Part shown: in pieces, positions 1 to 64,000 of the stretch | Layout: every line of letters begins with the position of its first letter | Position numbering within the stretch: position 1 is the first letter of the stretch | Assembly (NCBI GenBank): GCA_002269645.1 | Contig: NIVC01000949.1 | Coordinates: 1 to 64,000, forward strand | DNA length: 64,000 nt | Source: Macrostomum lignano | Taxonomy: Eukaryota | Direction of reading: 5' to 3' | Position numbers and translations under genes: made by a program | The notes under the pieces: model-generated | The model's database searches: none | Seen by the model: the letters and a program-made list of their open reading frames with translations, nothing else | What the model was told of the DNA's origin: nothing

Positions 1-102
1 ACACTGAAGGCGCCCAAGGTGGCAGGCAAGCGGGTGACTCTGGAACGCAACCAGGATGAAGAGCAGAGGCTGGACGTCATCAGCGCGATCCAAACGGGCT
101 GA
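1..102 (+). CDS. 3' end of an unidentified coding sequence entering from upstream of the window
   Basis: Frame +1 is open from base 1: TLKAPKVAGKRVTLERNQDEEQRLDVISAIQTG, ending in TGA at 100-102. Codon usage is GC-rich like the other exons, and AT-richer sequence follows. No family recognised. Confidence 0.4.
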   Translation, partial: TLKAPKVAGKRVTLERNQDEEQRLDVISAIQTG

Positions 103-1009
103 ACAAGCACTGCAAGGTGAACCGCCACAGTTTGCTTTTCCATGTTTTTTGCGCCTTTTTTCAAAGGCTGCCTGCCGCAAGGAATCGTACTCTCATTAAT
201 AATTAATGAGGCTCAGTTTAGAAAGTTTTTTTCCTCTACTGCAGCGACAATTTCCAGTCCCGCTGAGGAGAGTGCAGGATCGATACGGCTGGCTCGAGTT
301 CCTGCTGGCCTCTTGGCCCAGATGCACCCTGCATCCGGGGTCTGGGGAGAGGCAGTAGAAATAGAGAGCAGGGGAGAGGGAGAGTAGAGAAGAGAGGGTA
401 ATTAAGACCCACCGCCATCAATCATGCGAGGGCACGGATGCTGGCTGGGATATTGTGAGGCTGCGCGCGGCCTTCCGGTTCTGTCCCAGTTCCAGGCGGC
501 CCCCTACCTCTAGTAACATGTGCAGCAGCTGCTGCATCAAAACTTAGCGCATGGCACTGCTCAGAGCAGGGCGGCTGTGCTCAGTGTAAGGCGAAGAGCT
601 TAGGATTATAATTTTATCTAAAATCTGTCAATAACAGCTGCTGCAGAGTAGGAATTGTATAACTGAAATTAAAATCGAAATGTTTGCACCGCTACTAACG
701 AGTAGAGTCGTCAGGGTTTTGATTATTTCGTTTTTTGTAGCTACGAGCGTAAGATTAAAAGAAATAGTTCTGACACATCTTGGCGTGCCTGGGCTTAAAT
801 AGAGCAAACAATGTGCATTGCTACAGCCATGATCGTGTCTAGAATGTGTTTGCAGAGGAGATACTTTGTGATGGAGTGAATTTTAGGTTAGCCATCAGGC
901 TGTTTGAGCAAGGGAAATATTTGCTGGTAGAAAGCTTTTATAGCAACAGATTTAATGAAAAACAAGTTGAGCCAAGCAGACAGATTCAACAGGGAGACAC
1001 GAGCTCAGC

Positions 1010-2310
1010 ATGTCTAAAGCCCGAGGCAGCCTGGCCGATCCTGCCGTGATGCAGGTGGCCGGCGATCAAGTCGGTGTTGAACTGGAGAAGTCCGACATCA
1101 GCCTGACTAAGAGGGACCCCAAGAACATCAATCAGCACCTGACTGCGGTAAAACGCCACACGACCATTGAGGGTCGACTCTCAAAGCACAGAGTGTACAT
1201 CCCTGACAGTATTTAACTTTTTCATTTTCAAAAACGTTGCCCCTCTAATCTGCACAACCCGCAGATTCAATTCGAAGACATCATAGCCGAGCCGGACCCC
1301 ACAGTGTTCAGCTTTGATAGTGTCTGGACCATCAGCTACAAGGTGAGAGCGAGTGGCTTTTAAGTGCATGTGGACTGCAGATTTCCGCAACCTCAGCTGA
1401 GCTCTGAGACAGGGCAACCAATGTACAGGGCAACCAAGGGTAAAGCAGCTGGATAGCAATTTCAAAACGGATTCCGCAGATTTTCTTTTCCGTAAAGTGT
1501 GATGGCTTTTTGCCATAGACAACAATTTATATCTAAAGAGTAAAAAAACAAAAGGGTTGCCATAACTACAGAGGAGGCGCCAAGCAGTTACAGAGGGGGC
1601 GCCAGCTACAAGGGGCGCCGACTAGAGGGTGGCGCCAGCTATAGAGGGGGGCCAGCTACAGAGAGGGGCGCCAGCTACAGAGGGGGGCGCCAGCTACAGA
1701 GGGGGCGCCAGCTACAGGGCCAGCTACAGAGGGGGGCGCCAGCTACAGAGGGGGGCGCCAGCTACAGAGGGGGGCGCCAGCTACAGAGGGGGGCGCCAGC
1801 TACAGAGGGGGGCGCCAGCTACAGAAGGGGGCGCCAGCTACAGAAGGGCGCCAGCTACAGAGGGGGCGCCTGCAGCTACAGAGGGGGCGCCTGCAGCTAC
1901 AGAGGGGGCGCCAGCTACAGAGGGGGGCGCCAGCTACAGACGGGGGCGTCAGCTACAGAAGGGGGCGCCAGCACCAGAGGTTCCTAGCAGGCAGATCACT
2001 CGCTTCCACTAGCTGTACCAACCCGTGACGCCCTCCGCCCCAGGTGTTCACCACCACCAAGCTGTGGTGCTACCGCATCAGCTCGCTGATCTGCGCCATC
2101 CCAGCCGCCATCTGCTGGGGCATCGAGTTCGCCTGCCTGTCCTTCTGCACCATCTGGTGCTGGCAGCCCAGCATCAAGGCCTATGAAATCTCACTGTGGT
2201 ACACCAGTCGCATCTACGAGGTCCTGTTGAAGGCCTTCATGGAGCCGTGCTTCCACGCAATCGGCAAGATGTTCAGCCACATCGTGGTGAACGTCAGGCA
2301 GAGCGGCTGA
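1010..2310 (+). CDS. CAV: Caveolin, 3 exons, 160 aa
   Basis: Exons 1010-1147, 1265-1342 and 2044-2310; all introns are GT-AG, phase 0. Contains RDPKNIN and the caveolin signature IQFEDIIAEP, the scaffolding segment FSFDSVWTISYKVFTTTKLWCYR, and the hydrophobic hairpin. Confidence 0.95.
1580..1980. repeat. GC-rich minisatellite (~18-20 bp, GGGGGCGCCAGCTACAGA) in caveolin intron 2
   Basis: About 20 tandem, slightly variable copies seen directly. Confidence 0.95.
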
Positions 2311-3124
2311 TTCTGTGACGCAGCTGGGAGCTTTTATTGTTGATAAACCTGACGGACGCTTGATTAAACAAACAGGTCCAACAAGCGATGCCCAAAAATA
2401 TTATTTTTAATTATTATTATATACTGAAACCATACGATTTAGGTATTAACCGTCTTAAATGCAGTATTGACGCAAAAATTTCCAATAGATTTTTCTGTTC
2501 AAATCAAACGCTTATAAATTAATTCAATCTGCCCTCCGATCAGTGTCCGTCTCTTGTTCCGCCTGCATATTATGCTTTAATCCTGTGTCAATATGCACTA
2601 TTACCGTGTAACATTACTACTGCTATTATAATAATATAACATATTAGCTATATAAAGTTCAAATTCATACGGTATTATTTCAATCATTAACTAATTAATG
2701 TTTTGCTGAAAAAAAACAAAACTCGTGTCATAAAATAAATCAATAAATAAACAATTCCAATGTCCGCAGTGTTGTGCTGTGATAAGCGATTAAACAAAAT
2801 ATTGGTGAAAGTAATGGACTGATGCTTATCGAATTCTTACTTTCACATTTATTAAACTACTTTTTAGTAGTTTAAAACTGCTTTAATCTTAATCAATCAA
2901 ATTAATAAATAAATGCATGAAAACTCCAACTAGGCAATTAATGAAATAATTCTTAGTAAAATATACCCTAGCACTACTACTGATTCAGTATAGCAGTAGT
3001 AAATATGCGCAATTTAAATAAATGCCAATATTATACACGCCAGCAATTCTTGAAAGAAAGAACTGCTTTCGGTGCTTTATTAAAAACAAAAATACAAAAT
3101 CAAAGAGTTAGATTCGATTGGCAG

Positions 3125-3640
3125 AAGAGGATAATAATCCCTACACAGAAGAGGATAGTAACCCCCAGAAGAGGATAGCAACCCCCAGAAGAGGATAGTA
3201 ATCCCCAGAAGAGGATAGCAACCCCCAGAAGAGGATAGCAACCCCCAGAAGAAGAGGATGGCAACCCCCAGAAGAGGATAGCAACCCCCAGAAGAAGAGG
3301 ATGGCAACCCCCAGAAGAGGATAGTAACCCCCAGAAGAGGATAGCAACCCCCAGAAGAGGATAGTACAAGAATCTCCATAAGAGGATAATAATCCCAAGC
3401 GGATAATAATCCCAAGCGGATAATAATCCCAAGTGGATAATAATCCCAAGCGGATAATAATCCCAAGCGGATAATAATCCCAAGAGGATAATAATCCCAA
3501 GAGGGTAATAATCCCAAGAGGATAATAATCCCAAGCGGATAATAATCCCAAGAGGATAATAATCCCAAGAGGATAATAATCATAAGAGGATAATAATCAT
3601 AAGAGGATAATAATCCCAAGCGGATAATAATCCCTGAGAG
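3125..3640. repeat. Two abutting minisatellites (~20 bp CCCCAGAAGAGGATAGCAAC-type, then ~17 bp ATAATAATCCCAAGCGG-type) downstream of the PIGV stop
   Basis: Direct tandem periodicity. These arrays produce the spurious ORFs at 3080-3865. Confidence 0.9.
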
Positions 3641-3705
3641 GCGGGAATAACAATCCACATAGCAAGATAAGAATCGCTTTAAAAGTGTGGATTTCAGTTG
3701 CATTG

Positions 3706-4264
3706 TCAGGTCCAGGGCAGGAAGTTGGCATGCATAGCTGTGCCAACCAAGCAGTACGACAGGCACCAGGCAATGAGCAGCCGGCAACCAACGCTGAGCT
3801 GATTGAAGTGCCGCAGGCAGAGTGCCAGAAAGGCCAGCGGCGAGTCGCAGCTGAGCCGGCGCCAATTCTCCAGTTGATTGCTATTGGCCGGCGTCAACAT
3901 CACGTGACTAGCGGCCAGCCAATAGGGCAGCGGCGAGGCCGACAGCAGCACGCGGGTTGCGATCTGCACGTGTGCTGTAGTGAGGCAGAGCAGGCCGAGA
4001 AAGACCAGCTGGGCGTGCTGTCCCAGCAGCTCAGCCGGCTTCAGCGCTGCGAAGCCTCGACCGCTGACGACCAACTGGGCGCCGGCACCGACAGACAGGG
4101 CCAAAGCAGGCGCCGCCAGCAGAAAGTTAGGCGCCTGGCGCCACTCGTAGTAGCTGGTTGAGAGGGAAATATGTCTGTGTACTTAGTGCCTTAGTGTCTG
4201 GCTTAGATCTTAGTGTCTGGCTTAGATCTTAGTGTCTGTCCTACTGTCTTATTACCTGTCTTAG

Positions 4265-4311
<47 letters not shown>

Positions 4312-6489
4312 GCCTGCCTGCCTGTCTGTCTCTGCCTGCCTGCCTGCCTGCCTGTCTGTCTGTCTCTGCCTGCCTGCCTGCCTGCCTGTCTGTATCTGCC
4401 TGCCTGCCTGTCTGTCTGTCTCTGCCTGTCCGTCTGTCTGTCCGTCTGTCTGTCCTAGATTCTGTCCGCCTGTCTTAGCCCCAGCCGCAGGCCGGCACCC
4501 ACCTGAACAATCCCACCCGCCAGTCCCGAGCCTGCACAGCAAAGTATGACGTCATCGGCGCCAGCGGACCCCCGGAGCACCAGGCCGGCGGCTGGCCGTA
4601 GCCGCGCAGGCTGTAGTTGCGCGCCAGGGCGAGCGCCAAGAGGCCCGGCTCCGGCGGCTGCCCCTCCGCGGAGGCAGTCCAGCAGAAGGAGAGGCCCATC
4701 GCCAGCTGGTGCGCCAGGAACCCGGAGCAGGCAGCGGCCGACAGGGCACCGGAGCGGAGCGCCACCTGATTGGTGATGGTGGATTGAATGCATTGCGAGC
4801 TGGGATGCCATGGAGATGGAAAGGTTCGGGTGAACTGGGGAGATTGGGGAATCACAGGGGAATGAGATTGGGGAATCACAGGGGAATGAGATTGGGGAAT
4901 CACAGGGGAATGGGATTGGGGAATCACAGGAGAATGGGATTGGGGAATCACAGAGGAATGGGATTGGGGAATCACAGAGGGAATGAGATTGGGGAATCAC
5001 AGGGGAATGATATTTGGGAATCACAGGGGAATGGGAAGATTGGGAAAAGGGGAATATAAAACACGGAAAAGTGGATGAATTGTTACAAAATGGGAAGGTT
5101 TGTGGGAAGATGAGTCGGTAAACACCCAGAGCAATGCCCTAGCCATACCCCGGTACTCACCATGACGATTTCCTGCCAGCGTCGCCGTCGCCAATTAGTT
5201 GCTATGGCAACGCAGGCCGGGGCGGCAACCAGCAGAGCGTTGGCCAGCCCGTTGGACCGAGCGAGTCCAGCAGCGGCCAGAGCCAGGCCAGCCTCCAGAT
5301 GCTGGCCCCGCCGCAGGCAGGACAGAGCCCACAGGCTGCACAGCAGGTGGGCGGGCTCAGAATAGAAGGCCACAAAGAAGGGAGTGGCAGGTGACACGGA
5401 CAGCAGGGTCAGAGCGGCCAGGCGAAGGCCGGGCCGGCCAGGATAATACAGCTCAGTCAGGTGCCAGAACAGGTGGACGCACAACAGGTGCAAACAAAAA
5501 TTAACGCAATAACAAGCCAACAGAGTGACAGTTGTTTCTGTTGCTAGGCAACCGTATTGTTGGTTGCTAAGCAGTAGGATTAGAGGAAATCTAACGGCCC
5601 GGCAGAGCATGGGGTAGAGTGGAAAGAACACGACAGAATGATCGATGACGTAACCTCGACGGGCGATGAGGACAAAGTGCACGGAGTCCCAGCGGTGGTA
5701 GCCGTCCAGAAGGAGGCGCAGGACCCAGCCGACTGGACTGGGCTCTGGCTGCTGTTCCTCGACCGACTGAGGCTCGTAGTCGGCCAGCTTGAAGGCGCCG
5801 GCATTGTGATCCGGGATGAAGTGGGAGACCGCCTGTGCGGGACGAAACAGAATGGCAGTAGTGTGGGTAAAAGGCAGGAGTAAATGAACTATATTTTGAT
5901 GCGTCACTGCCTCGGCATCTAATTAGCAATTGCTTTAATACAGTAAGAATGTATTTATTTTAGCATCCTAAAAAGATTCTATGTTCTATAATATTCATAA
6001 AGACAAAATTTGACAGGTATGCTTTTTAGCGCTAACTCAGAGGTTGGCAAACTTTTTTATTCAAATGGCAAGATAAATAATCCAGCTAATGGCTGTGGGC
6101 CAGATAAGAGGAGAGGGGAGAGATAAGAGGGAAGAGAGGAGCGGAGAGAAAGGAAAGGTGAGAGAGGAGAGGTAAGAGAAGGGAGATGAGAGAGGAGAGG
6201 GCTGAGAAAGGGGGAGGTGAGGACAGGGGAGAGAGGAGGGGAGAGGTAAGAGAGAAAAGCTGAGAAGAGGCACAAACTCTGAGCAGACCGGACTGCTATT
6301 TTGAAGTTTCAAGGGACCCAAGGGCCAGATAGAGGCTTAGTAGACTAGAGTTTGCCAACCCAAGCTAACTGAAGGCTTAAAAGATATAATTATAATTATA
6401 GTTAGCAAATTTACCTGAATTGCCAAGGATACAAATCGAACAAAAATGATTAAATGAAATTTTCTTGGCACTTTGGAGAGCAATGACAT
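3706..6489 (-). CDS. PIGV: GPI mannosyltransferase 2 (PIG-V/Gpi18), 4 coding exons, 485 aa
   Basis: Minus-strand exons 6489-6415 (MSLLSK...SLAIQ), 5832-5161, 4765-4503 and 4153-3706; phases 0, 0, 2 are consistent. Motifs: IPDH, RWDSVHF, FFPLYP, YSE, RSNG, VGLFSYYEWRQAPNFLLAAP and the C-terminal HANFLPWT typical of PIGV. Confidence 0.95.
4262..4455. repeat. (TGTC)/(TGCC)n microsatellite in PIGV intron 3
   Basis: Seen directly. Confidence 0.95.
4840..5040. repeat. 24-bp minisatellite (TGGGGAATCACAGGGGAATGAGAT) in PIGV intron 2
   Basis: About 8 tandem copies; the 8-aa periodicity appears in the ORF track. Confidence 0.9.
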
Positions 6490-6803
6490 TGTGTTTTTAT
6501 TGCTGAAATGTATCAAATATATTCATATTAAGCTAAATTATAAAATTGCTCAAAGCAGAAGTAATAAAACCAGACTATAAAGTTGCTTATCATAAAAAAG
6601 ATGCATGATTGAACTCCTTTCACATTGAAGCTGGTAGTGATAATGTAGGCCTAGGAAAAAGTTTTACAATGATTTTTTTCTTTTTACTATAATTAGTATT
6701 GTCATACATTGTCTTCCTTTACAAAATCCAAACTTGTGTCAACTAGTTATTAAAAGTTGCATCAATATTAGAATTTAACTGACTAATTCTGTTTAGTCTA
6801 TAT

Positions 6804-7646
6804 TAGGGTTTACAATCCTGGGATTAAAATTTGTCAGGATTTACTGGGATTATCCATGGCCAGGATTCGGGATCCTGGGATTAAAATATGTGAATCCCAG
6901 GATTTTTTGGGATTGATAAGAAGGAATAGACACTTTCAATTTTAAATTTTCATTATGTATTTTTCAGTTCCACTTCACTATACAATGCAGTTTTTTGAAT
7001 ATTGTTTAGTCATCCAAATAATGAAATGTGTGAATTGTAAAATTGTTTTTTAGGAATGAATTCAAAACTGTTTTGTATAAAATTTGAGGTCCCAAATCCT
7101 AGGACAAATGTGTGTTATTATTTTTACATAAAGTGTTGTAATATTAACATAATTGGGTCTATAAATATGTCATTATACTGCGCTAATTTCTATTAATTGA
7201 GTCATATTGTATGGCACCTTTTTAAACCCGCATTAGATTTAAATGTGAAAGTTATTCCAATTTTAATTTTGATATTTTATTGGCTTCTTTACTACTAATT
7301 AGAACTTTTATACTACTTATTCAAATATGTCACAAGATAATGCTGTTTTTCATCTACAGACAGATCATTAACTCTATAATAGTCAAAAATAGAAGCAAAA
7401 AAACACTTTGTGCATATTTTGTCTTAAAATTTAAACTTAGAAGCTTAAAAATCTGTATTTTTCTTATCCCAGGATTGAATCCTAAGATTGGCCAAATTCT
7501 AGGATTAAATCCCAGGAACCCAGGATTACAAATACTTAGGATTTATTGGGATTGATGATCCCAGGATTATCTATAGCTAGGATATCTTGATCCCGACAAT
7601 CCTGAGAATCTGAGATTGATAGAAGACTGGGATTTTGCAATCCCTA
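6804..7646. mobile_element. Non-autonomous hAT-family DNA transposon (843 bp)
   Basis: 8-bp target-site duplication GTCTATAT (6796-6803 and 7647-7654). Imperfect TIRs TAGGGTTTACAATCC / TAGGGATTGCAAAATCCC. Clusters of GGGATT/AATCCC subterminal motifs at both ends; no transposase ORF. Confidence 0.85.
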
Positions 7647-8229
7647 GTCTATATATATTGTATTGTTTTAAAAAATCATTTTTAACTGTTTGCTTATAAC
7701 TTTTGCTACTATTTCTATTGATTGTATACCCTTCTTTTAGGAGATTTAGAGAGAAGTTAGGGCCTAACCTAATAACCTTTTGGACCCTTTGATAACTTAG
7801 GCAATAGCAATTGAGATTTAAAGAGAAAAATGAACCCCTTTAGCAACTTTGATGATAGCTTTTGGAATTGAATTACAATACTTGGGATAGCATTAATAGT
7901 AGTACTATCTATGGAATATAGATAAGAGAGAAGTTTATCCTTAGACCTTAGCTAGCATAGGCCTAGCATTAGTGATAGCAATAGAATTATTAGAGATAGA
8001 AGAATAGGCCTAGGCTAAGGGCCTACCCCTAGGCCTAGCACAAAAACAATATAATAATGATCTGTATTTTCAATCATTAAAAAATGTATGTTGATAGTAA
8101 ATATATTCTTTATTATATATACTCAGATAAAATTGTATAATTTACGATAGTATATTTATATAGTATAAAATTAGGAATTCTAAAAATGAGGCACTTGGGG
8201 ATTCTATAAGTTTTTTTTCATTTCTTTGC

Positions 8230-8500
8230 CAGGGGCGTAGCGAGGGGGGTATCGGTATATCGGCCGATACCCCCAAATTTCCAAAGCAACATTTTTTTTC
8301 CTTTTTTCAGTTGCAATTGTGACCGAAGAGAAAGGAAGAGAAAGGTATCCAAATCTAAAGAATAACAATTAACAAACAAATAGAGTAATTATATGTATTA
8401 TGCACTAGAAATACATTAAGGGGATATGTGGATCTCAAGCCCTTGCTTTCTGATAACAGCTAACCGATACCCCCCAAAAAAAATCCTGGCTACGCCCCTG
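8230..8500. mobile_element. hAT-type MITE (271 bp)
   Basis: Perfect 12-bp TIR CAGGGGCGTAGC...GCTACGCCCCTG, shared subterminal GGGGGGTATCGG, and 8-bp TSD TTCTTTGC (8222-8229, 8501-8508). Confidence 0.92.
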
Positions 8501-9371
8501 TTCTTTGCTAATAGTAATAGGCCTAGTAAGGTGGCAAGGCCTAGCTAAATCTCACAATGGTTAAACTAGACTAGATAGACACTTGTATTATTTAAATAAA
8601 GAACCATTTATACATACATTATCAAATTTCTGCACACTTCTGTTTACTCTAATAAATAGCTGATGCAAGAAAAAACTTCAATGCTAATCAAATAAAATTA
8701 AAAACAGTCGAATAGAGAATTTAAATTGACGCTTTTTTATAAAGCACATTGAATGATTCACTAGCGCGCATTATCCTTTCTACTCAGACCAAAGGTTTAT
8801 GGCGTCTATACGGTAGGGTAGGCGTGTATAGAGTGATACTGATAGAGATAGTAAGGTCTATAATAAAGCGCGAGCTCGATCATCGACCCGCGGCGTGACA
8901 GACCGGCACGAAACTATTTTAAATAACCGAAAGTGTTATGAGAAGGTATTAACAAAACACTTAACGACCAATGCCACAACAGAAGCAAAAAGAAACTACT
9001 GCTCAGCAGATATAGTTCAGTAATATTTTTAAGCGATATGGCATACCTCAAAATAAACCGTGCGGATCAGGTAAAGCGTGCGTACCGTGCGGAATTCCGT
9101 GCAGATTTATTCGAACCAGCACCATGACAGTATTGAAACCAGTATATGATAAACCTAATAGCTTAAGGGGCTCATGCTTAATACATGTTGATTAAATCAG
9201 AAAAATAAATCAAGTATGAATAAAGAGAACTATGCTCGTAATTACACAGATTTTTTTCATTTTTTCAATTATCAATTGAACATTGTCGATTCTGCCTACA
9301 AATCACAAAATAACCTGTATACACACCCATTTTTAGTGCTGGTGCGAAGTTTCCGCAAGCAAACGTTGTAC

Positions 9372-9922
9372 CAGGGGCGTCGCCATGGATTTTATGGTGG
9401 GGGGAGGGATCCAAAAGCCAAGAATACAGCATGACTAAATTCCTACATGTACATTTCCATTATTTTGAGAATCGTGCAGTGTTATGTCAGCGCTCATTTT
9501 GGCGCCGCAGGTACTCATTTTAGCCCCGCAGGCACTCATGTTGGCGCCGCATGCATTCCTTTTAGCGCGGCAGGCACTCGTTTTTGCGCTGAAATCCTTT
9601 ATGGCGCCCTGAAGAAAAATTATTGATTACCACAATGGGTTACTATACAAGCAGGGACTACTCAAGTAATATAGGACACTACACTCGAAATCTATGGTAA
9701 ATGTTTTGAAGGCAACTTTTCGCCGAAAAATACACTACAGAGATAGGAGGTTTTAATTTTTTCAGCACAAAAATTGTTATTGCTTTTGATAGGAGACAGG
9801 TCCACTGTTCATCTTTTGATATGCTGTGCCTTTCTTATTGCTCTATATTGATATTCATACAGCTTTTCGTTCAGAAAATTAGGATTCTCTGTCCCCCTGT
9901 CCTTCCGGTGGTGACGCGCCTG
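9372..9922. mobile_element. hAT-type MITE (551 bp) containing a fragment of a second MITE family
   Basis: TIRs CAGGGGCGTCGCCA / CAGGCGCGTCACCA and 8-bp TSD CGTTGTAC (9364-9371, 9923-9930). Internal ~21-bp degenerate repeats at 9490-9590. Segment 9652-9885 resembles the element at 56504-56833. Confidence 0.88.
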
Positions 9923-11094
9923 CGTTGTACCAGTATCACTACACATATGTACTTAATACGAGTATGAAAATGCACCAAGTTGGTTCTTCTGCCGATTTTT
10001 CAATTTTTCACACTACTTTTTATTGATGCGTCAGTGCCAGCAATCTTCACCATCGCTTGCATGGAAACTAAGCTCATGGTTCCGTTTGTGAACGTTTACT
10101 AAGAATCTTCTTAATTGTGAATTGTTAAACAGCTCAATAAATTATTAATTAAACGATCGAGGATTGTATTTTACACGCAATCTGTTTAAGTTCCATGCGT
10201 ACGTGCTTGGTTTGAAATTTTTTGGCAAGCGATCAAATAGAACTGCTTACAGGCACAGCTGCCTGCAGAGATGTCGAGCGACGTTGAGCCGATCGATAAA
10301 GTAGGAAAAGTTTCTGCTCCATCAAATACGGCCAGTGAAGGTAATAAAAGTTTATTATCAATGATGATTGCAGTTGCGTTAAAATTATAGGCTGTTATTG
10401 CTTCCAACCCGGACAATGTATTTAGAAATCCTTAATGGTAGCCATGCAGTGCAGCCTCCTGTGAAAACGCACGCTGTATCAACAGAATGTTTGATTGTCC
10501 CTCCGTGTATTCGGTTCTGACGAGAGAGAGAAGAGAACGGAGGGGAGAACAGAAGAGGAGAGAGGAGAGGTGAGAGGGGAGGAGAGTGGAGAGGAAAAGA
10601 GCAAGATAGTGCAGGCAGACAAAGGAGGGAAAGGAGTAAGTGGCATATACAATGCAAGGACATATGCAGCAATGCTAAAAATGCATAAAATTGCCAAGGG
10701 TTTGACGACTCCCTTGGGTAAAATGGTTCTTCAAAGACCTACTGTAACTGCATTGCATCTACGCGAGGGACTTAGTCGAGACAGTTTTGGCAGTTACCAA
10801 TTCTTCTGCGCCAAATATTCAGTTCTCATAATTAAACATGCAAAATGTATCTGTACGCTTGCTTTGCTTGTTAAACCAGAGCCTCTGTGCTATGGCACGC
10901 AGCAGGGAGCGAGTGTTGCTATTCGAAAAAAGCAGGGGTATTGTTCCACAATTCGCATGGATACATGCATGAATGTGTGTGTAGTCAAGCAGTTTTGCCA
11001 CAAGCCAGCGAAAGTATATATATATATGATTGTGAATAAGATGAAAGCAGAGACAAACAGACTAAGCTAGTGTTAACTCGAGTGAATCTATAGA

Positions 11095-12352
11095 ATGACG
11101 GAGGCTGCAGAAGCTCCAGAAGATTTCGCCCTTGTTGAAGAGTCCTTAGACTTGCTGAGTGAGACATGACTGCTGCCTTAAATTTAATCATTCGTACAAT
11201 GCGATATTAGAGTTGAATTGCACGTAACTTCTCATTGTTTACTTGTCAATTCCCTCTGACAGAAAAGTGCAGGTCAGTGTTTCAACTGTTCAACCGGGGC
11301 TCGGACAGCATGCTCACCAGAGACCTCGGGTCCGCTCTGCGCGCTCTGGGCCAGATACCCAGCGATCAGGAGGTGGAGATGATCGCCTCAAAGCTGGAGC
11401 AGGATGAAATCTATGACAAAGGTTCGGGCTTATCTTGTTGGCTCTCTGTGTTTTGTTCAGACAGTGTGAAATGAATATTCCCTGGAGAGCTGTAGACACC
11501 TTGACGCAACGATTTTTTTAGGATACACAAAAATCTCCTTTGACGACTTTCATCGTGTTGTACAAGAGAATTGCGAGAGAAAAGACGACATCAGAGAAAT
11601 GGTTCTCGACTCGTTTAAGGTGAGTCTTGATCAGTCAGTCAGTCAGTCAGTCAGTCAGTCAGTCAGTCAGTCAGTCAGTCAGTCAGTCAGTCAGTCAGTC
11701 AGTCAGTCAGTCAGTCAGTCAGTCAGTCAGTCAGTCAGTCAGTCAGTCAGTCAGTCAGTCAGTCAGTCAGTCAGTCAGTCAGTCAGTCAGTCAGTCAGTC
11801 AGTCAGTCAGTCAGTCAGTCAGTCAGTCAGTCAGTCAGTCAGTCAGTCAGTCAGTCAGTCAGTCAGTCAGTCAGTCAGTCAGTCAGTCAGTCAGTCAGTC
11901 AGTCAGTCAGTCAGTCAGTCAGTCAGTCAGTCAGTCAGCCAGTCAGCCAACCAGTCAGTCAGTCAGTCAGTCAGTCAGTCATCCCAACTCCAGGCCATGG
12001 ATCTCAAAGCCAGCGGTCTGGTGGACGCCGCCCAGCTCTCATCGCTGCTCACTGGCTCAGGTGAGGCATTGACTCAAGCGGAGATGAAGGAGCTGCTTCA
12101 GGAAGCTGGAGTTAACAAGGACGGAAAGATTGACTACTCAAGTGAGACGGAATTTCTGAATATAGCTCGTATGCTAAGAAGATGTTTGACTACATTCAAT
12201 CTACTACTCACAAAATACGAATTTCAGGATTCGTTGAGCAGCTGCTGCAGTTTGAAATGGCTCAGACTGCTGCTCCCGCTGCAAAGAAAGAGACGGCAGA
12301 TGAGGCCAAGCCGAAAGAGAACAAGAAGGCCAAGGGCAAGAAGAAAAAATGA
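11095..12352 (+). CDS. Calmodulin/myosin-light-chain-like EF-hand protein with a Lys-rich C-terminal tail, 5 exons, 197 aa
   Basis: Exons 11095-11158, 11263-11421, 11522-11619, 11994-12141 and 12228-12352; phases 1, 1, 0, 1 are consistent. Contains DLGSALRALGQIPS, KISFDDF, GEALTQAEMKELL and KDGKIDY; ends KKAKGKKKK. A possible alternative first exon lies at 10271-10340. Confidence 0.9.
11631..11980. repeat. (TCAG)n microsatellite in EF-hand gene intron 3
   Basis: About 87 near-perfect copies. Confidence 0.98.
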
Positions 12353-12566
12353 ATAACTTGCTTTTTTTGTTTGTTTTCGCTAGCATAAAACTTTTGTATA
12401 TGCAGAGAGAACAATATCTCAGTGTGTATCTCAGTCTGCTGTTCATGACTTTCAAGTCTGTGTTGAGAAAAAATAAAACCTGCCCGACACACTGGTATAA
12501 CAAAGTATTTATTGTACGAGAATACCGATTTTAAACAGCCTTCTAAACAGCAATAAATGATGGCTT

Positions 12567-13300
<734 letters not shown>

Positions 13301-14413
13301 TTGTCAAATCTCTTCAATGCACACAAATGGTGAGTTGTTGTCTCCCAAATACTTTTTGCCCACTTTGGAGTTGATTACCTGGAAATTATCTGAGTATCAC
13401 GGAGGATTTGGTTAGAATCCAGTTTTACCTAAAATACATGTAGTACCACTCAGAGTGTAAATTCCTTATCAAATTTATTTTTAACAGTGAGTCACAGTGA
13501 GAAGAGTCGGAGTCGGCTAGCAGCACAAGTCCCGAGACCGATCCTTAAGAAACGCTGAAAAAAGGTTCTCGTAAGTGTCTGAACAAGCATCCAAGTTGTT
13601 TAATAATAAATGGAGCTCCCTGGTGAGCTCAGGGTGTATGCGACGCAGTGCTGATGAACAAAACAATGACATAGCTACGGGGGGTCCGACGAAGAATCTA
13701 TTATAGAGTTTCATAAGTGTGTAGGCATTAATCCAAACACACACGCTGGCGCTGTATAAACAGACAGAGAGGTTTATGCTAAGCGCTAAGCCTATAACTA
13801 TTATAGCGCGCGGTGAAAGTGGAAGAGATGCCAAGTTTTTAAACCGAAGAATCTGCAGGCAGAGTGAGCGAGCGGGAGAGTGAGTAAGAGAAAATAGAGA
13901 TGCTGGACTTATGGCTCATTTCCGACGTGCCACACCGCCTTTCATTTTACCGGGGGGGGGGGGGAGGCACAATAGCGAGAGAGCGCGGAATCGTCCCCAC
14001 CAAAATGAGCTTGTCACTCAAGCGGTTCAGCCAACACTTTCACTCGGCTCTGGGCTTTTAAGGACGAAAGAGGAGGCTACACGGAGTCGGACTGGGGGAG
14101 GGGGAGAGGCAGAGGGAGACAGACAGACACACGGCGAGCTTACAAGCGACTGCAGCCCGTTAGACAGTTGGGTCGGGCGGCCCGGTTCTATCTGAAGTAT
14201 AAGAGAAGAGAAGAATGCACGACCCCCCCCCCTGCAGCCCCAGTTTTACTGTGGAATAGATAAGAGAGGCCTAAGCTCTGCCAGAATAAAAGAGTAGTTT
14301 CGGGATAGTTGAGGACCTGTCCTAATAGGTCTAAGCCAAAAGCCGCTATAAATGTACCTGTGCAGATCCAGCTGATTAAAAAGGACGTCGAAGAAGCGTT
14401 GAAGAAATTCAGC

Positions 14414-15586
14414 ATGCAGGCAGCAGCAACAACAGCGGCGGCGGATGCACTGCTGATGCTACTCTTTGTGCTGCTAGCAACACGTTCAGCTGGAGTGCAG
14501 CTGCCGCTGAATCAAGCTGACGAAGCTCAAGCAGTTGTGAGGTACGAGAAAGGCGACTGCATCTACGAGACCATCGCCTGTCTGTACGACGACAGCTGCG
14601 GGCCGCTGCTCCGCACGGTGTACGCCTACTGTTACGAGACTGACGGCTATCTCCGAGATCGGCCGGACGGGTCCAGGCTGCAATGCGACTCCTCCTGCTC
14701 GGTGCTCCTGTCGCTGTTATTCAACACTACTGGCGGAGCCCGCCTGACTCAGTGCAACTACAGCGGCAACGAGTTCTGGACTCAGATTGTCATACACAAG
14801 CGGCGAGCCTGCGCCGGCCTGCTGGAGAAAACCGACGCCTTGCTGCGACGCGAGCTGGATGGAGAAATCCGAACTGCTTGCTGGCTGGCTGGGCTGCTGT
14901 GCGCCAAGGACTTCGCCTGCCGGTCGACTCTCACAGCCGTGCTGGACCTGCCGTGCTACGACGGACCCTGCAGCCAGGACTGCGCCGCTCGGCTCAGCAA
15001 CTTTGCTAAAGACTTTGGCCACATTTTCCACACATTCCTGAGCTGCTTGTGCGGCCCGGACCTGGCAGCCGCCTGTCCTCAACCGGTGCCTGGTGATTAC
15101 CTTGGCAACCGAAGCGCCGCACTCGACCAAGTTGCATTTGTATCGCCGCTGGACGGTCTGATGACTCAGCTGGGCAGGGGCGCCATCCGCGAGCACATGC
15201 GAGACATTGTCTGGCTGCTGAAGGTGTTCGAGCATCCGTTCTACTGTCGCAGCATGAAGACAATCATCAGCGAAGCAACCTGCCTGCCGCCGGTGAGCAG
15301 ACAGCCTACAGTCGATGAGCCGCTTTGCACCATTGAGCCGGTGTACGAACTGCCCGAAACGACAACTGTTGCTAACCAGCTCACCACCGATGCCAGTTCT
15401 CAGCAAGCTGTCCCTAGCTCAGATCCAACGACAACTGTTGAGCAACCTTACACTGACAAACCGAAGAGTGCCTCTGTGGACTCAGCGACTCCAGTTGCCA
15501 GCGCCTGCGGCAGATTCCGCACAGACTGGGAAACTGCCAATCTAATCACAGTCAGCGTTTTGATATTTTTGACAACGAAGTTTTAG
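14414..15586 (+). CDS. GAS1/GFRalpha-like cysteine-rich surface protein, probably GPI-anchored; single coding exon, 390 aa
   Basis: ATG at 14414 is in frame with ORF 14309-15586. The protein has a signal peptide (LLMLLFVLLATRSAG), two Cys modules with the C-x6-C-x5-C...C-x3-C...C spacing of GDNF-receptor/GAS1 domains, a Thr/Ser/Pro-rich stalk and a hydrophobic C-terminal tail (LITVSVLIFL). Confidence 0.75.
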   Translation: MQAAATTAAADALLMLLFVLLATRSAGVQLPLNQADEAQAVVRYEKGDCIYETIACLYDDSCGPLLRTVYAYCYETDGYLRDRPDGSRLQCDSSCSVLLSLLFNTTGGARLTQCNYSGNEFWTQIVIHKRRACAGLLEKTDALLRRELDGEIRTACWLAGLLCAKDFACRSTLTAVLDLPCYDGPCSQDCAARLSNFAKDFGHIFHTFLSCLCGPDLAAACPQPVPGDYLGNRSAALDQVAFVSPLDGLMTQLGRGAIREHMRDIVWLLKVFEHPFYCRSMKTIISEATCLPPVSRQPTVDEPLCTIEPVYELPETTTVANQLTTDASSQQAVPSSDPTTTVEQPYTDKPKSASVDSATPVASACGRFRTDWETANLITVSVLIFLTTKF

Positions 15587-15810
15587 AAAAAATTGCACTT
15601 CGCGTTTGACATTTAAATATAACACTATTTTTACTATCAATGCTACTTGAAGTACTTTGCCGAGCATTTTGAAATGTCTGACTCTCGCGCCAAATAACCC
15701 ATGCGCAAACACATTGATTTAATTGGGGCTTGTGTGCATGATAATTATCCATGAGGGTTGCCGTGCGATTCACAGCCATCAGGGCTGACCACCTACGAAC
15801 AGAGTGTACA

Positions 15811-15975
15811 CTCACTCACTCACTCACTCACTCACTCACTCACTCACTCACTCACTCACTCACTCACTCACTCACTCACTCACTCACTCACTCACTCACT
15901 CACTCACTCACTCACTCACTCACTCACTCACTCACTCACTCACTCACTCACTCACTCACTCACTCACTCACTCAT
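15811..15975. repeat. (CACT)n microsatellite
   Basis: Seen directly. Confidence 0.98.
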
Positions 15976-16265
15976 GAGAGTGAATAAAAGGGTAATAAAA
16001 GCATTGTTTGCAATCCTATTTGCAAATGTACACACGACCGAGTGTACAGACTGTCTGACACCTACTACCCCTTGTTTCTAAAAATAGCCTTCCAGCTAAC
16101 CAGCCACCCCCCAAACCCCCTCTTCCACGCTGGAGATTTCAAGCCAGGAGGGCGACATAGCTTGATAAATGCACCCAAATCTTGAATTAGGAACGTCTCA
16201 GCCAACTCAACTTCGCTCCAAAACAGCAACAAAAGCAAAACGAAAGCAAAGAGAATATAGATACG

Positions 16266-16907
16266 ATGGGCATCGGCTCGAGCAGCGAAGCCCGAAGCCG
16301 CGTCATCATGATTGGCCTCGACTCGGCTGGCAAGACCACTCTACTGTACAAGCTGAAAAGTGGCGAAGTCAGCACCTCGATTCCCACTATCGGGTTCAAC
16401 GTTGAGACACTGAGCCTCAGTCGGAGCACCCAGCTAGTCAGCTGGGATGTTGGCGGACGCTGTTCGCTGAGACCTCTGTGGCGGCACTACTTCAGAGACG
16501 CCCAAGGCCTGATATTTGTAGTTGACAGCTCCGATAGAGATCGGATGCACGAAGCGGCAGACGAGTTGGCTCGACTACTCGAACACGACGAGCTCGCTGG
16601 CTGCCCGCTGCTGGTGCTGGCCAACAAGAAGGACCTGCCGAGTGCCATGCCGCTGGCTGAGCTGACGGAGAGGCTGCGCGTGCCCTGTCTGCGTCTCAAC
16701 CGGCCATTCCGGATGTTCGCCATCAGTGCAAGTAACTTTGATGGCGTTGCGGGAGCGTTCGACTGGCTGGCCAGAGAGGTGAAACGCCGCCTTCCAGGCT
16801 CCAAGGATGAAGTTCAAGAAGCATTGGGCAGCCATGGCAACGGCAAAATTCTACAGCTGACCGAGAGTCTGCTGCCGAAAGGGCTGCAGAAATTGTTGTT
16901 CTCCTAG
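16266..16907 (+). CDS. Arf/Arl-family small GTPase, intronless, 213 aa
   Basis: N-terminal MG, P-loop [44 protein letters not shown] and a G5 SAS. It has a C-terminal extension of about 35-40 aa. Confidence 0.93.
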
Positions 16908-17099
16908 AAGACTTTACTTTCTTTTTGCTCTGATTCTTAAAAACTTTTAAAAGTTTTGAAGGTATACACAATTTAGAAAACTGCGCTTGTACATAAAAAA
17001 TAATCGATTTGTTTATTGTGCCACTTGCAGTAGCCTCTGTTGAAGATACTCTTTCGATGCAAAAGTCAGGGGCAGCCGTACACCCTGATTGAGCCTGTT

Positions 17100-17225
17100 C
17101 AAGGCTTACTGTGGGAATTGCTAAGATGTCAAGGCTTACTGGGGGAATTGCTGAGAGATCAAGGCTTACTGGGGGAATTGCTGAGAGATCAAGGCTTACT
17201 GGGGATTTGCTGAGATGTCAAGGCT
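17100..17225. repeat. 30-bp tandem repeat, about 4 copies (AAGGCTTACTGGGGGAATTGCTGAGAGATC)
   Basis: Seen directly. Confidence 0.85.
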
Positions 17226-17699
17226 GAGGTGGGAAGCTACATGTTGTTTATTCAGAAATTTTTATTTCTATTTTTTGAACAATGTTAAGGTGGCTTATTA
17301 AAATGAAAAAGTAATTCATTCTTTCATTTTAAAGGATTCTCAAATAATTTTCGTCTTTTGCTTATTAGCCGCCCCGAAGGGGGGCACTAGATTGCTAGTC
17401 TAATATACTAAAAATAGAATGTCTAAATCGCGCACTGAGATGTAGATGAAGACTAGGAAAAAAGAGGAACCCGCATTTAATCGATAGATAGACAATACGA
17501 GGCACAACGAATATCAATTCTCTTCACGAAGAGCCGCCAAAATTAACATAATTATGACAAAATGCATAATTTTATAAATCAATTTGAATAGGCATGAATT
17601 ATAAAATCAGCAGTGATAAAAAAATTGAGAAACGTGACAGGAGTGTGAATGACTGTGCATTCAGTCAAGCAAAAGAATAAGAAACCTGCTAAGACTGAG

Positions 17700-17930
17700 A
17701 GACCAAGATGGGGAGAGATTAAGTAGAGATTAGATAAAGATTAGATAGAGATTACACTGTAGATAGAAATTAAATAGAAGTTAAATAGAGATTGCATAGA
17801 GATTACAGATTATATAGAGCTTAGATAGAGATCGGATAGAGATTAGATAGGGGTCGGATAGAGATTAGATGGAGATTAGATAGAGATTAGATGGGGATTA
17901 GGTATGGATTAGATAAAGATTAGATCGAGA
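17700..17930. repeat. Degenerate GAGATTAGATA-type low-complexity repeat
   Basis: Recurrent AGATTAGATAG motifs. Confidence 0.7.
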
Positions 17931-18229
17931 TTATTAGTTATTGTATTATTAGAGATCATATTGGCAATTAGATTTGATTGGCATAAGGATAGTTAAGCCT
18001 ATAAGTGTCTAATGTACTTTTGCTGTTTTCCTTTTGTACTTTTGTTTGTTATTCCAACATCTCCGACTCCCATGGTGACTGTTTTGGAATGTTAAATAAG
18101 AAAATTTATGCGCGAAATCAATCTGGAATTCTAATTTACCTGATTGGGAAAAATAAAAATGCCACAAATATGCAAAACATGGTCGTCTAGACGAGCAGGA
18201 TGTGTTTATTTCAAGAAAGATTTTGGTAG

Positions 18230-18620
18230 TGAGTCAGGCAATGAGTCTGGTAATGAGTATAGTAATGAGTTTATTAATGAGTTTGGTAATGAATTTGGTA
18301 ATGAGTTTAGTAATGAGTATAGTAATGAGTATATTAATGAGTTTGGCAATGAGTATAGTAATGAGTTTGGCAATGAGTATAGTAATGAGTATATTAATGA
18401 GTCTGGTAATGAGTTTGGTAATGAGTTTGGTAATGCGTTCGGTAATGAGTTTGGTGATGAGTATAGTAATGAGTATATTAATGAGTTTGGCAATGAGTCT
18501 AGTAATGAGTTTGGCAATGAGTCTAGTAATGAGTCTGGTAATGAGTTTGGTAATGAGTCTGGTAATGAGTATAGTAATGAGTCTGGTAATGAGTATACTA
18601 ATGAGTCTGGTAATGATAAA
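18230..18620. repeat. 12-bp minisatellite (AATGAGTTTGGT/AATGAGTATAGT)
   Basis: About 32 copies; source of the NEFG/MSLV ORFs. Confidence 0.95.
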
Positions 18621-19033
18621 ATGGTAAAATATCCTTTGGTTTCAGCTAAGGAAGGGGAAAAATTATTTCGCTCACGTGAATTGAAATTCTCCCCAGCCTA
18701 ATTCCCTGCCTGCAAATCCCTCGACGAAAAGAAAAAACAAAAAATTCCGAGAAGAAAACAGAAGCAGTTGCTGAGCAGTGGCAAAGGGCGGCTCTGCCTC
18801 CAGCGGGATTCTGAGTGAGAAGGCCCGATCCTCTGCATTGGATGGGAAGCACATTGACGAACAGCGGAGACGACGTGGGGAAGTGGGAGGAGGGGAGGGG
18901 ATTTAAGAGAACTGCCCTGCTGGAGGCGCGTTTAAAGCAGCTGGGCGGAAAATGCCAGCTTCAGTTGAATAAATTATTGGCTGAAAAAGCTGGAGAATTA
19001 AAAGTGAAGTACCGCTTCAGTTCCTTAGGTAAG

Positions 19034-19278
<245 letters not shown>

Positions 19279-19689
19279 CTCTCAGCCTCCGCACCCGCCC
19301 TCAGTTGCCATAATCCCGCTATGAAATCCCAGCTCATCTCAAGCCACAAGGCTCAGCTGACGCTGATTCCGCAGAGGGCGTGAGCTGCTCACCCAGCCTG
19401 TATTTGGCAAGCCAAGTTCATCCTGGCACAGAAATCTCACAGCTCATTCGCCATGTTAACTAAACCCTTGGAGCGATTTCCTCAGCTCCATCAGCCCGCT
19501 TGCACTTTAGCTATGGCCCTGGCAGCCACTGTCACCCGTCCATAGCTTTCACACTCAGAGATAAACCTGGTTTACGATCGTATTTTTGGCAGTTTGTTCC
19601 GGGGTTCTCAAGCTTGCCGAGCTGAATTTATTGGTTTTTCTGGAAAAGTCTCGAGCAGCCTGTTTGTTAGTCTGATTAAAGTATGGGGG

Positions 19690-19940
19690 AAAGAGGGAGA
19701 CACTGGGGAGAGAGGGAGACACTGGGGAGAGAGGGAGACACTGGGGAGAGAGGGAGACACTGGGGAGAGAGGGAGACACTGGGGAGAGTGGGAGACACTG
19801 GGGAGAGAGGGAGACACTGGGGAGAGAGGGAGACACTGGGGAGAGAGGGAGACACTGGGGAGAGAGGGAGACACTGGGGAGAGAGGGAGACACTGGGGAG
19901 AGAGGGAGACACTGGGGAGAGAGGGAGACACTGGAGAGAG
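19690..19940. repeat. 19-bp purine-rich minisatellite (GGGAGACACTGGGGAGAGA), followed by a degenerate GAGA/CAGGG repeat to ~20120
   Basis: Seen directly. Confidence 0.92.
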
Positions 19941-20308
19941 AGGGAAACAGGTTGAGATACAGGGTGAGAGAAGAGAGTCACAGGTTGAGATACAGGGTGA
20001 GAGAGGAGAGTCACAGGATGAGAGAGGAGAGTCGCAGCGTGAGATACAGGGTGAGAGAAGAGAGTCACAGGGTGAGATACAGGGTGACAGAGGGAGTCAC
20101 AGGGTGAGATACAGGGTAAGACTGAAAGAGATGCTCTCTGTGAATCCATTGGGAGCTGAAATCTCATTCCTGGATCCCAATGAGGTCAAATCAAGGTCAC
20201 ACCGCACTTCTCCGTCAACCAAAGGTAGCTTTTTAACTGTGAGAGAATTTTATATTAATGACCTAATTAACCAGGTAGCCTAGGCCTCGCAAAAGACTGC
20301 CTTGAGCC

Positions 20309-22871
<2,563 letters not shown>

Positions 22872-22929
22872 GTGCCGCTTGAGCACGGAGGAGAACCTCA
22901 GAGTTGGTTTTGCCTGACTGCTTTGGATC

Positions 22930-23560
22930 ATTAGATTGGATATATTGAGATGAGATTGGATCTATTGGGATGAGATTGGATCTATTTGGATTAGATTGGA
23001 TCTATTGAGATGAGATTGGATCTATTGGGATGAGATCAGATTTATTGGGATGAGATTAGATCTATTGGGATGAGATCAGATCTATTGGGATGAGATCAGA
23101 TCTATTGAAATTAGATTAGATCTATTGGGATGAGATTAAATCTATTGGGATGTGATTGGATCTATTGGGATGAGATTGGATCGATTGGGATGAGATCAGA
23201 TCTATTGAAATTAGATTAGATCTATTGGGATGAGATCAGATTTATTGGGATGAGATTAGATCTATTGGGATGAGATCAGATCTATTGGGATGAGATCAGA
23301 TCTATTGAAATTAGATTAGATCTATTGGGATGAGATTGGATCTATTGGGATGTGATTGGATCTATTGGGATGAGATTGGATCTTTTGGGATGAGAAGGAA
23401 TCTATTGGGATGTGATTGGATCTATTGGGATGAGATTGGATCTATTGGGATGTGATTGGATCTATTGGGATGAGATTAGATCTATTGGGATGAGATCAGA
23501 TTTATTGGGATGAGATTAGATCTATTGGGATGAGATCAGATTTATTGGGATGAGATTGGG
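22930..23560. repeat. 20-bp minisatellite (GATCTATTGGGATGAGATTA/G)
   Basis: About 31 copies. Confidence 0.96.
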
Positions 23561-23849
23561 CGTAAAAGTGGGTGTAGGTCATTTAGAGTGGGTTTAGATT
23601 ATACATTTTTATTAAATATTTTAGCTTTCACTACAAACAAATCGTTTTTGTGTTTCTGCAGTCTCGAACAATCACCTTTTTCATAAATATAAGCGTTACA
23701 CACTATTAATAATACTCTGACTAAAGTCAGTTACGATTAGTTAAAACGAGATTTGTTGTTTATTTTTAACCTAAAAAGAAAGCAAAGCATGGTTTATTAA
23801 ATATCTTAAAGATTATAAAGTGGATTATGGGATTCGGGTAAGGTTCCAT

Positions 23850-24165
23850 GAAATTCAGGTGAGATTGAATAGGGCTCAGGTGAGATTGGATAGGATTCGG
23901 GTGATATTTGATAGGATTCAGGTGAGATTGGATAGAATTCAGGTGAGATTGGATACGGCTCAGGTGAGATTTGATAGGGCTCAGCTAAGATTGGATAGGA
24001 TTCTGGTGATATTCGATAGGATTCAGGTGAGACTGGATAGGATTCAGGTGAGACTGGATAGGATTCATGTGAGATTGAATAGAATTCAGGTGAGATTGAA
24101 TAGGATTCAGGTGAGATTGGATACGGCTCAGGTGAGATTGGATAGAGCTCAGGTAAGATTAGAAA
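23850..24165. repeat. 21-bp minisatellite (GGTGAGATTGGATAGGATTCA)
   Basis: About 15 copies; source of the QVRLDRI ORF. Confidence 0.92.
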
Positions 24166-24309
24166 GACTCGAATGCGAAGATGGTTTTGGCACTTTGACT
24201 TCTTCGGGTTGCGCAGTTGCCCAGCAGCTGTCAGTCAGTGAGTTTTCTTCAACACTATGTTTTTTAAATTTTCTTTTTTTTATTGTTTTTTTTCATTTTT
24301 CTATTTTTT

Positions 24310-25395
24310 TTAAGAGTGCGGCGGTTCCTGCACCTCCTGTTTCACTGCTCTCAGACCCAAAACCGGCTCCGAAGCAGAGAAGCTGCTGCTGGGAATTTCC
24401 GTATCTTCATGCCCTGTGTCTTCGCCTTCCGCCTCATGTGCAGCCTCCCGCTCTGCCTCCGTCATCTCTTGAATAAAATCATCGAATCCGTTTTCACCCT
24501 CCGCATTGTCCAGCAGATCATCTTCAACTTCGGAGGAGTCCAGCCGAGTCTCGCGTACGAACACGAACACCTTGGTTAAAACGATTCAAAACGTAAAATT
24601 ATAGCAATAATGTTCTCACATGCTACTGGTGAAAGCGCTTTAAAATTTGGGTCAGACGTGCAACCGACAGCTCAGCCGCAGCTATTGCGCGGCGCATCTG
24701 GAGGCTGTTCAGTCGCCACGGACACCCTCAATTACCCCAGCTAATGCTGGCACCCATTTTACAGCTGGGTGAACTGAAGCAATGCAGAGTTAAGTGTCTT
24801 GCTCAAGGACACAGATTGTTCCGAGTGGGTCAAGAATCGAACCCCTAACCTTCAATGCGTAAGTCCGAAGCTCTAACCACTAGGCTGCAACCCCGTCGCT
24901 TTCTACGCTCGTAGTTGCGCTAATTAATTAATCACCTATAAATTACATGCATGGTGATTTTTCGCTACGGAAAACATGTTTCTTTCTTCTTAGTAACTGT
25001 ACTGCCTACTGTTAGTAGTTAATTCGAAAGTTCTGGCGCACCTGCACCCCAGCTGGCAGACCCTCCTGCTCCGGAGTGTTCGATGCTGTCACCTGCAGCG
25101 GTTTCAGCCCGCTGATGATGGCGTGCTCTGGCAGGCAGTTGAAGTAGAAGGCGCAGTCGCCACCGAGACCAAGGCGACGCCGCACTGTGTCGATGGCTCT
25201 GTTGAAGGCCATATGGCGGGCCAGCTGCACCGAAGCTCTGGCTGTCCAGCTGCAGATTCGGTCGGGTTGGAAGTGCTGCTCAGTGAGGGTGGGCAGTGAG
25301 TCGGGCTTCGGGATCAGGAAGTTGATCTGGACGCATTCCAGTCGGGAACGGCCCGCTGTCGGCTGCTGCAGATGTTGAAGACGGCCGAGGTGCAT
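24310..25395 (-). CDS. Uncharacterised protein with a globular N-part and acidic tail; at least 2 exons, about 204 aa
   Basis: Exon 25395-25042 (CAG|GTGCGC donor) joins exon 24570-24310 (ttttaaccaag acceptor) in phase 0, giving ...GLPAGVQ|VFVFVRETRLDSSEVEDD... . An upstream acceptor at 25436 may indicate a further 5' exon. No family recognised. Confidence 0.6.
24651..24894 (-). mobile_element. tRNA-derived SINE with a CORE-like central domain (copy 1)
   Basis: On the minus strand: tRNA-like head GGGGTTGCAGCCTAGTGGTTAGAGC (A box) ... GGTTCGATTC (B box), then TGTGTCCTTGAGCAAGACACTTAAC...TCAGTTCACCCAGCTGTAAAATGGG, which resembles the MIR CORE. Two other copies are in the window. Confidence 0.88.
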
Positions 25396-25585
25396 CGGGT
25401 TGGGCTTCTGGCGTGGCTGTGTGTGACCACGGATTCTATATACTCAGAGCATCATGTAGCTCCCATGATGCCCGTAAAAAGAAACATTTAGTCAAGTTCC
25501 AAGCTTTTTTCGCAATTTTAGTCTATGGCTTTGGTTTAGAAACTTTGCCTTTTGAAAGGAATCAACGAGGAATAAGCTACATGTA

Positions 25586-25942
25586 CACTTCTACGAGTGA
25601 GCTCAGGTGAACTCTCATCCAGTTCTATCAGTGAGCTCAGGTGAACTCTCATCCAGTTCTACCAGTCAGCTCAGGTGAACTCTCATCCAGTTCTATCAGT
25701 GAGCTCAGGTGAACTCTCATCCAGTTCTACCAGTGAGCTCAGGTGAACTCTCATCCAGTTCTACCAGTGAGCTCAGGTGAACTCTCATCCAGTTCTACCA
25801 GTGAGCTCAGGTGAACTCTCATCCAGTTCTACCAGTGAGCTCAGGTGAACTCTCATCCAGTTCTACCAGTGAGCTCAGGTGAACTCTCATCCAGTTCTAC
25901 CAGTGAGCTCATGTAAACTCTCATCCAGTTCTACCAGTGAGT
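25586..25942. repeat. 34-bp minisatellite (CAGTGAGCTCAGGTGAACTCTCATCCAGTTCTAC)
   Basis: About 10 near-identical copies. Confidence 0.96.
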
Positions 25943-25949
25943 CTGCACC

Positions 25950-27962
25950 CTCTATTTGCCTCTGGCAGCCGCAGACCCCCCCCCCCCCCACGCCAGGCTC
26001 GCCAGTCCGCAGGCCGTGGTACTGCTCAACATACCCTCTAATGCCTACGGTGTTCGACCGTGCCGATGGGCTGGAAGGCCGGGGAGTAGTCCGGTCGCAA
26101 GCGGTCCCCCTCCTGGTGTCGGGCCAGCCTTGAGGGTTCTATTGGCCTACTGCCCGGTCAGGTGGAGCGACCGGGTGGGTACCGCGCCCCTTCGAGGGTA
26201 GCCCACCAACCTTTATCATGGCCTTCGAGCCGACTATGGATAAACAAACCAAATCTAGGGACGGGGACCCTTCAAAACCCCAACCTCAGTCAGAAGGACC
26301 GGCCGGCCCTGCTGGCAGATCCCAACCGACTGATTCATCTGTGGCAAAAGAAGAACCGGCTGGCTCTGCTGGCAGATCCGACCAGAGCTACAAAAACCAA
26401 AGTACTCAAAGACCTGCCAGCTCTGCTGGTGGATCAAAGGGAACCGCGAGCTCTGAGCCTAAAGGACCGGCCAAATCTGGCAGATCCGACGAAGCTCAGC
26501 GGGCTCGGCTCGAGCGCAAACGCGCTAAACAACGCGCCAAAAGGCAGGCCAAGAAGGGAGCTGCGGGGGCCAAAGCGGCGGCGTCCACCATGGATGCTGA
26601 AGCGACTGGCGTCCCAAAGCAACCAGACGGGCCGGCCGATGGAAGCTCCAGTAGTTCAGCGGCGGCGCTCCCTGGAGATGCTGCTGCGGCAGCTGAGGCC
26701 GAAACCACGGCGCAACAAATGGCCACTGCCAACAAGGAGGTTCCTTCGGGAGCTACCTTTGCGGCGAAGGCCAAGGCCAAAATCCCGGGAGTGATCATTC
26801 AAGGTCGCGACCAGGATTGGACCACTGATCAGCTTCAAAAAGTGTGGAGTGCTGTTGACTCCTATCTGATTGAGCTGACTGTCGAGGAGGGAATCTCCAT
26901 CGGCATTGAGCGGATGGTGCTGCAAAGCACATTCGTTCTTATTGCTTCTACATGTAGCAGTGAGGAGGACGCTCAGCAGCTGCTCCAGCGGCTACCGACG
27001 GTCTCCTTGGATGCTGACCTCGGCGGAGCCCTTTTTCTTCGCGAAGGCCGGCGTCCAAAGACAATACCCTACGTGGTTTTTGTCCCTGCAAAGAGCACCG
27101 CAGCTGGACCAGACGTGATTCGCCGGGTCCTACTGCGTCTGAACCCCGACCTCCCTGCTAGTGGACTGGTGTATCACCGCAATGTCCGCAGGGGGGAGAC
27201 GGGCAAGTCAATTATCCTCGGCCTTTCCAACGCTTGGGCGAGTCGGTACCCTAACGGATCCTTTTTCCAGCTGGGTGCCCTCAAGCTCAAGATGCGCCGA
27301 GGAAAGTCTGCCAAAGGGAAGGCTACTGCCAACCCCGGCATCTCCGGCAAGAGCGGGGCGCAGTCTAAGGCCAGGGAAAGGTGCAAGCCGATCCCAAAGC
27401 CAAAGCTGCATCTCGCCCCTCTGCTAGCAGCAGTTCGGCGACCCCGGTGACAGCTCCGGCCAAGCCCCGGGAACCGAACCTGCCAGCCGGAGAAGGAGTT
27501 GCGGACGAGGCCGGGTCTTCGGAATCCGAGCTCTCCTCGGCCACCATTTTGCATGCAGTCAGTTTCTTTAGACAAATAGACACGGTTCACTGGTGGGGTC
27601 TGAAGGCAAAGATGCAGATGAGGAAGCTTCCTCCATCCTGTCATCGGAGCCTGAGGACTCTGCTGGGGGGGGGGGGGGGCTGGTGGGGGTGAGGAGGCCA
27701 TGGACGTCGACCAACTCCCATCTCCCAGTCAAGCCCCAACGGCCTGGGACGAGGACGATTTGCTGTCCAAGTCTCCTTGATAGCCCGGGGTTCTAGCCAG
27801 CTATTGCATTCAATACAGTATGACTAAGCTCCACGCTGCCAAAGGAGCGAAATTCTGTCTGCAAATAAATTTACAGCATTGCGTATTTGCGTCAGTAAAT
27901 CTGATGAAGATTGCTGAGCTGTACAGGCCAGGCCTCATTCTGATCCAGGAACTCTGGAAAGT
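25950..27962 (+). mobile_element. 5' half of a non-LTR retrotransposon (R1/LOA-like): 5' UTR, frameshifted ORF1, start of ORF2 AP-endonuclease
   Basis: ORF1 runs from 26218 (low-complexity N-terminus, then a DUF4780-like LLRLNPDL...G...LGALKLKM region) and continues by frameshift to ...WDEDDLLSKSP* at about 27780. ORF2 from 27820 has LQINLQHC...NL...LILIQELW, the typical APE N-terminus, and breaks off at about 27960. The 5' boundary is approximate. Confidence 0.8.
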
Positions 27963-28877
27963 TCTTTTTGCTCCATCTCGGCATCCCTCGCCACCTCTGC
28001 CGTTCCTGGGATTCGCGGTTTTGTATGTCTGAGATGCTTCCTCGTGAGTTTTCCATCTTCTCCCTCGACCTTGACGACTTTGGCCCACTCGGGTTCTCTC
28101 GCCAGTTGAATGACCAGGCCGCGCAGCAGATGTGCTCTCATTAGTTCCGGTGACATCCCAGTTGCTGAATGCTTTGCATTTCTATATTGTAGCTGTCGAT
28201 ACTGGCTTGCATGTCATTGTGATCAAAGGCTACACGAAGTGGTTTTTAGATCCCGGACGAACCTTTCTGGTATGCCATTTGAGCGAGGATGGTACGGTGG
28301 TGTCAAAAGATGTTTACAGACAATCGCTCGGAGCCAGGTTTCCATTTGTTTCGAGACAATCTGTCTTCGAAATGTATTCGATATGTATTCTGTATTCTCT
28401 CATGTCAAATCTTCACAGCAATTTCCGCAGGATTTCCCTGTTGTGGAGACCAAATATGAACCGGTCACGAAGTCTTTCCGAGTCGTCCACAAAGTCGCAG
28501 CCCTCCGATAGTCGCTTCAGCCTGCGACTGTAGGCCAGGATGCCCTCACTGCTCTCTTGATTGGCCTTGTGGAACTTGAATCTACCAACGATTACAGACT
28601 TCTCGCCCATCCTCGCCGCCATTGTTGGACCTCTCGTTAGGTCTTAAAAAGGAACTGAAGTCTGATCGCTTGGTTTGAGTGGACCTTTTTTCTTTTTTGA
28701 CCTTTTTTGTCGCTGCTCTCGTTTGTCAAATTAGGTGTCAAGTCATTCGCGACCTGGCCCTGAGGCGCGCCCTGTGACGCTGAACGGTATTTTGTTGTTG
28801 TTGTTGCTGTTGGTTGTCAAATCAATACGGTAAACTCAAAAAAGCTATAGAGTAAAACAAAAATAACGTATGCAACA
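27963..28877 (-). mobile_element. Internally deleted Ty3/gypsy LTR retrotransposon: 5' LTR, PBS, gag, RNaseH and integrase fragments; no 3' LTR
   Basis: LTR 28877-28623 has TGTTG...CAACA termini. PBS TGGCGGCGAGGATGGG (28621-28606) matches the 3' end of tRNA-Ser(GCT) with one mismatch. Gag: RFKFHKANQ...LRDRFIFGL. RNaseH remnant: IEYISK/DCL. Integrase: KHLLTPPYHPRSNGIPERFVRDLK, LQYRNAKHSATGMSPELM and a GPY/F-like KVEGEDGKLTRKH. Confidence 0.85.
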
Positions 28878-29566
28878 GTTTGAGTTCAGCGTGATGTGAT
28901 TCAGTCTAAATTCCGCCTCGTATCCTTCTTGACTCAATGCTTATGACATAACTGTTTTTCCTCTGCAAAATCATTTTTTTAGTTTTAGCTTTAGCCTCTG
29001 CTAATGCTCCTACGCTCCTATTTATTCTGAATTTTTAGTAATCTTTCTGACCAAAACACAAATTTAACCCAATGTTATTGGGCCTTTTTACTACTTGTAA
29101 GTAGGTATTGTTGATGAGTAACACCTGACAACACCTGTTGAGGAAGAAAAGTTTACTGTCTGACAAAAATCAAAGCTGAATAAGACTTCATTCTATGGGA
29201 GATGCATATACAAATATGATCACTTTCAATTAATGTACTTTAGTAACTATGGTTCTCCAAGAATGAAAAACAGACAAACTACTTTTTGTGAAGATTACGA
29301 GTATAAGTAGTTTCGAAGAGTTTTGCTTTCGAAAAAAACTTTCAAAGCTCGGCATGATGTGAGCGTTTACTTTGAAGTACTGAAGTTTTGTCAGTAGAAA
29401 GTGTTTGCTTTTTATAGAAAAGCAGCCAAGAGATTTTTAAACTACGAATATCTTGACTTTATCTATGAGATATCTTTTTAGTTTTTTTGTTAATCTGTTC
29501 TATATTTAGCCCACCTAGAAACTTAAGACAAAATTTCCTAAATAATTCACATTTCCTTAAATTTTT

Positions 29567-30335
29567 TCTTGTCTCTCTTGTGTCTGTCTTGTGTCTGTCT
29601 TGTCTCTCTTGTGTCTGTCTTGTCTCTCTTGTGTCTCTCTTGTGTCTGTCTTGTCTGTCTTGTGTCTGTCTTGTCTCTCTTGTGTCTGTCTTGTCTCTCT
29701 TGTGTCTGTCTTGTCTGTCTTGTGTCTGTCTTGTCTGTCTTGTGTCTGTCTTGTCTCTCTTGTGTCTGTCTTGTCTCTCTTGTGTCTGTCTTGTCTGTCT
29801 TGTGTCTGTCTTGTCTGTCTTGTGTCTGTCTTGTCTCTCTTGTGTCTGTCTTGTCTGTCTTGTGTCTGTCTTGTCTGTCTTGTTTCTGTCTTGTCTCTCT
29901 TGTTTCTGTCTTGTCTGTATTGTGTCTGTCTTGTCTCTCTTGTGTCTGTCTTGTCTCTCTTGTGTCTGTCTTGTCTCTCTTGTGTCTGTCTTGTCTCTCT
30001 TGTGTCTGTCTTGTCTCACTTGTGTGTCTGTCTTGTCTCTCTTGTGTCTGTCTTGTCTCTCTTGTGTCTGTCTTGTCTCTCTTGTGTCTGTCTTGTCTCT
30101 CTTGTGTCTGTCTTGTCTCTCTTGTGTCTGTCTTGTCTCTCTTGTGTCTGTCTTGTCTCTCTTGTGTCTGTCTTGTCTCTCTTATGACTGTCTTGTCTCT
30201 CTTGTGTGCCTGTCTTGTCTCTCTTGTGTCTGTCTTGTCTCTCTTGTGTCTGTCTTGTCTCTCTTGTGTCTGTCTTGTCTCTCTTATGTCTGTCTTGTCT
30301 CTCTTGTGTGCCTGTCTTGTCTCACTTGTGTCTTT
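29567..30335. repeat. Pyrimidine-rich 15/20-bp compound repeat (TGTGTCTGTCTTGTCTCTCT)
   Basis: Seen directly. Confidence 0.97.
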
Positions 30336-31006
30336 TGTTTGCTTTTCTTCTTCCTATATTGCTATATAGCATGAGTAGATGAAATGGAAAATAAATTCTG
30401 TCTCTCAGAATAGTAGGGGGACTCAAGAGTTCGCTGGTAGGTCAGCAACAGAAGACGATGCAGCGGAAACGACTGCTCAACACGCGAGCACGAGGCAACC
30501 GGAGCACACACTGGGCCAGCCCCGCCCTCCCAACCCCACACCAACGTGCTCGGGTGCACAAAAGCCTTTTATTGGCCAACTCTAAACACCGACCCTCCCT
30601 GCTCAGCCCGAAAAGCAGTCCTGTGGAGCCATGCGTATGACAGCTAAAAATATTTGCCTTCTCAGCCACAACGCGCTGGCAGGCTGGGGTTGCTGTGATA
30701 GAAGCACAGTGCCAGTGACAGTATCTATATTGTTGAGCTCAGTGCACGCTCGCAAACTGCAGTGTTTCACGTCCTGCGACGACAGCTCCCCCCCCTTCCA
30801 CACCACCAACCCACTGGCGCACGCAGCTATTAATTTTCCATCTGCGCTTCTTTTGTCCATCGCTGTCGGTTCCCCTCCAGAGCGCATCGGAGAAATTCTG
30901 CCACGTCAGCCAGACAGAGCCGTGTTTATATAGCTGACCTCTCTCTATTTTGCCCTATAGAACTACGCTTTCATTGCTAGAGAAATCTCATTTTGAACTG
31001 TAAAGT

Positions 31007-31790
31007 ATGAGACAAGCATTGCTTCTGCTGTTGCTGCCACAGCTGTTGCTTCAGCTGCAATTGCTAAAAGCAGAAGAGACTCCTCAAGGTCACTTGGAAG
31101 AATTCGGCAAGCAGGGGCCGAATCTGGGCATCGACCAGGTGGACGGGTTCATCCCGCCGCAGGAGTTCATCAACGAGTACGTGCGGAAGAACAAGCCGCT
31201 GTTGTTCAAAGGCGCCGCCAAGTTATCCCCAGCGTTCAACAAGTGGACCGACGAGTATCTCAGCTCCATGGTGCCGCCCAGGCCTGCCGGTGACATCTTC
31301 ATTGAGCACAGCAAGAAGGAGAACCGATCGCAGGGCTACAATTTTGTTCATTTCAAAAAGTTTTTAGAGATTTATAACACATCCAATATCTACATGGTGT
31401 CCGATGTGCCCGAGTATCTGCTGTAAGTGTTCTTTAATTCTTGAACTCTTTGACACAGAAATCATCAAGCTCATCGCACGGTTCGGCATGATTAATTGAT
31501 CTTCCAGAAGCGACCTGTTGCTGCCGTTTCCGCTGCAGTGCAGGCTGTTCATCCGCGGAGGCCTGGACACCCACGTTGTGTGGTTCTCTAGCGGCGGGAC
31601 CTCCAGCGTCATCCACCACGATGCCTACGAGAACATCAATTGCCTGTACCGCGGCCGCAAGAAGCTGGTGTTCCTTAATACCACCAAGTACCCTGAGCAG
31701 GCTGAGAAGATCATCGACAGGGAGGAGGGATCATTTTCCTCAGTTGATGTAGACAAGTGAGTGACTAGTTAGTTAGTTAGTTAGTTATTC

Positions 31791-31839
<49 letters not shown>

Positions 31840-31840
31840 A

Positions 31841-31891
<51 letters not shown>

Positions 31892-31892
31892 A

Positions 31893-31931
<39 letters not shown>

Positions 31932-31932
31932 A

Positions 31933-32009
<77 letters not shown>

Positions 32010-33929
32010 GAGTTAGTCAGTCAGTCGGTTAGTCAGTCAATCAGTCAGTTAGTCAGTTTGTCAGTCAGTCAGTCAATCAGTCAGTTAGTCAGTTAGTCAG
32101 TTTGTCAGTCAGTTAGTCAGTCAATCAGTCAGTTAGTCAGTCAATCAGTCAGTTAGTCAGTCAGTCAGTCAGTCAGTCAGTCAGTCAGTCAGTTAGTCAG
32201 TCAATCAGTCAGTCAGTCAGTCAGTCAGTCAGTCAGTCAGTCAGTCAGTCAGTCAGTCAGTCAGTTAGTTTAATCCATCAAACTTCAGAGTCGACGTGAC
32301 TAAACGGCCAGAGTTCAGCGGCCTGGAGTTTCACATCGCCGAGATGGAAACCGGTGACTGCTTGTACATCCCTCTGTTCTGGTGAGTCTCCCTCCCACGC
32401 TAAAGAAAATGCAGTGCATAGAAGATATGCTTGTCAATCTAACTTTGTCACAAATTTCAACACGGGATTCAGGATCCACCAGGTCCGCTCATTCGAGAAC
32501 AATTTGGCCGTTAACATCTGGTGGCCACCCCGAACCGAGTACAAGCTGGGCGAATGCATGCCGCAATACAGCACCAAGCTGAACTTCAACCGCGTCTATT
32601 TCAAGACCATCGAGAATAACATTCGAGGCGACGTTGATAATATCAGGTGAGAAGCCCTGTTCTCTACTGTCTGACAAGCTCTACATACCTGCCTTTATAG
32701 ATAAGACGCTGAGACTAATTGTACGCTTTAACAGACATTGGTTTCACGATTTGGTAGACTGGATACACAATTTGGTAGACTGGATACACAATTTGGTAGA
32801 CTGTGGATACACAATTTGATAGACTGTGGATACACAATTTGATAGACTGTGGATACACAATTTGATAGACTGTGGATACACAATTTGATAGACTGTGGAT
32901 ACACAATTTGATAGACTGTAGATACACAATTTGGTAGACTGTGGATACACAATTTGATAGACTGTGGATACACAATTTGATAGACTGTGGATACACAATT
33001 TGATAGACTGTAGATACACAATTTGGTAGACTGTGGATACACGATTTGGTAGACTGGATACACAATTTGGTAGACAGTGGATACACAATTTGATAGACTG
33101 TGGATACACAATTTGGTAGACTGTGGATACACAATTTGATAGACTGTGGATACACAATTTGGTAGACTGTGGATACACAATTTGATAGACTGTGGATACA
33201 CAATTTGGTAGACTGTGGATACACGATTCGGTAGACTGGATGCACGATTTGGTAGACTGTGGATACACAATTTAGTAGACTGTGTATACACAATTTAGTA
33301 GACTGGATGCACTATTAAAACTCGGTCAATCACAGGCTATTTCCTAACAAAAAATCTGTACATATTGCATCGCAGATTGGTGCTCAAAGCGATCCTACCA
33401 AAAGATGACCGGACCGAGGCTTCACTAATGAAAATTCTGTCCGGTGGCAACGAAGCCCTGGTTGCCAATCCAGAATTCGCATCCGCTGTCAGCTCCATCT
33501 TCAAGGCTCTCGATTTGAACATGGACGGCGAGTTGTCCGACGAGGAGCTGGGCAGAAAGCTGACTCGAAAGGTGAGACCAACCGTCGATAAGTGTTAAAA
33601 TTCACTTAAATCCTCTTCAATTTTTATCACTAATTTTTATGCTTGGCGACCACCAAAAACACGGACAGGATTTCCGGCCAATCTACAAAGCGGTGGCCGC
33701 CTACAATATCATTGTCTACCGGATGCACGAGACGGCCGGAAATGGACCGGAAGCTGATCGGCTGCCGAAATTGTTTCGCACCTCCAACAGCGACGAGAGC
33801 GTGTTCGCGCCGCACCGCACCTGGACGCAGCCGGAGCCGCCGGGCCCGGAGGAAGAGGAGGACGAAATGCCGACTGACGACTGGCAGCCGCCCCAGGCCG
33901 AGCCAGAGAAGTCGAAGGACGAGCTGTGA
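31007..33929 (+). CDS. Secretory-pathway JmjC (cupin) 2OG/Fe(II) oxygenase with an EF-hand and C-terminal KDEL, 6 exons, 462 aa
   Basis: Exons 31007-31422, 31508-31756, 32289-32381, 32473-32646, 33376-33571 and 33669-33929; phases 2, 2, 2, 2, 0 are consistent. Signal peptide MRQALLLLLLPQLLLQLQLLKA; JmjC motifs SVIHHDAYENINC, GDCLYIPLFWIHQVRS and NLAVNIWW; EF loop DLNMDGELSDEE; ends SKDEL*. Confidence 0.92.
31766..32268. repeat. (TTAG)n grading into (TCAG)n microsatellite in JmjC intron 2
   Basis: Seen directly; the switch occurs at about 32015. Confidence 0.97.
32745..33310. repeat. 23-bp minisatellite (TAGACTGTGGATACACAATTTGA/G) in JmjC intron 4
   Basis: About 24 copies. Confidence 0.96.
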
Positions 33930-34194
33930 TTTAGGAAGGCATCGCAAATTCGAACTACAAGCGTACTGGCTCATCCATTCCGTTATCAAATTTTTAGCTC
34001 AGTCTTAACCAATTCAAATTAACTGCTTACTGTCTAACACACGAATTATCGAAGGCAAGCAAAATTATTTGAACCAGATATACGCTGAAGCTGTTATGTA
34101 CTAAATAGAAACTCTTCTGAGAATCAAAGCGATTGTCAATGGCCCAATGAGCCGGTTGGACTTTTGCGTTTACTTAGTAGTTGCATTTGCTACG

Positions 34195-34750
<556 letters not shown>

Positions 34751-35377
34751 GATTCTAAAGAAACTGGAAGCCGAAACAAGTGCAGGAATACGCTTGTAAT
34801 TATTGCTACTAACCTGTCACCCAATGCTGCTGCTGCATTTGTCAATGTATATTTAATCATAAAAAGAATAGACGAGCAAACCAAAAAGCGCATGGTGATT
34901 AAATTTGTACGAGTCTAGTGAAAATTTGCACTAAGATATAAGCAATGGCTAAACAGCATATAGACAGGCCAAGCAGCTGTGGCTGCAGGCTTTAAAAAGA
35001 AACTTCAAATTTCAGAGATAAAACGCGTTCAGAAGAACTCTAGCAGCTTCAGCCGTTGCAACGCGGCGTTGCGCAAAAAAGTCAATGGAGCAGTTTTAGA
35101 AAGAGTTTTATTTATTAAGAACTAAGAGAAGGGTTAAATTGTGCATATATCGTATTGTTAGGATCAACTCAGGAGGTACCGACGTTGGCTGCACGAAAAA
35201 CACCTCTAGATGACTGGAGCAAAGTCCATGTGGTCCCGAATCCCAGCGTACGAATCCCTATCAACAGTGGATTCAATATAAGATGTATAAAAAGCAGCAA
35301 AAATATTGAAGTATAACTGCAATAACAAGTGCGTCTACGTTTGCAGCAATTCAGTTCGGTTCAGTAAAGCAGCTTCA

Positions 35378-51768
<16,391 letters not shown>

Positions 51769-53416
51769 GACTAAAAGTTAATTAAAATACCATACGATCA
51801 AAACGCAGAGTGCGAGAAGTTCATGTTCAACTGATTATCATTTAAAGTAGTGCGAAAGATTTGCGCGGACGTAGTAAAACAACACACTGGGAAAAACGGT
51901 GCGTGCTTTCAACTTTTCAATTGTTCAACCAAGTTATTGCATGCAAAAAGTTTACAAAAAAAGTTTAATACTTCTTAAAAATAATTAGCGGTAGTAGAAA
52001 CGCACTGAAATTATTAGGAACCTGCATATGTACTAACTTGAAGCTAAAGTATCTGAGGGTCGCTGTGAAGCATCTGTCCAGAGATCCACTATCCAGAGAC
52101 CACTTAAGCAAGGACCACTATGTCGTACATGCTGTTGTGTCTTGAGGGAAGCATTGGTTCTTTTCTTATAACTTTTTTAAAGGCTGTGGCTTTACGTAAA
52201 AATACACTTTCAATATATTATTTTCCATTATAAAGCAAAAAGACGTAACCATCAATACTTTGATTGTATGCAGATTGATCAAATATGACTTCTCGGTTTT
52301 AGTGTCAATCAACCGCTAATCTTTGCAAAAACAGGCAAGTCCTGTATTAATTACCTTCCAATAAAACGATATCGCGGATTTAAGTGCGCATGACTTGTTG
52401 GCGCAAATGTACTGTCTGATTTCTTCGTCTGCATCATGCATGTACATCTACCGACTCGTGTATTTACGATCGTATTATTTGACAACGTTTGGGTGCACTA
52501 CTCCGTTTTCTATATTGTTTTGCAAATGCAAAACAACGCAAAAAACGTTAGTATTTAAACACTACTGATATAGTTTAAGCAATACATTACCAATGTCATT
52601 GGCCCCTGTTCGGTACTCTTCCGCTTGACTACTCCATCTTAACGAAAAAATGTCCATGCAATTTTTATAAGTGTCCCCTGAAAACCGCATTATATTCGGA
52701 GTCGAGCTGCATAGCTCTTAAAGAATGTTTAGAAAAGAGCTTTGCACACAGACAAATCAAGACCATAGACAACAAAATTTTCTCTATGGTAAACGTTTTC
52801 TGTACATCCCTGCTGCGCGCATTGGCACAGTAATAAGTATGACCTCGCATGTACATTTACATATTTTCTGGCACCCCAGGGAGCACGGCATGAAGCTTTC
52901 ACGTTCTCTTGGTCATATGCAGTGAGTGCTCAAACATGCATAATAAATAATTGAACTAAATTTCAGTCCTCACTTTTTGAGAGCACGCGTACTTGTAAAC
53001 ATAAAAAGATAAAGGAACAGTAAACAGAAAGAAATTAACAAACGTGATGTGATATGCAAGATATGATTTTGCATTTCCATGATATGCTCGTATAAGGATC
53101 CAAAAAATCTACATAGATTTGCTCAAGCTCAATTACTGCCATAGCGCACTGCTGCTATGCCACTGTACAGTCATGCATTTGGTGTACTCTCCTGTGCAAA
53201 ATGGCCAGTGTACACTGTTCCCTGCATGCACTCTCTCTCTACCCTTGCAGCCTGTACGCCTGCTTTAATTTCAAGGTACTAAAACTGATAGCATTTAAGC
53301 TGCAGTTATTAGAATTTATTCATTTATTTATTTATAAGGCTTATTGAACTGCGCCAGATTAACTTTATAATCTTCAAAACCTTGTTCTGCATATCGAACA
53401 CATTTGCCAGCAAAGT

Positions 53417-56400
53417 ATGTTCTTTGATGACGGTAAGTAACATTGGAAAACTGCTTTTAATGGACTCAGACTCAATTTGGGTTGTCTTAAGATTATTAAA
53501 AATTTAGCGTACTAGGTAACGACATTTCTTGAGACTCGTCAAAGATTTCTCAAATCAAATGAGTCGCATCTTTTTTGCTGCGTTCTGATCTAGTTACAAG
53601 TTTCTTAGGGGAATTATTAGTTTCTCAAGGGAATTACGAGCTTCTCAATGGTATTACTAGCCTCTTAAGGGAATTACTAGTTTCTCAACGGACTTACTTA
53701 AGGGAATTACTAGTTTCTCAACGGACTTACTCAAGGGAATTACTAAAGCTTCTCAAAAGACTTACTAGTTTCTCAAGGGAATTACATGCTTCTGAAGGGA
53801 ATTACGAGCTTCTCAAGGGAATTAATAGTTACTCATGGCTTTGCAAAACTCTTGCAAATGAAAGTTTTCAGGCAGGCTTAGAACCATCTAATTAAGATTT
53901 CACCTGTGGCACATGGACCTGTGTGATGATAACCAGATGGTTAATAAAGTTCAGTTAATTGTGAGAAAGTGGCAAGATTTGTAGCACAACGCAATCCATA
54001 TACTAAAAATGGTCTGTCGGTAGGTAGGTATGTTGTGTGTGATCGATTTCAGAAAAAATGGCTCAACTGATTTTCTTCAAACTTGGATTAGGATTAGTTT
54101 TTTTTACGTTTTTTTCGGTTTACTAATAGTAGTAGCGAACATTTTGCCAAAATTGACGGACATCTCATACCTGCAGAATCCAGCAGCGGTGCCAGCCTGT
54201 TTGCCCAGCTGCTGGCCGGCATGATGCAGCAGCAGCAGCGCCAGGAGCAGGGTCGCAACAATAAAATGTTGCTGTTCAAGGCCGCCATCGAGGGCAACGG
54301 GTCCATGTGCCAGCGGTTAGTCGCTTCCGGAGTTGACCCAGACGTACAACACGAGAAAGGCCTGAGGCCGCTGCACCTGGCCGCGCACCAGGGCCACGAG
54401 AAAACTGTGGCGGCGCTGCTCGACGCTGGCGCCAACGCGGACGTCACTGACGAAGACGGCGACACCCCGCTGATGGTGGCGATAATGCAGAAGGAGTGGC
54501 AGACAGCTCGACTGTTGATTGAACGAAACGCCGAACTGCGATTGAAGAACAATAACGGCTACACGGCAGCGGATTTGGCGTTGGCCAAGGGCAACCTCGG
54601 CCTTGTCAAGATGATGGAGCGCAAGAGGCCGGCGCTGCAGTTGAACGGCCGAATGAACGGCTCACAGCTGCTGCAGGTGACAAAATGATTTTATTGAAAA
54701 TGCACTGTACTAAAATATAAGGACGCTGGGCTTGAAAACGGTGTATGGGGAGAGCATTGAACACAAGGCACGGCCAACCATATTCAACCAAAGCTGTGAC
54801 GATTGTCTATGGCCAAAACCGTGATGGGGGCATTGAATTCAAGACAGCCAACCATATTCAACCAATGCTGTGACGATTGTCTATGGCCAAAACTGCGTAT
54901 GGCGGGCATTGAATTCAAGACCTCGAGCAGTTGAATTCAGACTTTAAATTCAGAACCATTTGCAAAAATTGATAAAGGTAATTGACTGTTTTTCATGCTC
55001 ATAAAGCGAACAAGTTAAAACTGCAACTGTAACTAAACTGTCAGCAGTCTCAAAGCAAAGAAAAAACCAGTACATTCCTTTTAGGCCAATGCATTTTAAA
55101 GCCACATTGGGCATTCAATTCAAGGTGTTACTTGAGACAAAACAGACATTCTACAGTTGAGACATCTCGTGCTTTTAGGATCCCTGGGCTGAAAAATTGT
55201 GACTTATTTATCTTTCATCATTTCTTTCAATTGTTTGATACTATTGACGGTCGCATTCGAAGAACAGTGCAATCTGAGTGCAGAATTTGGTGGTGCATTT
55301 ACCAGGCCGCCCAGGACGGAAACGACGACCTCATCGGGTTCTGGTTGGACCAAAACCCTGACCGGTCGGCGTGCAACGTTCAACTCAAAGACGGCCGAAC
55401 CCTGGCGTTTGTGGCCGCCCTGAACGGTCACTTGGACATCATCGAGCGGCTGGAGCGATGCCGCGCCGACTACAACATCGCCGACAGCGAGGGCAACATT
55501 CCGCTGTTCTGCGCCGCCCAGAATGGCCACGACAAGATTCTGAAAATCCTCATCAAACGAAGCCGGGTGAATCATCGCAACGAGAACAAGCGAACCGCTC
55601 TGTTCTCCGCCGTGCTAAACGGACGCGAGACGGCCATGAAGATGCTGCTAGACGCCGGAGCCGACACTGACGCGGCCGACTGTCAGGGCCTGACGCCGCT
55701 CGCCTGCTCCATTGTCAGCAACAACCCTGACCGGATTGTCCGTCTGTTGGCCAGTCGGACCAAAGACCTGAGCTTCGTGGACAAGAATGGCTACGGGTAT
55801 GCTCATCTGGCCGTTATCTCCCAGCGCCTGCCTGTGCTCAAGACCCTGCGCAGTCACGGCATAATTCTCGACACGCCCAACACCGGCGACGGCGAGACGC
55901 CGCTGCTGGCAGCCTGCCAGGTTGGACCGCTGGAGACTGTTGAGTACCTGCTGAAAGAGGGCTGCAACTCCGGGCATCAGAACAATCACGGCGTGAGTCC
56001 GGCTCTGCGGGCTGCCTACTGCAACCAGGAGGACATCCTGCGCCATCTGGTCAATCACGGAGCTCCGTTGGATCTGAAAAACCGCAAGGGCGAGACGGCG
56101 ATTCTGTGCGCGGCGGAGAAAAATAGCTTCTCTATGGTGCAGCTGCTGCACAGACGCGGCTGCAACCTCCGCGTGGCCGATCGCTCCGGCATGACGGTGG
56201 CTCACTACGCTGCCAAGCACGCCAACCACGAGCTGCTGGGCTACCTGGATCAAAACGGCGTCGCTCTGGACAAGCCGGACTCCGACGGCCAGACGCCGCT
56301 GATGATGGCCGCCGGCGCTGACGACATGAACTGCACAGTTGTGCGCCTGCTGGTCCGCGCCGGCGCCAACGTCGATGCGCGGAACAATAAAGGAAAGAAT

Positions 56401-58969
56401 GCGGCTCAGATTGCCAACGGTCAGGGCAACCGGCACCTGGTGCACCTGCTGCAGTCGGGAGGCATCAGCGACCAGTAAGTTCTCGTATCATATGCTAGCT
56501 CCTGCCAAGGACTACTCAAGTAGAAGGACTGGAAACAACATTTCTTAGAAAATGTTTAGGAGGCTGGTTTTCGCCGAAAAATACACTATGGAGGCAGACC
56601 CAATGTTCTAAATGAAAAGCTTTATGAATATCCATAGAGCTATAAGAAAAGCACAACGTATCAAGAGATAAACATCGGGTCTGCCTCTTATCGAAAGCAA
56701 TAACAATTTTAATATAAAAAAGCGAAAAGTTACTATATTCATGGTGTGTTTTTTCAGTGAAAACCAGCCTCCTAAACATTTTCTAAGAAACGTAGTTTCC
56801 CGTCCTTCTACTTGAGTACTCGTAGTCCTTGGCTCGTACATGTAAAGTAGAGGCAACTTGAGTCGAAAGGCGCAAAATCGTGAAAATCACAATGCAATTT
56901 TAAGTTTTGTAATCAATAAAGCCACTATATCTGTCCATAAGTACTTCCGAATTTACGCCTAATCCGAGGTTGAGTGGTAAAATTACCTTGTTGAGAATGA
57001 TTAACTCTCGTTGACGCTCCTTCCAACAACACACAGGCCGAAGAACCCGCCTCCGTCGTACCCGAAGCCTCCCAGGGAGTCGTCAACCCCGAGAGCTGAA
57101 ATTGACGAAAACTTCGACACCTGGGACTTCTTCATCGAGGAGGGCGACAAGAAGAAGCCAATCGGCAGCGGCGGCTTCGGCAAAGTCTACAAAGCCTTCA
57201 CCGATCGGCACCAGTTCGTTGCCGTGAAGGTCATCAAACCCATGGGCAATATGGACAGCGCACAGCGGCGCCAGATCTTCCTGCAGGAGAAGCAGGCCAT
57301 GGATTTGCTGCGTCACGTCCGCCACGAGAACATTGTTCGCTTCCTCAAAGCCGAGGAGAAGGATGGAAAGTTTTACATCTTTTCCGAGCTACTTTCTGGC
57401 TACACCATCCAGGAGATTATGTTTAAACAGAAGAAGCCAATTGACGAAGGCGGCATTAAGAGGTTCACTATTCAGGTTAGTAAATCAGTAGCAATTGCGC
57501 TTACAATAAGCTCAAATACCTTTCCGTTGTCTCTTTCTAGGCTCTAATTAAATGAGCGTAGAATCTTTACTGCGTCTCGGGACTGATACCGAGATGTTTC
57601 GGGACTGATACCGAGATGTCTCGGGACTGATACCGAGCTGTTTCAGGACTGATACCGAGCTGTTTTGGGACTGATACCGAGCTGTTTCGGGACTGATACC
57701 GAGCTGTTTCGGGACTGATACCGAGATGTCTCGGGACTGATACCGAGATGTCTCGGGACTGATACCGAGCTGTTTCGGGACTGATACCGAGCTGTTTCGG
57801 GACTGATACCGAGCTGTCTCGGGACTGATACCGAGCTGTCTCGGGACTGATACCGAGCTGTCTCGGGATTGATACCGAGATGTCTCGGGACTGATACCGA
57901 GATGTCTCGGGACTGATACCGAGCTGTCTCGGGACTGATACCGAGCTGTCTTGGAACTGATACTGAGATGTCTCTGGACTGATACTGAGATGTCTCGGGA
58001 CTGATACTGAGATGTCTCTGGACTGATACCGAGATGTCTCGGGACTGATACTGAGATGTCTCGGGACTAAGACCGAGATGTCTCGGGACTAAGACCGAGA
58101 TGTCTCGGGACTAAGACCGAGATGTCTCGGGACTAAGACCGAGATGTCTTGTGACTGATACCGAAATGTCTCGGGACCGATACCGATCTGTCTCGGAACT
58201 GATACCGAGACGTCTCGGGGCTGATATCGAGCTGTCTCGGGACCGATGCCGAGATGTCTCGGGACCGATACGAGATGTCCCGTTGGTTCTATAGTCGACT
58301 GATCTGACCAGTTATTGACTGGTCTGATCAGTTATTGACTGGTATGAACAGTTATTGACTGATCTTACTGAGATTGAATAAGACAGAAACGTGGGACTTT
58401 CAATGATTCTAATACGCAGTGGAAATCTACTCAGAAGTTGCAAGTAAAGTTAACCTTCCTTTGACAGACAGGAGAATTATAACTATGCGCGTAAATTGCA
58501 GGTATGCCAAGCCTTGAGCCACCTGCACAGCCTCCCAAAGCCAATCATCCATCGCGACATCAAGTCGTCAAACATCATGCTGACGAACCCGGGCATCGTC
58601 AAGCTGATTGACTTCGGTTTCGCTCGCGAGATCAGCAACTCGCAGATGATGATGACTCGGACCCAGTGCGGCACCCCGTTCTTCATGGCGCCGGAGATAC
58701 TCGCTCCGATGAACGAAGGCGTCGCCTACACGTCCAAGACGGACGTGTGGGCTCTTGGCTGCACAGTCTTCGAGATGGCCACAATGGAGCCGCCAAACTC
58801 GGAGATTCAGGCGCTATTTTTTCTGGGAATCGTCGTGTCCAGCAAGCCGATGCCAAAGATTCCGGGGGCGTCCGCTGAACTGCAGGATTTCTACCAGCTG
58901 TGCGTGGAACGCGAGCCCAGCAACCGTCCAGAGGCGTCTCGGCTGCTGCAGCACAAGTTTTTGAAGTGA
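53417..58969 (+). CDS. Ankyrin-repeat protein (about 14-15 ANK) with a C-terminal STE/MAP3K-like Ser/Thr kinase, 5 exons, about 863 aa
   Basis: Exons 53417-53432, 54177-54676, 55306-56474, 57037-57475 and 58502-58969; phases 1, 0, 2, 0 are consistent. ANK motifs include PLHLAA, GDTPL and GQTPLMMAA. Kinase motifs: GSGGFGKV, VAVK, HENIV, HRDIKSSN, DFG, GTPFFMAPE and DVWALGCTVFEM. The 16-nt first exon is the least certain. Confidence 0.85.
53590..53830. repeat. Degenerate ~20-bp repeat (AGGGAATTACTAGTTTCTCA) in ANK-kinase intron 1
   Basis: Recurrent motif with indels. Confidence 0.75.
56504..56833. mobile_element. Foldback MITE with ~90-bp terminal inverted repeats in ANK-kinase intron 3
   Basis: GCCAAGGACTAC...TCAAGTAGAAGGAC...TTTCTTAGAAAATGTTTAGGAGGCTGGTTTTC is mirrored at 56740-56833. 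No clear TSD was identified, so the superfamily is unassigned. A related copy lies at 9652-9885. Confidence 0.8.
57575..58280. repeat. 22-bp minisatellite (CGGGACTGATACCGAGATGTCT) in ANK-kinase intron 4
   Basis: About 32 copies. Confidence 0.96.
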
Positions 58970-60446
58970 AAAGCTTTCTTAGCTTGCTCGCTGGCTACTC
59001 CGAGGAGCTCTAAGCGGTTAAACGATGAACACGATCGTATGTTTATGATTAACGTCTAAATTTTTATTATCCTTATCGTAAGCTTTCTTCTGTGTAATTT
59101 TTTATGTACAATTACCTCATTGCATCATGTCGGCCTTGTGAACTATTTTTATTACCAGTCAGTTTGAAGTTAACTCTTTAAATTCAGGTAATTACTACGA
59201 TCCAGCTTTCATCTGTGTTTAGGATTTCATTTCAATAGACTGCCAAGCGCACTCTCTCCTTGATAAACTCCGATCCTGCCTGCAGGGTCTGAAACTAGCC
59301 TGAAAGTGAGTAACCCAACCCAACCATGCCATCTCTAATACCGGTATGGAATACGTTTTTTATTCAAATCCTCGGTGAAAGTTACATTTCTCTACAAGTA
59401 TAGCTATTTAAACTGATCATCTATTTGTTTGATATGGATTGTAATATTGTCATTTTTACGTTAGAAAATTTTCTCATCAGCTATTTACCCCCCCCCCCAA
59501 GACTTGATAAATGGTTTCAAATTTGTCATTAGTTAATTCCAATTGTTTTAAAGTAAATTAAAGACATAAAAGACTCGCGAATCAAGACAAACAAAAACTA
59601 TATACAGGAACCGATTTAAAAGTTATGATTCCTATTAATAAATGTTTGGCACCGTTTTAAAAAAAGATTTCGACATTTTAATCCCCTTCAAATTTATTAG
59701 CAAAATACGCGACGCCGACTACTTAATGCTGAGTTAATTTATTGACTGTCAAAACTGATTGACCATATTCCGATAGTATTGGGATATTAGAATGAAAATT
59801 TAGAACCTATTTACCAATTATAACTATTGATTCTGGCAGGTATGACAGCTCCGACTGACACAGTATCGACCCGTGCATAATGCGCGCAATTAGCAGTCTG
59901 ATATACCAGAATTTTGGGAGTAGAGAGGAATTATGAGAGGAAAGAGCGAGGACGTCGATCCGTATAGCTGTTGGCTGCCTGCAGTGTACTTACTAACAGA
60001 GGGAGAACCACCCAGCTAATTCACTTTTGGGTGCAAACGCGCAGGATAAGCGCCCACCAGGTGAGGGAGACAGAGATAGGGAGAGGCGTCAGGCCTGGAA
60101 GCGGAAGCCGGGGTGGTTTGGCCGGTGAATAAATTTGCTTCATTGGCTTTCGACATTGGCCAGAGGGGAGAGGGAGAATTTTCAGGAATTGGAAGATCGT
60201 TGCTTGGAGATTATCGATATTAGCTGCTGTTGCAGTGACAGAAGTTTGGGGACGGTCTGGAAACGGCAGGGACTGGCTTAATCACTTATTCACAAAGGCC
60301 TGGCTGATTATAATTTTTGTGCACCAGTTGAGCTCAAAAAGCATTGACTGGGATAAAACCTGCCCCAGAGAGTCGAGGATTCCACTGTTAGGAGACGGAC
60401 TACCTGGCACAGCTCTTGAACCGGTCTGGAGGCAATTAGGGTTGTC

Positions 60447-63948
<3,502 letters not shown>

Positions 63949-64000
63949 TCATCTGCAACCTGTCAGCGAAACGGGCATACGAGCTCGTAACGGTCTTGAT

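What the first reader, a model, noticed from the sequence alone, without database searches (positions are those of the whole stretch)
31007..33929. ER-luminal, apparently active JmjC dioxygenase with an EF-hand and KDEL
Seen: the spliced product has a cleavable signal peptide and a FIH/JMJD5/JMJD7-like JmjC domain. The HxD...H iron triad is intact (IHHD; WIHQV), as is the 2OG-binding Lys (RGRKKL). It also has a canonical EF-hand loop (DLNMDGELSDEE) and ends in KDEL. Established: characterised JmjC hydroxylases act in the cytosol or nucleus, and the ER-luminal vertebrate JMJD8 is generally regarded as catalytically atypical. Inference: this is a Ca2+-sensing ER-resident hydroxylase of secreted proteins with unknown substrate. 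To my knowledge such proteins are uncharacterised, though related invertebrate sequences may exist. It lies tail-to-tail with laminin gamma, but proximity alone is not evidence of a substrate.
Basis: partly seen in the sequence, partly recalled or inferred. Interest (0 to 1): 0.72.

Follow-up and report, generated by a model that had tools for sequence, protein, structure and literature searches.

The report
ER-resident JmjC hydroxylase with EF-hand
This flatworm gene encodes an apparently active iron/2-oxoglutarate hydroxylase that carries a signal peptide, a calcium-binding EF-hand and a KDEL tail, and it belongs to an old, uncharacterised animal family that looks built to hydroxylate proteins inside the endoplasmic reticulum and that vertebrates, insects and nematodes seem to lack.

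Summary
Six GT-AG exons (31007-33929, + strand) give a 462-aa protein. It is identical to the transcript-derived GenBank model BOX15_Mlig029500g1 of the flatworm Macrostomum lignano.

The protein has a Leu-rich N-terminal signal sequence and a Cupin_8/JmjC domain (Pfam E=2e-35; the AlphaFold model matches JMJD5 at 2.6 A). It also has a C-terminal EF-hand pair with one canonical loop, an acidic tail and KDEL.

In 65 orthologs from sponges to amphioxus, these are invariant or nearly so:
- the Fe(II) triad (H175, D177, H255);
- the 2OG contacts (Y129, S172, N181, K190);
- four cysteines;
- the EF-loop ligands and the terminal EL.

Of the 120 best homologs, 96 combine signal, EF loop and xxEL.

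It is not JMJD8. Real JMJD8 sequences score 1.4 bits, have HxH, lack an EF-hand and KDEL, and lie nearer JMJD6. The nearest characterised enzymes are JMJD5, JMJD7 and TYW5 (81-109 bits, against at least 233 within the family). No vertebrate, arthropod or nematode member appeared. I found no paper describing the family, and databases call it TYW5-like or JMJD5-like.

Best reading: an active, Ca2+-binding, ER-retained protein hydroxylase of unknown substrate. 'Ca2+ sensing' is unproven. The laminin adjacency is not conserved.

The parts
31007..31422 (+). Exon 1 (aa 1-139, split codon). It holds the start codon, the signal sequence and the N-terminal part of the Cupin_8 domain, including the family-specific E100-x-x-K103-K104-E105-x-R107 loop and Y129.
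   Evidence: An in-frame stop lies two codons upstream of the ATG. The donor is GTAAGT at 31423.
31007..31072 (+). Predicted signal peptide, aa 1-22 (MRQALLLLLLPQLLLQLQLLKA | EE).
   Evidence: This is the only segment with transmembrane-like hydrophobicity: the 19-residue Kyte-Doolittle mean is 1.75, against at most 1.06 elsewhere. An N-terminal hydrophobic segment is present in 108 of the 120 best homologs although its sequence is not conserved. The cleavage site is my inference; no SignalP was available.
31160..32533 (+). Cupin_8 / JmjC catalytic domain, aa 52-273. It spans exons 1-4, so the range includes introns 1-3.
   Evidence: Pfam PF13621, E=2.2e-35. AlphaFold model with pLDDT 87.8 and pTM 0.81. 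Foldseek matches to TYW5, JMJD5 (TM 0.83, rmsd 2.6 A), JMJD7 and FIH.
31508..31756 (+). Exon 2 (aa 139-222). It holds W164, S172, the HxD motif, N181, C184 and K190.
31614..31622 (+). Codons H175-H176-D177, the HxD Fe(II) ligands.
   Evidence: They align to JMJD5 H321/D323. H175 and D177 are invariant in 65 of 65 orthologs.
31659..31661 (+). Codon K190, the lysine that binds the 2-oxoglutarate C5 carboxylate.
   Evidence: It aligns to JMJD5 K336 (role from PMC5862942). Invariant in 65 of 65.
32289..32381 (+). Exon 3 (aa 222-253). It holds G244-D245-C246 and the strand before the distal His.
32473..32646 (+). Exon 4 (aa 253-311). It holds the distal His, the end of the double-stranded beta-helix (N263, N267, W269), C281 and the start of the EF-hand domain.
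32477..32479 (+). Codon H255, the distal Fe(II) ligand.
   Evidence: It aligns to JMJD5 H400. Invariant in 65 of 65.
32603..33737 (+). C-terminal EF-hand pair domain, aa about 297-399, spanning exons 4-6. It consists of a degenerate first EF-hand (loop about 318-324) and a canonical second one.
   Evidence: A profile of this domain alone hits EF-hand proteins in the PDB: EhCaBP1 at 8.9e-15, neurocalcin at 7e-12, and calmodulin at 2e-9 over 77 positions. The full-length model shows helix-loop-helix twice, with single bridge residues at 324 and 363. Foldseek on the isolated domain was not significant.
33376..33571 (+). Exon 5 (aa 311-376).
33512..33547 (+). Canonical 12-residue EF-hand loop, D357-L-N-M-D-G-E-L-S-D-E-E368.
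   Evidence: In all 65 orthologs, position 1 is D, position 3 is D/N, position 5 is D/N/S and position 12 is E/D. Position 6 is G in 43 of 65, and position 8 is hydrophobic in 64 of 65. Pfam EF-hand_5 E=3.8e-5.
33669..33929 (+). Exon 6 (aa 377-462 plus stop). It holds the last helix, the acidic tail and KDEL.
33738..33914 (+). Acidic, predicted-disordered tail, aa 400-458.
   Evidence: pLDDT is below 50 for aa 417-432, 438-442 and 451-462. The last 63 residues (aa 400-462) are 27% D+E, against 15% for the whole protein. The family median after the EF loop is 28%.
33915..33929 (+). K459-D-E-L462 ER-retrieval signal and the TGA stop.
   Evidence: E461 and L462 are invariant in the 65-sequence alignment. 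Of the 120 best homologs, 96 end in [KRHQSA][DENQ]EL and 112 end in xxEL.

Best explanation
The gene encodes a soluble protein of the endoplasmic-reticulum lumen that is a catalytically competent Fe(II)/2-oxoglutarate-dependent JmjC hydroxylase. It is one member of an ancient animal family.

Proposed mechanism:
1. The N-terminal signal sequence takes the protein into the ER. The C-terminal KDEL returns it from the Golgi through the KDEL receptor.
2. The JmjC double-stranded beta-helix binds Fe(II) through H175, D177 and H255.
3. It binds 2-oxoglutarate through Y129, S172, N181 and K190.
4. It uses O2 to hydroxylate a side chain of a client protein that passes through the secretory pathway.
5. 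A flexible, family-specific loop (E100-x-x-K103-K104-E105-x-R107) sits where JMJD5 holds its substrate arginine. It probably defines a different and conserved substrate.
6. The C-terminal EF-hand pair binds one Ca2+ in its canonical second loop. It either stabilises the enzyme or couples its activity to luminal Ca2+, as proposed for the unrelated ER oxygenase P4H-TM.

Shown here: the gene model, the domain architecture, the conservation of every cofactor ligand, the retention signal and the EF loop, and the distinctness from JMJD8 and from JMJD5, JMJD7, TYW5 and FIH.

Inferred: ER localisation, catalysis, Ca2+ binding, disulfides, and a protein (rather than other) substrate.
For: Gene model:
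- The exon chain is identical to the transcript-based GenBank model.
- The two genomic copies differ by 8 substitutions, all synonymous.

Catalytic domain:
- Cupin_8 E=2e-35.
- Confident AlphaFold model, pLDDT 87.8, superposing on JMJD5 with TM 0.83 and rmsd 2.6 A.
- H175, D177, H255, K190, Y129, S172, W164 and V257 are invariant, and N181 is present in 63 of 65 orthologs.
- These align to JMJD5 H321, D323, H400, K336, Y272, S318, W310, V402 and N327, whose roles are defined crystallographically in PMC5862942.

ER residence:
- N-terminal hydrophobic segment in 108 of 120 homologs, xxEL terminus in 112 of 120, and all three features together in 96 of 120.
- No other transmembrane-like segment.
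- Four invariant cysteines. C184 and C246 align to V330 and an Ile in JMJD5, and C281 lies beyond the JMJD5 C-terminus. C150 aligns to a Cys in JMJD5.
- Acidic tail before KDEL.

EF-hand:
- The loop ligands are conserved in 65 of 65.
- The domain profile hits EF-hand proteins at up to 9e-15.

Precedent: ER-luminal 2OG oxygenases with an EF domain exist. P4H-TM has a Ca2+ affinity in the ER range (PMC7948501).
Against: - There is no experimental datum for any member. Localisation, Ca2+ binding, 2OG turnover and substrate are all untested.
- No signal-peptide predictor was available, so I used hydrophobicity only.
- The window protein's EF-hand Pfam score (23.4 bits) is below the gathering cut-off (25.9). 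Only about 10 of 65 orthologs reach E<=0.001 for an EF-hand Pfam model individually.
- Foldseek on the isolated C-terminal domain gave no significant hit (best E=0.36).
- I could not read model coordinates, so disulfide geometry and the position of the EF domain relative to the active site are unverified.
- About 20% of homologs have non-canonical tails (KVEL, HQEL, KTEL and others) whose retrieval efficiency is unknown.
Confidence: 0.7

Rival explanations
1. It is the invertebrate ortholog of vertebrate JMJD8. On this reading it is an ER-luminal JmjC protein of doubtful catalytic activity that acts as a scaffold in protein folding or signalling.
For: JMJD8 is the only JmjC protein shown experimentally to be ER-luminal and dependent on a signal peptide (PMC5684140). 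Both are JmjC/Cupin_8 proteins with N-terminal signal sequences.
Against: - Against 120 genuine JMJD8 sequences, the best phmmer score is 1.4 bits at E=0.68 with filters off.
- The profile-profile comparison gives probability 24% and 16% identity.
- The JMJD8 profile is closest to JMJD6 in the PDB (2.7e-15). This family is closest to JMJD5 (2.8e-30).
- JMJD8 has HWH rather than HxD, ends in STFLG, and has no EF loop and no xxEL tail in any of 120 sequences.
- None of roughly 100 source-named family members is named after JMJD8.
Confidence: 0.03
2. It is what the databases call it: a cytosolic or nuclear JMJD5/KDM8-, JMJD7- or TYW5-like enzyme (histone demethylase, Arg/Lys hydroxylase of translation factors, or tRNA wybutosine hydroxylase). 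The N-terminal hydrophobic stretch and the KDEL would then be incidental.
For: The best solved relatives are JMJD5, TYW5 and JMJD7. Source names include 'tRNA wybutosine-synthesizing protein 5-like', 'JMJD5-like', 'JMJD7-like' and 'lysine-specific demethylase 8'. A 2025 annelid survey lists 'kdm8-like' clades among histone demethylases (PMC12153100).
Against: - The signal sequence, EF loop and xxEL terminus co-occur in 96 of 120 homologs across at least 12 phyla. That is not incidental.
- The family profile scores 81-109 bits against these enzymes, against at least 233 bits for the 150 best family representatives.
- By profile alignment, JMJD5's substrate-arginine residue Y243 is an invariant Lys (K103) here, and the E238 column is variable.
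- The source names disagree with one another for orthologous proteins, as expected for names transferred automatically by similarity.
- Annelids have separate single kdm8 and jmjd7 orthologs in addition to the 'kdm8-like' clades.
- No tRNA or chromatin is expected in the ER lumen (established knowledge).
Confidence: 0.07
3. It is a catalytically silent ER-resident Ca2+-binding or chaperone-like protein that keeps a JmjC fold as a binding module (a pseudoenzyme or 2OG/O2 sensor without turnover).
For: The acidic tail, EF-hand and KDEL resemble ER Ca2+-buffering and chaperone proteins (the comparison with the CREC family and calreticulin is from my own knowledge). JMJD8 shows that an ER JmjC protein can be studied mainly as an interaction partner (PMC5684140).
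Against: Pseudoenzymes usually lose cofactor ligands. Here all three Fe ligands and all four polar 2OG contacts are invariant or nearly so over more than 600 million years of divergence (the time depth is from my own knowledge). So is the hydrophobic 2OG cradle (W164, V257).
Confidence: 0.12
4. It is an active hydroxylase that is mostly secreted or acts in a post-ER compartment (for example in gland secretions), with the KDEL-like tail giving only transient retention.
For: Many homologs carry weaker variants (KVEL, HQEL, KTEL, KGEL, xDEF). The family is expanded in animals with elaborate secretions, with several paralogs in limpets, starfish and amphioxus.
Against: The window protein and its M. 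lignano paralog have the canonical KDEL. Of 120 homologs, 96 match the classical [KRHQSA][DENQ]EL pattern. Fe(II), 2OG and ascorbate supply is established for the ER lumen but not for the extracellular space (established knowledge of collagen hydroxylases).
Confidence: 0.08

Closest known systems
JMJD5 (KDM8), human arginyl C-3 hydroxylase
   Same: It is the best sequence and structure match. The family profile scores 109 bits at E=2.8e-30 over the whole JmjC domain, and Foldseek gives TM 0.83 and rmsd 2.6 A. The cofactor set is the same, including the third polar 2OG contact S318 (= S172) that PMC5862942 calls distinctive for JMJD5.
   Different: JMJD5 has no signal peptide, EF-hand or KDEL, and acts on cytosolic and nuclear proteins. 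Its substrate-arginine residue Y243 aligns to an invariant Lys here, and the E238 column is variable. L329 of the 2OG cradle aligns to N183. The score gap to true family members exceeds 120 bits.
JMJD7 (lysyl C-3 hydroxylase), TYW5 (tRNA hydroxywybutosine synthase), FIH (asparaginyl hydroxylase)
   Same: They belong to the same JmjC-only hydroxylase subgroup. The scores are 87, 81 and 61 bits, and the Foldseek E-values are 1e-16 to 1e-18. Like them, this protein has helices C-terminal to the beta-helix.
   Different: In those enzymes the C-terminal helices serve dimerisation (my own knowledge). Here they form an EF-hand pair. All three are cytosolic or nuclear.
JMJD8, the vertebrate ER-luminal JmjC protein
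   Same: It works in the same place: a JmjC domain behind a signal peptide, shown to be luminal and N-glycosylated (PMC5684140).
   Different: It is not related beyond the fold: 1.4 bits and hhalign probability 24%. JMJD8 has HxH in place of HxD, is about 265 aa, has no EF-hand or KDEL, and is nearest to JMJD6. ER residence therefore arose twice among JmjC proteins.
P4H-TM, the ER transmembrane prolyl 4-hydroxylase with an EF domain
   Same: It has the same functional design: a 2OG oxygenase facing the ER lumen combined with EF-hand Ca2+ binding. Its Ca2+ affinity lies in the ER range, and its authors propose that Ca2+ is relevant to catalysis (PMC7948501).
   Different: It belongs to a different oxygenase family (prolyl 4-hydroxylase type, not JmjC). 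Its EF domain is inserted within the catalytic domain and has two Ca2+ motifs. It is held in the ER by a transmembrane anchor rather than KDEL. It is present in vertebrates.
S100-type and other EF-hand pairs with one degenerate site
   Same: A degenerate first EF-hand is paired with a canonical second one. S100, calmodulin and NCS proteins dominate the (non-significant) Foldseek list for the isolated domain and the significant HMM hits.
   Different: Here the pair is a C-terminal appendage of an enzyme. The first loop is shortened and lacks the acidic ligands.

Membership tests
JmjC / Cupin_8 Fe(II)- and 2OG-dependent oxygenases (JmjC-only hydroxylase subgroup) | Match to the Cupin_8 model above the curated threshold | tested here: met
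   PF13621 at 123.2 bits against a cut-off of 27.4, E=2.2e-35, aa 52-273. All 65 aligned orthologs match.
JmjC / Cupin_8 Fe(II)- and 2OG-dependent oxygenases (JmjC-only hydroxylase subgroup) | HxD/E...H facial triad for Fe(II) | tested here: met
   H175, D177 and H255 align to JMJD5 H321, D323 and H400. They are invariant in 65 of 65.
JmjC / Cupin_8 Fe(II)- and 2OG-dependent oxygenases (JmjC-only hydroxylase subgroup) | Lys (beta-IV) and Tyr that bind the 2OG C5 carboxylate, and Asn that binds the C1 carboxylate | tested here: met
   K190, Y129 and N181 correspond to JMJD5 K336, Y272 and N327. They are conserved in 65, 65 and 63 of 65.
JmjC / Cupin_8 Fe(II)- and 2OG-dependent oxygenases (JmjC-only hydroxylase subgroup) | Double-stranded beta-helix fold | tested here: met
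   AlphaFold pLDDT 87.8. Foldseek probability 1.00 to TYW5, JMJD5, JMJD7 and FIH.
JmjC / Cupin_8 Fe(II)- and 2OG-dependent oxygenases (JmjC-only hydroxylase subgroup) | 2OG-dependent hydroxylation activity | not testable with these tools
   This needs purified protein and a 2OG-turnover or mass-spectrometry assay.
JMJD5 orthologs (arginyl C-3 hydroxylase) | Orthology-level similarity to JMJD5 | tested here: not met
   The score is 109 bits against human JMJD5, while the 150 best family representatives score at least 233 bits. Pairwise identity is about 23%.
JMJD5 orthologs (arginyl C-3 hydroxylase) | Substrate-arginine pocket E238 / Y243 | tested here: not met
   By profile alignment Y243 corresponds to the invariant K103, and E238 corresponds to a variable column (F/S/T/D). 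An invariant E100 lies two residues further on, so an analogous acidic contact is not excluded.
JMJD8 | Detectable sequence relationship to JMJD8 | tested here: not met
   The best score against 120 JMJD8 sequences is 1.4 bits. hhalign gives probability 23.7%.
JMJD8 | HxH in place of HxD at the metal site | tested here: not met
   The window protein has H175-H-D177. JMJD8 has H-W-H.
EF-hand Ca2+-binding domains | 12-residue loop with oxygen ligands at positions 1, 3, 5 and 12, Gly at 6 and a hydrophobic residue at 8 | tested here: met
   The loop is D357-L-N359-M-D361-G362-E-L364-S-D-E-E368. Positions 1, 3, 5 and 12 are conserved in 65 of 65.
EF-hand Ca2+-binding domains | Match to a curated EF-hand model above threshold | tested here: inconclusive
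   The window protein scores 23.4 bits on EF-hand_5 against a cut-off of 25.9, and 8-10 of 65 orthologs reach E<=0.001 per model. A profile of the domain does hit solved EF-hand proteins at 8.9e-15.
EF-hand Ca2+-binding domains | Paired helix-loop-helix units | tested here: inconclusive
   The model shows two helix-loop-helix units with bridge residues at 324 and 363. The calmodulin match spans 77 positions. The second half of the first loop keeps the [ILV]-[TSD]-[FLY]-[ED]-x-F pattern. Foldseek on the isolated domain was not significant.
EF-hand Ca2+-binding domains | Measured Ca2+ binding | not testable with these tools
   This needs calorimetry, thermal shift or 45Ca overlay.
Soluble ER-resident proteins retrieved by the KDEL receptor | C-terminal [KRHQSA]-[DENQ]-E-L | tested here: met
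   KDEL lies at aa 459-462 directly before the stop. The pattern is present in 96 of 120 homologs, and E461 and L462 are invariant in the alignment.
Soluble ER-resident proteins retrieved by the KDEL receptor | Cleavable N-terminal signal peptide and no membrane anchor | tested here: inconclusive
   A Leu-rich 17-residue hydrophobic core follows M-R-Q and is followed by K-A|E-E. There is no other hydrophobic segment, and the feature is conserved in 108 of 120 homologs. No dedicated predictor was run.
Soluble ER-resident proteins retrieved by the KDEL receptor | Observed ER localisation | not testable with these tools
   This needs imaging or fractionation.

The most novel reading that the evidence does not exclude
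This family is the unassigned enzyme that installs a hydroxylated residue on secreted proteins of marine invertebrates. One example is the hydroxyarginine of mussel adhesive plaque proteins, for which the papers I read name no hydroxylase. Its activity would be gated by luminal Ca2+ through the EF-hand. It would be a second, independent invention of an ER JmjC enzyme, dating from the animal ancestor and later lost in vertebrates and ecdysozoans.
Probability: 0.12. Interest if true: 0.85.

Novelty: new variant of a known kind. Interest (0 to 1): 0.62.

Why it matters
All characterised JmjC hydroxylases act in the cytosol or nucleus. JMJD8, the one JmjC protein known in the ER, has an altered metal site and disputed activity. 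This family would show that a fully equipped JmjC hydroxylase has worked in the secretory pathway since early animal evolution.

It seems to be missing from vertebrates, arthropods and nematodes. These are the standard model animals, which may explain why it has gone unnoticed and why it is annotated under misleading names (TYW5-like, JMJD5-like, KDM8).

It gives a concrete candidate for orphan hydroxylations in invertebrate secreted, adhesive, matrix or venom proteins. It is also a second natural example, after P4H-TM, of coupling a 2OG oxygenase to ER calcium.

Macrostomum lignano has RNAi and transgenesis, so the idea can be tested directly.

It also warns that 'kdm8-like' genes counted as histone demethylases in invertebrate chromatin surveys may not be chromatin enzymes.

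Tried and rejected
1. JMJD8 orthology. No JMJD8 appeared among the hits. I therefore rebuilt a query from five human JMJD8 peptides printed in Supplementary Table S1 of PMC5684140 and retrieved 120 real JMJD8 sequences. phmmer and hhalign then rejected orthology.

2. Laminin as a clue. The adjacency exists in both M. lignano copies. It is absent in Lingula, Capitella, a scallop, a starfish and a sea anemone. Rejected.

3. Structure search with the isolated C-terminal domain. No hit was significant (best E=0.36), although the list is full of EF-hand proteins. I rely on HMM evidence instead.

4. Taxonomy of the more distant representatives through cluster look-up. Most come from unnamed metagenome or transcriptome assemblies, so I cannot say whether the family extends beyond animals.

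5. Literature.
   - 'JmjC + KDEL + EF-hand' found 0 papers.
   - 'JmjC + KDEL' found 4 irrelevant papers.
   - 'wybutosine-synthesizing protein 5 + signal peptide' found 1 irrelevant paper.
   - The 2008 JmjC-only evolutionary survey does not mention signal peptide, EF-hand or JMJD8.
   - I could not confirm from the supplements that the annelid 'kdm8-like' clades are this family. C. teleta is reported to have two genes in the kdm8-like 1 clade, and the top hits include two C. teleta proteins, which is suggestive.

6. Disulfide check. Model coordinates cannot be read with these tools, so the pairing of the four invariant cysteines is untested.

7. A full phylogeny against JMJD5, JMJD7, TYW5, FIH and HSPBAP1. 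Sequences of these were available only as search targets, so I compared bit scores instead.

Full report
1. What is in the sequence

Reading 30500-34500 and joining the reading frames gives six + strand exons. They are 31007-31422, 31508-31756, 32289-32381, 32473-32646, 33376-33571 and 33669-33929. All five introns are GT-AG. The CDS is 1389 nt and encodes 462 aa. The ATG at 31007 is preceded, two codons upstream, by an in-frame TAA.

Introns 2 and 4 are filled with microsatellite and minisatellite repeats.

The translation is 100% identical over its full length to the NCBI protein 'hypothetical protein BOX15_Mlig029500g1 [Macrostomum lignano]'. The window is an exact piece of contig NIVC01000949.1 of assembly GCA_002269645.1. 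The GenBank annotation of that assembly was derived from a genome-guided RNA-seq transcriptome (PMC5730564). The exon chain, including the first and last exons, is therefore transcript-based and not only my reconstruction.

A second copy lies on NIVC01000723.1. The sequenced DV1 line carries duplicated chromosomes. That copy encodes the identical protein although its CDS differs at 8 positions, all synonymous, and its introns differ in repeat length. If changes fell at random, roughly a quarter would be synonymous, so 8 of 8 is very unlikely without selection on this frame. That fraction is my estimate.

All of them are there:
- MRQALLLLLLPQLLLQLQLLKA|EE at the N-terminus;
- I174-H175-H176-D177;
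- R187-G-R-K190-K-L;
- W253-I-H255-Q-V;
- D357-LNMDGELSDE-E368;
- KDEL at 459-462, directly before the stop.

Pfam gives Cupin_8 over aa 52-273 (E=2.2e-35, 123 bits) and EF-hand_5 over aa 352-371 (E=3.8e-5, 23.4 bits, just under the 25.9-bit cut-off).

The only segment with membrane-like hydrophobicity is the N-terminus.

3. Catalytic competence

Against solved structures, the protein alone matches JMJD5 (1.7e-13), TYW5 (5e-13), JMJD7 (1.6e-11) and FIH (2e-6).

An AlphaFold model built with 65 orthologs is confident (pLDDT 87.8, pTM 0.81). It superposes on JMJD5 with TM 0.83 and rmsd 2.6 A, and also on TYW5, JMJD7 and FIH.

The JMJD5 crystal structures define the roles of its residues (PMC5862942):
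- H321, D323 and H400 bind the metal;
- N327 binds the 2OG C1 carboxylate;
- K336, Y272 and S318 bind the C5 carboxylate, S318 being distinctive for JMJD5;
- W310 and V402 cradle the methylenes.

The alignments pair these with H175, D177, H255, N181, K190, Y129, S172, W164 and V257. In the 65-sequence alignment all of them are invariant, except N181 at 63 of 65. A pseudoenzyme would not be expected to keep the whole set from sponges to amphioxus.

The region where JMJD5 holds its substrate arginine (E238, Y243 on the beta3-beta4 loop) is different here but just as conserved. It reads E100-x-x-K103-K104-E105-x-R107, with Y243 aligned to the invariant K103. It falls in the least confident stretch of the catalytic domain (mean pLDDT 66 for aa 101-110), as expected for a mobile substrate loop. 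I read this as a conserved substrate that differs from JMJD5's. This is inference.

4. Evidence for the ER lumen

I inspected the 120 best homologs of the window protein for three features:
- 108 have an N-terminal hydrophobic segment whose sequence is not conserved;
- 112 end in xxEL, and 96 of these match the classical [KRHQSA][DENQ]EL pattern;
- 110 have an EF loop in the C-terminal half;
- 96 have all three features.

E461 and L462 are invariant in the alignment.

Four cysteines (C150, C184, C246, C281) are invariant. In JMJD5, C184 and C246 correspond to V330 and an Ile of the GEILFIP strand, C281 lies beyond the JMJD5 C-terminus, and C150 aligns to a Cys. C184 and C246 sit on strands that are neighbours in a double-stranded beta-helix, so disulfides are plausible. 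I could not read the coordinates to check.

The tail between the EF domain and KDEL is acidic: 27% D+E here and a family median of 28%. It is predicted to be disordered. Such a tail is common in ER-resident Ca2+-binding proteins (my own knowledge).

A motif P-G-H-[LM]-x-P-[FL]-G is conserved just after the signal sequence. Its role is unknown.

No signal-peptide predictor was available, so cleavage at A22|E23 is my inference.

5. The EF-hand

In the 12-residue loop, all 65 sequences have D at position 1, D/N at position 3, D/N/S at position 5 and E/D at position 12. Position 6 is G in 43 of 65, position 8 is hydrophobic in 64 of 65, and position 9 is mostly T/S/D/N/E.

Upstream lies a shorter loop that keeps only the exit half of an EF loop ([ILV]-[TSD]-[FLY]-[ED]-x-F). 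In the model the two loops each contribute one bridge residue, at 324 and 363, as in paired EF-hands.

A profile of aa 286-402 alone hits solved EF-hand proteins: Entamoeba CaBP1 at 8.9e-15, neurocalcin at 7e-12, and calmodulin at about 2e-9 over 77 positions.

Foldseek with the isolated-domain model (pLDDT 84.9) gave no significant match, although S100, calmodulin and NCS proteins fill the list.

So there is one canonical Ca2+ site in a pair whose partner is degenerate. Whether it senses Ca2+ or is simply occupied at ER Ca2+ levels cannot be decided here. The ER oxygenase P4H-TM has an EF domain whose affinity lies in the ER range, and its authors consider it relevant to catalysis (PMC7948501). 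That makes a regulatory role reasonable.

6. It is not JMJD8

No hit was named JMJD8. I therefore took five human JMJD8 peptides from Supplementary Table S1 of PMC5684140, spaced them with X, and retrieved 120 JMJD8 proteins from mammals, birds, reptiles, amphibians and a skate.

These proteins are about 265 aa. They have H-W-H at the metal site, end in STFLG, and have no EF loop and no xxEL terminus. This matches the paper's statement that a His replaces the Asp.

With all filters off, phmmer gives at most 1.4 bits between the window protein and any JMJD8. The profile-profile comparison gives 24% probability. The JMJD8 profile is nearest to JMJD6 among solved structures (2.7e-15), whereas this family is nearest to JMJD5 (2.8e-30).

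ER residence therefore arose independently in two branches of the JmjC superfamily.

7. It is not an ortholog of a characterised enzyme

The family profile scores 109 bits against JMJD5, 87 against JMJD7, 81 against TYW5 and 61 against FIH.

In a library of 1.84 billion 50%-identity representatives, 529 proteins score E<=1e-30, and the 150th still scores 233 bits. Most of these again have a signal sequence and a DEL/EEL terminus.

Source names for orthologous proteins disagree with one another (TYW5-like, JMJD5-like, JMJD7-like, KDM8, Dictyostelium jcdA/C-like). This is what automatic transfer of names by similarity produces.

8. Distribution

Named members come from these groups:
- sponges, placozoans and cnidarians (anthozoans, hydrozoans, scyphozoans);
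- flatworm, nemertean, annelids, molluscs (five classes), brachiopod and bryozoan;
- all five echinoderm classes and hemichordates;
- amphioxus and tunicates.

Searches from the flatworm protein and from an amphioxus protein both list 120 hits, down to E=4e-56 and 4e-63. Neither list contains a vertebrate, arthropod or nematode, although these groups dominate the databases.

I conclude that the family dates to the animal ancestor and was lost, or changed beyond this level of similarity, in vertebrates and ecdysozoans. This rests on capped lists and is not proof of absence. Whether the unnamed, more distant representatives include non-animals is open.

M. lignano has a second paralog group (56% identity) with the same architecture.

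9. Neighbourhood

The gene lies tail-to-tail with a 1685-aa laminin (Laminin_N, EGF_laminin, Laminin_B and a long helical tail, so gamma-like) in both M. lignano copies.

In Lingula, Capitella and the scallop Ylistrum, the ortholog instead lies head-to-head with an hnRNP-Q/SYNCRIP-like gene. In the first two a CUB-domain gene follows. A starfish and a sea anemone show neither arrangement.

Laminin is thus no clue to the substrate. The lophotrochozoan microsynteny supports orthology.

10. Literature

I found no paper that combines JmjC with KDEL and EF-hand, and none that describes an ER JmjC hydroxylase other than JMJD8.

A 2025 survey of annelid chromatin genes reports two 'kdm8-like' clades that are closer to jmjd7. 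One of these, kdm8-like 1, has two genes in C. teleta (PMC12153100). My hits include exactly two C. teleta proteins. These clades are probably this family, counted there among histone demethylases, but I could not confirm it from the supplements.

Hydroxyarginine is reported in mussel adhesive proteins and dihydroxyarginine in a sponge peptide. No hydroxylase is named in the papers I read. That is the basis of the speculative novel case.

11. Verdict

'Ca2+-sensing' and 'substrate is a secreted protein' remain inference.

The protein is a new variant of a known kind: a JmjC hydroxylase of the FIH/JMJD5/JMJD7/TYW5 subgroup that has been re-housed in the ER lumen and fused to an EF-hand pair. 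It forms a large and old family that is, as far as I could find, uncharacterised.

Noticed in passing
window 35378-50600 (- strand): A large multi-exon laminin gene lies tail-to-tail with the JmjC gene. The annotated product is 1685 aa, with Laminin_N, many EGF_laminin repeats, Laminin_B and a coiled-coil tail, so it is gamma-like. Several of its introns are filled with long tandem repeats that create spurious ORFs of 300-630 aa (for example 40817-46340).
   Followed up: partly
L004 (Lingula), L005 (Capitella), L006 (Ylistrum): upstream of the ortholog at 10001: Microsynteny is conserved across three lophotrochozoan phyla. The ortholog lies head-to-head with an hnRNP-Q/SYNCRIP-like gene (hnRNP_Q_AcD plus RRMs). 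In Lingula and Capitella a CUB-domain gene lies downstream. This arrangement is absent in M. lignano, Acanthaster and Exaiptasia.
   Followed up: partly
L001 8001-11785 versus window 31007-33929: A second genomic copy on NIVC01000723.1 encodes the identical protein with 8 synonymous differences. Its gene is 862 nt longer, and the extra length lies in introns 2 and 4, which are full of microsatellite and minisatellite repeats in the window. This is consistent with the duplicated chromosomes of the DV1 line.
   Followed up: yes
window 31757-32288 and 32647-33375: Intron 2 is almost entirely (TTAG)n that grades into (CAGT)n. Intron 4 holds about 20 copies of a roughly 23-nt unit (GATACACAATTTGATAGACTGTG-like).
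   Followed up: no
window 34190-34700, 12262-13330 and 11600-12000: Long (GACA)n/(CAGA)n and (CAGT)n microsatellite tracts produce ORFs of 150-350 aa on both strands. These are not genes.
   Followed up: no
window 16266-16907 (+): An intact single-exon ORF of 213 aa is a strong Arf/Arl-family small GTPase (Pfam Arf E=3e-56).
   Followed up: partly
window 5083-5907 (-): An ORF matches the PIG-V GPI mannosyltransferase family (Mannosyl_trans2, E=8e-16, covering profile positions 42-210 of 443). It is probably one exon of a larger gene.
   Followed up: no
window 14309-15586 (+) and 26218-27450 (+): Two long ORFs (425 and 410 aa) have no Pfam match. The first is Cys-rich with a hydrophobic N-terminal segment and a hydrophobic C-terminus. 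The second is basic, Ala/Ser/Pro-rich and of low complexity.
   Followed up: no
window 11997-12356 (+): A short ORF contains an EF-hand-like stretch (LQEAGVNKDGKIDY). It is possibly an exon of a calmodulin-like gene next to a (CAGT)n tract.
   Followed up: no
L003 13919-18076 (M. lignano paralog locus): The paralog Mlig014381 (56% identical, same architecture) lies tail-to-tail with an ankyrin-repeat protein gene. Ankyrin repeats are the classic FIH substrate, but such proteins are cytosolic, so I treat this as coincidence.
   Followed up: no
protein aa 27-34 (window 31085-31108): The motif P-G-H-[LM]-x-P-[FL]-G, directly after the predicted signal-peptide cleavage site, is conserved in about 90% of orthologs (QGHLEEFG in the window protein). 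Its function is unknown.
   Followed up: no
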